Positions 1 through 36,462 of a DNA stretch of 36,462 nt are shown in pieces. Source of the stretch: Patescibacteria group bacterium (GTDB taxonomy: Bacteria; Patescibacteriota; Patescibacteriia; SG8-24). Under the pieces are notes generated by a model. That model did not search any database. It was given only the letters and a program-made list of their open reading frames with translations, and was not told the origin of the DNA. A program made the position numbers and the translations under genes. The number at the start of each line of letters is the position of its first letter. Positions within the stretch are counted from its first letter, which is position 1. The stretch spans positions 1-36,462 of the forward strand of contig JAHJAU010000070.1 of NCBI GenBank assembly GCA_018813785.1, in the 5' to 3' direction.

Positions 1-129
1 GCTGGACAAGTTGCAGTGTGCCCGGCTGGACTGAATGACGAAGCGAATCGTACTTAAAGGTACGATGAGCTAGGAGTAAGGGAAGCCGGGTGCAATGCAC
101 CCGATCCAGCACTTGCCTAAAACGAAAAT

Positions 130-157
130 CCCCCTGCCAGCCGAAGCCAGCAGGGGG
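130..157 (-). terminator. Intrinsic terminator of the 182..1402 gene
   Basis: Minus strand CCCCCTGCTGGC-TTCG-GCTGGCAGGGGG hairpin followed by ATTTTCGTTTT, ~25 nt after the stop codon. Confidence 0.75.
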
Positions 158-181
158 AAAGAAGAAACTACGTGTCCCACA

Positions 182-1402
182 TCACTGATGGATGGGGAAG
201 AAGATGTCGTCCAGTTCGTCGTTCGTAACCCGCGGCAGACCGCTGGAGCCACGCGCGGGCGAACCGCGCTTGGCGGCCGGAGAACGCGGACGGTGTCGAC
301 GAGAACTCGCCGCGTCACCACTCCGATCAACCGGAGGAGGTGGCGGGAGATGCGAAGCACCTGCCGCGCGAGGTGATGGAGCCGGCTGGACAGCCGGAGC
401 TTTGGTCGGAGTCGGTGGCTCGCTGTCTCGCCTGGTACCGGCGATGAGCTGTTCGGCTTCACGCTGAAGCCGCCGATACTCATCCCGATCCTCAGGTGTG
501 CAAAACGCCCCGGTACAGTTCTCATCCAGAACGCGCTGCCGAATCTCGGCTTGTCGCGCCCGAACGATATCCAACCGTTGGGCATCTTGCACGTCTTCGC
601 GCTCGACCGCCTCACGCTCCACTTCGACCACCCGATTCTGCCGATCACCCCAAGAGGTGACCCCATCGACCAGACTGACGGTCCAGTTGCGTATCGAGTG
701 ATAAGCACTCGGCGCAGACAACTGGAAGATCAGGCCGGAGATGGCGCAAACCGCGAAGATGGTCAGGATGCGCCGTGGCCAGGGGCTGTTGTTCCAGCAG
801 GCAGACATGATGGCCGCCATCAACAGCAGTGCGCCGACCAAGAGCATGGCCAGTGTGATACTGCGATACACCGGCACATAGGTCAGAATCAGTAGTGCGC
901 CGATGTACCAGGCAGTCCAGCCTCGTAGCCAGACCAGAAAGGTATCGATGCGTGCCCGGGGAATAGCCGGGAACGCGGTGCTCATGGCTCGGGCACTCTC
1001 GGTGAGCAGCACCACTCCCTGGGTGTAGACCATGATCTTGGTCCAGAGGTAGGTGACCCCCAGAGCTCCGAGCAAGGAGCCCAGGGCGAACGCACCGGTG
1101 GCCGCTGTCTCCAGCCAACTCACCTCGAGCCAGACGCCGATGCGTCCAGCCGCCAGACCGATAACGAAAAGCACCATCGGCCCCAGAACCGAGACCCAGA
1201 GCAGGGACGTCAGACCGTCCCAGCGCGCCTGCATCTCATCCGCAGTCCAGTTGGCCGCATTGCGACCCAGGAAGGACGCTATGCCGGCGAGCGCCCGGCC
1301 GATGCGGCCGGTGTTCGAGGGAGGGTTGGGCGGAGGTGCGCCTGCACCGCCGCCAGCTGCGCCACCCGGTCCTCCGGGGGGCGGGTTCGGAATAGCTGCC
1401 AT
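182..1402 (-). CDS. Hypothetical multi-pass membrane protein with Pro/Gly-rich N-terminus, coiled-coil region and Pro-rich C-terminal tail
   Basis: Long ORF with about 6 hydrophobic segments. Start moved to ATG at 1402 (MAAIPNPP), which has a GAGGAG RBS. No family recognised. Confidence 0.8.
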   Translation of the reverse strand: MAAIPNPPPGGPGGAAGGGAGAPPPNPPSNTGRIGRALAGIASFLGRNAANWTADEMQARWDGLTSLLWVSVLGPMVLFVIGLAAGRIGVWLEVSWLETAATGAFALGSLLGALGVTYLWTKIMVYTQGVVLLTESARAMSTAFPAIPRARIDTFLVWLRGWTAWYIGALLILTYVPVYRSITLAMLLVGALLLMAAIMSACWNNSPWPRRILTIFAVCAISGLIFQLSAPSAYHSIRNWTVSLVDGVTSWGDRQNRVVEVEREAVEREDVQDAQRLDIVRARQAEIRQRVLDENCTGAFCTPEDRDEYRRLQREAEQLIAGTRRDSEPPTPTKAPAVQPAPSPRAAGASHLPPPPPVDRSGDAASSRRHRPRSPAAKRGSPARGSSGLPRVTNDELDDIFFPIHQ

Positions 1403-1504
1403 GTCTCTCTCCTCAGACAAGGATGAAACCTCGCCGTTGCAGTAGTGAGGATCAGCCTGGTCACCCGAAAGCAACCAGGCCAATCCCCCACCACGTCACT
1501 AAAG

Positions 1505-2518
1505 CTACAAACTCACCATGTTCTTGAGCCGCTGCCACAGGCTGGGTCTGAGCCGAGCGGTTCTCTGCTTGACCTCGGTCTCGAGCTGTTCGAGTGTGTC
1601 GGCGAGCGGCTCCAAGCCGTCGTCCACCTGCCCGGCAACTCCCTTCACCGCGTCTGCGACCTGCTCACCGGCCGCCACGACCGTGTCCTTCACCGCGCCG
1701 ACAGCCGAAGCTACTTCGCGGCGAACGATCGTCCGAGACGACTGATTTTCGAGCAGACGCAGTGTCTTCACGGCCGGGAATCCGGCCTTGAGACAACGCA
1801 CCAGAACTCGAGCTTCAGCAGCCGAGTCCAGGTGCACCGACAGCGTCTCGAGCTGCTTGGCGGACAGCTTAGCCACCCAGCCGAGCACCAGATCCTGATC
1901 AGCCTCATCTTCGAGTGCCGCGATGGCATCGAAGGCTGAACGAATCGGCACGGCTGGCTTCTTGGCCGCTGCTCCAGCCGGCTTCTCGAGCCTCTTCTGC
2001 AGCCACGCCGCACAACACGGCGACGGCAGTAGTTCACGCTCGATCGCCTTGGCCATTGTCACGCGTGTGCGTCGACCACCGGCCCGCAACATCTTGGGGC
2101 AAGTAGCCTCGTGCACGTGGTCGAACTGGTCCATGACCAGCTCCTCGGCCAGCAGCTCGTTGACCATGACGTCAACTTCAGCCGCCACCGCCGGCATTGC
2201 CCGACCATTCCGCTCGAACGCGTCAGCAAACTTGGTCATGAAACGGACGATGAAGTTCTTGACCGCGTTCGCTTGCTGCGGCGAACCGAACAACGAGTCC
2301 GGCAGGAAGAACCCCACCGCTCCGCCCATGGCCACCGGGCCGGCGTGCTTGATCGCGGCCAAGGTAGCCGGATTCAACCGACCGACCAAAGCCTGAACTG
2401 CACGCTGGTCAGTGACCATCGTCGCAATCCGCTCAGCTACCCGATCCAAGACCGGGTTCATTGCTTCGTCTGCTCCCCGGAACAACCGGAGGAACAGGCT
2501 CTCTCCCGTATCGGCCAT
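1505..2518 (-). CDS. Hypothetical protein (337 aa), Ala-rich and probably helical; H-x3-C...PCC cluster may bind metal
   Basis: 337 aa ORF with GGAGG RBS; co-oriented with the downstream gene; GC-rich. Metal binding is inference from HVHEATCP...PSPCC. Confidence 0.8.
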   Translation of the reverse strand: MADTGESLFLRLFRGADEAMNPVLDRVAERIATMVTDQRAVQALVGRLNPATLAAIKHAGPVAMGGAVGFFLPDSLFGSPQQANAVKNFIVRFMTKFADAFERNGRAMPAVAAEVDVMVNELLAEELVMDQFDHVHEATCPKMLRAGGRRTRVTMAKAIERELLPSPCCAAWLQKRLEKPAGAAAKKPAVPIRSAFDAIAALEDEADQDLVLGWVAKLSAKQLETLSVHLDSAAEARVLVRCLKAGFPAVKTLRLLENQSSRTIVRREVASAVGAVKDTVVAAGEQVADAVKGVAGQVDDGLEPLADTLEQLETEVKQRTARLRPSLWQRLKNMVSL

Positions 2519-2609
2519 TTCCAGCCTCCTCCCTTTCTTTCTGTTTGTGTATTGTCAAACGACCACGACACCATGCCGCGATCAATTATAGGCTTACCTA
2601 TAACGGCTA

Positions 2610-2638
2610 AATGTAGCATAATAAAGCGGAATTGTCAA
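2610..2638 (-). promoter_or_regulatory. Sigma70-like promoter for the 2518/1402 genes
   Basis: Minus strand TTGACA-N17-TACATT with an extended -10 TG. Confidence 0.6.
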
Positions 2639-2643
2639 CCTTA

Positions 2644-4629
2644 ATGGCCAAAAAACTCCTCACTTGGATCGCTCTAAATGAAAAAACCATCCTTAGGCTG
2701 GCAATTTTGCTTTATTTGATCATCTTTTCTGCCATTTGCCTTTGGAAATATTCGATCTTCGCTTACGATGGTCTGGATCTGGCTATTTTTAATAATGTCT
2801 TCTGGCAAACAATCCACGGACAACCGTTCGCTCAATCAATTCATCCTCATTCATTTTTAGGCGATCACGCCGGGTTTGGTTTATTAATCCTGGTGCCAAT
2901 TTATGCCTGGTTTCAGGATCCAAGAACGTTATTAATTCTACAAACAGCGGCCCTGGCTCTAACCGCCTGGCCAATCTATCTACTGGCCAAGGCTCAAACT
3001 ATTCATCGGCCTTTATCGGCCGAGAAATTAACCGCCGCCACTTGTTGGAAGGAATCTTTTTCTGCCACGGAGAAAAATTATAGAAAATTATTTCCATTGA
3101 TTATTGCTTTGGCCTGGTTATTAAATCCGCTCGTCCAAAACATTAATCTCTTTGAGTTTCATTTACTGCCATTTGCTTTACTGCCGCTGTTTTTTATGTT
3201 GTTGGCTTACGAAAAAAATCAGCGCCGGCGATTTATATTATTCGCTATGGCGGCGATGATTTTCCGCGAAGATGTGGCATTGGTCGTGGCCGCAATTGGC
3301 CTACTGGCTGTACTCGAAAAAAAATCCTGGTGGTGGCGGCTGATACCAACTCTGTTTGGTGCGGCTTGGTTTCTCATGGCCACACGTGTGATTGCATATT
3401 TTGCACCGAACCATAGTTATAAATTTCTGATCTATTATTCTTGGTTGATCGAAACTCCCGGCAATCTATTCAATCATCTGCTGACTCTGGGAAATTTAGA
3501 GATGTTACTCGGCTTCGGCCTGCCGCTTCTTTTTCTTCCATATCTTGCACCCAAAAAACTGATGCTGACGCTTGGGCCGTTGTTACAAATTTTATTAAGC
3601 GCTCCGGGCGGAAGTTCGATCGTAATACAAACGCATTACGCCGTGCTTTTCTTGCCGGCGATTTTTTTGGCAACCATGACTGCAGTAAATAATATTGTGG
3701 TGACCAAAAAAGAAAATAAAAATCGACCCCGCGGCTTTTTTCGCTCGCCGGCATTGGTCGGTTTAATTTTGCTTTCTTCTGCCTATGGAGCTCTGTCTTT
3801 GGGTCCGTTACCAACAGCCTTAACCCATCTAATCTCCGGAGAGGGGCAGACAATTAAGCGCTCAGCCCAGCAAATTTTATCGCTAATTCCAGAAGACGCG
3901 GCAGTTATAGCCAGCTATGAACTATTGCCGCACCTGTCATCTCGCGCGCAAGTTTTTTCGGCTCACTATGTTTTTCTCGGCGTCGAACAATTTGCCACAG
4001 GGCCATATCAGCCATCAACCGACCAACCTCTCTGGCTGGCGTTTGCCGATCACGATTTGTTTACCTATCGGACACAATTCTTAAAAATCGCCTGGGCCAA
4101 ACCATATTACACCGGCGGACGAGAACGCTTGGCCGCGCAGGTCGGATCACTTATGGCTCGTGCTGGTCACTACTCGATTTATGGCCCACTTCAATCTTCA
4201 CTGACCATATCGCCGCCTTTTACTCAACCGCCTGAGCCGCTGCCCAACAAGCCATTAATTTTTGCCGACGGCACGACTATCAATGCTTACCAAACTGAGA
4301 TCAAACCCGACCGACTGCTGATACATTTCGATTTGACGCTCGGCCGGGAACCAAATGAAACAAAAATTTTTACTTTCACCCTAATCGATGCAACGGGAAA
4401 ACAACTCGAAATCGAATCACCGCTCATCAATGATTTGCATCAGCCGATCAACGCTGGTGCGGCCTATGAATTTGTTGCGGACTTTTCTTTCTATAAAAAA
4501 TTAGCCGAGAAAAGTCCGATCTCAATCAAATTAAAAACTCTCGAAGCAACGCAAATTCTTGATGCACTCGGCTCAACGGTCGCTCACCCTGATCAAGAAA
4601 CCAGTCTCGGAATATTTGAACTAGATTAA
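2644..4629 (+). CDS. DUF2079-family membrane protein (putative GT-C-like glycosyltransferase)
   Basis: YDGLDLAIFNN..W, SFLGDH, LLILQT, FEFH, REDVAL and HLSSR motifs typical of DUF2079; many TM helices. ATG at 2644 preferred over TTG at 2632. Confidence 0.8.
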   Translation: MAKKLLTWIALNEKTILRLAILLYLIIFSAICLWKYSIFAYDGLDLAIFNNVFWQTIHGQPFAQSIHPHSFLGDHAGFGLLILVPIYAWFQDPRTLLILQTAALALTAWPIYLLAKAQTIHRPLSAEKLTAATCWKESFSATEKNYRKLFPLIIALAWLLNPLVQNINLFEFHLLPFALLPLFFMLLAYEKNQRRRFILFAMAAMIFREDVALVVAAIGLLAVLEKKSWWWRLIPTLFGAAWFLMATRVIAYFAPNHSYKFLIYYSWLIETPGNLFNHLLTLGNLEMLLGFGLPLLFLPYLAPKKLMLTLGPLLQILLSAPGGSSIVIQTHYAVLFLPAIFLATMTAVNNIVVTKKENKNRPRGFFRSPALVGLILLSSAYGALSLGPLPTALTHLISGEGQTIKRSAQQILSLIPEDAAVIASYELLPHLSSRAQVFSAHYVFLGVEQFATGPYQPSTDQPLWLAFADHDLFTYRTQFLKIAWAKPYYTGGRERLAAQVGSLMARAGHYSIYGPLQSSLTISPPFTQPPEPLPNKPLIFADGTTINAYQTEIKPDRLLIHFDLTLGREPNETKIFTFTLIDATGKQLEIESPLINDLHQPINAGAAYEFVADFSFYKKLAEKSPISIKLKTLEATQILDALGSTVAHPDQETSLGIFELD

Positions 4630-4652
4630 AAACCAGCTCAGAAGAACCGGTT

Positions 4653-6281
4653 TTATCTTAGATAAAATATCTCAATATTCTCGGCAAAATAAACGCGAGC
4701 AAATACGGCATTGTCTGATAGAAAACCCAGGCGTCGCTCCGACGGACCAACAAAAACGTAATCGATCCCTTGCTGACGCATAAAATCGGCGCGTTGCTGA
4801 TCATCTAGCCCAGCAAAAAAACGCTGCATAATTTTCGTCTGACCAACAACATCACCAGAATTACTCCAGTGACCAACGAAAACCCGCCGATCAGCCCAGC
4901 CAACAATACTATTACCCGACTCCACCGAACTCATAAACGCTGCGTCAACCGGCGTATTTTGATTGATCCAATCCAAAGCTTGCCGTTCGGTCGGAGTAAA
5001 ATAAAAAATCGGGGGTTGATTGGTGAAAAATAAACGACAACTCCCCGCAATAACAGCAAAAGTCGAAGGCAGACAGACGACAAAAAATAAGGCGACCAAG
5101 GTGAGACGCGGATTAAACCAACGTGGTCGGCCGTGTCGCTCCAACCAATTTAAGGCGGCAAAAATCGTTGGCACGGCCAAAATAACCAAGGGAAACTCCA
5201 GACCCTGCAACATTCGACGCTGAAAAAAAACAGGTGAATAAACCAGCAGTGCTGTGCTGACAATCCAAGCAGACAAAAACAATTGATTAATTAGTGGTGT
5301 CTGTCGACGAATAATCCAAAGGCCCGCCGGCGCCAAAACAGATACCACACCAAAACCGATCAGTAATTGCAGCGGTGACGGCGTGATCATCGTATTTAAT
5401 CCCAACAACTGACGAGAAAAATCATCACTCCAAAGATGCCAAACATGATAAGCGAATGACCAAAATGAAATGAGAATAAAAACAACGACGTTCAACCAAT
5501 CGCGCCACTTGAATCGCCTGGCCAATGCCATAAAACACAAAAAGGTCAGCGCGGTCGCGTATAATGTCGGCGCGTGAAATGGATGAAACGAAAACAGGAG
5601 CAGTGCGGCCAAGCCGGCGAACACGGCATATCGACTGCACCCGGTACTGAACGCCAACAACAACATGAGGGTAGTCAAAATAATCAATGTCCAACCTGCA
5701 ACAAAATGCGGACTGTACAGCAAGCTCATAAAAGCATTGGCTTCGCTCACCCATAGATCAATCGGCCATTCATACGCGAAGAGCGAAGGTGTGTTGTGTT
5801 CAAAAAAAGGCGAAAAATACAGGCCAACCCCAGAACCGAATATCATTAACAAAAAAGCGACAAAGCGTTGACGTGGTACCGACCAAAAAAATGAAATCGC
5901 AATATAAACTATCGCGGCAAAAATCGGAATCAGCAAAACACGAGCCAGCTGAAACGCGGCGAGTGGTGTCAGTGCCAGCGCGGCGGCTAAACGACCGACC
6001 AGCCACCAAAAAAGATTTAATGACGGCGCGGTCGCTTCGACTGTAAATAAATTCTCAAATAATAATCGACCGGATTTAGCCTGACTAATATCTGACAAGT
6101 AAAAAGCCAGGTCGCCGGGCGAAAGCTGTAACAAGCCGCGCCATTCCAAGCCACGCATCGCCCCAAGCAACAAACCGAACAAAGCCGGCAGTGATGAAAT
6201 CACAACGGCCGCGACAGCAACCACGGCCACGATTCGCCACTCGCGCCGAGAAATGGATTTTATTAGCTCGGTCCAAGTCAT
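4653..6281 (-). CDS. Polytopic membrane protein, putative GT-C glycosyltransferase-like
   Basis: 542 aa, more than 10 TM segments, early GD..FY loop, PHF and FHPFH motifs, C-terminal soluble domain (ALDWI...VFVGHW...IDYVF). Overlaps the GT2 stop codon. Confidence 0.75.
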   Translation of the reverse strand: MTWTELIKSISRREWRIVAVVAVAAVVISSLPALFGLLLGAMRGLEWRGLLQLSPGDLAFYLSDISQAKSGRLLFENLFTVEATAPSLNLFWWLVGRLAAALALTPLAAFQLARVLLIPIFAAIVYIAISFFWSVPRQRFVAFLLMIFGSGVGLYFSPFFEHNTPSLFAYEWPIDLWVSEANAFMSLLYSPHFVAGWTLIILTTLMLLLAFSTGCSRYAVFAGLAALLLFSFHPFHAPTLYATALTFLCFMALARRFKWRDWLNVVVFILISFWSFAYHVWHLWSDDFSRQLLGLNTMITPSPLQLLIGFGVVSVLAPAGLWIIRRQTPLINQLFLSAWIVSTALLVYSPVFFQRRMLQGLEFPLVILAVPTIFAALNWLERHGRPRWFNPRLTLVALFFVVCLPSTFAVIAGSCRLFFTNQPPIFYFTPTERQALDWINQNTPVDAAFMSSVESGNSIVGWADRRVFVGHWSNSGDVVGQTKIMQRFFAGLDDQQRADFMRQQGIDYVFVGPSERRLGFLSDNAVFARVYFAENIEIFYLR

Positions 6282-6991
6282 TGCAGTCGTTTTTTAAGTG
6301 AAATTAACCGAAACAAATATTCCACGGCGAGTCGTGGTGCCAAAACTCGCGACTTTCGACCGGCAATTGTTTGCTCCTGCCAAATCACCGGGATTTCTTG
6401 CAAAACAAACCCAGCACGCTCGGCTCGAAGGATTAATTCTGTGTCGAAAAACCAACGTCGATCCTCAACTTGCGGCACAATTTGCTCAAACACGGCACGT
6501 GAAATGGCCTTAAAACCACATGGAGCATCGGACACTGAGGTCTTAAAAAGCAAATGCAGTAATGTCCGATAACCAAAAGAATACCAGCGTCGAAATCGCG
6601 AACGCATCACTTTTGACTGCGGATGAAAGCGCGATCCACTGGCCACTCCACCGCCAGTGATGACCGCTTCATACAAGGACGGTAAAGCTTTTAAATCTGT
6701 CGACAAATCGATATCCATAAACGTAAAAACGTCAGCCGGAGCCGATTGCCAGGCGGCCAGTACCGCTCGACCTTTGCCCCGTTCAGTCAAACGCAGATAA
6801 CGAACTGATTGATTTTCTTGAGCTAAAAGTAAGCCAATCTCTTTAGTCCGATCGGTCGAACCATTGTCCGCAATTACAACCAGACACTCGACCCCTGGCA
6901 ATGTCAGGCGCACAGACTCAAGCACACGCTCTACTGAACGGCGTAACAATAATTCCTCATTCAAAACTGGCAGGGCTATGATCAGGCGCAT
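6278..6991 (-). CDS. Glycosyltransferase family 2, polyprenyl/dolichyl-phosphate glycosyltransferase (DPG synthase-like)
   Basis: PVLNEE, IADNGSTDRT, GKGRAV, FMDIDLS, GSRF, DAPCGFK and WFFDTEL motifs. Start at MRLIIALP. Confidence 0.9.
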   Translation of the reverse strand: MRLIIALPVLNEELLLRRSVERVLESVRLTLPGVECLVVIADNGSTDRTKEIGLLLAQENQSVRYLRLTERGKGRAVLAAWQSAPADVFTFMDIDLSTDLKALPSLYEAVITGGGVASGSRFHPQSKVMRSRFRRWYSFGYRTLLHLLFKTSVSDAPCGFKAISRAVFEQIVPQVEDRRWFFDTELILRAERAGFVLQEIPVIWQEQTIAGRKSRVLAPRLAVEYLFRLISLKKRLQ

Positions 6992-6998
6992 AATCCGA

Positions 6999-8585
6999 TC
7001 ATGGGAAAAGCATAAATATTTGTACTTCCTCATCTTCGTACACTAAACGAAAATCGTTGTCAGCCTCAACGGCACTTCGAAAATCTGCCTCAACTTTTCG
7101 CACTAGCACATATTGCGCATCGAAAGATTTAACCACGGCCGACAAATCCGGTGTCCGATTTTCGACCGCCGCGCGCCAAGCAATAAATCTGGCCGGATCT
7201 TTCAGATATAAAAAGGTTGGATCAAGACCGGCAATATAATGAAATTCTGGTGCTCGATAAAACAACGCTGGAAAATCTGCCCAATTGCCATGAAAAACCA
7301 TGGCATCAACCGGCAGATGTAACTGCATCCAACTCGTTGCTGATTCAAATCTAGTCCAGGGAGTACTTGGTTTGTCCCAATGAAAAGATTTCGTCACCAG
7401 GTAAACGTCGCGAATCGCTAGCAACGGAAAAACCAGACAGAGAAATAAGCCAGCTACTGCGACAAATCGTTGTGAACCACCGAAAGATAGCTGCCAAAGT
7501 CGCCGCAAATTAAATCGCCTAAATAACAAATCAAATGACGCGCCTGCCAGAAGCAGGGCGAACGGCACAAAATATTCCACGTGGCGCTGACTCTTAATTG
7601 CCAGCAATAAAAAAACAATGGAAATAATCGCGAGGGCAAAAACATGAGAACAACGCTCCGGCCAATCAGTCGGCACAACACTGCGTCGAACTTGCTCTTG
7701 CCACAGACGAGCACTCAACCACACCACAGCCGCAATGATGAGCAATAAAAAAACCGACCCGTTTTGTCTAAATAGACTGGATGGTTCATAGGGCAACCAC
7801 TCCTGACCGACATTAATCACATCAGCATAATTGATCAAAGCAGCGTGTACGGTCTGATACCAGTAAAAAAGTAAGTTCTGTGGAAAAAAAGGATTGATAA
7901 TCAAGCCGGCCAACGTACCGCCGATTGATGCGATCGGCAAGATCAATCTCTCTTTCTTAAATAATTTTTGTGGTTCCTTTTCCGTCAACCAAAAACAAAC
8001 CGTGATGAAAATCAATAATGGCCAACTGCCATGTGCCCAAACGTAAATAAAAGAAAGTCCGGCCAGAGCCAACCAATTCCGGCGGGCTAGCGCTGCCACT
8101 CCCAACATAAGCAAAACCACTGATAGTGAAGCAGCTTTGGCTAAATTCAGGCGAAACATGAAATTCATTGATGTCGCCAAGACAGTTGCAAGAACGAGCG
8201 GCAAAATGGAGTGCAAACGCAAGGAACGAGCGGCAAAATAAAAAGCCGTAATCGCCGCCGCACCAAATATCACTGCCGCCACTTTTAATCCAGCCAGCGA
8301 CCCGAATAACCAACCAAACGGAATGAGCAGTAGATGATAAAAAAAATGCTGATCGGCAAAAGTGTCGGCCAGTGTGGTAAATGGTAACCACGGAAACTCC
8401 GTTACCGGTGCGATCTGCTGAACAATCAACCGGGTGATCCCGGCATGATAAAAAGAATCGGGGTCTTTAAAGGATGGTTGAAGCTGGATCAAGGTATAAA
8501 GAGCTAAGGGAAGCAAAAAAACAGCCACGTATCCCAAACGGGGACGAGTTACAAATAAGCTTAAAAATGCTTTTACCTTGCTCAT
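6999..8585 (-). CDS. Polytopic membrane protein, putative GT-C glycosyltransferase-like
   Basis: 528 aa; DPDSFYH after the first TM helix (GT-C-like acidic loop), FPWLP, EW.PY and GLDPTF motifs; first gene of an operon with the GT2. Confidence 0.75.
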   Translation of the reverse strand: MSKVKAFLSLFVTRPRLGYVAVFLLPLALYTLIQLQPSFKDPDSFYHAGITRLIVQQIAPVTEFPWLPFTTLADTFADQHFFYHLLLIPFGWLFGSLAGLKVAAVIFGAAAITAFYFAARSLRLHSILPLVLATVLATSMNFMFRLNLAKAASLSVVLLMLGVAALARRNWLALAGLSFIYVWAHGSWPLLIFITVCFWLTEKEPQKLFKKERLILPIASIGGTLAGLIINPFFPQNLLFYWYQTVHAALINYADVINVGQEWLPYEPSSLFRQNGSVFLLLIIAAVVWLSARLWQEQVRRSVVPTDWPERCSHVFALAIISIVFLLLAIKSQRHVEYFVPFALLLAGASFDLLFRRFNLRRLWQLSFGGSQRFVAVAGLFLCLVFPLLAIRDVYLVTKSFHWDKPSTPWTRFESATSWMQLHLPVDAMVFHGNWADFPALFYRAPEFHYIAGLDPTFLYLKDPARFIAWRAAVENRTPDLSAVVKSFDAQYVLVRKVEADFRSAVEADNDFRLVYEDEEVQIFMLFP

Positions 8586-8747
8586 ATTTTGTAGTAACAG
8601 TATAGCGCGGCTTGAATTGAGGTGCTAATTTAGAAGTAAAGCTTAATTTTCTATTCTAATAACGCCGAAAAAGCTAAAACCTGTCACTCATTGACAAACC
8701 CACCTGGGTCTGTCATGGTAGAATGTCCTTCAAAAAGGAGATCGATT

Positions 8748-8960
8748 GTGGGACTATGGCGAACTACAACAACGCGAGAGGTAATCATTCGGGAAACGAC
8801 TGTTGAGGAACGTGAAGATGATGGGTTGCCGGCCGTTGTGACGGCCGCATCCCGGACGACTGGTACTGACATCGTTCCGGCAACCGTCGTCATCGTGGCC
8901 TGTCCGCCGCCGCTTCGGAGCGTTATCCAACTCCGAGCCGCACAAATCTACCGTACTTAA
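8748..8960 (+). CDS. Small hypothetical protein (70 aa, Thr/Val-rich)
   Basis: AGGAG RBS 7 nt before GTG at 8748; TG-N-TAGAAT extended -10 upstream; no family recognised. Confidence 0.4.
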   Translation: MGLWRTTTTREVIIRETTVEEREDDGLPAVVTAASRTTGTDIVPATVVIVACPPPLRSVIQLRAAQIYRT

Positions 8961-9190
8961 TTCGTCCAGCCGTCAGGCTGTGACACCGTCAGGCTGTGAT
9001 GATAGGTACTCCGGAACGAGCCCACTGTTCCATTGATGTACCGCTCTTCCTCCTCCCGGGCCCCGAAGTAATGATCCGTAATGGTACGCATCTAACTTCG
9101 GGGTCCAATTTTATTTTTACTCTGGTATCTCACCACGAAACGGCTTATACTAGGTTTGATAAACAATAATCAATTTCACTTTAATTACTC

Positions 9191-10108
9191 ATGGCTCGCG
9201 ATTCACGCCAACTCATGGTTATCTCTAGCCTAACGCTAACCCTGGCGGTTGGTTGGCTTGTCTATGGCGTGCGTTATGATGTGCTAGATGCGTATCGTGG
9301 TTGGCAGCGTGGTCCACTGCCAGTGGCCATACCGCGACTTGAATTTGAACGAGCGGTTTCTGGAGTACCAACCGCCCAGGCGGAGATGGATCAAATGGTT
9401 GAAACCACCTCAACAACCACGCTTGATTCCGCTGTTGCAGCCAATAACACGACAGCTGAATCAAAAACTGAAGAAGTGCCTCTTAAAATAGTCATAAATG
9501 AAGCTCTCCCAACTGCAGCTACGCCAAAAACTGAACCGGCCTTACCACCTGCGGTCAATCTAAAAATTCCGTTTATGGTGCAGGCACCAACTCAAAACTG
9601 GGATACCTTACATGGTGAAGCCTGCGAAGAGGCTTCGGCTATCATGCTGGCGGCCTATTATAATAATGAAGATGAAATTACGATCGAAGAAGCTGAGTCG
9701 CGTATTATGGACGCAGTAACTTTCGAAGCGGAAACCTATGGCTATCATCTGGACACCACCGCCGCAGAAACCGCTCGAACTCTACGCGAACACTTTGATA
9801 TCTCCGGAGCACGGGTGGTCACTCTCAACTCAATTGAAGATATAAAAGTCAGCTTGGCGGCCGGTCACCCGGTAATTGTTCCAGCTTACGGTAAGACCCT
9901 CGGCAATCCAAATTTCCGTAATGGCGGCCCCTTATATCATATGTTGGTTATCAAGGGTTACACAGAAACGCATTTTATTACCAACGATCCGGGTACCCGA
10001 CGAGGCGCCAATTATATTTACGATTTTCAAACGCTCTGGGACGCTATCCATGACTGGAATGGAGGAGATGTTCAAAGTGGAGCCAAAGTCATGATCGCAG
10101 TGAGATAA
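9191..10108 (+). CDS. Membrane-anchored C39-like cysteine peptidase
   Basis: N-terminal TM helix, Thr/Ala linker, then IPFMVQAP...EACEEAS (catalytic Cys), YHMLVIKGY (His) and FITNDPG (Asp). Confidence 0.85.
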   Translation: MARDSRQLMVISSLTLTLAVGWLVYGVRYDVLDAYRGWQRGPLPVAIPRLEFERAVSGVPTAQAEMDQMVETTSTTTLDSAVAANNTTAESKTEEVPLKIVINEALPTAATPKTEPALPPAVNLKIPFMVQAPTQNWDTLHGEACEEASAIMLAAYYNNEDEITIEEAESRIMDAVTFEAETYGYHLDTTAAETARTLREHFDISGARVVTLNSIEDIKVSLAAGHPVIVPAYGKTLGNPNFRNGGPLYHMLVIKGYTETHFITNDPGTRRGANYIYDFQTLWDAIHDWNGGDVQSGAKVMIAVR

Positions 10109-10150
10109 AACTGTCAGGCGGTTTTAAGTTAAAAACCATCAGACAGTTTT
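10107..10150. terminator. Hairpin terminator after the C39 peptidase
   Basis: AAAACTGTC...GACAGTTTT inverted repeat with an inner GGTTTT/AAAACC stem. Confidence 0.6.
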
Positions 10151-10246
10151 TATATTTGCCTTATTTCATTAAATGAAACAGCTATTTTCAGGACTCTGTA
10201 CTCTTTATTTTTCGCTGACTCCGATGTTATACTCTTAGAGCAATTT

Positions 10247-11815
10247 ATGGCCTCGTCAAATGACAGCCCATCTTCCCGTAGACGGTTCATCCAGCAGAAC
10301 TGGCAGATTATTTATGCCCTGGTCCTGATCTTATTTGTATCCGTCATTGTTACAGCCAACACACTCTTCGTGATTGGTAATTTCCGGAATATCATTGAGG
10401 TTGGTTTACAACAAACTGCCCTGACTATGGGAAAAATGTTTGATGTGCTGAATGTTGGAGCTGACAATAACCCATCAGTATTACAAGAACGCAGTCAAAA
10501 AATTGCTACAGCCCTACCAGAGATTGTTAGTTTAGATATCCTCGCCAAAGACGGTGCGGATTTTTTTGTTGTAGCCAGCTTATATGAAGCGGGTATCGGT
10601 CGGCTGACGCGTGATGAAAAAAATATTCAGGCCTGGAATGACAATAAATCTCTGACCTATCTCACCATAAATCCACGCTCAGTCTCTACTAATCCAAAAC
10701 CAACTTCGGATGAAATTCAGAGCAACCAGCGCTTCGGAGGTGTAATCGTGCCACTGCACAACGAAGATGGCCAGATCAGCCACCTGCTGTCAGCCAAAAT
10801 ATCTTCGACGGCAACTGACTCACTGGTACGATCTGGCCTATTCTGGTCATATGCTTGGCTGACTATGACTCTGCTGATGGTGATGCTTATTCTGATCTTA
10901 AACACGCGTCTTTTAAAGTATGTTCGGCTACAAAAACGCCTGCGGGAAGCAGATAAGGTAAAAGATGATTTCATCGCCATGGCAGCGAGTGAGTTACAAG
11001 CCCCGCTAACCGCGATCAGAAGTAATCTGTCATTATTGCTCGAAGATGCCTTCGGCCAGATCGATAAAAAACCCCGGGAAATAATCGGTGTTACACGATC
11101 CTTAACCGATCGACTGGAGACGCTAGTTAACGATTTGTTGTGTGCTTCCCGTCTGGAGCAAGACCATGTTGAGTTCAACCCCAAAAATATTGATGCTGAA
11201 AATATTATTGAGGAGGTGATCGAGCAACTCCAACAACAAGCTAAAAATAAATCTCTTCAGCTGAAATATCGACGACCGAATCATAAATTGCCGCAAATCT
11301 GCGTCGATCCTCAACATCTCAAACAAGCGTTAATCAATATTTGCTCGAACGCAATCAAATTCACACCAAGCGGAGAAATAATCATTACCAGTTTGATTAA
11401 TGATTCACAGCGGGTGGAAATAAAAATAATTGATACTGGTATTGGCCTAAACGAGCAACAGCAGGCAAACTTATTTACCAAGCTTCACCGAATAAAAACC
11501 GAGCAAACCCAGGATATTCCAGGGGCAGGACTTGGTCTTTGGATTACAAAACGCCTCGTCGAAAAAATGAATGGAAAAATTTTTGTTGATTCCATTGAAA
11601 ATGTTGGAGTACAGGTTAGTCTGATTTTTCCGGCGGTGAAACTATTATCTAATTGGAGCATCGAAGAAGAATTAAAAATCACGCCAGGCAAACAACGGGC
11701 TCGCAAACCAAATTATCTGTTTGGTTCAGCGCTAAAATTGGACGAAGATGAAAAATTAATTAACAATGTTCCCAAACAAACCAATGCTGACAATTCAAAC
11801 AACCCTGACCATTAA
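10247..11815 (+). CDS. Membrane sensor histidine kinase-like protein (HisKA + HATPase_c) whose H-box His is replaced by Ser
   Basis: Two TM helices flanking an extracytoplasmic domain; KDDFIAMAASELQAPLT H-box; N-box NICSNAIKFT, G1 DTGIG, G2 GAGLGLWI. Confidence 0.88.
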   Translation: MASSNDSPSSRRRFIQQNWQIIYALVLILFVSVIVTANTLFVIGNFRNIIEVGLQQTALTMGKMFDVLNVGADNNPSVLQERSQKIATALPEIVSLDILAKDGADFFVVASLYEAGIGRLTRDEKNIQAWNDNKSLTYLTINPRSVSTNPKPTSDEIQSNQRFGGVIVPLHNEDGQISHLLSAKISSTATDSLVRSGLFWSYAWLTMTLLMVMLILILNTRLLKYVRLQKRLREADKVKDDFIAMAASELQAPLTAIRSNLSLLLEDAFGQIDKKPREIIGVTRSLTDRLETLVNDLLCASRLEQDHVEFNPKNIDAENIIEEVIEQLQQQAKNKSLQLKYRRPNHKLPQICVDPQHLKQALINICSNAIKFTPSGEIIITSLINDSQRVEIKIIDTGIGLNEQQQANLFTKLHRIKTEQTQDIPGAGLGLWITKRLVEKMNGKIFVDSIENVGVQVSLIFPAVKLLSNWSIEEELKITPGKQRARKPNYLFGSALKLDEDEKLINNVPKQTNADNSNNPDH

Positions 11816-11817
11816 TT

Positions 11818-13101
11818 ATGCTCTCAAGTAGTTTACTGTTATTGCTATTACTTTTGGTTCTTTCTGCCGGATTCAGTTCAGCTGAAACGGCCATGTTTTC
11901 AGTCGAAGATATTCGCCTACAAACATTGGCTAAAAAGAAGCATCCTCGAGCAATACTGGTTAAAAAACTGCGCAGTGATCCCAAAGTATTGCTGGGTACG
12001 ATTTTACTCGGAAACAACGCGGCTAACGTTACAGCATCTGCTCTGGCCACCACTATAGTCATCAAGCATTTTGGTCAAGTTTGGATCGGATTAGCGACTG
12101 GCGTGCTAACTTTGATCATCCTGGTGTTCAGTGAATTTATTCCAAAAACCTGGGATGCCCATAATAGCGAAAGTGCGGCATTTTTCTTTGCCCGGCCAGT
12201 CTGGATTCTAACCCGAATTTGCGCGCCAGTTGTCCGTCTGTTCGATAGTTTGATGAGCCGAGTGCTTAAACAGGGTTTGGATTTTGGTGAAAATAAACGT
12301 GTGGGCGAAGAAGAGATAAAAACCATGGCTCAATTAGGTGCCGCGGCCGGTACACTTGAAGAACAAGAAAAGAAAATGATTGAGCGGGTTTTTTTGTTTA
12401 ATGATATTACTACTGAAGACGTAATGACCCCCAAAGAAGACGTGGAGTTTCTTAATGGTGGTTGGACTGTCGCTGAGGCAACGCCACTTATTACGAGTGA
12501 AAAATTTTCCCGTTATCCAGTGTTTGATGAAAACGATGAAGATGAAATGATTGGTATCATTCATGTTCGTGACATTTTCGAAAAATTGGCGGCCGATCCG
12601 CAGCATGCGCTAACTCAGCTGAAGATCAAGGATCTAGCCACTGATGCCATGTTTATCCCCGAATCAAAACCGATTGATGATCTATTCCATGATTTTCAAA
12701 AAGAACATATGCATATGGCGCTGGTCGTCAATGAATATGGATCCATGGTTGGCCTGGTAACGATTGATGATTTGCTGGAGGAATTGGTGGGTGAAATTGG
12801 CGATGAAACTGACGTAGAAGATGATGTCATAAAACGCGTTGATAAATACAACGTTCTGGTTCATGGCGACGAAGAAATTAAAGACATCAATGAATTCTTC
12901 AACATCAAATTACCAGGGCGACGAAATAAAACTATTAGTAAGATGATGCTGGATCTTTTGGGAAGTGTGCCTAATGTCGGCCAGAGCGTGGCACTGACTG
13001 AAACTGTAACCGCAACCGTTGAAAGAATGGATAAACTACGCATTCTTCGGGTTCGATTAAACAAAAAACCAGAGGAAGAGGGACAGCACAAAGAAACATG
13101 A
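11818..13101 (+). CDS. CNNM/HlyC-CorC family transporter (DUF21 + tandem CBS + CorC domain)
   Basis: SAGFSSAETA, TILLGNN, SEFIPKT, VMTP, FSRYPV and NEYGSMVGLVTIDDLLEELVGEI motifs. Confidence 0.93.
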   Translation: MLSSSLLLLLLLLVLSAGFSSAETAMFSVEDIRLQTLAKKKHPRAILVKKLRSDPKVLLGTILLGNNAANVTASALATTIVIKHFGQVWIGLATGVLTLIILVFSEFIPKTWDAHNSESAAFFFARPVWILTRICAPVVRLFDSLMSRVLKQGLDFGENKRVGEEEIKTMAQLGAAAGTLEEQEKKMIERVFLFNDITTEDVMTPKEDVEFLNGGWTVAEATPLITSEKFSRYPVFDENDEDEMIGIIHVRDIFEKLAADPQHALTQLKIKDLATDAMFIPESKPIDDLFHDFQKEHMHMALVVNEYGSMVGLVTIDDLLEELVGEIGDETDVEDDVIKRVDKYNVLVHGDEEIKDINEFFNIKLPGRRNKTISKMMLDLLGSVPNVGQSVALTETVTATVERMDKLRILRVRLNKKPEEEGQHKET

Positions 13102-14132
13102 TGAGATTTATCAAAAAATTACTAGGAGTAACTGCTGACCCGGAGCGCGTAACGCCCGGGTCATTGCCAATTGAAGGAAAAATGCCGGAGTTTGTTGGTA
13201 TTACCGGTTGGCTAAACTCGCCCCCTTTAGCTAAGGCTGATCTTAGCGACCGGGTGGTTCTGGTGAATTTTTGGACATTAAGCTGTATTAATAGTCTTCG
13301 TCCCTTGCCTTATTTAAAGACCTGGCATGAACGCTACACCACACATGGACTAACCATCATCGGCATACATTCACCGGAATTTGCTTTTGAGAACCGACGC
13401 GAAAATGTTGATGTGGCTGTGCAGCGCTTTGATCTTACATATCCCGTGGCTCTCGATCCTGAACATGCCACCTGGAATGCTTATCGTAATCATTATTGGC
13501 CGGCTTATTATTTTATCGATCGCGCTGGCAACATTCGTCATCATTTTTTTGGCGAAGGCAGTTATGAATACTCAGAACAAGTTATCCGCGCCTTATTGCA
13601 AGAAGATGGAACTAATCTGTCAGATCAACCAAAAACTGATTATATTTATGAGTCGGCTAAACAATCGACTAAAACTCCAGAGATGTACCTGGGATACGCT
13701 CGACTCGAATATCTTGGCTCGCCAGAATCGATCGCTATTAACGCCAGTCGTGAATACTCGGTAGTTAAACATCCGGCACTAAATATTTTCTATCTGGCAG
13801 GCGAATGGGAAATTAAAAAAGATTATGCTGTCGCCAGATCAGACGACGCACGTCTGGTTTTGCAGTACCAGGGAACGGAGGTAAATATTATTCTGGAGGC
13901 GGAAAACGAACAGTCAGACGCTAGCTTTGTTGAAATTAAACTGGACGGAAAATCACTCAATAAAAAAAATAGTGGGGCAGATGTTAAGATGGCGGCTGGT
14001 CGGTCAATGATCCGAGTAATCGGAGGTCGCTTATATCAAGCGGTAAGCACACCTGATCGAACAGGAACACACTTATTGGAGCTGGATTTCCCTCGGCCTG
14101 GCATTCGTTGCTACACACTAACTTTTGGATAA
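13098..14132 (+). CDS. DipZ-like thioredoxin/redoxin with C-terminal beta domain; CxxS active site
   Basis: WLNSPPL, VVLVNFWTLSCINS, GIHSPEFAFE, NHYWPAYY, FGEGSY, TPEMYLGY and terminal YTLTFG match the soluble part of DipZ; no CcdA membrane domain. Confidence 0.85.
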   Translation: MMRFIKKLLGVTADPERVTPGSLPIEGKMPEFVGITGWLNSPPLAKADLSDRVVLVNFWTLSCINSLRPLPYLKTWHERYTTHGLTIIGIHSPEFAFENRRENVDVAVQRFDLTYPVALDPEHATWNAYRNHYWPAYYFIDRAGNIRHHFFGEGSYEYSEQVIRALLQEDGTNLSDQPKTDYIYESAKQSTKTPEMYLGYARLEYLGSPESIAINASREYSVVKHPALNIFYLAGEWEIKKDYAVARSDDARLVLQYQGTEVNIILEAENEQSDASFVEIKLDGKSLNKKNSGADVKMAAGRSMIRVIGGRLYQAVSTPDRTGTHLLELDFPRPGIRCYTLTFG

Positions 14133-14164
14133 AAGTGTCAGACTATTTTTTGAAATATCGATAG

Positions 14165-14190
14165 CCAGACGCAATAAGCGTCTGGTTTTT
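14165..14190 (+). terminator. Intrinsic terminator of the HK-CNNM-thioredoxin operon
   Basis: CCAGACGC-AATAA-GCGTCTGG followed by TTTTT. Confidence 0.7.
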
Positions 14191-14327
14191 GTTTATACCT
14201 GTCCCTTCTACCTGTCGAGGGTGACAGGCACTATTCTAGTGACAGGCACTACTCTATACGCAATAAGCGTCTGGTTTTTGTTTATACCTGTCCCTTCTAC
14301 CTGTCGAGGGTGACAGGCACTATTCTA
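14169..14327. repeat. Direct duplication of 70 bp (14169-14238 and 14258-14327) containing REP-like element family A
   Basis: Identical ACGCAATAAG...GTGACAGGCACTATTCTA copies with an 89 bp period; the core TACCTGTCCCTTCTACCTGTCGAGGGTGACAGGCAC recurs inverted at 36301 and 36391. Confidence 0.9.
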
Positions 14328-14388
14328 TTTGACATCCAGCAATAACTCATCTAATTTTTGAGAGGTTCTTTTGAAAAAGGAGAGTGTC

Positions 14389-15105
14389 GTGGCTTATATC
14401 GAAAATCCCAAGACCGCCGGAAGTGGAATTATTTGCGGTATTCCTCAGCGCGGAGTGTGTCCGGTTGGCTGTGCGGATTGCTTTTTCCAGTCCGGCCGCT
14501 CCTATCTGGAACCACTCGATGAAAAACTGCCCAATCTCCCCACACCGGAACAGGCGAAAGGCCGAATAGTTCGCCTAAATGACGGCAATGATTCCAACAA
14601 TCAACGCGTGCTAGTCATGGCCGCCGCTGATCAATACGAACATGTGTTTTTCAACACTTCAATCCCCAAGGATTTGGCGGGGTTTGGTCGACCGGTGGTT
14701 CTGACCGTCAATCCGGGCAAGAAAACTGATCGCAATGCGCATCTCCTGACTCCGCCACCGACCAATCTGATGTTCGTCCGGTTTCGAACCAACACCTGGA
14801 ATTTGGAGCTGTGCGACCGAGTAGTCGGACATTACGCCGCACATGGAATCCCGACCGTGCTGACTTTCATGGCCTATTACACTGAGTCTGTACCGAAAGA
14901 TCATGCCCAGCACTATACTTTCCGTCAGCGCACCCTAAACTCCTATTGGGTTATCACTCCGGCAGCTTGGGACAAGGTACTGACCCGCTACGCTGGAAAT
15001 CAATGGGTGTATCCGTGCGGCAAGGATGCCAACACCTTCAAGTGTCACCGTTGTGGCAACTGTCTGCGCGAATACTTCGCCACTCTGGAACGCATGGGTC
15101 GTTAA
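14389..15105 (+). CDS. Radical-SAM-like Fe-S protein (CxxxCxxC) with a C-terminal Cys cluster
   Basis: CPVGCADCFF near the N-terminus; YPC...CHRCGNC at the C-terminus. GTG start at 14389 with an AAGGAG RBS. Confidence 0.65.
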   Translation: MAYIENPKTAGSGIICGIPQRGVCPVGCADCFFQSGRSYLEPLDEKLPNLPTPEQAKGRIVRLNDGNDSNNQRVLVMAAADQYEHVFFNTSIPKDLAGFGRPVVLTVNPGKKTDRNAHLLTPPPTNLMFVRFRTNTWNLELCDRVVGHYAAHGIPTVLTFMAYYTESVPKDHAQHYTFRQRTLNSYWVITPAAWDKVLTRYAGNQWVYPCGKDANTFKCHRCGNCLREYFATLERMGR

Positions 15106-15109
15106 TCAT

Positions 15110-15138
15110 AAAAACCACCACGCTTAGCGTGGTTTTTT
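15110..15138. terminator. Terminator between convergent genes (probably bidirectional)
   Basis: A-tract, CCACGC-TTA-GCGTGG hairpin, T-tract. Confidence 0.65.
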
Positions 15139-15237
15139 GTTTAACAAAATTCTCCGAACGCACTGCCAAAATTTTAAAACAAAAAAGAACTCGTCAAACT
15201 CAACGAATTCTTGAACATCAAAAATTCCAGACGCTTT

Positions 15238-16305
15238 TTACGGTTTTTCACTAGAAAAATCAAACAGCATTTTCCCGGCGTCCCACATTTCTGGATATCC
15301 CTGCGTCTTGAGCCAGTACCACCACTCCCCGCCCCAAAGATAAACCTCAAAAACTCCCATGCGCCGAGCGAAAGCCACATTGTCGTTCAAACGTTGTGGA
15401 TTCATGTGTTTTAATTGCTCGGCAATATCCCAATCCCGAATCGGTCCCGGTGACCAGGGCTCAGCCTGAAGTTCGGAAATAATAACTGCCTCAACCAGCG
15501 GTTGAACGATTTTAATTCGGGTTGAGTACCATTTTGGTGTCGAGGGCCAAAAAACATGCCCGACATATCGATTCCAAACATTACGATAAGTACTGATTCC
15601 AAGGATGTCGGCTATGGTTATGGCTCGAACCCAGTCAGACAATTCACCGGCATCAGTAATAATCACCGGTCGAGAATCAATCGACTTCACCAAATCCACT
15701 TCTCCCTGTAAAAACTTTCGATTGGGTTCAGGACAATTACCAAAACGGAAGAATGGTTCATTTTCTACCTGCCAATTAGCAAAATTAGACGATCGAGAAA
15801 GATGCTGTACAGTTTTCTGTAGCATGACCATGACACGACCGCGCAAAACATCTTCAGTTAAATCCTGGGTCCAGGCTGGGAAATGACACTCTGGCCAGCG
15901 GGGAACCTTCATCCCAACCACTAAAATAACCTTAACGCCACGCCGACCGGCTTCCTGTAGTTGCCAATCAACATCGGTGAACGAAAACTCCCCCGGCTTT
16001 GATTCTATTTCATCCCAGTAAACCGGAAGACGCAGAGCCCGCGCTCCTAAATCATCCAGCATGGCCAAGTATGTCTCTCGCCAATCAAGTCCTAGTTCAG
16101 CGGCATACTTCTTGGAAAACGTCATCCCTAACTTAATTTCGCGCTCTTCTAGTCCAAGATTATCTATCGCAATTTTGGTCAATAACATGCTGACCAATAA
16201 CACAATAACAATCGATAATCCAATAAAATAGGCACGGCGTTTATGCCAGCGCCAAGAAGCTTCAGAACGACTTAATCTTCCGCTTTTTGATCGATTTATA
16301 AACAT
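15238..16305 (-). CDS. Membrane-anchored clan-A glycoside hydrolase (GH5/GH42-like TIM barrel)
   Basis: N-terminal TM helix; RLPVYWDEIE, KVPRWPECH.P.W, WQVENEPF (acid/base Glu), ISELQAEPW (nucleophile), YLWG.EWW. Confidence 0.82.
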   Translation of the reverse strand: MFINRSKSGRLSRSEASWRWHKRRAYFIGLSIVIVLLVSMLLTKIAIDNLGLEEREIKLGMTFSKKYAAELGLDWRETYLAMLDDLGARALRLPVYWDEIESKPGEFSFTDVDWQLQEAGRRGVKVILVVGMKVPRWPECHFPAWTQDLTEDVLRGRVMVMLQKTVQHLSRSSNFANWQVENEPFFRFGNCPEPNRKFLQGEVDLVKSIDSRPVIITDAGELSDWVRAITIADILGISTYRNVWNRYVGHVFWPSTPKWYSTRIKIVQPLVEAVIISELQAEPWSPGPIRDWDIAEQLKHMNPQRLNDNVAFARRMGVFEVYLWGGEWWYWLKTQGYPEMWDAGKMLFDFSSEKP

Positions 16306-16462
16306 AGTTACTTCCTTAGTATAGCGATAACCAGACGCGATGTCTTTTTTATTAACATATGTAGGTCAAATTATCTTTGACGCTAGCTCAGCAAACTGAT
16401 ATGACAAAAATGTACCTTGACCTTACAAAGCTGGGGTTTTCCCCTACTGCGCGGAGGAGACG

Positions 16463-17293
16463 ATGCGGACGATGAACAAGACCGTCGGAACAGTGATTTC
16501 TGTTCTGGCCACGCTGGCGATTGCGCTCGGCGCCTGCTCTGGCTGTCACCAAACCAGTGGTGGCAGTACCACACCTGAAGGGGAACATGAGTGTCCTCCC
16601 TGCCCACCCTATCTTGGCCAGGATCCAGAAATTGATCCACTGGCTGGTTCAACACTGGACGACGGCTTCACCGATGCTGAACGCACTCAGTTCATTCGAG
16701 ATAACGTTCAGTCTACAGTACGCATCGTGATCGCTAACCACAACAAAAACATCGGCCTTGGCTTTGGCGGTGGAACTGGTGTGGCAATCACGCCCGGTCT
16801 GGTGCTGACTGCAGCCCACGTGGTGGATGAATTTCGATTCATGTATGGCGTGCGACGACTGCTGGCTCGCGATAACCTAACCATTCTGCATCCACGCGCT
16901 CTGGATATGCGAGTCGCGGCTCAGACCAATGAACTGCGCGACGTAGCTCTGCTCGAAACCAGAGATGGAGAACAATTCGATCGACCGATACCCATGTCCC
17001 TAGGGCGAGCGATCAATGATGGTGATCTACTGTGGCAGTTTGGCCGAACGACCCGTTGGTCACGTGGTCGGGTGCTGAACGCAGCCAATCCACGATCGAT
17101 AAAAATCGAATTCACGGTGGCTGGTGGTGATTCCGGTGGCCCGGTGGTTCGACCTGATGGCACGCTGGCCGGCATCATTCTGAGCCGTAGCCTCGATCCA
17201 GAAGACCGTGTAGACGACAACACCAGTAATGTTGCTTTCTTCATCACGCTTGATGAAGCCCTTCGAGGCCTGAGTCAATCACGCCTTCGCTAA
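16463..17293 (+). CDS. Trypsin-like (S1) serine protease, probable lipoprotein
   Basis: Catalytic triad motifs TAAHVV, DVALL and GGDSGGPV; signal peptide with LGAC lipobox; GGAGG RBS. Confidence 0.88.
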   Translation: MRTMNKTVGTVISVLATLAIALGACSGCHQTSGGSTTPEGEHECPPCPPYLGQDPEIDPLAGSTLDDGFTDAERTQFIRDNVQSTVRIVIANHNKNIGLGFGGGTGVAITPGLVLTAAHVVDEFRFMYGVRRLLARDNLTILHPRALDMRVAAQTNELRDVALLETRDGEQFDRPIPMSLGRAINDGDLLWQFGRTTRWSRGRVLNAANPRSIKIEFTVAGGDSGGPVVRPDGTLAGIILSRSLDPEDRVDDNTSNVAFFITLDEALRGLSQSRLR

Positions 17294-17299
17294 AAATCC

Positions 17300-17322
17300 C
17301 CCCGCTGCTTAGCGGGGTTTTT
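17300..17322 (+). terminator. Intrinsic terminator
   Basis: CCCCGCT-GCTT-AGCGGGG followed by TTTTTT just after the stop codon. Confidence 0.7.
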
Positions 17323-17383
17323 TATTTTAACTCGCTTTGAATCTATCTCGGCCTAACCGATTTGGATTATCGATGGGCGGAGG

Positions 17384-17452
17384 GTAGCTGCAGAGTTTAT
17401 CTCTGCCCATCCGATTAAAATAATGATAGGCGGAGACAAGCTCCGCAGCTAC
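17384..17452. repeat. GTAG-type REPIN-like inverted doublet (family B)
   Basis: GTAGCTGCAGAGTTTATCTCTGCC-spacer-GGCGGAGACAAGCTCCGCAGCTAC. A degenerate partial copy lies at about 17344-17382 and a related copy at 19943-20066. Confidence 0.75.
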
Positions 17453-17552
17453 ACGATTGTAAATTAAAATTTAAATAAAAACTTTGACTGCATTTTTTTT
17501 CGTTGGTATGAAGAATGTAGATCTTTTTACTCTCAGCTAAAGGAGGTCTGGG

Positions 17553-18350
17553 ATGTATCATCCCAAACGAACGCTGACAAAGTTATTCTTGTCGGCTCTA
17601 CTTTTGACGGCAGCTTTTGCCGTCACGACATGCACTCACCCTCCAGGAGGCCGGATACCACGTTCACCAGAATGTGTTTACGTTCCGGATCCTCCCGAAA
17701 ATCCGCCCGAAGATCCGTTCGTTGCGGATCAGGATGACGATGGCCTGAATGAGCAACAACGCCTGGATTTTATTCGACGCGGTGTAGCCGCCACCATTCA
17801 AATTAGATCCCGGCGTTACTCAGCCAAGAATGGTTATTCCTTTCACAGTGGCTCCGGTGTTTTCATCGATGATTCACACGTGCTCACGGCTGAGCATGTC
17901 GTGCGCGATACTGTGGATCGCTATGCTATATTACGACGATTGGTCAGCGGCGGATTAAATATCGGTTATCTTCGCACAGAGCGCATCACGATCGTTGCGA
18001 CTAACGCAGAGCATGATGTGGCACTGCTCAGAGTTCACTCTCCGCCAGAAATGGCCTACCCACTTCCGACGGCCAGAAACTGGACACCGCAACATGATGA
18101 ATTACTCTGGCAATTCGGTGTCCGCACTGGTTGGTCTCGCGGCCGTGTAGTGCGACAAGTGCCAGATAATCTGCCGGTCAGCACTCATGGCTTGGTCGAG
18201 ATGAGAATACTTGGCCAGGCTGGTGATTCCGGCGGACCAGTATTGAATGTCCGCGGTGAAATCGTTGGCTTGGTGCTTCGGGGTAACACCGAAGCTGGAC
18301 GTCAATTCTTTGTACCGATCGATACGGCTCTGCAAGCAGTCGGCCGATAA
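17553..18350 (+). CDS. Trypsin-like (S1) serine protease, paralog of 16463..17293
   Basis: TAEHVV, DVALL and GDSGGPV; shares DP...DDG..E.R..FI and LLWQFG..T.WSRGRV with the upstream gene; AAGGAGG RBS; signal peptide. Confidence 0.88.
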   Translation: MYHPKRTLTKLFLSALLLTAAFAVTTCTHPPGGRIPRSPECVYVPDPPENPPEDPFVADQDDDGLNEQQRLDFIRRGVAATIQIRSRRYSAKNGYSFHSGSGVFIDDSHVLTAEHVVRDTVDRYAILRRLVSGGLNIGYLRTERITIVATNAEHDVALLRVHSPPEMAYPLPTARNWTPQHDELLWQFGVRTGWSRGRVVRQVPDNLPVSTHGLVEMRILGQAGDSGGPVLNVRGEIVGLVLRGNTEAGRQFFVPIDTALQAVGR

Positions 18351-18480
18351 TTAACAGCTCAAATACCCGCTTTTTAAAGCGGGTATTCTGTTATAAACTC
18401 GACTGACTGGTATTTAAAAAATATTTATATTACAAATAAGACTTGTTTGGCTCTTTTCAAAAGATCCGCTGGAGGTTGAC

Positions 18481-19254
18481 GTGGAAAAAATACAACGACC
18501 GATTGCAGCTTTTGATCTTGATGGCACAATATTTCGCGGTAGTCTATTGGATAAATTGACTGAACGACTGTGTCGCACTGGCTTCATACCGAACGTATTT
18601 GCCATGCATATGGTTCAGTTATTCATTCAGCAAAATGAACGACAAATTCCCTACCGCCTTTACGAGGAAAAACTGGTGCGCCTTTTGCTGGCAGCCCTGC
18701 GCGGCAAAAAACAAAGCGAACTAATCAAAATCGCTAATCTGGTTATGGCTGATGCTGCTGGCCAGACGTATTCTTTTACCACAACTCTACTGGCTCAACT
18801 TCGTCAAACCCATGACTGCATCGTAGTCACAGCCGGCATGTCTGAAACCGCTGATGATTTGGCGGAGTACTGGGGTTTTCAAACTTGCTTCTCAAGTGTT
18901 TTTGAAGTGAAGAACGGTCTTTATACCGGCGGAGTCGCTTCAACAGTGGCGCACGACAAAGGACAGACTCTCAAAACCAGACTGACCACTGCCAACCACA
19001 CTACGCTGACTGGTTCAATTGCGATCGGTGATTCGAGATCGGATATTCCGCTTCTTTCTGAAGTCGAACAGCCGATAGCTTTCAATCCGGATCACGAACT
19101 GATGAACCGAGCCGAGCGGGAACGTTGGCCGGTGGTGCTAGAGCAAAAAAATGTAATCTACGTTCTGCAATGTGGAGCCTGCACACAATTCTCTACTGAT
19201 GATGCCGTGAAGGCAGTGCGCTTGATTACCACCGAATGTCGTCAACTGCAATAA
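18481..19254 (+). CDS. HAD-superfamily IB (SerB-like) phosphatase
   Basis: Motif I FDLDGT, motif II VTAG, motif III K, motif IV GDSRSD, AFNPD; GGAGG RBS before GTG. Confidence 0.88.
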   Translation: MEKIQRPIAAFDLDGTIFRGSLLDKLTERLCRTGFIPNVFAMHMVQLFIQQNERQIPYRLYEEKLVRLLLAALRGKKQSELIKIANLVMADAAGQTYSFTTTLLAQLRQTHDCIVVTAGMSETADDLAEYWGFQTCFSSVFEVKNGLYTGGVASTVAHDKGQTLKTRLTTANHTTLTGSIAIGDSRSDIPLLSEVEQPIAFNPDHELMNRAERERWPVVLEQKNVIYVLQCGACTQFSTDDAVKAVRLITTECRQLQ

Positions 19255-19258
19255 AAAT

Positions 19259-19282
19259 AACGCCGAAGCTGTCGGCGTTTTT
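19259..19282. terminator. Terminator between convergent genes
   Basis: AACGCCGA-AGCTG-TCGGCGTT with a T-tract and an upstream A-tract. Confidence 0.65.
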
Positions 19283-19312
19283 ATTTGTGAATAATCACCG
19301 TAAATTAAAAGA

Positions 19313-19879
19313 TCAGTCAGTCTTGGCTGCCTCTTCGGATAAAGATTCCGAGGCGTAAACGAAACCATGCTTGGCCGCTTGCTCGCGACAGCTAAGATCG
19401 ACCTCAGCCAATCGCTCGTCGAAATTATCCGCTCCGCCGAATAGTTCGGAGTAGAAATAATCGAGCGCCACTTCTTCGAAAGGTCCCTGAGGATCGGTTC
19501 CAACTAATACGTACTTACCGTCCGGATCATGCTTGGCGGTCTGAATCGCCGCCTGAAATTGAGGCAGGCCAGCGAACCAATACAGATCAGCTGAGCTCAT
19601 ATTCACTCTGACCACCCAGCATTGCAAATCCATGCGGACGATCGTAATCGGATCAACCACTCCCAAAAGACGCTGTCCGGTTAGTGGGTCAACTAACTCG
19701 TGCCGCTCTTCAGCTTCCCCCACCTCTGGCAATCGAATCTCCGGCGGTGGAATATTCGGCGGTTCTATTCTCGGCACATTCAAATCCGTCCTCTGTCGCG
19801 GCTGATACTTGCGCCAGAAAAAATAGACACAACCGCCCAAAAGTAATCCACCGACTAAAACAAAGATAAACCAAAACAT
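19313..19879 (-). CDS. Hypothetical single-pass membrane protein
   Basis: Start MFWFIF with a GGAGG RBS; N-terminal TM helix, Pro-rich linker, acidic soluble domain. Confidence 0.7.
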   Translation of the reverse strand: MFWFIFVLVGGLLLGGCVYFFWRKYQPRQRTDLNVPRIEPPNIPPPEIRLPEVGEAEERHELVDPLTGQRLLGVVDPITIVRMDLQCWVVRVNMSSADLYWFAGLPQFQAAIQTAKHDPDGKYVLVGTDPQGPFEEVALDYFYSELFGGADNFDERLAEVDLSCREQAAKHGFVYASESLSEEAAKTD

Positions 19880-19942
19880 TAAAGAACCTCCACTAACTGA
19901 GATTACTGGCAAGATTAAGAATGGTCAATTATACAACCGCTA

Positions 19943-20066
19943 GTGACTGCAGAGTTTACCCTGTCGCTCGCGAGCGACAGGGTTTATCTCTGCCCAGCCG
20001 ATCTAATAACGATGGATGGAGGCAAGCCACGTCGCTCGCGAGTGGCGTGGCAAACTCCGCAGCTAC
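19943..20066. repeat. REPIN family B copy with a nested palindrome in each arm
   Basis: Arms match 17384-17452 but are interrupted by CCCTGTCGCTCGCGAGCGACAGGG (19959-19982) and GCCACGTCGCTCGCGAGTGGCGTGGC (20026-20051). Confidence 0.75.
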
Positions 20067-20078
20067 ATTGCCGCAGAG

Positions 20079-20795
20079 TTAAATTTCTCCTGACAAATAT
20101 TTTTTTCGTCGAGACTCCGGAAATTTTTCAATGGCGTAGCGTAGCATGGTGCGCGGCATTTTCTGATAACGAGACCGCAGAAACTTCTCTTCAACTGCCC
20201 GATTCCGATTGCCAATCTCACGCAACAACCAACCAACAGCTTTATGAATCAGATCATGCTGATCAGTAAGCAGTCTCTCCGCGATATCCAGTGCTTCATT
20301 GAACTGACCCTGTTTGATGAAGGCAAAAGTAGCCAACATGGCGATGCGTCGATGCCAAAGATTTTTGGATTTAACAAGTCGTCGCAAAATCGCGCGCGGA
20401 TCACGTCCGGTCAATCGAAACCACTCGCCATAAATACGATCGGCGGACAAATCAACCAGATCCCAGTTGTTGATGTGATCCAGTTTCTTACAATATAAAT
20501 TAAACAGAGATTGGCGACCCAACTCATCCGCTCGTTTAAATTGTTCAGTCATTATAATAAGCGCGAATAATCGCTCCTCATGCCACGGTGAATCGAGTAG
20601 TCGCGCACAATCATTAAGCGCCAGATCACGATAGCCGCGAGCAATGCGTCGCTGTTCAACTACAGTCACCCCAAGAAACTTATCGCCTGCCCCATATTCG
20701 CCCGGTGCGGTTTTAAAAAAACGTTGCAGTACCAGAGCCTGGTCCGCGTTAGCTACTGCCCGCAATTCCTTTTTTAACTGATTCAATTTGGTCAT
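20079..20795 (-). CDS. alkD: DNA alkylation repair protein (AlkD-like HEAT-repeat family)
   Basis: FFKTAPGEYGAGDKFLGV, HEER, INNWDLVD, LW.RR, DLIHKAVGWLLRE and MPRTMLRYAIEKF. Start at MTKLNQL. Confidence 0.88.
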   Translation of the reverse strand: MTKLNQLKKELRAVANADQALVLQRFFKTAPGEYGAGDKFLGVTVVEQRRIARGYRDLALNDCARLLDSPWHEERLFALIIMTEQFKRADELGRQSLFNLYCKKLDHINNWDLVDLSADRIYGEWFRLTGRDPRAILRRLVKSKNLWHRRIAMLATFAFIKQGQFNEALDIAERLLTDQHDLIHKAVGWLLREIGNRNRAVEEKFLRSRYQKMPRTMLRYAIEKFPESRRKKYLSGEI

Positions 20796-21142
20796 AAAAC
20801 TTGTCGTTACCGAGCTATGCCTTGTTTCGTGTTGGTTTTCAGCCGTTAAGCTAACCCGTTCGGGCTTCATCCCAATCCTAGTTACGTAGCAGATTTGGCA
20901 TGGTAGAGCCGTATTTTTGCGGTTCTCCTCCCCTGCATTTCGATTCGTGCGCCGCAAGTGGCAAAATCTTCATTCGCGATTAATATACGTCTGAATTATT
21001 GCTTCATAATTTACCCCCATGTTGAGCCAAAAAAATAGTTTGTTACCAACACGATTCAAGGCATAACTCTCATTACCCTGATAGTACACTGGGGGTCAAG
21101 GCTTTAATCTATAGTATAGGTTAAAGTTCTAACCACCTAATT

Positions 21143-21177
21143 AAAAAACCGGCCGCACCCCTGATGGATGCGACCGG
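21143..21177 (-). terminator. Terminator of the dikinase-phosphatase module
   Basis: Minus strand CCGGTCGCA...TGCGGCCGG followed by TTTTTT immediately after the metallophosphoesterase stop. Confidence 0.7.
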
Positions 21178-21185
21178 CAAAGAGA

Positions 21186-21926
21186 CTAGTAACCAATGAG
21201 CAGACGCTGCCCCAGTTCCGAGGGCAGTCCCAGCTCGGCAATCTGACGAACTACAGCTGCGACATCGTACTCAACGCGTGGCAGACTGAAACTCCAGTCG
21301 CTGGTGTCGAGCAGGCCGTAACAGGCTCGCGGGTCATCGTCGCGCGGCTGACCAACACTGCCGACGTTGATCAAGAACCGCTCATCGCCGGACAATACCA
21401 GTTCGGTCTGGTGATAGAACGAACCGCTCCGTTCACCGAAGACCTGGGGCTCATGCGTGTGTCCGACGAAGAACACTCTCAGGTCATCGTGCGGCAAACG
21501 TTTGAGCTCAATTCCCGCGCCGACCGAACCCTCGACGTAAAAAAACGTTGCCGGATGAGAAAACGATGCATGGGTGAAAGCCAGGCCATGATCCTCATCC
21601 CAGAGACAGTCGGGCAGACCGTCCAGATAGTCGAGCTGAGGCTGTTGCAACGCGAGAGCGGTGAACCGAACCGCTTCTTTGGCGATTTGGTTGAAGTTAC
21701 GAGCCCAGCGCTCTGAATCGAGCACCGCAGCCTCGTGGTTACCGAGCACTGTCTTGATCCGCTCGAGCTGGATCCGGATCACACACTCTCGCGGTTGCGG
21801 ACCGTACCCGACCACATCCCCCAGACAGACCATCTGATCCACGCCGCCACGCGCGCGGATATCAGACAGGACTGCCTGCAGTGCGACGTAGTTTCCATGA
21901 ACATCAGAAATAATCGCGAACCGCAT
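21186..21926 (-). CDS. Calcineurin-like metallophosphoesterase (YfcE/MJ0912-like)
   Basis: ISDVHGN, LGDVVGYG, GNHE, THAS, GHTH and NVGSVGQPRD motifs; AAGGAGG RBS. Confidence 0.92.
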   Translation of the reverse strand: MRFAIISDVHGNYVALQAVLSDIRARGGVDQMVCLGDVVGYGPQPRECVIRIQLERIKTVLGNHEAAVLDSERWARNFNQIAKEAVRFTALALQQPQLDYLDGLPDCLWDEDHGLAFTHASFSHPATFFYVEGSVGAGIELKRLPHDDLRVFFVGHTHEPQVFGERSGSFYHQTELVLSGDERFLINVGSVGQPRDDDPRACYGLLDTSDWSFSLPRVEYDVAAVVRQIAELGLPSELGQRLLIGY

Positions 21927-21968
21927 GGCAGTCCTCCTTTCCTTGCGTTGTTAGCGCCGTTTCGTTTA

Positions 21969-22463
21969 TCAGCGCAAATTCAGATATTGCGAGGGCACTT
22001 CCCGGCCTCGCAACGAGAAAATCCCTTCGGCCTGAGCCATGGTCTCGACAGCGTGGTGGCAATGCCGCTCACGCACCGCGGCGATCGGGTCAGGCGTTTC
22101 TTCCTCGGTCTCCAGGATGGCGATGAGTGACGCGAGCAGTGTACCGGTTCGCCCATGTCCGGCGGTGCAGAAGCACAGCACTCGCTCCCCGGTCTGGTGG
22201 CATCTCGCGAGCAGCGGGATTACCCGCCCGCACAAGAACTCCACCCAGTCGTCCGGCACACCGCCGAAGTCCGGCAATTGAGCGGATAGCACCAGGAAAA
22301 AGTTGCCGATGCCCAGTGGGGGCAATTGTTCGGTGAGCGGAATCAGCACATCGAACTCGGACAGGATGTCCGGGTCGAGGTGCATGGCTCCAGCGACATA
22401 GATCGTATAGGGGCCAACCTGGATCGGCTGGCCGGTGTGTGAATGAGCATCCTTCTGTCTCAT
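21969..22463 (-). CDS. Cys-based dual-specificity/tyrosine phosphatase (CX5R)
   Basis: PDFGG acid loop, FCTAGHGRTGT P-loop, VRERHC..AVET..Q; GGAGG RBS before ATG at 22463. Confidence 0.88.
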   Translation of the reverse strand: MRQKDAHSHTGQPIQVGPYTIYVAGAMHLDPDILSEFDVLIPLTEQLPPLGIGNFFLVLSAQLPDFGGVPDDWVEFLCGRVIPLLARCHQTGERVLCFCTAGHGRTGTLLASLIAILETEEETPDPIAAVRERHCHHAVETMAQAEGIFSLRGREVPSQYLNLR

Positions 22464-22602
22464 CTCGTCCTCCGCAGCTAATCCGTTACCCCTTGTAACA
22501 GATGAGCAGTGAGAGGGGGAAGCGCTGAAAAGATTCAACGCTTCCCCAGATGCCCCCGAGAGAAATCAGAGAGCGGTTGGGTGATCAGACCGAAACAAAG
22601 AT

Positions 22603-23013
22603 CTAGTAGGCCTCCTCCGCCTCGTCGTCGTCCGCCTCGTCCGCGGCCGACGACGAGCAGCACCCGGCCGCTGCCTGCTCGACGCGCTTCATGGCGGCCT
22701 TCACCACGACCACCTCTCCGCCGACCGCCTCGAGTGCGGCGCGCGCGATCCCGATCGCCTGGAGCAGCTCGCTGTCCGGGACCACGCACGAGAACCGGAA
22801 CTCCCCGTCGCTGGGCGTCTTCCAGCCGGCCGGGATGTGCGGCCGCATCATCTCGGCACCGATCATATCGGTCGGCTCCAGCCTGATCCGACTGGAGTCG
22901 CCACCGTCCAGGATACGCCGACTCAATCGGCCGGCCGCGTTCTCCGTCAGCAGCTGGTAGCTACCGGGGATCCCCTCGGTACCGGCGAACCGATACCTTC
23001 CGTTCTTTGCCAT
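22603..23013 (-). CDS. Hypothetical protein (136 aa) with an acidic C-terminal tail
   Basis: AAGGAGG RBS; GC-rich codon use; ends CCSSSAADEADDDEAEEAY; lies inside the module. Confidence 0.75.
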   Translation of the reverse strand: MAKNGRYRFAGTEGIPGSYQLLTENAAGRLSRRILDGGDSSRIRLEPTDMIGAEMMRPHIPAGWKTPSDGEFRFSCVVPDSELLQAIGIARAALEAVGGEVVVVKAAMKRVEQAAAGCCSSSAADEADDDEAEEAY

Positions 23014-23172
23014 GACTTCCTCCTTACCCGTCTCCTCCCCTTGAGAAGACGGCTAATAGAGGGAGAAGCGCCAAAAGGCGGGCGACGCTTCTCACTCAAG
23101 AAGATTTCCGAATCGCCAGACCAGGCGACCCAGAAAGAGCTTTATGATTTGAAAGAACTTGAGCAGGAGCCA

Positions 23173-25536
23173 CTACCACAGACCGCCGGCTTGTCCCTGA
23201 AGGTACAGCGTGGATATTTCCGGCGAAATGGTACCAGCCGCTTCGCCAGCAATAAATTTGTCGTACAACCCCCTGACGCCACCCTGGTGATCACGCTTGG
23301 TGTCCAATAGTTGATCCAGATGCCAAAGGTTTCCGACCAGAAAATCTTTGGTCTTGTTGAACATCCGACCACCGTTGTGTTGCAGATCGAAAGCGTGATC
23401 CACGAACACCGTGGCTGTAACCTTGCCTTCGAGCCACGACAGGGCGGCCGCGCAGATATCCGCCCACTTGATTCCACCAAACGACGTACTCCATTTCAAA
23501 TGGCGGAAGGCATTTTCTGCCCGCTGCAGAAAAATTATCTGTTGCTCGAGCGGCAGTAACTCCAATTGGTCAGCAACAGACCTCTGCGCTTCGATTCGAT
23601 CAACGCCTTCGTCAATCACCCCATACTTTTGTAGTTCAGCATGGACCAACTCTCGATCTAAGATCAGAGGGTTGCTATAGGCACTGCTTCGAACGTGACG
23701 CAACTCTCCGGCTGCTGCCAAGACGATATAAGTGGCCATCAACTCAGCGGCCTCCTGATGTTCTTGATGCTGGAGCTTTTGGACTGCTCTCGAAAGCTCG
23801 GCTGTGGCATTGAGACTACTACTGGCCGCAGCCATGGCTTCGATCAGGTAGAAGCTCCTCGCCAACTGCACCACGTTAATACTCTCGCCTCGTCGCTCGA
23901 GGGCGATTCGTGGGGCGTGAGCCCTTTTGTCAATCTCCGGCTGATGGATCCTCTTGTACCACCGCAGGAAAATTTTAATTTCTCTACGGTGGATGCCGAA
24001 CTCCATGGGCAGCTCACCCTGAAGCACCACACCACTCGTGCCGTCAACTGAAACCCACTGAAGGGGCGACAGCTTCAAGCATAAGTCCGCCTGAACACCC
24101 ACTACCGCCGGTTTGTTCAGACTCCGAGCCACCACCGCGGCATGCGATGTCGCGCCGCCGACTTCGGTGACGATAGCATCAGCCGCCAGCATCCCTGGTA
24201 GATCATTGGGTGAAGTCTCTGTCCGAAACAGCACCACCGAACAACCAGCTCCCTTCAATTGACGAGCTTGCTCCGAGGTAAGGGCCGGCCGGCCGGTCAC
24301 TGCTCCAGGCGAAGCCGGAATACCGCGAGCCAGAAAACGATTGGGGTCAGCCACAGCCTGAGCCAGCTCATTAGTCCGAAAGACTGACCGATCCAACTGT
24401 GCTAGCTGAGCTGTAGTCATCGCCCTTCGCTCAAGCGCTTGCTCCTTGGTGAAACGCTTTTCCCAAACCATCTGCACGGCATGAGAAACGGCCGCCACCG
24501 GGGTGCGCTTGGCCAGTCGAACCTGGAGAATGAACAGTCGGCCAGATTCGATCGTGAACTCTACATCCACGACGTCGTCAAAGTGCTGTTCGAGCAGTAT
24601 ACAGATCTGACTCAGCTCCTGATAAACCCCGGGATTCCAACTTTCGAGTTCAGCGATCGGTCGCGGTGTCTTAACACCAGCCACCACATCTTCGCCTTGA
24701 GCGTTTGGCAGCCACTCACCATAGAGCTCGCGCTCGCCGGTGGCGACATTGCGAGAAAAAACAACTCCAGTTCCGGAATCGTCTCCTCGATTACCGAACA
24801 CCATGGCTTGAATGTTAGCGGCGGTTCCGAGCCAACTGGGAATGTTGTTGGCTCGGCGATAAGCCCGGGCACGCTCTGACTCCCAACTGCGAAACACAGC
24901 ACGGCTGGCCATCGTTAACTGAGTCCAGACGTCGTCTTCCATGGAACCGGCGCGACGCTGAATCAGTTGCCGACAGTTGCGGCAGAACTTCTTCAGAGCT
25001 CTGACATGGAACGACTCACGATCGTGATCGCACCCGTTCTTCTGCCACAACTTATCAAACTCACTGGCTGCGATCCCATGAACCACGGTACCGTAACTGA
25101 CCAGAAATCGCCGATAGCAATCCCAAGCGAACCGTTCGTCTCCGGTTTCCCTGGCCAGCGCCAGAACTGTGTCCGGATTAAGTCCGAGATTCAGGATTGT
25201 ATCCATCATCCCGGGCATGGAGTGCTCGGCGCCGGACCTGACCGACACCAGCAGCGGCTTGACCAAATGACCAAAGCCACGACCAGTCGACTGCTCCAAT
25301 CCTTCCATTTCTCGAACGATCTGACCAAACTGCCGACGCGGCAGATGGCCATGCTGTAGTGACGACCGCCCCACGCTTGTGGTGACGGTGAAACCGGGCG
25401 GCATGGGTACACCAAGGTGCACCAGTTCCGCCAAGGAGAAACCCTTGCCGCCACGCTTGGCGGCTGACAGATGGGCGGAACTTTCGAATCCGCAAACCAC
25501 CTGACGATTCCGCCTGCGAGACGCTTTCTTTCCCAT
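23173..25536 (-). CDS. PPDK-derived dikinase: ATP-grasp domain + phospho-His swivel domain + unrecognised C-terminal domain (not canonical PpdK)
   Basis: GGKG, VSVRSGA..SMPGMMDTILNLG, QAMVFGN..SGTGV, AQGEDVVAG, DVEFTIE..L..LQ.R and GGATSHAAVVAR (His465). The PEP/pyruvate barrel motifs (MIE.PRA, SFGTNDLTQ) are absent. Confidence 0.9.
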   Translation of the reverse strand: MGKKASRRRNRQVVCGFESSAHLSAAKRGGKGFSLAELVHLGVPMPPGFTVTTSVGRSSLQHGHLPRRQFGQIVREMEGLEQSTGRGFGHLVKPLLVSVRSGAEHSMPGMMDTILNLGLNPDTVLALARETGDERFAWDCYRRFLVSYGTVVHGIAASEFDKLWQKNGCDHDRESFHVRALKKFCRNCRQLIQRRAGSMEDDVWTQLTMASRAVFRSWESERARAYRRANNIPSWLGTAANIQAMVFGNRGDDSGTGVVFSRNVATGERELYGEWLPNAQGEDVVAGVKTPRPIAELESWNPGVYQELSQICILLEQHFDDVVDVEFTIESGRLFILQVRLAKRTPVAAVSHAVQMVWEKRFTKEQALERRAMTTAQLAQLDRSVFRTNELAQAVADPNRFLARGIPASPGAVTGRPALTSEQARQLKGAGCSVVLFRTETSPNDLPGMLAADAIVTEVGGATSHAAVVARSLNKPAVVGVQADLCLKLSPLQWVSVDGTSGVVLQGELPMEFGIHRREIKIFLRWYKRIHQPEIDKRAHAPRIALERRGESINVVQLARSFYLIEAMAAASSSLNATAELSRAVQKLQHQEHQEAAELMATYIVLAAAGELRHVRSSAYSNPLILDRELVHAELQKYGVIDEGVDRIEAQRSVADQLELLPLEQQIIFLQRAENAFRHLKWSTSFGGIKWADICAAALSWLEGKVTATVFVDHAFDLQHNGGRMFNKTKDFLVGNLWHLDQLLDTKRDHQGGVRGLYDKFIAGEAAGTISPEISTLYLQGQAGGLW

Positions 25537-25696
25537 TTCCCTCTCCTGGGTTTGACCCGGTGCACCGGGCGACTTTGTTTTGTTGTTGATTGTAAATATC
25601 TAAAACGCCTTAAGGCGTTTGATTGGAATAGCCAAAAAGTTACAGCAATTTTCTGACTGACCCAACCAAGAGCCTAAGCCATTTTTAAAACTCTAA

Positions 25697-25725
25697 AATA
25701 TAGCAAATCTCTGCGTAATTGTCAA
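25697..25725 (-). promoter_or_regulatory. Sigma70-like promoter of the dikinase module
   Basis: Minus strand TTGACA-N17-TATATT with an extended -10 TG. Confidence 0.7.
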
Positions 25726-25740
25726 GATTATTAAACAAGT

Positions 25741-25769
25741 GACCCAGCTCCAATTTCTGGAGCTGGGCC
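25741..25769 (-). terminator. Strong hairpin closing the non-coding region (probable terminator)
   Basis: CCCAGCTCCA-GAAAT-TGGAGCTGGG followed on the minus strand by TCACTTGTTT, a weak U-tract. Confidence 0.55.
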
Positions 25770-25789
25770 GTAAGGTAACAAAAAAATTT

Positions 25790-27158
25790 TCTTAGTGGCC
25801 ATTTGTCATGCGCCCCCAAGGCCGTGCGGAGGCACTTCCGTTTTTCAGGTCAGCGCCATGACTGCGCTTTTTCGATCGAATGTAGTAGTTCGACATCGAA
25901 CGTCGATCTAGACCTGAAGCATCATCAGCCTGAACCAAGGCCGAGAATTGACATCCTCGTGGAAGTAGCGAGGCTGTCCAAGCGGCAAGAATCGCTTCCG
26001 TGGTGGTTTGGTGACCACCTTTTCCACTTTCCTATTTCTTGAAGGGCTTGTCGCAACGGGCTTTACCCATCGCCTAGGTTCATCCTTCAGCTAAAACCTG
26101 ACCAATCATAGACTCATCCACTCGTCTTGTATAACTTTTCAAAAGCGTTATACATCAGCGTGAATAAGCCAAGCACTCTTCTCCGCCCTTTATTAATTAT
26201 TTGCATTGAAAAGTGTTACTGATCAGGCCCTAACCCCGTCTGTCCGGGGTGCGGAGACGCCACTTCCGCTTCAGTTGTCCCATCAATCCAGTGATGGGCG
26301 TGAAATCGGTCGCTGGTAGAATGACAGACTCCAACCAACTCCACTGTTTCAGTGGCAGACACAGTACACCGCCATCAAACAGCTTCCCTCTTTTTAACGG
26401 TGCCTTCACCGAGGGAGATGAAAACACCGCATAAACTCACCTCACCAACGGTTTTATGAATTCCGCTGGCAAAATGATCGGACGGGGCCTATTCGGTCTC
26501 TATCATTCAGGCGATTTCCAACCGCCGGGTTGAAAAAACCTTTCGGGTACCCTTAGCCGCCAGGTGTCTAGCCGTCGGCTAACTCGATTCAGCTTTCAGT
26601 TGATGATTCAGTTCGGTTGCGAGCCGTACCAGATCGTCAATCTCGGTTCTTGATACCTGCCCGATTTAGGCATCAAGCAATAAACCGCAATGACCTCTGA
26701 ATCTTAAAGTCACCGTCTCTTTATCGACCCGCCGGTCGCGTAGGGAAAGAGACTACCCAGCTATTTGATGAAAGTTCTCTGATCGTCCTACCCAGGATGA
26801 TCCAACTCCCACCTTGATGGCCGATCCGGACACGCCGCTGCCCGACCTAATCACTCCTCGGTCTGCTTACCAAAAAGAAAATAGGTTTTAATTTGCTCGT
26901 TTACTCCTTGAGCTCAGTGTGCAGCGGGGATTTCACCCGCACTCCCTCCACGCCTGGTTTATAAAAATTTTTTACCAGGTTGAACGGATTCAGCTTTGGT
27001 CTGAACACACAAACGAGCGGACCTTTTTAAATAAGTGCTTAGAGCAGCGCACCTATCGAGCTGACTTTTTGTTAACGGGCTCCGTCAGCGATTGAGCCCT
27101 AGTAAACGCACATCCTAATCCTCCCTCTTTATCTGAACCTGCGACGACGTTGTCGCAG
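25790..27158 (-). ncRNA. Candidate cluster of large structured non-coding RNAs, family unknown
   Basis: No credible ORF in ~1.4 kb; many hairpins, mostly with G-U pairs and A-rich loops on the minus strand; end-to-end closing helices; AT-rich linkers; own promoter and terminal hairpin. Confidence 0.6.
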
Positions 27159-27164
27159 AGAAAA

Positions 27165-27193
27165 AAAATAACATAAAAAGTCGGATTAGTCAA
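27165..27193 (-). promoter_or_regulatory. Putative promoter of the non-coding region
   Basis: Minus strand TTGACT-N17-TATTTT with an extended TG; the predicted start near 27158 coincides with the first hairpin. Confidence 0.45.
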
Positions 27194-27208
27194 GATTGTG
27201 TTAGGTAC

Positions 27209-28321
27209 CCCCAATTCAATACATAACCGAACACTTCAGTGTAACATTGCCGATTAGGCATAACTGTAGTAATCATGTCAAAAAAGACGCATTTGAAGGA
27301 GTTCGAGAGGGAGAAGATCGAGTACTGGCTGAGGCTGGGGTTCGGCAACAACGAGATCGCCAGGAAGCTGGCTCGCAGCGGATCGTCAGTGTCCGACGAG
27401 ATCCGCCGCAACAGCAACCCAGACGGTAAGTATACGGCGGCGGATGCCCAGCGCCGAGCCGACCAGAGACGAGAGCGAAAGAAGGGTCGGAAGCTCGAAA
27501 GGGACGCCGTGCTACACGACTACGTAGTCTCCCTGCTCCGCGGCGACGGCATGCTACAGGGCTGGGCGCCGGACGCGATCGCCGGGCGGCTGAAGCACTA
27601 CCCAGAGCTGGTGCCGGAGGAGTTGCGGGGGAAGACCGTCTCGCACGAGGCGATATACCAGTACATATACGAAGGCGAGGGAAAGTGGGAGGCGCTGTAC
27701 CACCACCTGCCCAGGAAGCGCAGCCGCAGGAGGATCAAAGAGGGCAGGAAAACGCGTCAGCAGAGCAAAATACCGAACAGGGTGAGCATCCGGCTACGAC
27801 CGGCCGAAGTCAATGAGAGGAAGACGTTCGGCGACTGGGAAAGCGACACCTTCGAGGGTACGGGATCGGCGTGCGGATCTGTGCAGGTGGAGCGCAAGTC
27901 GAGGAAGATTCACCTGCACAGGACGGCGGACAAGACCAAGGAGGAGACCGAACGAGCCATCAGGCAGACCATCGAGTCATATCCGGAATACCTGCGGGGC
28001 GAGGCGTTCCGGACGATGACCCTCGACAACGGTGGCGAGGGCGCGAACCACGGGAAATTGAGGAGGGAATACGGCATCGACACCTACTTCTGCGACCCGT
28101 ACTGCTCGTGGCAGAAGGGCTCGGTGGAGAACGCCATCGGCCTCGTGCGGCTGAGGTTCATTCCAAAGAAAACAAATCTCTCGACCCTTTCGGATCGAGA
28201 GTTCATGCTCATGGAGGACTTCCTGAATGACATGCCCGGAAAGTCTCTCGGGCACCTTACGCCGAATGAGGTCGCGGCGCAATATTTGTGAGAGGTGTTC
28301 GGTTATTAGCTTGAATTTGGG
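27209..28321 (+). mobile_element. IS30-family insertion sequence
   Basis: Imperfect terminal inverted repeats CCCCAATTCAATACATAACCGAACAC and GTGTTCGGTTATTAGCTTGAATTTGGG around a transposase; GC-richer than the flanks; no clear target-site duplication. Confidence 0.88.
27275..28291 (+). CDS. IS30-family DDE transposase
   Basis: N-terminal HTH (IARKLARS.SSVSDEIRRN), VSHEAIYQYIY, FGDWESDT, TLDNG.E and YFCDPYCSWQKGSVEN. Confidence 0.93.
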   Translation: MSKKTHLKEFEREKIEYWLRLGFGNNEIARKLARSGSSVSDEIRRNSNPDGKYTAADAQRRADQRRERKKGRKLERDAVLHDYVVSLLRGDGMLQGWAPDAIAGRLKHYPELVPEELRGKTVSHEAIYQYIYEGEGKWEALYHHLPRKRSRRRIKEGRKTRQQSKIPNRVSIRLRPAEVNERKTFGDWESDTFEGTGSACGSVQVERKSRKIHLHRTADKTKEETERAIRQTIESYPEYLRGEAFRTMTLDNGGEGANHGKLRREYGIDTYFCDPYCSWQKGSVENAIGLVRLRFIPKKTNLSTLSDREFMLMEDFLNDMPGKSLGHLTPNEVAAQYL

Positions 28322-28457
28322 AATGTCAAAGGTAAGCTAAAAACTGACACCCCCCCAACCAGGATTTATATGTTATGGTATATGAGTTGACTTAAATAAA
28401 GACTCAAATCGTTGCTAACGATCGACGAGTCCGCTCTTTAAAAGATCGAGGTGTGTT

Positions 28458-28904
28458 TTGATTACAGAACTCAAAGAGTTGCTCGATGAGGTGGCGGCTA
28501 TTCCAGATGATCAAATTGAGGAGCCGAGCTTGAAGATTGCTCCAGAACATTTTGTGGTCGGTCGAATCGACGATCTAAAACTACGGCGCATTTTTACCGC
28601 CTATACACGTCGAGTTCGCGAACTGAGTCAATTGCATCAAGCGGTTCGTGGACCAATGTTAGTAGCGCGAAATATCCCTACTACAATCCAGACTAAAATG
28701 ATCGAATTACAGGACGAGCTGGATCTACTACGACAAATTTTTTTCTATGCTCTTAGCAAACGATTTGGTTTGTTCGGGCGACCGTTTATTCATGTTCACG
28801 TTGGCTGGCTGGTCAGTTGGTCGAATCGATCAACATCAACTCCGGCCTGCTCCGGTTCAGAAACGACGTTCGACAATGATAACAATGATCAAAACACCAA
28901 CTAA
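28458..28904 (+). CDS. Hypothetical protein, paralog 1 of 3
   Basis: GAGG RBS before TTG; shares ELK.LL.EV..IP, L+R+.TA, LL+.+FFY.L.KR and GW...W with the next gene; followed by a terminator (28917-28938). Confidence 0.75.
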   Translation: MITELKELLDEVAAIPDDQIEEPSLKIAPEHFVVGRIDDLKLRRIFTAYTRRVRELSQLHQAVRGPMLVARNIPTTIQTKMIELQDELDLLRQIFFYALSKRFGLFGRPFIHVHVGWLVSWSNRSTSTPACSGSETTFDNDNNDQNTN

Positions 28905-29045
28905 ATCTTAAAACTATCGGGTTTTGCCCGATTTTTTTATTGAGTTACAGCCAACACTAAAACTAAACCCCGAAGCCTTGAATGAATTGACGATGTTCAG
29001 CCGCCATGTTAAAAAGCGGAAGGTGAAGTAAGCATACTTTGCTAC

Positions 29046-29522
29046 ATGGAGGTTCACTTGCCCAAACACAGAGATTTTGCCGAACTCAAAGACCTGCTGG
29101 CTGAGGTGCAAAAAATTCCCCTCAGTGAGGTGGTCGATATACCGTACGACCTTGAGGAGGGTCAGCATGCTTTCGCCACAGTGAAACACGCTGATCTCAA
29201 GCGACTCTACACGGCACAAGTAGAACGCATACAACGAGTGAAAAAATTACGCGTTCAATTACCGGAAAAACTGGCGGGTGATCCGAAGATCGCTGAAACA
29301 CTGATCGATCAAATAGAGAACGCGGCGCAAGAGGTCGAACTTCTGAAGCATCTATTCTTCTACTTGTTGCTGAAACGCTACGCACCACCCTCATATGAAA
29401 CGATCGGTGTCGCCCGTGGCTGGCAAATCTACTGGGAAGGGCCCAGGGCAAACGAAGAACTGTTCAGCCTGATCACCTTCTCTAACCTTGATAATCCGGA
29501 CGGCACAGAAGACCCGGATTAA
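29046..29522 (+). CDS. Hypothetical protein, paralog 2 of 3
   Basis: Same motif pattern; start may instead be TTG at 29058 after GGAGG; followed by a terminator (about 29544-29568). Confidence 0.75.
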   Translation: MEVHLPKHRDFAELKDLLAEVQKIPLSEVVDIPYDLEEGQHAFATVKHADLKRLYTAQVERIQRVKKLRVQLPEKLAGDPKIAETLIDQIENAAQEVELLKHLFFYLLLKRYAPPSYETIGVARGWQIYWEGPRANEELFSLITFSNLDNPDGTEDPD

Positions 29523-29616
29523 ACCTCTCGGACCAATCATCTCGCGCTGAGTTTATTAGCGCTTTTTTATTATTTTTTAACTATACTGAATAAGCACCTT
29601 TGCTTCGGAGTCTAAA

Positions 29617-30051
29617 ATGAAAAAATGTTTGATCGAAATTATTGGACAGCTGGAACGTGTCAGTCCAGAGGATCTCAAACTGTTTGCCCCACGTTTACCG
29701 ATCGGCCCAAAAGACGATGTGTTCGGCGAGTTGAACTCTGAACTTCGTCCGCTGTATGTGGTCGGACTGCAATTACAGCGCCTGATCGGACTCATCGAAA
29801 ATCTGGCCACCGACGAAGCACAGTTCGAGGATGTTCTGCCCGAGTTACGCCAACGGGCCACGGTGGTCAATGCCCTATTCTGGATCGCAGTCGCCGAGAA
29901 CTTCCCGCGTTTCCGCGATGGTGATATGGCGGTGATATTCAAAAACTGGCTCGTCGGACGACGTTGCGACTCTGTGGCCGGAGAAAAAATATTGGGTAGT
30001 AGTCAACAATTCACCTTTTCCAATTTCGGTGGCAATGGTATTGATGCCTGA
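29617..30051 (+). CDS. Hypothetical protein, more distant paralog 3 of 3
   Basis: GGAG RBS; V.G.+..LR.LY ... LFW.....F ... W.V pattern parallels the two upstream genes; terminator at about 30101-30123. Confidence 0.7.
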   Translation: MKKCLIEIIGQLERVSPEDLKLFAPRLPIGPKDDVFGELNSELRPLYVVGLQLQRLIGLIENLATDEAQFEDVLPELRQRATVVNALFWIAVAENFPRFRDGDMAVIFKNWLVGRRCDSVAGEKILGSSQQFTFSNFGGNGIDA

Positions 30052-30229
30052 GACTATGAAAAGAACGTCTGCCTACCGCGCCAACACCTTGTCAAAAACA
30101 AGCCGTCAACTTTGACGGTTTTTATTATCCAACAAAATCTAGAGACTATTTTAACTAAAAAGTGTCGGAGACTTTAATAACCTAGACATAACTTTCTCCA
30201 CCCGCTACCTTAGCGACGAGGAGAATCAA

Positions 30230-30829
30230 ATGAATGCAACGATCTTTTCCGTGGATGTTGAGGCTACAGGTCGAACACCGGCCAGTGCCAGCCTGTTGTC
30301 GATTGGTGCCTGTGTTGTAGGTAGCGAACACGAATGTTTTTACTGCGAGCTGCAACCGATCAATGATGGTTATCTGGTCGAGGCGATGCGCATCGGTTGC
30401 CTGGGTCTTAGTTGTTTGCCAAAACGAATTGGCTTTGATCCCAGCAAACCATCGTTTCGTCCGGACTTGGTTTTGCAGCTGATGCGGAAAAACGGCCAGG
30501 ATACAGCGAACGCTATCCCTGAATTTTGCCGCTGGGTCAAAACTGTGGCCGGCAATACTGCAGCCATCTTTGCTAGTGACAATCCGGTCTTTGATGGTCT
30601 GTGGGTGTTCTATTATATTGATCGCTTTTCTGCGGATCCGAATCCGTTCGGTCACAGCGGCCTGTCACTCAACTCAGTGGCCAAAGGCGCGGCCGGAAAT
30701 TTACGCACTACCATGAAAAGAATGATGCGAGTTAAACAGCGGGGCGTAAAGCACAATGCGCTCGATGATGCTCGACATAATGCCAGGCTATTTGAAATCT
30801 TGGCCGAGCGATATCAAATCAAACTTTGA
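30230..30829 (+). CDS. DEDDh 3'-5' exonuclease (RNase AS/DnaQ-like)
   Basis: Exo I SVDVEATG, Exo II DNPVFD, Exo III HNALDDA; GAGGAG RBS; terminator at 30832-30859. Confidence 0.85.
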   Translation: MNATIFSVDVEATGRTPASASLLSIGACVVGSEHECFYCELQPINDGYLVEAMRIGCLGLSCLPKRIGFDPSKPSFRPDLVLQLMRKNGQDTANAIPEFCRWVKTVAGNTAAIFASDNPVFDGLWVFYYIDRFSADPNPFGHSGLSLNSVAKGAAGNLRTTMKRMMRVKQRGVKHNALDDARHNARLFEILAERYQIKL

Positions 30830-30982
30830 TTAAACACCAGCGCTGTCTGGTGTTTTTTTATTCATCAGACAAAGATAACTTGGCGTCTAGCCTGACCAAT
30901 TTAGACTGCTGGCATGAAACAAAATTTTAACTAGACAAAAAACCGCGCCGAAGCACGGTCTTTTATATTCTGGTCGCCGAAT

Positions 30983-31264
30983 CTACAATACAGCTTCTTT
31001 AGTCGGCTTAGAAACACGAAACTTCACAACGGTTTTAGCTGGAATTTTGATCGCTTCACCGGTAGCCGGGTTTCGACCCATACGAGCAGCGCGCTGTTGT
31101 CTGATCAGCTTGCCGATGTTCATCAATGGGAACTCACCGTTCTTTTTAACCTCGGAGAGAGCCATTGCCTCGTACATCTCGAGAAATTCCTTAATTTCCT
31201 TTCTTGGCTTTTCGGCCTTTTCGGCCAGCGCAGCAATAACCTGCGTTTTGGTCATCTTCGCCAT
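30983..31264 (-). CDS. hup: HU family DNA-binding protein
   Basis: MTKTQVI..LAEK, IGKL and RAARMGRNPATGEAIKIPAKTVVKFR. Confidence 0.95.
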   Translation of the reverse strand: MAKMTKTQVIAALAEKAEKPRKEIKEFLEMYEAMALSEVKKNGEFPLMNIGKLIRQQRAARMGRNPATGEAIKIPAKTVVKFRVSKPTKEAVL

Positions 31265-31491
31265 AGCGATATAAACTTTATTATGAATAACACCACTTAT
31301 AGATAAACGATTTAAGGCTAGCTGTGAAGGGGATAAGCTCTAAAGATATTCACAGGTAAAAATCTGAATCAATTTCTAATAACAATAATCCGATCAGCTA
31401 GCCAATTATTCCACGAAAGACCAGTTGCGATTTTATTGAACGACAGCTAACCTATAGCTGTTCCTTTTAATAAAAAGAAAGGCGGAGGCAA

Positions 31492-32394
31492 ATGACGGCT
31501 CCCAAAAACTCGTCAGCCGTCCGCTGGGCGGATCGCATTCTAATCAGTGGTGCCGTAGAAAATGAAGCGGATAAAATCAGACGCCGCTTGGCTGGCTCAT
31601 TATCCGATTGTTATGGTGTGGCAGGCCAGGAGTTGCGTAAAACTGCTTTTGAGTTGCAGGCTATTCAGCAAATCTCTGGTCTCCTGAATGTTATGGCCAA
31701 TTCAATGCAACTGACGCCGCGTGGTATCACATCGGCCCGAGTTCATTTGTTACAACCCAATGACTATCGTTTGTTCTTAGGTGATGAAGATAATGCGCGA
31801 ACTGTCCTGGGGCACACTTACATCGCACATACAACTGATAAAGTGGCTAAGATGTTTCTACTGACCCATGAGCTGGCTCATCTGGCTTCCTATTTGTGTC
31901 TACAAGTCAACGTCACACCGCGAGCTATTCACGTTACCTGGAAAAAATCTGGCTATAGAATGCAGGGTCAAAGAGGTAATCAATTCACCGGACTAAATGA
32001 AGCAGTAGCGGAGATTGTTGCAGGTTTGATTCGAGAGATAATCGTACGGCGCAGCGGCCTGCTAAATACTCCACAAAAAAAAGATCTGACCAGTAAATAC
32101 CTCTATGCACCCCAAGTACGGATAGTTCAGTGTCTGGTAGATCGAATTGCCAAACATGAGAATTGCGATGATGCTAATGCACTACTCGATGCAATTCGTG
32201 GATTCTTATCTGGCGGCGTTTCGTTTCTGCGACGAGCCAACCGAGCCGTGCCTGGTGCAGCAGCTATCCTGCGCGCCATGAATAACCAGCCGGAATCAGT
32301 GCTAATCGCGGCTTATGCTCTGGGCATGACCGATATCTATACCGAAATCAACGATGTTCTGCGCTCGCAAAACATCTTCGATATCGAAATCTAA
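31492..32394 (+). CDS. Putative zinc metallopeptidase-like protein (HExxH plus downstream E)
   Basis: THELAH and GLNEAVAE (gluzincin-like third ligand); GGAGG RBS. Confidence 0.7.
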   Translation: MTAPKNSSAVRWADRILISGAVENEADKIRRRLAGSLSDCYGVAGQELRKTAFELQAIQQISGLLNVMANSMQLTPRGITSARVHLLQPNDYRLFLGDEDNARTVLGHTYIAHTTDKVAKMFLLTHELAHLASYLCLQVNVTPRAIHVTWKKSGYRMQGQRGNQFTGLNEAVAEIVAGLIREIIVRRSGLLNTPQKKDLTSKYLYAPQVRIVQCLVDRIAKHENCDDANALLDAIRGFLSGGVSFLRRANRAVPGAAAILRAMNNQPESVLIAAYALGMTDIYTEINDVLRSQNIFDIEI

Positions 32395-32513
32395 AAAAGA
32401 CTCAGCTTAACGCCGGGTCATTTTTTTACAAAATGCTTTCTGATTTCAAGCCAAATTTTGCGATCAATAAAACACGTGCTAAGGTGGTCAGACCCTTTCA
32501 AAAGGAGCTGAAG

Positions 32514-33500
32514 ATGGCAAGGCAAACCGATATTTCGGTTAAGAACGGTCGCGTTTCGCGGCCACGTACTGTCGAACCACCGTTCGTAATACGAGTTCAG
32601 GGCATCGAAGGGCCGCCGCGTCGGGTGGTCGAACAGGATTTTCGTCAGAAATTGTTGAGCGGTCATTACGCCCAGAGAAATTTTTACGAGGAACCCAAGA
32701 CACGGTTTGATCGGGCGTTGATTCATGCCTCGATTCGGGCACTTAACGCAGTGCGTGGAAACCTTGGTCTAGAACCAATCGCCTTACCTCTCGAACATTT
32801 TCATCTTTTGTCGGAGGATGAATATATTCAAATGTTTGAGGGGGCGGCCGAGACCGGCGGATTGACGGCCTTCCGTGAAATGTATATCCGACACTGTTCA
32901 CGGCGTGCTGATCTAGCCAGGCGCATTACGCACGAACTGGCGCATGCAGCCTGTTTTCATCAGTACACGGTTGCGGCGCAAATAGTCGAGCCCAATGATC
33001 AAGACTGCGAAGCACTGGAAGATGATGACGACAATGAAGAAGATTGTGGCGGAGTGCTGATCAAATCAATCCGACATGATCGAAGTGGGTTGCAACTAGC
33101 AGGCAAAAAATTCCAAGGGCTGGATGAAGCGATAACAGAAATCCTGGCCTCCTTGATCCGTAGCCGTATGATTGCCGATCGCCATCCACTAAGTAAAGCA
33201 GCGGTTGAAGAATTGACAACTTACTGCTCCTATTTGCCTCAAATAAGCGTCATCTTTCGTGTTATCAGTGACCTGTATGAGAAGAGGGAAGTTGGTCTGG
33301 CTGTCCTGATCTGGGACTATCTGACTGGCAGTAACGATTTTTGCCGACGTCTGCGACGCAGGGATCGACAAATGCACGACCTGATTCGGCAGATGGGTGA
33401 CGAGCCGGAAGACGCTCTTCGAACTGCGCTGGCTCTCGGATATTGCGAGGAGGCAGAAGAAATCGCCGAAGATTTTTCTGACACTCCTGATGAAGAATGA
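32514..33500 (+). CDS. Putative zinc metallopeptidase-like protein, paralog of 31492..32394, with an acidic insertion
   Basis: THELAH, GLDEAITE, Y.PQ and M...PE..L..A.ALG shared with the upstream gene; AAGGAG RBS before ATG at 32514. Confidence 0.7.
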   Translation: MARQTDISVKNGRVSRPRTVEPPFVIRVQGIEGPPRRVVEQDFRQKLLSGHYAQRNFYEEPKTRFDRALIHASIRALNAVRGNLGLEPIALPLEHFHLLSEDEYIQMFEGAAETGGLTAFREMYIRHCSRRADLARRITHELAHAACFHQYTVAAQIVEPNDQDCEALEDDDDNEEDCGGVLIKSIRHDRSGLQLAGKKFQGLDEAITEILASLIRSRMIADRHPLSKAAVEELTTYCSYLPQISVIFRVISDLYEKREVGLAVLIWDYLTGSNDFCRRLRRRDRQMHDLIRQMGDEPEDALRTALALGYCEEAEEIAEDFSDTPDEE

Positions 33501-33650
33501 AAATACGAGAGACTAACGGCCGCCTGGCCGTTTTTTATTATTTTCGCCATTTTTTAGTTAACTACTGCTTTTACAAGAGATAGAGAAATCTAGTTAGAAC
33601 CTGTTAATTTCTTACGTCGGCAACTAACTTCGCCGAACATAGAGGATTAA

Positions 33651-34187
33651 ATGGCAGCTCCTTTCCAGCCCCCACCCGAGCCAATCAGCAAGTCAGACGA
33701 CGATCCAAAGTCTGGGTCAAATCGCCGCCGAAGGACGATCGGCGATATGTTCCTCTGGCTTTTGATTACGGTTGTCGCGATCTTCGTCATGTCTTCGATG
33801 GCTCTCTCCGTGTATGTGCATCACAATATCCGCACCAGCGGCAATGGTCAGGGCTCCTACCCACTGACCAATTCCATCGAGCTGATCAACAGCTACGACA
33901 GATTCGTACCGGTCGGCCAGGAAACCTACTGTTACGCCGAACGAGATGGCGCCAGCTTGCATCTGCTGGAACAGATCGAAGACCATGTCCTGGTCGAGTA
34001 TCGCACGCCAGTGGTGACAGAGTCTAGACTCTGGATCTACTGCTCCAACGGTATTCAAATCGTCATGACTCTTCGTGATTGGAACCGAAATGTCCGAGTC
34101 AATCAGTGGATGGCAGAGCAGCAGACCGCCGAGGCTCGGGCCGAACGTCGACGCCTGGAAATCGAACGACGCCTGCTGAACCGGTAA
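33651..34187 (+). CDS. Hypothetical single-pass membrane protein
   Basis: GAGG RBS; basic patch, TM helix, Cys-containing domain, charged helix; terminator at about 34231-34254. Confidence 0.7.
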   Translation: MAAPFQPPPEPISKSDDDPKSGSNRRRRTIGDMFLWLLITVVAIFVMSSMALSVYVHHNIRTSGNGQGSYPLTNSIELINSYDRFVPVGQETYCYAERDGASLHLLEQIEDHVLVEYRTPVVTESRLWIYCSNGIQIVMTLRDWNRNVRVNQWMAEQQTAEARAERRRLEIERRLLNR

Positions 34188-34356
34188 TCGGCGCCGGCCA
34201 GCCCTGGCCCGATGCTCAAACCACAACCGCGACGCAACTCTGCGTCGTTTTTTTATTGCTCGGCAAACATAACGAATCGAAACTTATTGGAACTCAATTG
34301 ACAGCATTAAACAACGAGATTAAGATGCCTCGATGTTCCTTAATAAGGAGATTGAG

Positions 34357-34971
34357 ATGCTGATAGTCGGACTCACTGGCGGTATTGGTTGCGGAAAAAG
34401 TACGGTTCGTGAACTGCTGGAGCGGTTCATTGACACTCGGACATTCGATTGTGATGAGATCAGTAAACGTATTCTGTTCTCGCCGGACTTTGTGCCGGTT
34501 GCCGAACGCATTCTGGGGCGAAGCGCTTTCATCGATGGTCAGCCTGACACTAAGCGCATCGCTCAAATTATCTTCGGAGATGCCGAACGTAAAACCCGAT
34601 TCGAACGCCTGTTGCACCCACTGGTACGCCAAGCAATGAAGGTGGCTAAGGAACAAGCTGAGCAAGATGGTATCAAACTGTTTGTCGTGGAATCAGCCAT
34701 TATGTTCGAAAGCCGACTCAGCGACCTATGCGATGTGACGGTCTGTGCGACCTGTGGCGCGGAGGAGCAGTTGCGACGCCTGACGGCCATTCGCCAAATG
34801 ACAATCGAAGAAATTCAGGCGCGTCAGGCACAACAAATGCCTGACAGCGAACGTCAACTGCAGGCGAACATCCTTATCGGCACAGACTGTTCATTGGAGG
34901 CATTGCGTCGACGAGTCGGACATCTGCATACTTATCTGATTGATCTGGAGCTTCGTTTCAGCGCCCATTAG
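34357..34971 (+). CDS. coaE: Dephospho-CoA kinase
   Basis: IVGLTGGIGCGKST P-loop, FDCD, IF.D..R..E.LLHP, FE, Q.RRL..R and QMP; AAGGAG RBS. Confidence 0.92.
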   Translation: MLIVGLTGGIGCGKSTVRELLERFIDTRTFDCDEISKRILFSPDFVPVAERILGRSAFIDGQPDTKRIAQIIFGDAERKTRFERLLHPLVRQAMKVAKEQAEQDGIKLFVVESAIMFESRLSDLCDVTVCATCGAEEQLRRLTAIRQMTIEEIQARQAQQMPDSERQLQANILIGTDCSLEALRRRVGHLHTYLIDLELRFSAH

Positions 34972-34983
34972 GAGGTAAAAAAA

Positions 34984-35565
34984 ATGAACCGAATCAACGA
35001 ACCTCATCTGGAAATCCTGTTGCGCTCACGCTATGGCGAGCCGTGGCGGCACTATCATGACTGGGATCATGTGCGGCGCGTGCTACAGGAGTTTTCCCAA
35101 GTCCGGCACTTGGTCGGCCAACCAGCCCAGCAGGTAATCGTCTGGGCAATCAAGTTTCACGATGCTGTCTACGAACCAACCGCGCAAAACAACGAAGAGC
35201 GAAGTACTCAACTAGCTTATGCTTTTCTTGGACCGTTTCTGCCGTCCAACAAGGTACAAGAAGTGTGTCGTCTGATCAAGCTGACCAAACATCACAATCC
35301 AAAACCAGACGACATCAACGGTTGCATTATCTGTGACCTCGACCTGGCGGTAATGGGTTGGACGTGGTCAGAATTCAATCGTTTCGGTCAGCTCATCCGG
35401 TCGGAATACCGACATGTTCCAGAAGCTGACTTCCGCCGCGCTCGCCGCGAATTTATGGCCGCTTTTCTGCAGCGCCCTCATATCTTCAACCTTCCTTATT
35501 TCCATGATAAGTACGAGCAGCAAGCGCAGGAGAATCTGCGCCGAACAGTAGCTCTGCTGAGCTAA
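34984..35565 (+). CDS. HD-superfamily metal-dependent phosphohydrolase (COG4339-like)
   Basis: Y.EP.RHYH...H, FHDAVY.P..NEE.S, DLDLA, IRSEY..VP..F...R and A.EN; AGGAGG RBS; 12 nt after coaE. Confidence 0.85.
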   Translation: MNRINEPHLEILLRSRYGEPWRHYHDWDHVRRVLQEFSQVRHLVGQPAQQVIVWAIKFHDAVYEPTAQNNEERSTQLAYAFLGPFLPSNKVQEVCRLIKLTKHHNPKPDDINGCIICDLDLAVMGWTWSEFNRFGQLIRSEYRHVPEADFRRARREFMAAFLQRPHIFNLPYFHDKYEQQAQENLRRTVALLS

Positions 35566-35674
35566 CTTCAACACCCCCCAGGCGGGGTGTTCTTTTTATA
35601 AAAACTGTCTAACACTTTTTGATTGCTGTTTCCGGCGCTTGTGCTAACGTGGAATCAGTCAAGGAGGTTTGAAG

Positions 35675-36241
35675 ATGAATCGATCTTTGACCTACATTGG
35701 AACGTTGTTGATTTTGTGGCTGACAGCATGTGCTCATCATTCAGGTGCGGTGAACGGTCAGTCTCCGCTGCCTAACATCAACCAACGGGTCGCCCCCATG
35801 CCGGTTCGAATTCCAGCCGGTTTTCAGGTTTCTGTTCCGGCCGGCTGGCACTTTTCGCCCGAAGGTCGCGGTTCGCGACCAACTCTTGAAGGACCCGGAG
35901 GAACCCGAGTTATCCTTCAGGTTGTACCGACCGCGGGACACACGCCACAAAGTGTTGTTGATTACTTTTTCCATGAACAATTAGGTGAGATGGTTCAGGA
36001 TCAAACACTAGAAATTCTTCGAGTGGCTTCTCTACCGATTGAAACCGGCGATCTCCATTATCTGGAAACTCGTAGCACTCGCTGGAATGATTCCTATACA
36101 ACCATCTATGCCTGTCGAACGCTCGACGAAAATTATCTGCTGACCGGAATCGGAATTTGGCCAAGCAACCACAATGCCGGACTGTTGCGACAAATGGCTG
36201 ATATTATGGCCAGCGTTCATATCACTGAGCAACTCCAATAA
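35675..36241 (+). CDS. Putative lipoprotein
   Basis: AAGGAGG RBS; signal peptide with LTAC lipobox; F.V.VP.GW motif seen in PsbP/Mog1-like folds (inference). Confidence 0.72.
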   Translation: MNRSLTYIGTLLILWLTACAHHSGAVNGQSPLPNINQRVAPMPVRIPAGFQVSVPAGWHFSPEGRGSRPTLEGPGGTRVILQVVPTAGHTPQSVVDYFFHEQLGEMVQDQTLEILRVASLPIETGDLHYLETRSTRWNDSYTTIYACRTLDENYLLTGIGIWPSNHNAGLLRQMADIMASVHITEQLQ

Positions 36242-36264
36242 ACAACTGACTTAATCGAGCTCTC

Positions 36265-36438
36265 AAAGCCGCCCTCCTGGACGGTTTTCTTTTAAAGAAG
36301 TACCTGTCACCCTCGACAGGTAAAAGGGACAGGTAGACCTTCAAATCTATTTTCGAAACCGCCCCTCTGGGCATTTTTCTTTTAACTAGGTGCCTGTCAC
36401 CCTCGACAGGCACGGGGGACAGGTAGACCTTCAAATCT
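36265..36438. repeat. Two diverged ~90 bp tandem units containing REP-like element family A
   Basis: T(A/G)CCTGTCACCCTCGACAGG...GGGACAGGTAGACCTTCAAATCT at 36301 and 36391; reverse complement of the core at 14196 and 14285. Confidence 0.85.
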
Positions 36439-36462
36439 GACCATGCTTAAAGTTTCATTAAC

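Follow-up and report, generated by a model that had tools for sequence, protein, structure and literature searches.

A widespread, undescribed gene cassette links a PPDK-type dikinase carrying a predicted new substrate domain to a cysteine phosphatase and a small protein

Results

Four co-oriented genes on an inserted, GC-rich island

We analysed a 36,462-nt stretch of DNA (the window) from a Patescibacteria group bacterium with a genome size of 1.19 Mb. On its minus strand, four co-oriented genes lie between a promoter at one end and a strong terminator at the other. All four ORFs of a preliminary description were found at the place it had given, and their products were recovered: a dikinase, a 136-aa protein without a Pfam family (p136), a CX5R phosphatase, and a calcineurin-like phosphoesterase. 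The features of the locus are as follows.

20958..28457, no strand assigned: inserted island that contains, besides the four genes, an IS30-family element and 1.4 kb free of ORFs (comparison with a same-genus genome)
25697..25725, minus: sigma-70-like promoter TTGACA-N17-TATATT with a TG extension (11/12 matches)
25537..25696, minus: probable 5' leader of ~150 nt that includes a small GC hairpin at 25556-25569 (from the promoter and start codon positions)
23173..25536, minus: dikinase, 787 aa, PPDK-type ATP-grasp, phospho-His swivel and novel C-terminal domain (Pfam, NCBIfam, full-length relatives)
24031..24237, minus: swivel (PEP-utilizers mobile) domain, aa 434-502 (Pfam)
24142-24144, minus: codon of the catalytic His465, within GGATSHAAVVAR
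23176..23994, minus: C-domain, aa 515-787, all-alpha with 12 helices, presumed to bind the acceptor (alignments, structure model)
23105..23136, minus: hairpin without a T-run, in the 159-nt dikinase-p136 spacer
22603..23013, minus: p136, a conserved ~90-aa alpha/beta domain (aa ~6-94) and an acidic tail (homologue alignment, model)
21969..22463, minus: CX5R cysteine phosphatase from its probable ATG start, in an ORF open from TTG 22538
21186..21926, minus: calcineurin-like metallophosphoesterase (ApaH/PrpE-like), 246 aa (Pfam, PDB match)
21148..21178, minus: intrinsic terminator, a 13-bp stem with 9 GC pairs followed by TTTTTT

The promoter and terminator noted earlier were both located, flanking the four genes, and TTGACA-17-TATATT ranked at the top of five promoter-like sites (3.6 ± 1.7 expected from shuffles). 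Strong ribosome-binding sites, previously ascribed to every gene, could be read directly from the sequence: AGGAGAGGG upstream of the dikinase ATG and AAGGAGG upstream of both the p136 and the phosphoesterase ATG. For the phosphatase, the long form starting at TTG 22538 (21969-22538) would comprise 189 aa. ATG 22463 (164 aa) is the more likely start, because GGAGGA lies 4 nt upstream of it and alignments with homologues begin only at residue ~18-34 of the long form.

The four genes have GC contents of 56-69% against a genome mean of 45.6%. They had been described as GC-richer than their flanks; the module is in fact the GC maximum of the whole genome among 870 sliding 4.5-kb windows (57.2%; mean 45.5%, SD 2.7). 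RNA-library contigs from one metatranscriptome span the dikinase, and one contig joins p136 and the phosphatase; the phosphoesterase gene is almost without such coverage. Co-expression of the genes is weakly indicated by these assembled contigs, which come from one study, may include DNA carry-over, and cannot demonstrate a single transcript.

The window is collinear with contig C10 of a same-genus genome (G401). There, homologues of 20079-20957 and 28458-28904 are ~217 nt apart, and 20958-28457 (~7.5 kb) has no counterpart at this syntenic site. A same-genus copy of the cassette lies on a different contig, and its dikinase is only 46% identical, compared with 74% for the flanking transporter. 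Given the island insertion, the GC outlier, the IS30 element adjacent to the cassette in the window, and the divergent, non-syntenic same-genus copy, we conclude that the cassette is horizontally acquired or mobile.

The dikinase retains the PPDK N-terminal domains and carries a different third domain

The N-terminal 515 aa of the dikinase are clearly PPDK-like. Pfam searches detected the ATP-grasp domain PPDK_N (PF01326; E = 1.7e-38, 133 bits against a cut-off of 27) and the swivel domain PEP-utilizers (PF00391; E = 3.3e-22), and His465 lies within GGATSHAAVVAR, in the T-S-H motif of the swivel. This architecture, including the G-G-x-T-S-H-A-A motif, is common to PPDK and PEP synthase. The PEP/pyruvate TIM barrel (PF02896, PEP-utilizers_C) was not detected in the dikinase at E ≤ 0.1; unlike PPDK and PEP synthase, the protein has a 273-aa all-alpha domain instead of the barrel and is mostly encoded with a phosphatase and/or p136 (50/60 loci). 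TIGR01828 matched at E = 2.1e-157, scoring 525.6 bits (cut-off 843) and covering model positions 3-557 of 865 only. The cut-off of NCBIfam NF004531 'pyruvate, phosphate dikinase' was passed (476.7 bits against 456); this short model (PRK05878, 534 aa) covers only the ATP-grasp and swivel that it shares with the dikinase, whereas the window protein extends a further 270 aa, into the C-domain. Rifampin phosphotransferase (RPH) and PigC appeared as weak swivel-domain matches. A PPDK or PEP synthase identity, tried as a candidate, is contradicted by the domain content. The earlier proposal of a repurposed PPDK-type dikinase with a distinct third domain was borne out, as the PPDK N-terminal domains are kept and the third domain is new.

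The C-domain (273 aa; model pLDDT 90.5) belongs to no Pfam or NCBIfam family and had no match in the PDB (best Foldseek E = 0.4; best VIA Z = 5.1). It matches phrog_20946 (E = 6.9e-19), and its relatives number 1245 representative proteins at E ≤ 1e-3 and 155 at E ≤ 1e-10; a dikinase N-terminus is fused in 115 of 154 C-domain proteins. The C-domain is therefore a real, large family, and its structure model predicts a new fold. Alignments revealed conserved polar residues (Y89, E97, R99, D199, D203, H206, N207, K214 and K233 in C-domain numbering) as well as conserved G173, G174 and W177. In character (acidic, basic and His), the invariant residues resemble a Mg/phosphate active site. The domain is near neutral (pI 6.95).

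Properties of the phosphatase, p136 and the phosphoesterase

In the 189-aa numbering, the phosphatase has the P-loop C-T-A-G-H-G-R-T at residue 124, with Cys124 and Arg130, and this loop is kept as C-x-[AG]-[GS]-x-G-R-T in nearly all phosphatase genes listed. All Pfam PTP/DSP models scored below their gathering cut-offs (the best, PTP-SAK, 23.8 bits against 27). The closest solved relatives are small protein phosphatases, including DUSP23 (E = 3.8e-5) and archaeal PTPs. 'LPDF' of the phosphatase aligned to 'IPDF' of DUSP23; its Asp may be the general acid, which in the PTP/DSP superfamily lies ~30 residues upstream.

The p136 domain has invariant G11, T12, R33, R42, R44, P47, W64, R73 and S75, no Pfam family, and weak ACT-like fold matches only (best Z = 5.7). 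In the model, the core has pLDDT > 90 and residues 1-14 have < 50. The protein is acidic, as first described, with a pI of 4.7 and 9 D/E among its final 36 residues. Tails elsewhere are basic, repeat or acidic; a Pfam scan of homologue tails found nothing, including no CBM family. Some tails resemble SAP/HeH-like or H1-like sequences, as judged by eye only. p136 is fused to the phosphatase at two loci (L033 and L040). Among 401 genomes of the phylum, the domain was detected in two, each with the dikinase as well, and it was absent from the 50,697 phage records searched.

The phosphoesterase matches Metallophos_2 (PF12850; Pfam, 63.7 bits against a cut-off of 27) and PDB 3rqz (E = 9.6e-42), and carries the motifs ISDVHGN, LGDVVGYG and GNHE (D-x-H, G-D and G-N-H-E types). 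It missed the ApaH equivalog cut-off (42.4 against 176).

The conserved unit comprises three genes

We next compared 60 non-redundant loci with at least 900 nt downstream of the dikinase. The phosphatase was present at 43, p136 at 40, both at 33, either at 50 and neither at 10; the corresponding ORF-based lower bounds were 31, 22, 11, 42 and 18. The co-occurrence of dikinase and partners on which the four-gene proposal depended was thus found, as direct, co-oriented linkage, for the CX5R phosphatase (43/60) and the small protein (40/60). The phosphoesterase accompanied the dikinase at only 1 of 60 loci, the window itself, and neither the same-genus nor the same-family copies have it. The conserved unit is consequently not four genes but three: the dikinase with its C-domain, the CX5R phosphatase and p136. 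The phosphoesterase, because of this single occurrence, is a local add-on that lies inside the island and operon frame and outside the conserved core. The presence of two unrelated phosphatases is likewise a local feature, although phosphatase pairs do recur, as two PTP paralogues in phages and as two phosphatases at L053, L054 and L112.

Defined as a C-domain-fused dikinase with a same-strand CX5R phosphatase and a p136-like domain downstream, the cassette is complete in the window; of the 60 loci, 33 carry the full set. The order dikinase, p136, phosphatase is common only to the window and two copies from the same bacterial family. Within Patescibacteria and Candidatus Obscuribacterales, the cassette has a patchy distribution; its suspected occurrence in CPR and phage genomes was confirmed, in phages as a split form. 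Neighbours were heterogeneous and mostly housekeeping rather than defence islands, with no Pfam family occurring more than three times among 149 neighbour proteins. None of the four proteins matched a family of the PADLOC-DB 2.0 defence models at E ≤ 0.1. Our literature searches found no functional description of the cassette, in agreement with the initial view that it is not a described system.

Phages carry a split form

In Vibrio ~80-kb siphophages (for example MT735630) and Stenotrophomonas Delepquintavirus (for example MZ326862, DLP3/DLP5), we found adjacent, co-oriented genes for a dikinase, a C-domain protein (phrog_20946) and two CX5R phosphatases. In both groups of phages this split module adjoins the DNA polymerase, with dCTP deaminase/ligase genes on its other side. 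No PEP/pyruvate TIM barrel was detected in the phage PPDK-like proteins, so that the phage module, like the window, combines a barrel-less PPDK-like protein, a C-domain and a CX5R phosphatase. It differs in having the dikinase and C-domain as separate genes, two PTP paralogues and no p136. Several phage papers name the gene PPDK/AMG ('auxiliary metabolic gene'); the phage copies are routinely mislabelled as a glycolytic gene. DLP3 DNA is reported to be resistant to all 15 restriction enzymes tested (PMC7326821). The DLP3 genus carries the split module, but the DNA modification of DLP3 is not known to be linked to these genes.

Discussion

On balance, we lean towards a self-contained, mobile cassette that transfers a phosphoryl group to a non-pyruvate acceptor, preferably a nucleic acid or nucleotide hydroxyl, with the phosphatase as eraser and a role in conflict. 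As in PPDK, PEP synthase, rifampin phosphotransferase and glucan-water dikinase (GWD), His465 would be loaded with the ATP beta-phosphate, and the swivel would bring it to the C-domain. The acceptor bound there would then receive the phosphate on a hydroxyl (or on a phosphate), with release of AMP and Pi or PPi, and the CX5R phosphatase would strip that phosphate off as a reset or second step. The Arg/Trp-rich p136 domain may be an accessory binding module, probably directing the enzymes to an anionic polymer, and the phosphoesterase may have been recruited locally as a second eraser.

A nucleic acid or nucleotide hydroxyl is our best guess for the acceptor, drawn from gene context, because the phage split form sits in replication and nucleotide-metabolism modules and a carrier phage genus has restriction-refractory DNA. 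Against this guess, the proteins have no recognised nucleic-acid-binding domain, the C-domain is near neutral, and the kinship of the phosphatase with DUSP23 suits a protein target equally. The patchy, non-syntenic and fast-diverging distribution suggests that the cassette serves in conflict, between phage and host or among bacteria, and not in core metabolism; the missing PADLOC match and the mostly housekeeping neighbours argue against such a role. Neither partner is obligatory, since both are missing at 10 of 60 loci and p136 is absent from cultured phages. DarT-DarG is a mobile writer/eraser pair whose eraser, DarG, is fused to a second domain, and T4 Pnkp and bacterial Pnkp/Hen1 join kinase and phosphatase activities, including calcineurin-type phosphoesterases, on nucleic-acid ends. 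Both are analogies to the cassette only, with no sequence relationship.

The dikinase might instead phosphorylate p136 at Thr12, the near-invariant Tyr19 or Ser75 in a relay resembling Enzyme I/HPr, with phosphorylated p136 as the signal and the CX5R phosphatase resetting it. p136 is small, conserved and found only alongside the dikinase, G11-T12, invariant in it, belongs to a flexible segment ahead of the well-folded core, the phosphatase is fused to it, as enzyme to putative substrate, at L033 and L040, and the phosphatase is closest to protein phosphatases. We nevertheless consider such a relay unlikely: p136 is absent at 20 of 60 loci and from phages, where the dikinase, C-domain and phosphatase persist, and the conserved D/E/H/K/R set of the C-domain resembles a small-ligand or metal site more than a docking surface. 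The acceptors known for this enzyme class are hydroxyls, on small molecules or on polymers; in PTS-type transfer, the acceptor is His. In contrast to the PTS relay, the cassette has no PEP-binding barrel and p136 no HPr-type match.

That pocket-like residue set would also suit a metabolite, antibiotic or cofactor that the C-domain binds and that is inactivated, as by rifampin phosphotransferase, or activated for substitution, as by PigC/RedH, with the phosphatase and p136 as pathway or immunity partners. RPH and PigC have exactly the same three-domain logic, with ATP-grasp, swivel His and an exchangeable substrate domain, and the cassette is mobile, as resistance genes are. However, the acceptor domains are unrelated and no dedicated phosphatase is known to accompany those enzymes; kinase and phosphatase acting on one small molecule from a single operon would form a futile cycle unless regulated. 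With no biosynthetic genes among the 149 neighbour proteins, and with lytic phages retaining the genes inside replication modules, a small-molecule acceptor seems improbable.

In plants, the His-swivel dikinases GWD/PWD write phosphomonoesters on polymer hydroxyls, and the CX5R phosphatases SEX4/LSF2, some fused to binding modules, erase them. The cassette works alike on paper, as a dikinase writer and a CX5R eraser, and could reversibly phosphorylate a storage glucan or envelope polysaccharide, with p136 in the role of a carbohydrate-binding module. An equal pairing of His-swivel dikinase and DSP-type phosphatase, the recurrence of two phosphatases in phages and at three loci, the fusion of the phosphatase to a binding-type domain (as in SEX4 and laforin), and the frequent remodelling of host polysaccharides by phages all fit. 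Nonetheless, we regard this as quite improbable. The substrate-binding parts are non-homologous, the domain order is that of PPDK and not GWD, and Pfam scans of the four proteins, p136 homologues and neighbours detected no carbohydrate-binding module or linked glycoside hydrolase. The sole weak GH42-like neighbour (G334) is a gene that keeps its position, 5 kb from the island in the window, also in genomes where the cassette is on another contig, and the modules that house the phage copies serve replication and not lysis or the tail. The cassette is thus not a member of the GWD/PWD system.

An ordinary PPDK or PEP synthase serving central carbon metabolism, the reading of automatic annotation and of the phage papers noted above, is scarcely credible, since the NF004531 match and PPDK-like N-terminus reflect only the two N-terminal domains, window and phage proteins lack the barrel in which pyruvate is bound and converted, and the gene is linked to the phosphatase and/or p136, not to glycolytic genes.

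The module and its dikinase

The window contains four ORFs on the minus strand at 21186-25536, and the module seen in the preliminary description was confirmed there, together with its flanking signals:

25725-25697 (-): promoter TTGACA-17-TATATT, 11 of 12 positions matching
Dikinase (-): 787 aa; Pfam PPDK_N (E 1.7e-38) and PEP-utilizers swivel domain (E 3.3e-22)
22603-23013 (-): p136, 136 aa; assigned to no family
Phosphatase (-): 189 aa; sub-threshold PTP/DSP matches only, clear C-T-A-G-H-G-R-T loop
Phosphoesterase (-): 246 aa; calcineurin-like metallophosphoesterase
21178-21148: terminator, 13-bp stem and T-run

The promoter and the terminator are the top-scoring sites of their kind in 20500-27500, a region showing no overall enrichment of promoter-like sites (5 vs 3.6 +/- 1.7 in shuffles) or terminator-like sites (9 vs 7.3 +/- 2.8). 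The dikinase, p136 and phosphoesterase starts each have a Shine-Dalgarno sequence ahead of them. The phosphatase more probably starts at ATG 22463, which has GGAGGA upstream, than at TTG 22538. No Rfam family matched the window at gathering cut-offs, and no tRNA was found in it.

The catalytic histidine of the dikinase is His465, in GGATSHAAVVAR. TIGR01828 aligned to the protein over model positions 3-557 of 865 only, with a score far under the cut-off, and no PEP-utilizers_C barrel was found; on this domain content the enzyme is not a PPDK. The dikinase passes the cut-off of NCBIfam NF004531 ('PPDK', 534 aa), which covers the two N-terminal domains only, and automatic annotation will therefore name it PPDK. 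As judged from its domains, the protein is a predicted dikinase that keeps the ATP-grasp and the His carrier, has lost the pyruvate site and carries a conserved acceptor-type domain.

The C-domain

Residues 515-787 form a separate domain (the C-domain). A phmmer search with it against 1.84 billion representatives returned 1245 proteins at E<=1e-3, 155 at <=1e-10 and 4 at <=1e-30. Among 154 collected proteins, 115 were fused to a dikinase N-terminus, and 36 had a single C-domain copy and no dikinase, many of these being fragments or phage-type proteins. The remaining 3 were giants, P0010 (2263 aa), P0097 (1247 aa) and P0127 (1926 aa), in which the C-domain core occurs two or three times with little else recognisable. 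P0127 includes a single Mind-bomb SH3 repeat; P0010 and P0127 showed no PDB relatives and almost no Pfam matches. The giants represent a second, unexplained context of the C-domain, without a dikinase.

In C-domain numbering, G173, G174, W177, F197, D199, H206 and F212 are invariant, Y89, E97, D203, K214 and K233 are among the near-invariant residues, and R99 and N207 are conserved in the closer set of sequences. The AlphaFold model is all-alpha and confident (pLDDT 90.5, pTM 0.87). Foldseek against the PDB gave nothing significant (best E 0.4), and a wide VIA search of 48,161 chains was uninformative (best Z 5.1). A PDB sequence profile of the alignment matched only swivel residues present in some rows, and ESM Atlas held no usable match for the C-domain or p136. 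The viral neighbours in BFVD were four proteins, all unnamed, and the sole library family was phrog_20946, to which no function is assigned there. The C-domain was absent from 72,556 plasmid records. For large sequence collections we used alignment A2, which is narrower than A1; a scan of genome contigs with a single protein gave no match, whereas A2 did find loci.

The p136 domain

The p136 protein contains a conserved core of ~90 aa with invariant G11, T12, R33, R42, R44, P47, W64, R73 and S75, and with the motifs MAGTEGTG, RxRxEP, WKQPG and RFS. The model shows a three-stranded sheet, helix, strand and helix (core pLDDT >90), with the conserved N-terminal G-T segment flexible. Fold searches were weak: the best PDB match had an E of 0.075, and the best VIA match, to ACT domains, was within noise at Z 5.7. 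In the phylum sample, p136 was present in 2 of 401 genomes, both carrying the dikinase, and it was absent from 50,697 phage records. A homologue search yielded one relative in the near-length range and none among proteins of 673-2000 aa, a range that excludes fusions of PTP-p136 size.

The tails outside the core are variable, being acidic in the window and Lys/Ala/Pro-rich in locus L019, and several Obscuribacterales proteins carry repeated 'L-R-x-x-K-x-x-G-x-N-S-R-W-x-x-x-T-L-R' units. By eye, these tails resemble nucleic-acid-tethering tails; Pfam detected no SAP, HeH or H1 family in them.

Three genes form the conserved unit

We examined gene neighbours in 104 loci, comprising the window, two annotated phage regions, two IMG/VR contigs, four regions from sampled genomes, 55 metagenome contigs and 40 named genome contigs. 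The anchor gene was present in 99 of these, which collapsed to 71 groups at 90% identity, 60 of them with at least 900 nt downstream. Partners were detected independently of frame, by tblastn on the same strand within 3 kb.

Neighbours of the anchor gene in 60 groups (tblastn; lower bounds from the ORF caller in brackets)
CX5R phosphatase: 43 (31)
p136-like domain: 40 (22)
Both: 33 (11)
At least one: 50 (42)
Neither: 10 (18)
Metallophosphoesterase: 1, the window itself (1)

The ORF caller was crude and mis-framed GC-rich p136 genes, as shown for locus L080. Half of the ten groups with neither partner (L021, L022, L071, L118, L119) have anchors without an N-terminal dikinase match. Across the 99 anchored loci, redundant ones included, the order was phosphatase then p136 in 40, phosphatase alone in 19, p136 alone in 14, two phosphatases in 4, p136 then phosphatase in 2, phosphatase followed by two p136 genes in 1, and no partner in 19. 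The two p136-first loci belong to the window and to a same-family genome; this order recurs in the same-genus copy. In loci L033 and L040, phosphatase and p136 form a single polypeptide. Pfam assigned no family more than three times among 149 other neighbour proteins (65 groups), tRNA synthetases and RecR being most frequent, and the cassette is on this ground autonomous.

The dikinase is coupled genomically to a catalytically plausible Cys phosphatase and p136, at least one of them in 50 of 60 groups. The kind of system proposed in the preliminary description, one of phosphorylation and dephosphorylation, stands; its membership does not. The conserved unit is three genes, not four, and the metallophosphoesterase is a local recruit.

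A mobile cassette with a patchy distribution

The genome of the window (1.19 Mb, 84 contigs) has 45.6% GC, and the module region ranks first in GC among 870 sliding 4.5-kb windows (57.2%; mean 45.5%, sd 2.7). In the same-genus genome G401, contig C10 is collinear with the whole window, and ~217 nt separate the counterparts of the DNA-alkylation-repair gene (20079-20957) and ORF 28458-28904. Between these two genes the window has ~7.5 kb, taken up by the four genes, an ORF-free region of 1.4 kb and an insertion element that bounds the island:

27223-28306: IS30-family element; HTH_38 and rve transposase, 28-nt imperfect inverted repeats

G401 has its own cassette copy on a different contig, with a dikinase only 46% identical, while the flanking CNNM transporter is 74% identical. 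The C-domain was carried by 3 genomes among 41 close relatives and matched strongly in 5 genomes of the 401-genome phylum sample, the window's genome G000 being counted in both. The cassette is mobile.

Two further observations concern this contig. A 52-nt piece of the left flank and end of the IS30 element (27209-27260) is repeated at 94% identity on contig C54 of the genome; contigs from the RNA library end loose at 27101 and 27209, and 27542-28275 is without cover. The population may be heterogeneous for the insertion. Window positions 1-2518 form another GC-rich stretch (61-64%), whose ORFs 182-1483 and 1505-2518 (-) match no Pfam families and have homologues, 35-39% identical, at the corresponding position of the same-genus genome.

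Among named genome contigs, those carrying the C-domain come mostly from Patescibacteria of many classes and from Candidatus Obscuribacterales, some with two copies; a few Proteobacteria MAGs, one Binatia MAG and one Woesearchaeota MAG also carry it. A quick maximum-likelihood tree was built from 38 full-length fused proteins (named genome loci, two IMG/VR loci, genome G334 and the window), leaving out split phage proteins, metagenome loci and proteins <650 aa. The window grouped with the same-family genome copy (SH-aLRT 98), and Patescibacterial classes were scattered about a mainly Obscuribacterales clade.

Phage forms and the PPDK label

Using tblastn, we found the C-domain in 31 phage records, 29 from Vibrio, 1 from Stenotrophomonas and 1 uncultured. 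In Vibrio phage MT735630 the module is split, in the order dCTP deaminase, PPDK-like protein (685 aa), small protein, PTP, C-domain protein (326 aa), PTP, 'transporter' and DNA polymerase I. Stenotrophomonas phage MZ326862 has a matching set of parts ahead of its DNA polymerase. The phage PPDK-like proteins examined also lack the barrel.

The small protein of MT735630, between the PPDK-like gene and the first PTP (L005, 4750-5223), showed a borderline CsrA-family match (27.7 bits, cut-off 27); if true, it would place an RNA-binding protein within the phage module. The second PTP paralogue of MZ326862 (L006, 6942-7724) is called 'thymidylate synthase' in the DLP5 and DLP3 tables, as is phrog_17568, which matches the window phosphatase (E 5.6e-11). 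Since these proteins carry a C-x-G-G-H-G-R-T phosphatase loop, the label looks like a propagated mis-annotation.

Viral 'ppdK' genes have been tallied as carbon-fixation or glycolytic auxiliary metabolic genes in PMC12615777, PMC9229204 and PMC10671443, the latter two treating the Vibrio phage gene as glycolytic; PMC12615777 also assayed one such gene, ppdK1. For the family described here, the domain content speaks against that reading, in annotation pipelines as in phage and virome papers. The literature found by full-text search consisted of genome announcements and virome papers using the PPDK label, and gave no function for the barrel-less form, the C-domain or p136.

RNA signals and the upstream ORF-free region

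Of the words sampled from the module, 58% occurred in groundwater metatranscriptome run X1, whose assembled contigs covered 25 of the 30 bins in 18000-29000; runs X2 and X3 contributed no contigs. One contig (22146-22973) connects p136 with the phosphatase, the dikinase is covered by others, and the phosphoesterase bin 21303-21669 by none. These contigs are a weak indication of co-expression, as contigs cannot prove a single transcript or exclude DNA. Depth peaked at the ORF-free 26074-27174, at 14-24 vs 1-10 on genes.

The 1.4-kb region 25741-27165 (-) contains no minus-strand ORF >65 aa (plus strand: 79 aa) and is flanked by a promoter-like site (27193-27165) and a terminator-like hairpin (25769-25741). 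A 671-nt piece folds with a z of -3.55, none of 20 shuffles being as stable. Rfam gave no match in 25400-27400 even at E<=1, and the region had no DNA match in 40 relatives. Same-genus and same-family cassettes have ORF-poor regions of 1.4-1.76 kb upstream of the dikinase, in which short collinear segments are similar (39 nt at 82%; 92 nt at 74%). Of 43 loci, 16 show a gap of 1 kb or longer before the next ORF of >=150 aa, vs 23 of 243 background gaps. Within this bacterial family, we regard 25741-27165 as a candidate for a large structured RNA that goes with the cassette. An ncRNA common to all cassettes was unsupported: primary sequence is hardly shared among the ORF-poor upstream regions of 17 loci, with three short blastn matches and no tblastx match.

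Possible acceptors and significance

The known chemistry of PPDK, PEP synthase, rifampin phosphotransferase and glucan-water dikinase leads us to infer that the ATP beta-phosphate would pass to His465 and on to a hydroxyl (or phosphate) of an acceptor held by the C-domain, and that the CX5R phosphatase would hydrolyse the product. Speculatively, and at low confidence, we favour a nucleic acid or nucleotide as the acceptor, because of the phage replication-module context, the Arg/Trp core and charged tails of p136, the ApaH-like extra phosphoesterase in the window, and the DNA of DLP3, a relative of MZ326862. The gene list of DLP3 has the same genes, and its DNA is described as refractory to 15 of 15 restriction enzymes, the kind of modification being undetermined there (PMC7326821).

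A more specific and rather doubtful version of the nucleic-acid reading is that cassette and phage form are polynucleotide-directed. The dikinase would phosphorylate DNA or RNA hydroxyls (ends, sugars or a hydroxymethylated base), either as an activating step of phage DNA hypermodification or as a reversible conflict 'mark'. By analogy with DarTG, the phosphatase fused to or paired with p136 might then act as eraser or antidote. The candidate structured RNA of ~1.4 kb upstream of the cassette in this family might also belong to such a system.

Three other targets are live alternatives. One is a protein, namely p136 itself; complex prediction for C-domain and p136 (score 0.00, mark 0.32) was counted neither for nor against. 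A glycan may be the target by analogy with GWD and SEX4; the GH42-like neighbour was dropped as a link to glycans, as this gene keeps its place also where the cassette is on another contig. The third is a small molecule.

The system is a His-swivel dikinase variant that is both new and widespread. It represents a sizeable, so far uncharacterised branch of the PEP-utilising dikinases, with 1245 representative clusters at E<=1e-3, whose confidently modelled acceptor domain has no known fold and whose two dedicated partners include a new domain. Among ultra-small bacteria and Obscuribacterales the cassette is patchy and mobile. Cultured, genetically tractable phages carry it, and its function is therefore directly testable. 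If the acceptor is DNA, RNA or a nucleotide, this would be new chemistry for phage nucleic-acid modification or bacterial conflict systems.

Follow-up and report, generated by a model that had tools for sequence, protein, structure and literature searches.

The window, a stretch of 36,462 nucleotides from a Patescibacteria group bacterium contig (GenBank JAHJAU010000070.1), carries a dikinase-like gene on its reverse strand (23173..25536; P0001), which the open reading frame list and translation give as a single, unbroken frame of 787 aa and whose N-terminus is also conserved in the relatives P0003 and P0004. Downstream on the same strand lie genes for a small protein, a cysteine phosphatase and a metallophosphoesterase. 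The 787-aa protein is composed, in order, of a pyruvate, phosphate dikinase (PPDK)-type ATP-grasp domain, a phospho-His swivel domain bearing His465, a linker, and a compact all-alpha domain.

The ATP-grasp nucleotide-binding domain (approximately residues 13–395, 24352..25500, reverse strand) was recognized by Pfam PPDK_N (PF01326, E = 1.7e-38), and its GGKG, SVRSGA..SMPGMMDT and AQGEDVVAG blocks align with the solved PPDK 5jvn (phmmer, E = 1.8e-110, residues 28–577). Within the swivel domain (Pfam envelope residues 434–502, 24031..24237, reverse strand; PEP-utilizers, PF00391, E = 3.3e-22), the TSHAA string begins at residue 463 and the codon of the catalytic His465 occupies 24142–24144 (reverse strand); the GGx(T/S)xH motif is retained in 87 of 93 full-length representatives and the catalytic His motif in 44 of 47 locus ORFs. 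These were the only two Pfam families found on the whole protein, with none C-terminal of residue 505. Similarity to PPDK runs on into the linker (residues 503–542, 23911..24030, reverse strand), which can be aligned to that of PPDK, and the alignments to TIGR01828 and to PDB PPDK chains (phmmer) stop at query residues 543–577. The original prediction, made from the sequence alone, had placed an unknown domain at approximately residues 510–787; the C-terminal domain stands, but its start does not, since residues 503–542 form a PPDK-alignable linker of lower confidence (AF2 pLDDT 66–79 across the first 40 residues of the modelled piece) and the compact domain starts nearer 543 than 510. On conservation and the AF2 model, residues 543–787 (23176..23910, reverse strand) make up a new all-alpha domain at the position of the PEP/pyruvate TIM barrel. 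All of the strings quoted in that prediction were recovered: VSVDGTSG at 495, TSHAA around His465, GELRH at 610, FGGIKW at 686 and FVDHAFDLQHNGG at 711.

Against the PPDK equivalog TIGR01828, the protein scored 525.6 bits relative to a cut-off of 843.45 and aligned to profile positions 3–557 of 865; PPDK (EC 2.7.9.1) is thus matched in its ATP-grasp domain and TSH swivel, and not in its TIM barrel or by the TIGR01828 cut-off. The ‘pyruvate, phosphate dikinase’ model NF004531 was passed (476.7 bits, cut-off 456) over residues 10–515, leaving approximately 270 residues outside the model. Because this cut-off is passed, annotation pipelines would name the gene PPDK, an error that had been foreseen; relatives carry the name ‘pyruvate,phosphate dikinase’ in their sources, and the available part of PMC12038007 uses it likewise. 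Scores for the PEP synthase models fell below their cut-offs (TIGR01418, 93.4 vs 739.75; NF005057, 112.4 vs 598), as did that for the rifampin phosphotransferase model NF041857 (50.9 vs 999), to which the His domain alone aligns. The NCBIfam rifampin phosphotransferase models match this domain at their C-terminal end, bearing out the claim that the domain order differs from that of rifampin phosphotransferase (ATP-grasp, RIF-binding, His).

The C-terminal helical domain

We searched for relatives of the C-terminal region by sequence and by predicted structure. The last 285 aa alone returned no Pfam family and no PDB chain at E ≤ 10. PEP-utilizers_C (PF02896) was absent from the whole protein at E ≤ 1 and from its last 285 aa at E ≤ 10, nor was it found anywhere in the 97%-complete source genome. 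No characterized acceptor domain appeared at E ≤ 10; it is such a match that would have told against the original prediction. Across 40 members of the domain family, Pfam reported PEP-utilizers only at E ≤ 5. A profile of the domain found no PPDK chain in the PDB, its sole match being 18 residues of YukD that align by chance (E = 0.87).

The AF2 model of the C-terminal piece is all-alpha, with 12 helices (pLDDT 90.6, pTM 0.86), and because it is all-alpha the domain is predicted not to be a beta/alpha barrel. Foldseek against the PDB gave no matches at E ≤ 1e-3 (best E = 1.1, TM ≤ 0.21). A VIA comparison over 48,161 chains reached a best Z of 5.8 (rmsd 4.1, 101 aligned), under the level meaningful for helical proteins, and a second VIA structure comparison with the PDB reached 4.7. 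Leads from the Atlas were all below 0.9 (0.87 for Thermodesulfobacteriota ‘PEP-utilizing enzyme family’ clusters, 0.76 for Rph_4th), and its structure rows for the domain all had TM ≤ 0.35. As modelled, the helical domain therefore has no convincing match to any solved fold, such as the HD, ferritin-like or terpenoid synthase-like helical folds.

The domain is nevertheless widespread, matching 1222 cluster representatives at E ≤ 1e-3, 155 at E ≤ 1e-10 and 10 at E ≤ 1e-30. We tabulated residue conservation over 53 copies fused to a dikinase, 10 phage copies and 12 copies lacking a dikinase, with one fused row gapped at the core motif. D713, D717, H720, N721, K728, K747 and the GGxxW691 motif are nearly invariant. 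In the core motif, D713-x3-D717-L-x-H720-N721-x-G-x2-F-x-K728 (23353..23400, reverse strand), every aligned copy of all three classes retains D713, L718, H720, N721 and K728; D717 is replaced by His in 2 of 10 phage copies, and F726 is found in 49 of 53 fused copies and is invariant in the other two classes. The G687-G688-x2-W691 motif (23464..23478, reverse strand) opens a helix that begins at residue 187 of the AF2 model. None of the three classes varies at its G687 or W691, whereas G688 is invariant in two of them and present in 10 of the 12 dikinase-less copies. Thus, the D-H-x2-D-x2-H-N cluster singled out by the original prediction is conserved at D713, D717, H720 and N721, invariantly or nearly so across the three classes, but variable at its first His, H714, which is His in 45 of 53 fused copies and Arg in 7 of 10 phage copies. 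Two arginines that would suit an anionic acceptor are partially conserved, R613 in 36 and R647 in 35 of the 53 fused copies.

Aligning homologs, as had been suggested, therefore places these motifs family-wide rather than by chance. Because 1222 representatives match and several residues are nearly invariant, conservation indicates that the helical domain is not a degenerate tail. The blank Pfam and PDB searches, the all-alpha model and the family-wide motifs together uphold the claim that the PPDK barrel has been replaced in-frame by a conserved domain of no known family. An ordinary or decaying PPDK, whose C-terminal part would be a degenerate or highly diverged barrel, can point to the NF004531 score and to the PPDK name in current use, but we consider it extremely improbable given the TIGR01828 shortfall, with only part of that profile covered, the failure of PF02896 and of the domain profile to connect the region to PPDK, the confident all-alpha model, and a strength of conservation across the family that is at odds with decay.

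The company that the domain keeps also bears on its role. Of 56 domain matches scanned with Pfam, 32 carried PPDK_N and PEP-utilizers, 13 PEP-utilizers only, 10 no family and 1 SH3_15 only. The domain is joined to a His domain in two dikinase lineages, one with a long PPDK-like nucleotide-binding domain (TSH/TCH) and one with a short one (TCH), and among 56 genome loci a dikinase N-terminal part lies directly upstream of it in 51, 46 of which hold a single ORF of at least 640 aa with the domain motif. The 12 dikinase-less copies, which come from loci L053 and L055–L058 and from the giant proteins P0015, P0102 and P0131, retain all of the invariant residues; the proteins of the five loci join a helical-repeat N-terminal part to the helical domain, with no PPDK N-terminal part found within 6 kb by tblastn, and the giant proteins carry two to three copies of the domain. 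C-terminal extensions past the domain in long relatives showed no mutual likeness.

Stand-alone copies, which the original prediction had suggested looking for, exist as separate proteins in cultured Vibrio phages (~80 kb). The domain matches phrog_20946 (E = 7.9e-19, residues 33–232 of the 285-aa piece against profile positions 22–215 of 336), and hhalign against the stand-alone phrog_20946 member of phage J26 gave a probability of 98.6% (E = 1.1e-15). Such split genes stay adjacent to the dikinase in the Vibrio phages and in metagenome loci L111 and L112. In the Vibrio phages a DSP-type phosphatase gene sits between the dikinase and stand-alone domain genes, and a fifth phage gene bears no relation to the helical domain.

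These forms raise the possibility that the domain acts autonomously, as an enzyme or ligand-binding module whose Asp/His/Asn/Lys site is its own. The fused dikinase would then regulate or feed it, for instance through phosphorylation of the domain or of a cofactor bound there, and would not simply use it as a pocket for the acceptor. Since the domain occurs without a dikinase and keeps its invariant residues there, its pocket need not depend on the swivelling phospho-His, and the remote dikinase-less loci and the separate phage protein are readily accommodated. We nonetheless judge this reading rather unlikely, as most loci place the dikinase directly upstream and usually in one ORF, 45 of the 56 scanned representatives have at least a His domain, split forms still adjoin a dikinase, and the domain sits exactly where PPDK and PEP synthase have their acceptor domain.

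Partner genes and mobility of the cassette

We characterized the genes that accompany the dikinase, which the original prediction had missed, along with the phage link and the dikinase-less forms. The small partner protein (136 aa, 22603..23013, reverse strand) has an acidic C-terminal tail and belongs to no known family: neither Pfam nor the PDB gave a match, and Pfam on 22 small proteins was also blank. Its Atlas model is poor (pLDDT 0.35). The small proteins share a repeated C-terminal motif without a Pfam family. HMM searches placed homologs at 34 of 56 related genome loci, and their alignment (A4) has invariant G11, Y19, R42, R44, E46, P47, W64, R73 and S75, with Thr12 and Thr15 nearly invariant.

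The cysteine phosphatase belongs to the DSP/PTP type (listed at 189 aa, although its true start is uncertain; 21969..22538, reverse strand). Pfam gave weak PTP-SAK and Tc-R-P matches under their gathering cut-offs; by profile, its nearest PDB relatives were the small PTPs 5z59 (Tk-PTP, 6e-11), DUSP23 (1e-10) and SsoPTP (1e-9). An alignment of 25 sequences (A5) has invariant D90, C124, G129, R130 and T131, supplying the upstream general-acid Asp and the CX5R(S/T) P-loop of this class, with the codon of Cys124 at 22167–22169 (reverse strand). The gene was found at 32 of the 56 loci, and all 37 ORFs examined retain an intact CX5R. Both partners were found in 23 of the 56 genome loci and at least one in 43; the 13 with neither include two short contigs (L033 and L036, 6.8 and 5.9 kb) and the distant forms L053 and L055–L058. 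The two are fused in either order in L015 and L026, and the small protein is duplicated in several loci. ORF clustering across the 56 loci gave, besides the cassette genes, no cluster in more than 6 loci.

Next in the window lies a metallophosphoesterase (246 aa, 21186..21926, reverse strand; Pfam Metallophos; phrog_246 ‘NinI-like Ser/Thr phosphatase’, E = 9.9e-19) that shares the GC-rich block and the apparent transcription unit with the cassette. It had no matches among 58 loci, and none in the relatives' cassette loci, and is not a conserved cassette member. A promoter-like TTGACA-17-TATATT with TG before the second hexamer (25697..25725, reverse strand, 11/12 consensus) lies approximately 160 nt upstream of the dikinase start codon, such sites in the region being not above shuffles (4 found, 2.6 expected). 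A terminator-like hairpin with a 13-bp stem and T run (21148..21178, reverse strand) directly follows the metallophosphoesterase stop codon, and these too are not above shuffles (8 found, 5.7 expected). One RNA library, X11, has contigs that overlap portions of the dikinase, small-protein and phosphatase genes with an identity of at least 99%. Their depth resembles that of the DNA runs, and cover of this kind is not evidence of transcription; the lack of X11 cover at 21255–21756 speaks neither for nor against expression.

The cassette was present in 3 of 61 related genomes, with 39–42% identity even inside the genus, and in the relatives compared the cassette matches and the flanks do not. Because it is patchy in relatives and differently flanked, the cassette looks mobile. 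Its GC content is 0.53–0.66, compared with approximately 0.47–0.50 alongside, and it also occurs on two viral contigs, L062 and L063. Among 150 flanking ORFs taken from 45 loci, Pfam identified mixed housekeeping genes and no recurrent partner beyond lineage-local repeats (PIG-L together with an alpha/beta hydrolase at 6 loci and a HAD hydrolase at 5), with no sign of a classical defence island in these flanks; PADLOC-DB 2.0 matched no family at E ≤ 0.01 for any of the four proteins.

The partners allow a different account, a protein-phosphorylation switch in which the dikinase would phosphorylate either the small protein or a host protein that the small protein recruits, with the DSP-type phosphatase resetting it, by analogy with Enzyme I acting on HPr but with an ATP-driven engine. 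Consistent with such a switch, the phosphatase profile is nearest to small protein phosphatases, Tyr19 and Ser75 of the small protein are invariant and its two threonines nearly so, this protein is fused or duplicated as described above, and in the window a lambda-type Ser/Thr-phosphatase-like gene shares the unit. However, 22 of the 56 loci lack the small protein, the phage cassettes have no detectable homolog of it unless one counts a similarity below threshold with the fifth phage gene (hhalign E = 0.0026, probability 12%), and small DSPs act also on RNA ends, lipids and glucans. We regard this switch as improbable.

Proposed phosphotransfer and its target

We favor, at a probability of roughly 55%, the reading that the gene encodes a PPDK-derived His-swivel phosphotransferase with a non-pyruvate acceptor at the helical domain, set in a mobile writer-eraser cassette. 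By analogy with PPDK and PEP synthase, the ATP-grasp domain would pyrophosphorylate His465 from ATP, Pi or water would then take the gamma-phosphate, and the remaining phosphate would be brought by the swivel domain to a second site, the ~245-aa helical domain, whose invariant Asp, Asp, His, Asn and Lys form a putative acceptor/Mg site for a substrate other than pyruvate. The CX5R phosphatase is the probable eraser of the mark made by the dikinase, and the small protein may serve as adaptor or substrate. Observations that sit less easily with a dikinase acceptor are the domain's occurrence without a dikinase, the 13 of 56 loci without partners, and the partial conservation of R613 and R647.

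The cassette is probably an undescribed system for adding and removing phosphate; the literature searched held no description of the helical domain or the cassette, nor did the available part of PMC7824862. As to the target, net charge of the proteins gave no pointer, and our guess is that it is macromolecular, a protein or an RNA end, and not a central metabolite. A bolder and more doubtful proposal is that of a phage-spread reversible modification system, in which an ATP-driven dikinase, through a catalytic domain of unseen fold, would phosphorylate a macromolecule of the cell (a protein, or the end of an RNA or DNA) and a dedicated cysteine phosphatase would undo this, and which phages may use to take over hosts and ultra-small bacteria to fight invaders or hosts.

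Few cellular routes transfer phosphate on a swinging histidine; PPDK-family enzymes are among them, and a new biology came with every acceptor domain known so far (pyruvate, glucan, rifampin, prodigiosin precursor). Here, a helical domain in the acceptor position spans more than 1000 sequence clusters without a Pfam entry or solved relative. Cultured, tractable Vibrio phages carry it too, and the current literature presents it there as a gene of carbon metabolism. Identifying its substrate would mend a recurring misannotation, in which ‘PPDK’ genes of viruses pass for auxiliary metabolic genes and a PEP/pyruvate step is ascribed to CPR genomes that lack it, such as the nearly complete one here without any PEP-utilizers_C, and would probably uncover a new phosphorylation target in phage-host conflict.

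Comparison with known systems

The closest solved relatives, PPDK from Clostridium symbiosum (1kbl/1dik) and Flaveria (5jvn), share the ATP-grasp domain, TSH swivel and linker with the 787-aa protein, but follow these with the PEP/pyruvate TIM barrel, whereas the protein here has an unrelated all-alpha domain. The short ‘PPDK’ family of NF004531/PRK05878 (534-position model), presumably actinobacterial proteins, matches the N-terminal 515 residues at profile positions 8–465; judged by model length it also lacks the barrel, and the 787-aa protein adds ~270 residues to it. Rifampin phosphotransferase and PigC/RedH, members of the same superfamily, likewise phosphorylate a non-pyruvate acceptor via a swivelling His, but their His domain is C-terminal, residues 404–504 here corresponding to model positions 764–861 of 864.

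Alpha-glucan water dikinase is a PPDK-family enzyme with a non-pyruvate acceptor module, and SEX4 and laforin are DSP-type phosphoglucan phosphatases that remove its mark. The pairing of dikinase with DSP-type phosphatase follows the same logic here, while acceptor module and domain order differ; Pfam detected no carbohydrate-binding module in the cassette proteins, and nothing found here points to a glucan target.

A similar adjacency is described for the Desulfovibrio ‘nitrate cluster’ in the available part of Korte et al. 2014 (PMC4001038), where a dikinase-like protein of 744 aa (DVU0246) adjoins a PTP/DSP (DVU0245); by this account, among D. vulgaris transposon mutants, that of the dikinase is nitrate-resistant and that of the phosphatase sensitive (fitness −6.04). 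As in the cassette, a barrel-less, PPDK-annotated gene, DVU0246 being compared by description only, lies next to a PTP/DSP gene, but the Desulfovibrio cluster is, in the same text, tied to a two-component system and the cassette here is not. By-sequence look-ups with P0129 and P0138 for a Desulfovibrio link gave no match, as did a first metagenome scan; a second returned mostly generic PEP-utilizing enzymes, with the helical domain in 3 of 80 loci.

A further relative is the Vibrio siphophage ‘PPDK’ (phrog_18609), for which ORF98 of vB_VneS_J26 is read in the available part of PMC12038007 as a true PPDK with a TIM barrel, though only 489 of 691 positions are given there as aligned. In these phages the parts are separate genes, the dikinase ends in a 190-aa tail of its own, unrelated to the helical domain or to the bacterial small protein, and the phage small protein also differs from the latter, being unrelated to it and CsrA-like; yet the engine is the same (tblastn, E = 2e-84), and so is the helical domain.

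A PPDK-like dikinase with a different C-terminal domain

The dikinase is encoded by a single unbroken minus-strand ORF of 787 aa (25536-23173), and sequence comparison indicates a strong homology to PPDK that ends at the linker. The Pfam matches are PPDK_N (E 1.7e-38) and, at residues 434-502, the swivel domain PEP-utilizers (E 3.3e-22), with none past residue 505. With phmmer, Flaveria PPDK aligned over query residues 28-577 (1.8e-110) and Clostridium symbiosum PPDK over residues 27-543, while the PPDK model TIGR01828 covered profile positions 3-557 of 865 and scored 525.6, under its cut-off of 843.45. The original prediction of an in-frame domain swap after the His domain was right in what it observed: the ORF is unbroken, Pfam is silent beyond residue 505, and all of the quoted strings are found (VSVDGTSG at 495, TSH465AA, GELRH at 610, FGGIKW at 686, FVDHAFDLQHNGG at 711). 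The dikinase engine is intact; 87 of the 93 full-length representatives and 44 of the 47 ORFs from the loci retain its His motif. The PEP/pyruvate barrel PEP-utilizers_C was found nowhere in the window's genome, which is Patescibacteria-sized at 1.19 Mb (97% complete). The anticipated mislabelling as PPDK does occur, as NF004531, "pyruvate, phosphate dikinase", scores over its cut-off and database sources name the relatives likewise.

We modeled the C-terminal region with AlphaFold2 from an alignment of 141 sequences (mean pLDDT 90.6, pTM 0.86). The model consists of twelve helices, with strands present only as short bridges. Because the first 40 modeled residues, the linker, score low (pLDDT 66-79), the compact domain is placed at residues ~543-787 (23176-23910, minus strand). 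At E<=10, the last 285 residues of the dikinase matched neither a Pfam family nor a PDB chain; a 40-member family profile found no solved relative in the PDB, only an 18-residue chance match (E 0.87), and Pfam recognized PEP-utilizers alone in those 40 members. Foldseek returned no PDB match to the model at E<=1e-3 (best E 1.1, TM <=0.21), and re-comparison of its PDB list with the model reached a top Z of 4.7. Across 48,161 representative chains, VIA-align gave a top Z of 5.8 to a generic helical bundle (rmsd 4.1, 101 residues), a value that the program itself rates as uninformative for helical proteins. Judged from the model, the domain appears to lack a convincing structural relative, and we therefore treat its fold as unassigned; a missing match does not prove a new fold. 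The sole real structural matches to the predicted fold appear to be four unnamed phage proteins in BFVD (E 3.7e-7 to 1.7e-5, TM 0.56-0.62), in keeping with the sequence similarity (E 7.9e-19) between the domain and phrog_20946, a phage family of unknown function.

A constrained family in several architectures

We searched 1.84 billion cluster representatives exhaustively with the domain in HMMER; 1222 matched at E<=1e-3, of which 155 also passed E<=1e-10 and 10 passed E<=1e-30. Amongst 56 hits scanned with Pfam, PPDK_N and PEP-utilizers precede the domain in 32, PEP-utilizers alone was found in 13, no family in 10, and only an SH3_15 repeat in one. Many short, seemingly stand-alone hits are fragments from short contigs; one such protein, P0009 (283 aa), comes from a contig of 1989 bp and clusters with a 782-aa protein.

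We compared residue conservation in 53 fused, 10 phage stand-alone and 12 dikinase-less copies on one profile. In each of the three classes, G687, W691, I694, D713, D717, L718, H720, N721, F726, K728, L744 and K747 vary little or not at all, and Y603 and E611 are conserved in the copies whose sequence aligns in their region. Conservation is partial at R613 (36/53 fused copies), R647 (35/53) and H714 (45/53; 7 of the 10 phage copies have R). The D-H-x2-D-x2-H-N motif of the original prediction is therefore real across classes, except that its first His, H714, is only partly conserved. By these sequence criteria, the domain constitutes a large, constrained family.

The domain, with all its invariant residues, also occurs in proteins with no dikinase in the chain or nearby. 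This is the chief reservation about the mechanism predicted below, as the domain may function on its own, either as an enzyme or as a ligand-binding module. At five loci (L053, L055, L056, L057 and L058), it forms the C-terminus of 386-753-aa proteins with a helical-repeat N-terminal part, and neither a dikinase nor a phosphatase lies within 6 kb of these genes. Three giant proteins (P0015, P0102 and P0131; 1247-2263 aa) carry two to three domain copies each.

An apparently mobile cassette shared with phages

Downstream of the dikinase, the minus strand encodes a 136-aa small protein of no known family (23013-22603), a cysteine phosphatase (22538-21969; CX5R, weak Pfam matches to PTP-SAK and Tc-R-P) and a metallophosphoesterase (21926-21186). 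A promoter-like site (25725-25697, minus; 11/12 consensus matches) and a strong terminator-like hairpin found by consensus scan (21178-21148, minus) bracket the four genes; site counts in the region are not above those in shuffles. In the phosphatase, C124-x5-R130-T131 and D90 are invariant in 25 homologs, and its profile matched small solved PTPs (5z59, 6e-11; DUSP23, 1e-10; SsoPTP, 1e-9); its closest solved relatives by sequence are protein phosphatases.

We surveyed 56 related loci from species-representative genomes. A PPDK-like N-terminal part lies immediately upstream of the domain in 51. HMMs built from the window's proteins detected the phosphatase in 32 loci and the small protein in 34; 23 loci have both partners and 43 have at least one. 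Clustering all ORFs of these loci placed the dikinase in 53 and a phosphatase/small-protein cluster in 43, with the next-largest cluster reaching just 6. Metallophosphoesterase homologs were absent from the related loci searched, and 150 flanking ORFs from 45 loci were mixed housekeeping genes by Pfam. Fusions of the phosphatase with the small protein occur in either order (L015 and L026), and the CX5R active site is intact in 37/37 phosphatase ORFs. The dikinase is genetically linked to a phosphatase whose active site is intact.

The small-protein family has no Pfam or PDB match, and its invariant residues are G11, Y19, R42, R44, E46, P47, W64, R73 and S75. Many homologs (L014, L016, L017, L019, L025 and others) bear one or two C-terminal basic motifs, K.PGAN.ASRWSL.TL.AK (columns 200-290 of the small-protein alignment A4), unrecognized by Pfam; the window's protein instead has an acidic tail, DEADDDEAEEAY.

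The domain is single-copy in its genome and was found in 3 of 61 related genomes, this one included, with a same-genus copy at 39% identity. Translated similarity of relatives to the window is limited to 21993-25576, and the relatives' flanks (10 kb and 19 kb) did not match the 36-kb window. GC is 0.53-0.66 across 21-25.5 kb compared to ~0.47-0.50 alongside. An IS30-like insertion sequence (27209-28306) lies 1.7 kb upstream of the dikinase, with a transposase ORF (27275-28291; HTH_38 and rve by Pfam) and 28-nt imperfect inverted repeats (27223-27250 and 28279-28306). At 27208/27209, contigs from three runs diverge from the window, meaning that part of the population lacks the element or differs in it.

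Between the two, a 1.7-kb stretch (25600-27200) holds no ORF >79 aa and has no Rfam match at E<=0.1; a contig from one RNA library spans 26229-26899 (peak depth 24.3 versus ~2-12 elsewhere in the region), and the stretch may represent a non-coding RNA or the remnant of a gene. Elsewhere, GC is 0.627 at the start of the window (1-2000) compared to 0.42-0.53 over most of it, the minus-strand ORFs 182-1483 and 1505-2518 have no Pfam match, and two adjoining plus-strand genes (16463-17293 and 17553-18350; region 16463-18350) encode trypsin-like serine peptidases by Pfam.

The domain was detected by tblastn in 31 phage records, of which 29 are ~80-kb Vibrio phages. Phages vB_VneS_J26 and vB_VpS_PG28 share the order PPDK-like gene (691 or 685 aa, respectively), small protein (CsrA-like in PG28, 27.7 bits), DSP-type phosphatase, stand-alone domain (337 or 326 aa), an unknown gene of ~290 aa and DNA polymerase A. 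The stand-alone copies that had been sought are thus present, with hhalign confirming homology to the domain (probability 98.6%, E 1.1e-15). The tail of the phage dikinase itself is unrelated to the domain. Contigs of 89.7 and 48.8 kb in IMG/VR carry the fused three-gene form, and the parts are split in other ways at metagenome loci L111 and L112, each with a phosphatase next to the domain. Two DSP-type phosphatase genes flank the stand-alone domain in PG28 (L002) and L111. The fifth phage gene (L001:7548-8399 and L002:8422-9315; 284-298 aa) is annotated "pyruvate decarboxylase" or "transporter"; the C-terminal part of its product has a GT..Y / T..G / RVR pattern that resembles the bacterial small protein's N-terminus (hhalign E 0.021, 0.0095 and 0.0026 with deeper alignment, at a probability of just 12%).

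Predicted function and known systems

The engine is joined to the domain, at the acceptor-domain position, in two different dikinase lineages. By analogy with the established mechanism of PPDK and PEP synthase, ATP would pyrophosphorylate His465, the gamma-phosphate would depart, and the swivel domain would ferry the beta-phosphate to the new domain, whose Asp/Asp/His/Asn/Lys cluster may bind Mg and a non-pyruvate acceptor; the phosphatase would remove the phosphate mark. For the architecture, the label "new dikinase class" is reasonable, but it does not extend to this predicted chemistry, and the protein represents a variant of an established enzyme type. From the cassette's apparent mobility and its occurrence in phages, a function in conflict seems likelier than one in core metabolism; PADLOC models did not match the cassette proteins. 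As cultured phages carry it, the system has real discovery potential.

In the literature searched, neither the domain nor the cassette was described. One study describes the vB_VneS_J26 gene as an auxiliary metabolic gene for a PPDK that has a TIM barrel, and reports just 489/691 positions aligned (PMC12038007). In the sections of Korte et al. 2014 on the Desulfovibrio "nitrate cluster", the barrel-less, PPDK-annotated DVU0246 neighbors the PTP/DSP gene DVU0245, and the two have opposite nitrate phenotypes in D. vulgaris (PMC4001038). In annotation and gene neighborhood, the pair resembles the cassette, with a PPDK-annotated gene beside a PTP/DSP gene.

Follow-up and report, generated by a model that had tools for sequence, protein, structure and literature searches.

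The window, a 36,462-nt stretch of a Patescibacteria group bacterium genome (contig JAHJAU010000070.1), is dense with genes and contains one long gap upstream of a gene for an atypical dikinase, which raises the question of what this gap encodes. At 1.7 kb (25565-27275), it is the largest in the window between open reading frames (ORFs) of at least 100 aa. No ORF of at least 80 aa was found in 25566-27205 with translation table 11, and the readings TGA=W, TAG=Q and TAA=Q likewise opened no long frame. The sequence-only reading of this DNA had described the only long non-coding stretch of the window and, within it, an ORF-free minus-strand unit of about 1.4 kb running from promoter to terminator; both descriptions were borne out by the ORF lists and by the sigma-70-like promoter and the terminator that were located (Table 1). 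The region is bounded by one promoter with an extended -10 element, from which an RNA start at about 27158 is predicted, and by one strong terminator. TTGACA promoters were read at the equivalent position in the sequences of relatives, and G001 and G007, two genomes of the same Patescibacteria family, have correspondingly placed terminators with U-runs that are stronger than that of the window. A promoter and a terminator of its own, as in a stand-alone ncRNA gene, are present for the RNA in the window, G001 and G007.

Table 1. Features of the RNA region, the dikinase cassette and the neighbouring element, in window coordinates
Feature	Position	Strand	Basis or remark
Whole predicted RNA transcription unit, ~1.42 kb	25741..27158	-	Promoter and terminator positions, lack of ORFs
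RNA promoter-like site, TTGACT-17-TATTTT with TG (extended -10)	27165..27193	-	Sigma-70-like, 9/12 matches
5' module, island A: hairpin GGGCUC..GAGCCC, then A-rich tail (UAACAAAAAG)	27061..27099	-	Kept in G001
Island B (GGUCGGGCAGCGG..GUCCGG..CAUCAAG), start of central module	26812..26847	-	Kept in G001
Conserved core, five hairpins H1-H5, ~155 nt	26225..26390	-	R1 140 bits, R2 116 bits; covariation; homologues
Sub-core H3-H5	26298-26228	-	H3 loop with C(C/U)GG; H4 loop with UGGCG
AT-rich single-stranded linker, core to P6 module	26185..26207	-	Read in sequence
P6 (island C), ~50 nt: outer stem GAAGG/CCUUC, inner stem GCGAUGGG/CCCGUUGC	26041..26088	-	
3' domain, restricted to family-f1 genomes	25770..26040	-	Low-confidence nhmmer alignment to G001 and G007
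Hairpin AGCGC-AGUCAUG-GCGCU in 3' domain	25868-25852	-	
RNA intrinsic terminator, 13-bp stem, 8 G-C pairs	25741..25769	-	Terminator search
Dikinase promoter, TTGACA-17-TATATT with TG	25697..25725	-	11/12 matches; same arrangement in G001 and G007
Atypical PPDK-like dikinase, 787 aa	23173..25536	-	ATP-grasp, phospho-histidine swivel, C-terminal domain
Small cassette protein, 136 aa	22603..23013	-	No family match
Dual-specificity (DSP) PTPase-like phosphatase, 189 aa	21969..22538	-	Family search
IS30-like element (transposase 27275-28291; HTH_38 and rve)	27209..28291	+	Neighbour, outside RNA

The IS30-like element abuts the region, its boundary at 27209 lying 16 bp upstream of the -35 box of the RNA promoter. 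Loose ends were observed at 27208/27209, the boundary of this element, in two runs. The end repeat of the element matched C54 at 94%. In BLAST searches of the region, the window alone was matched among 60 relatives, 37 genomes of the order, phages and plasmids, and 400 genomes of the class returned only 18-47-nt noise. The lack of a DNA homologue in these sets, the abutting element and the insertion of the cassette relative to G001 would all suit non-functional DNA, that is, a decayed gene, a mobile-element scar or sequence of the adjacent IS30-like element. This explanation is nevertheless highly improbable: the IS copy of C54 has only 27209-27262 in common with the window, no relic of a cassette protein was detected with HMMs (all E > 0.5), and the check for a decayed protein gene, carried out on six read-through frames, gave no Pfam or PHROGs family at E ≤ 1. 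It is contradicted because the compensatory changes and the cross-phylum conservation described below are incompatible with neutral DNA.

Comparison with the 4227 models of Rfam 15 gave no match in the whole window at the gathering score and none at E ≤ 10 in 25400-27400, in agreement with the earlier statement that no rRNA, RNase P, tmRNA or intron signature could be seen. Eight homologous loci yielded only chance-level matches below gathering and one unrelated tRNA. Rfam families include ROOL, GOLLD, OLE, raiA, HEARO and the group I/II introns, as well as RNase P, tmRNA, 6S, T-box and the known riboswitches. A literature search at the level of titles and abstracts turned up no report of an RNA or cassette of this type. 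The proposal of a possibly new class is consistent with the absence of the family from Rfam and from these titles and abstracts.

The seven stems and three AT-rich linkers (about 27025, 26875 and 26195) quoted in the sequence-only reading are readable on the minus strand, and two of the stems were returned by a repeat search. Of 24 segments of 300 nt, 22 gave a better fold on the minus than on the plus strand, with folding z-scores in the region of about -1 to -5 (minus) and -1 to -3.4 (plus). The coding flank in the dikinase gene also gave z of -1.2 to -2.8, and therefore the regional minus-strand signal alone is modest. When the segment from the core to P6 (26390-26030) was compared with shuffled sequence, z was -5.41 and none of 100 shuffles was as stable, so the proposed comparison favoured folding.

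The proposed search for homologues and covariation was likewise productive. ORF-free regions of 1.76 kb in G001 and 1.44 kb in G007 lie upstream of the dikinase orthologue and are collinear with the window (nhmmer E = 3e-10, 4e-12, 1e-20). In alignment A3 (three sequences), 88% of the cells were paired, versus 30-52% with the partners slid, and both sides had changed in 13 of 41 pairs, a value equalled by 0 of 500 shuffles. RNAalifold recovered H3-H5 from a MAFFT-only alignment of 18 sub-cores that had been fitted to no structure, with compensatory changes in 15 of 17 pairs. The model-fitted alignment of 19 sequences was 91.7% paired, versus 32-40% when slid, and 37 of its 40 pairs were compensatory. 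For island C, a seven-sequence MAFFT alignment gave no consensus fold, and the consensus of a 19-sequence alignment comprised the inner stem only. This 7-bp stem is intact in 19/19 sequences; the outer stem, separated from it by an internal loop (ACCUAG / GACAA), differs wholly in sequence between genomes and retains its pairing. The stretch is thus a structured functional RNA whose base pairs are kept through compensatory substitutions in homologues, and the earlier call of a structured non-coding RNA on the minus strand agrees with these substitutions and with the strand bias of folding.

Outside the core and P6, the RNA is conserved over a short range: conservation of the 5' 770 nt of the window RNA is limited to the genus or family. 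Island A was found in G001 (nhmmer E = 3e-10, 5' 415 nt) and is absent in G007; hairpin-plus-tail elements resembling it were recognised by eye in G337 and L083. Thirteen matches to an island-A pattern in genome contigs were about the number expected by chance, one of them being G001, and a single match in metagenome contigs, at a contig end and with the 5' arm missing, was probably due to chance. The G007 RNA, of about 800 nt, is without the first two "units". It lacks the 5'-most 300-500 nt and begins near island B, with GGUCGAGCGG, which by eye resembles this island, near its 5' end. The linkers of G001 and G007 equivalent to that between core and P6 read ACUUU..GCAUAAAAA. The arms of the 3'-domain hairpin are GCGC/GCGC in G000 and G001, and GCGU/ACGC in G007. 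A leader peptide was considered near the RNA 5' end, where a short ORF follows an SD-like stretch, and was rejected: it has 4, 18 and 17 codons in G000, G001 and G337, with no common peptide. The conserved block 31004-31336 corresponds to an HU-like gene and was dropped as an RNA lead.

This modular architecture, together with the late beginning of the G007 RNA and the variable spacing between core and P6 (1 to 168 nt among relatives), could point to an array of independent or processed small RNAs, with the AT-rich linkers as processing sites or unit boundaries. In one metatranscriptome, the depth of an RNA-library contig was 24 over 26229-26899 versus 5-12 on the flanks, a weak hint given the possible DNA content; contig depth cannot rank genes, and parts of the stretch are without cover in some runs. 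The contig ends near two AT-rich linkers, as an array would have it, but the ends of a contig are not those of an RNA. Moreover, a single extended -10 promoter-like site and a single strong terminator were found, the internal site at 26133-26105 being weak (9/12), and core and P6 always co-occur in the same order. The units were not repeats of one another in a repeat search. An array is accordingly unlikely; the boundaries at about 26875 and 26195 proposed in the sequence-only reading stand as module boundaries, and its units as separate RNAs are unsupported.

Homologues surfaced through dikinase synteny first and covariance models after, not through DNA similarity. The models were built on the 155-nt five-hairpin core, R1 being trained on one family only. 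In a search of 356 kb, R1 matched the region upstream of the dikinase in a Saccharibacteria locus (E = 4e-13). Of the 16 matches that R2 gave in 399 kb (E < 0.02), 14 were outside its training set, and R3 gave 10 further matches in 264 kb. All 24 non-training core matches lie on the dikinase strand. R1 matches in G013 and G004 (E = 0.008 and 0.02) lay inside long ORFs and were discarded, and an antisense palindromic match in L045 and three matches of the R2 search at E = 0.09-0.28 were treated as noise. With strict filters and part of the candidates scored, neither R1 nor R2 had a match in 150 other genomes of the class. The core is single-copy in five Patescibacteria genomes.

Co-occurrence with the dikinase, which the sequence-only reading had put forward as a check, was pronounced. 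The core was present in 28 of 36 loci of the dikinase family, training loci included, with no match in the remaining 8, and was missing from all 12 control loci (3 from Actinomycetota, 9 of a paralogue). In the Actinomycetota loci, which encode a dikinase related in its N-terminal part, the upstream region is fully coding and no RNA match was found. Patescibacteria are ultra-small bacteria, and Melainabacteria are non-photosynthetic relatives of cyanobacteria. An unbiased scan of 41 Melainabacteria genomes found the RNA in 10, the C-terminal domain of the dikinase in 14 and both in 9; 12 of the 14 RNA matches shared the strand of the dikinase and lay within 2.5 kb of it, and 5 of the 14 dikinase-positive genomes had no RNA match under strict filters. 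Compensatory changes have preserved core and P6 across Patescibacteria and Melainabacteria; both elements almost exclusively adjoin the PPDK-like dikinase and are always on its strand. The functional tie to the dikinase module that had been suggested from position gains support from this co-occurrence across two phyla.

The arrangement relative to genes takes two forms. For the majority of relatives, the complete element forms a 5' leader, about 380 nt long, before the dikinase or a neighbouring gene. In eight compact loci, P6 was found on the plus strand only, ending 33-58 nt before the dikinase start; U-rich tails follow P6 in only some compact loci, and anti-SD-like pairings appeared in single-sequence folds. 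No terminator was found between the RNA and the dikinase in G337 and L083. Two loci carry two copies of the element, each preceding a gene. The window, G001 and G007 have a distance of about 500 nt between P6 and the start codon, which includes a terminator and a separate promoter. The 1.4-kb size is an expansion in a few Patescibacteria. A distance of 1.4-2.9 kb separates RNA and dikinase in several Melainabacteria loci, where the RNA precedes unnamed small genes, and in some loci the RNA is downstream of the dikinase. The cassette including the RNA was found in three different genomic contexts, which points to its moving as one unit.

The proteins of the cassette show that the adjoining enzyme is not an ordinary one. 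Pfam matches of the dikinase were PPDK_N and PEP-utilizers only, and TIGR01828 was matched at profile positions 3-557 of 865 only, with 525.6 bits versus a cut-off of 843; the protein is not a full-length pyruvate, phosphate dikinase, its C-terminal PEP/pyruvate-binding barrel being unmatched. Its C-terminal 284 aa had no family match and no PDB relative by sequence (E = 0.44), and a model of this part (pLDDT 76) gave nothing below E = 0.18 in the PDB by Foldseek. HMMs of the small protein and of the phosphatase matched 23 and 24 ORFs, respectively, over the 36 loci (3 and 4 being training genes), the phosphatase mostly directly downstream of the dikinase. Cassette proteins gave no PADLOC match and no recognisable RNA-binding domain. 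A phospho-histidine swivel dikinase paired with a dual-specificity-type phosphatase resembles, for the proteins only, a pairing from starch and glycogen metabolism, that of glucan-water dikinase with the SEX4/laforin DSP phosphatases (for example PMC9254107, PMC5779698). By this analogy, the pairing suggests a cycle of phosphorylation and dephosphorylation on one substrate. Unlike that system, the dikinase of the cassette differs in domain order and carries a C-terminal domain without family or fold match, domain searches detected no carbohydrate-binding module, and the cassette is bacterial with an RNA component.

Taken together, the RNA is best explained as a structured RNA without Rfam match, dedicated to the atypical PPDK-like dikinase cluster and acting as a regulatory sensor, to which we assign a probability of roughly 0.5. 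It probably senses or controls the dikinase enzyme system. Core and P6 would form a sensor that binds a metabolite of the dikinase/phosphatase pathway or a protein of the cluster, and would thereby set the expression of the cluster. In the family of the window genome, the element appears to have expanded to 0.8-1.4 kb with its own promoter and terminator, the dikinase having a strong promoter of its own. A purely cis-acting switch would be bypassed in G000, G001 and G007 because a strong terminator and a near-consensus promoter intervene; in the window genome, the RNA would therefore have to act through regulated read-through of the terminator, or as a trans-acting decoy or partner of the ligand or protein in question. 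Several observations were counted against a sensor: the distance of about 500 nt between P6 and the start codon in these three genomes, the loci and genomes without an RNA match, the remote Melainabacteria loci, the U-rich tails limited to some compact loci and the narrow conservation of the 5' 770 nt.

In a second explanation, the RNA would be a stable stand-alone molecule acting in trans as a ribonucleoprotein partner or substrate, scaffolding the dikinase/phosphatase pair or being phosphorylated and dephosphorylated by it, and its position would only reflect co-inheritance. Such a role is possible but doubtful. It would fit the separate promoters and the terminator in three genomes, the size of 0.8-1.4 kb with extra domains, the highly conserved loops (UGGCG, and CCGG, a palindrome that could kiss), the replacement of the pyruvate/PEP barrel of the dikinase by a domain without family or fold match, the loci with the RNA downstream and, weakly, the higher contig depth. 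However, the fixed spacing of 33-58 nt between P6 and the start and the second copies before other genes are typical of cis-regulators, and the cassette proteins lack a recognisable RNA-binding domain. Its most specific form, in which the RNA is a working partner or substrate that is bound, and perhaps reversibly phosphorylated, by a dikinase that has a helical domain of no known relative in place of the pyruvate-binding barrel, with the DSP phosphatase as eraser, is a long shot. If true, ultra-small bacteria and Melainabacteria would have an RNA-centred phospho-cycle carried by a mobile cassette.

As a regulatory sensor, the element has its closest likeness in orphan riboswitch candidates and leader RNAs. 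T-box and cobalamin-type leaders are large gene-associated leader RNAs of a comparable class. Like these, it is a sense-strand multi-hairpin element upstream of one gene family, with conserved loop and junction nucleotides, covarying stems, a fixed distance from the start codon in the compact forms and occasional multiple copies per cluster; it is unlike them in having no Rfam match and in that the window form is a 1.4-kb self-terminated unit whose gene has a separate promoter. The yjdF motif, one such candidate, is described as almost exclusively associated with one gene (PMC4793209). The size comparison with ROOL, GOLLD and OLE made in the sequence-only reading is not supported, since the conserved part consists of a core of about 155 nt and a P6 of about 50 nt, and most relatives are leaders of about 380 nt. 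The window family does share with OLE, ROOL, GOLLD and raiA a length of 0.8-1.4 kb, many hairpins and its own promoter and terminator, and with OLE a neighbouring protein gene co-inherited with the RNA; but the models of these families do not match here even at E ≤ 10, and the partner is a dikinase/phosphatase cluster, not prophages, tRNAs or membrane proteins. The window RNA is an expanded self-terminated unit with a separate dikinase promoter behind it and is therefore neither a ROOL/GOLLD-type giant nor an array.

In summary, these results add a well-supported class of structured RNA without Rfam match, present in at least two distant lineages, Patescibacteria and Melainabacteria. Because some members of the family are mRNA leaders and others expanded autonomous genes, it offers a natural case in which to study how a cis-regulatory RNA becomes independent. 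New metabolites or signalling molecules have repeatedly been discovered by way of such gene-associated RNAs. The tie of this RNA to a system of dikinase, DSP phosphatase and small protein offers an experimental handle, through whatever binds the RNA, on the role of the enzyme system.

The window corresponds to contig C45 of a genome of 1.19 Mb and 97% completeness, and the RNA region is the widest gap in the window separating ORFs of at least 100 aa. No ORF of at least 80 aa was found between the dikinase and transposase genes with translation table 11, nor in the RNA region when TGA was read as W, TAG as Q or TAA as Q, which confirms the ORF-free character claimed by the sequence-only reading. 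The stems and AT-rich linkers it had named are all readable in the sequence, and the proposed promoter-to-terminator unit was recovered on the minus strand, with the dikinase promoter downstream of the RNA terminator. A hairpin (GCCCGG..CACCGGG) directly before the Shine-Dalgarno sequence in the dikinase 5' UTR is conserved in the window's genome, a genome of the same genus (G001) and one of another genus of the family (G007).

Features of the RNA region and its neighbours (window coordinates unless a locus is named)
Feature	Position	Strand	Remarks
HU/IHF-like DNA-binding protein gene	30983-31264	minus	93 aa
IS30-like element	27209-28340		HTH_38 + rve transposase, 338 aa
IS30-like transposase gene	27275-28291	plus	borders RNA region on one side
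RNA promoter-like site	27193-27165	minus	motif scan
P6, second element	26088-26041		three parts
RNA terminator	25769-25741	minus	13-bp stem
Dikinase promoter	25725-25697	minus	near-consensus, 11/12 matches
Dikinase 5' UTR hairpin	25566-25600; L025 ~7236-7275; L045 ~6545-6580		
Dikinase gene	23173-25536	minus	borders RNA region on the other side

The IS30-like element ends at 27209, 16 bp upstream of the RNA -35 box. Its terminal 54 nt have a 94% match on contig C54 of the same genome (G000:C54:2197-2250), and contigs from two sequencing runs diverge exactly at this end; the element is therefore a neighbour outside the feature. The terminal 54 nt also recur in G001, and a form of the element skipping 27262-27854 is present in three runs.

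Motifs from structured-RNA surveys are normally deposited in Rfam. The suggestion of a new RNA class agrees with the Rfam searches, in which no family matched the whole window at gathering score or positions 25400-27400 at E ≤ 10; the element falls outside every Rfam family. At the level of titles and abstracts, no published description of such an RNA was found, although a motif reported only in a survey supplement could have escaped, and none of a dikinase/DSP phosphatase cassette in bacteria. A decayed protein gene was rejected, as conceptual read-through of all six frames, with stops replaced by X, gave no match to Pfam or PHROGs at E ≤ 1, and HMMs of the three cassette proteins detected no relic in the region or its homologues (all E > 0.5).

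BLAST of the region returned nothing from 60 relatives, from genomes of the order (37) and of the class (400), or from phages and plasmids, and relatives were located through synteny with the dikinase orthologue, which is present in 4 of the 37 order genomes. ORF-free stretches of 1.76 kb in G001 and 1.44 kb in G007 precede the orthologue in the same arrangement of promoter, RNA, terminator, second promoter and dikinase. Collinear homology to the window was detected by nhmmer in the 5' part for G001 (E = 3e-10) and in the 3' two-thirds for G007 (E = 4e-12), and between these two at E = 1e-20. The first 300-500 nt are missing from G007, and the RNA is therefore modular. The core of five hairpins (H1-H5, ~155 nt) is single-copy and adjoins the dikinase in five Patescibacteria genomes. 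A processed array is an improbable reading of the region. Short direct repeats containing AGACCUGACCCC occur in three copies upstream of the RNA promoter in G007 (L045 7700-7900), where an Rfam match to mir-1265 (E = 0.048) was dismissed as chance-level.

The cassette (RNA, dikinase, ~130-aa protein and DSP-type phosphatase) occurs in three different genomic contexts. In the window it lies within a ~9-10-kb insertion relative to G001 (~20960-31000), where the alkylation-repair and HU genes are 1.7 kb apart. Besides the cassette and the IS30 element, the insertion contains a metallophosphoesterase, a DEDDh exonuclease that a PADLOC 'Effector' model matches at 1.5e-32, and three small unnamed ORFs; GC is 53-66% in the protein genes at 21-25.5 kb, compared with a background of ~46%. 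The HU/IHF-like gene accounts for a block 79% identical to G001 and ~70% to two other genera.

Folding energy favoured the minus strand over the plus strand. The expectation that the region would fold better than shuffled sequence was borne out for the segment from the core to P6, the second conserved hairpin (z = -5.41); the 300-nt windows inside the region (z ~ -1 to -5) are weak evidence by themselves because the coding flank also reaches -2.8. RNAalifold of the three sequences predicted H1-H5 at 26390-26225, with both sides changed in 13 of 41 pairs and 88% of cells pairing versus 30-52% with slid partners, values reached by 0 of 500 shuffles. In P6, wobble and compensatory changes preserve the inner stem (intact in all 19 aligned copies), the flanks ACCUAG and GACA are conserved, and the outer stem retains pairing with entirely different sequence between genomes. 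In a MAFFT-only alignment of 18 sub-cores (H3-H5), RNAalifold itself recovered the three hairpins, and 15 of 17 pairs were compensatory. Compensatory changes maintain the RNA even though the dikinases of the genomes compared share only ~50% identity. That the region is non-functional DNA is scarcely credible.

The dikinase comprises PPDK ATP-grasp and phospho-histidine domains and, in place of the pyruvate/PEP barrel, a C-terminal domain of 284 aa for which the PDB contained no relative, whether compared by sequence or by fold (model pLDDT 76). Searching genome contigs with this domain gave 34 loci, in Patescibacteria (Nomura-, Magasanik-, Morani- and Saccharibacteria), many Obscuribacterales/Melainabacteria, and single Planktothrix, Chloroflexota and Binatia records. 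The core was then searched for with three successive covariance models. R1, trained on the window, G001 and G007 only, matched upstream of the dikinase at a Saccharibacteria locus (L083, E = 4e-13) and weakly at two more loci; R2, built on five sequences, gave 16 matches below E = 0.02 across 399 kb, one of them (E = 6e-11) in G337, which belongs to the same class as the window; R3, built on the 18 sub-cores, added 10 in 264 kb. Together they placed the core in 28 of the 36 loci that encode a dikinase of this family, with all 24 non-training matches on the dikinase strand and none in 12 control loci (3 Actinomycetota loci and 9 of an 860-960-aa paralogue). Two of the eight loci without a match are cut contigs and two still carry the P6 motif, which a regular expression located in 23 loci, on the plus strand only. 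The paralogue (L047-L064) shares only residues ~28-565 with the window's dikinase and is far commoner in the class, where 21 of 400 genomes carry it. In a Nomurabacteria MAG (L077 4025-4375), the gene for the small cassette protein (116 aa, matched by the HMM at E = 1e-5) lies between RNA and dikinase rather than after the dikinase.

The suggested association with the dikinase held in whole genomes. Among 41 genomes (2.8-9.6 Mb) of the order containing locus L101, R3 gave 14 matches across 10 genomes, and the C-terminal-domain profile matched 14 genomes. Both occurred together in 9 genomes, the dikinase alone in 5 and the RNA alone in one, at the end of a small contig; 12 of the 14 RNA matches lay within 2.5 kb of the dikinase on the same contig and strand. 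Under strict filters, 150 further genomes of the class yielded no core match. An RNA acting as ribonucleoprotein partner or substrate is possible though unlikely.

Thirteen public runs, belonging to six studies of groundwater and biofilm, contain the sequence; one run is a metatranscriptome, in which 70% of the sampled words were present. There, a contig over 26229-26899 has a depth of 24 versus 5-12 for flanking contigs, which gives the proposed transcription a weak hint only, as these are contigs and DNA carry-over is possible; three DNA runs were flat over 26244-26945. The metatranscriptome also contains a divergent version of the 5' part, with a loose end at 27101.

At compact loci, the core is followed by spacer hairpins (90-165 nt), P6 (~50 nt) and 33-58 nt containing the Shine-Dalgarno sequence before the start codon. 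Such a layout corresponds to a cis-acting leader, which would be either a riboswitch or a protein-binding operator. G337 and L083 carry ~1.2-kb versions ahead of the dikinase without a terminator, a second RNA copy precedes another gene at two loci, and at several loci in Melainabacteria the element stands ahead of small, unnamed cluster genes rather than the dikinase. In the window, G001 and G007, an extra ~290-nt 3' domain follows P6, then a strong terminator and the near-consensus dikinase promoter; compensatory maintenance despite this separation therefore calls for a function without cis linkage. Control of terminator read-through on top of a basal promoter would be one option in these genomes; the other would be an effect in trans, on the same ligand or protein. 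As found in the window's genome, the element resembles a stand-alone ornate RNA; in how it works it is closest to an orphan riboswitch candidate or large gene-specific leader, and with a probability of about 0.5 the RNA would be a regulatory sensor.
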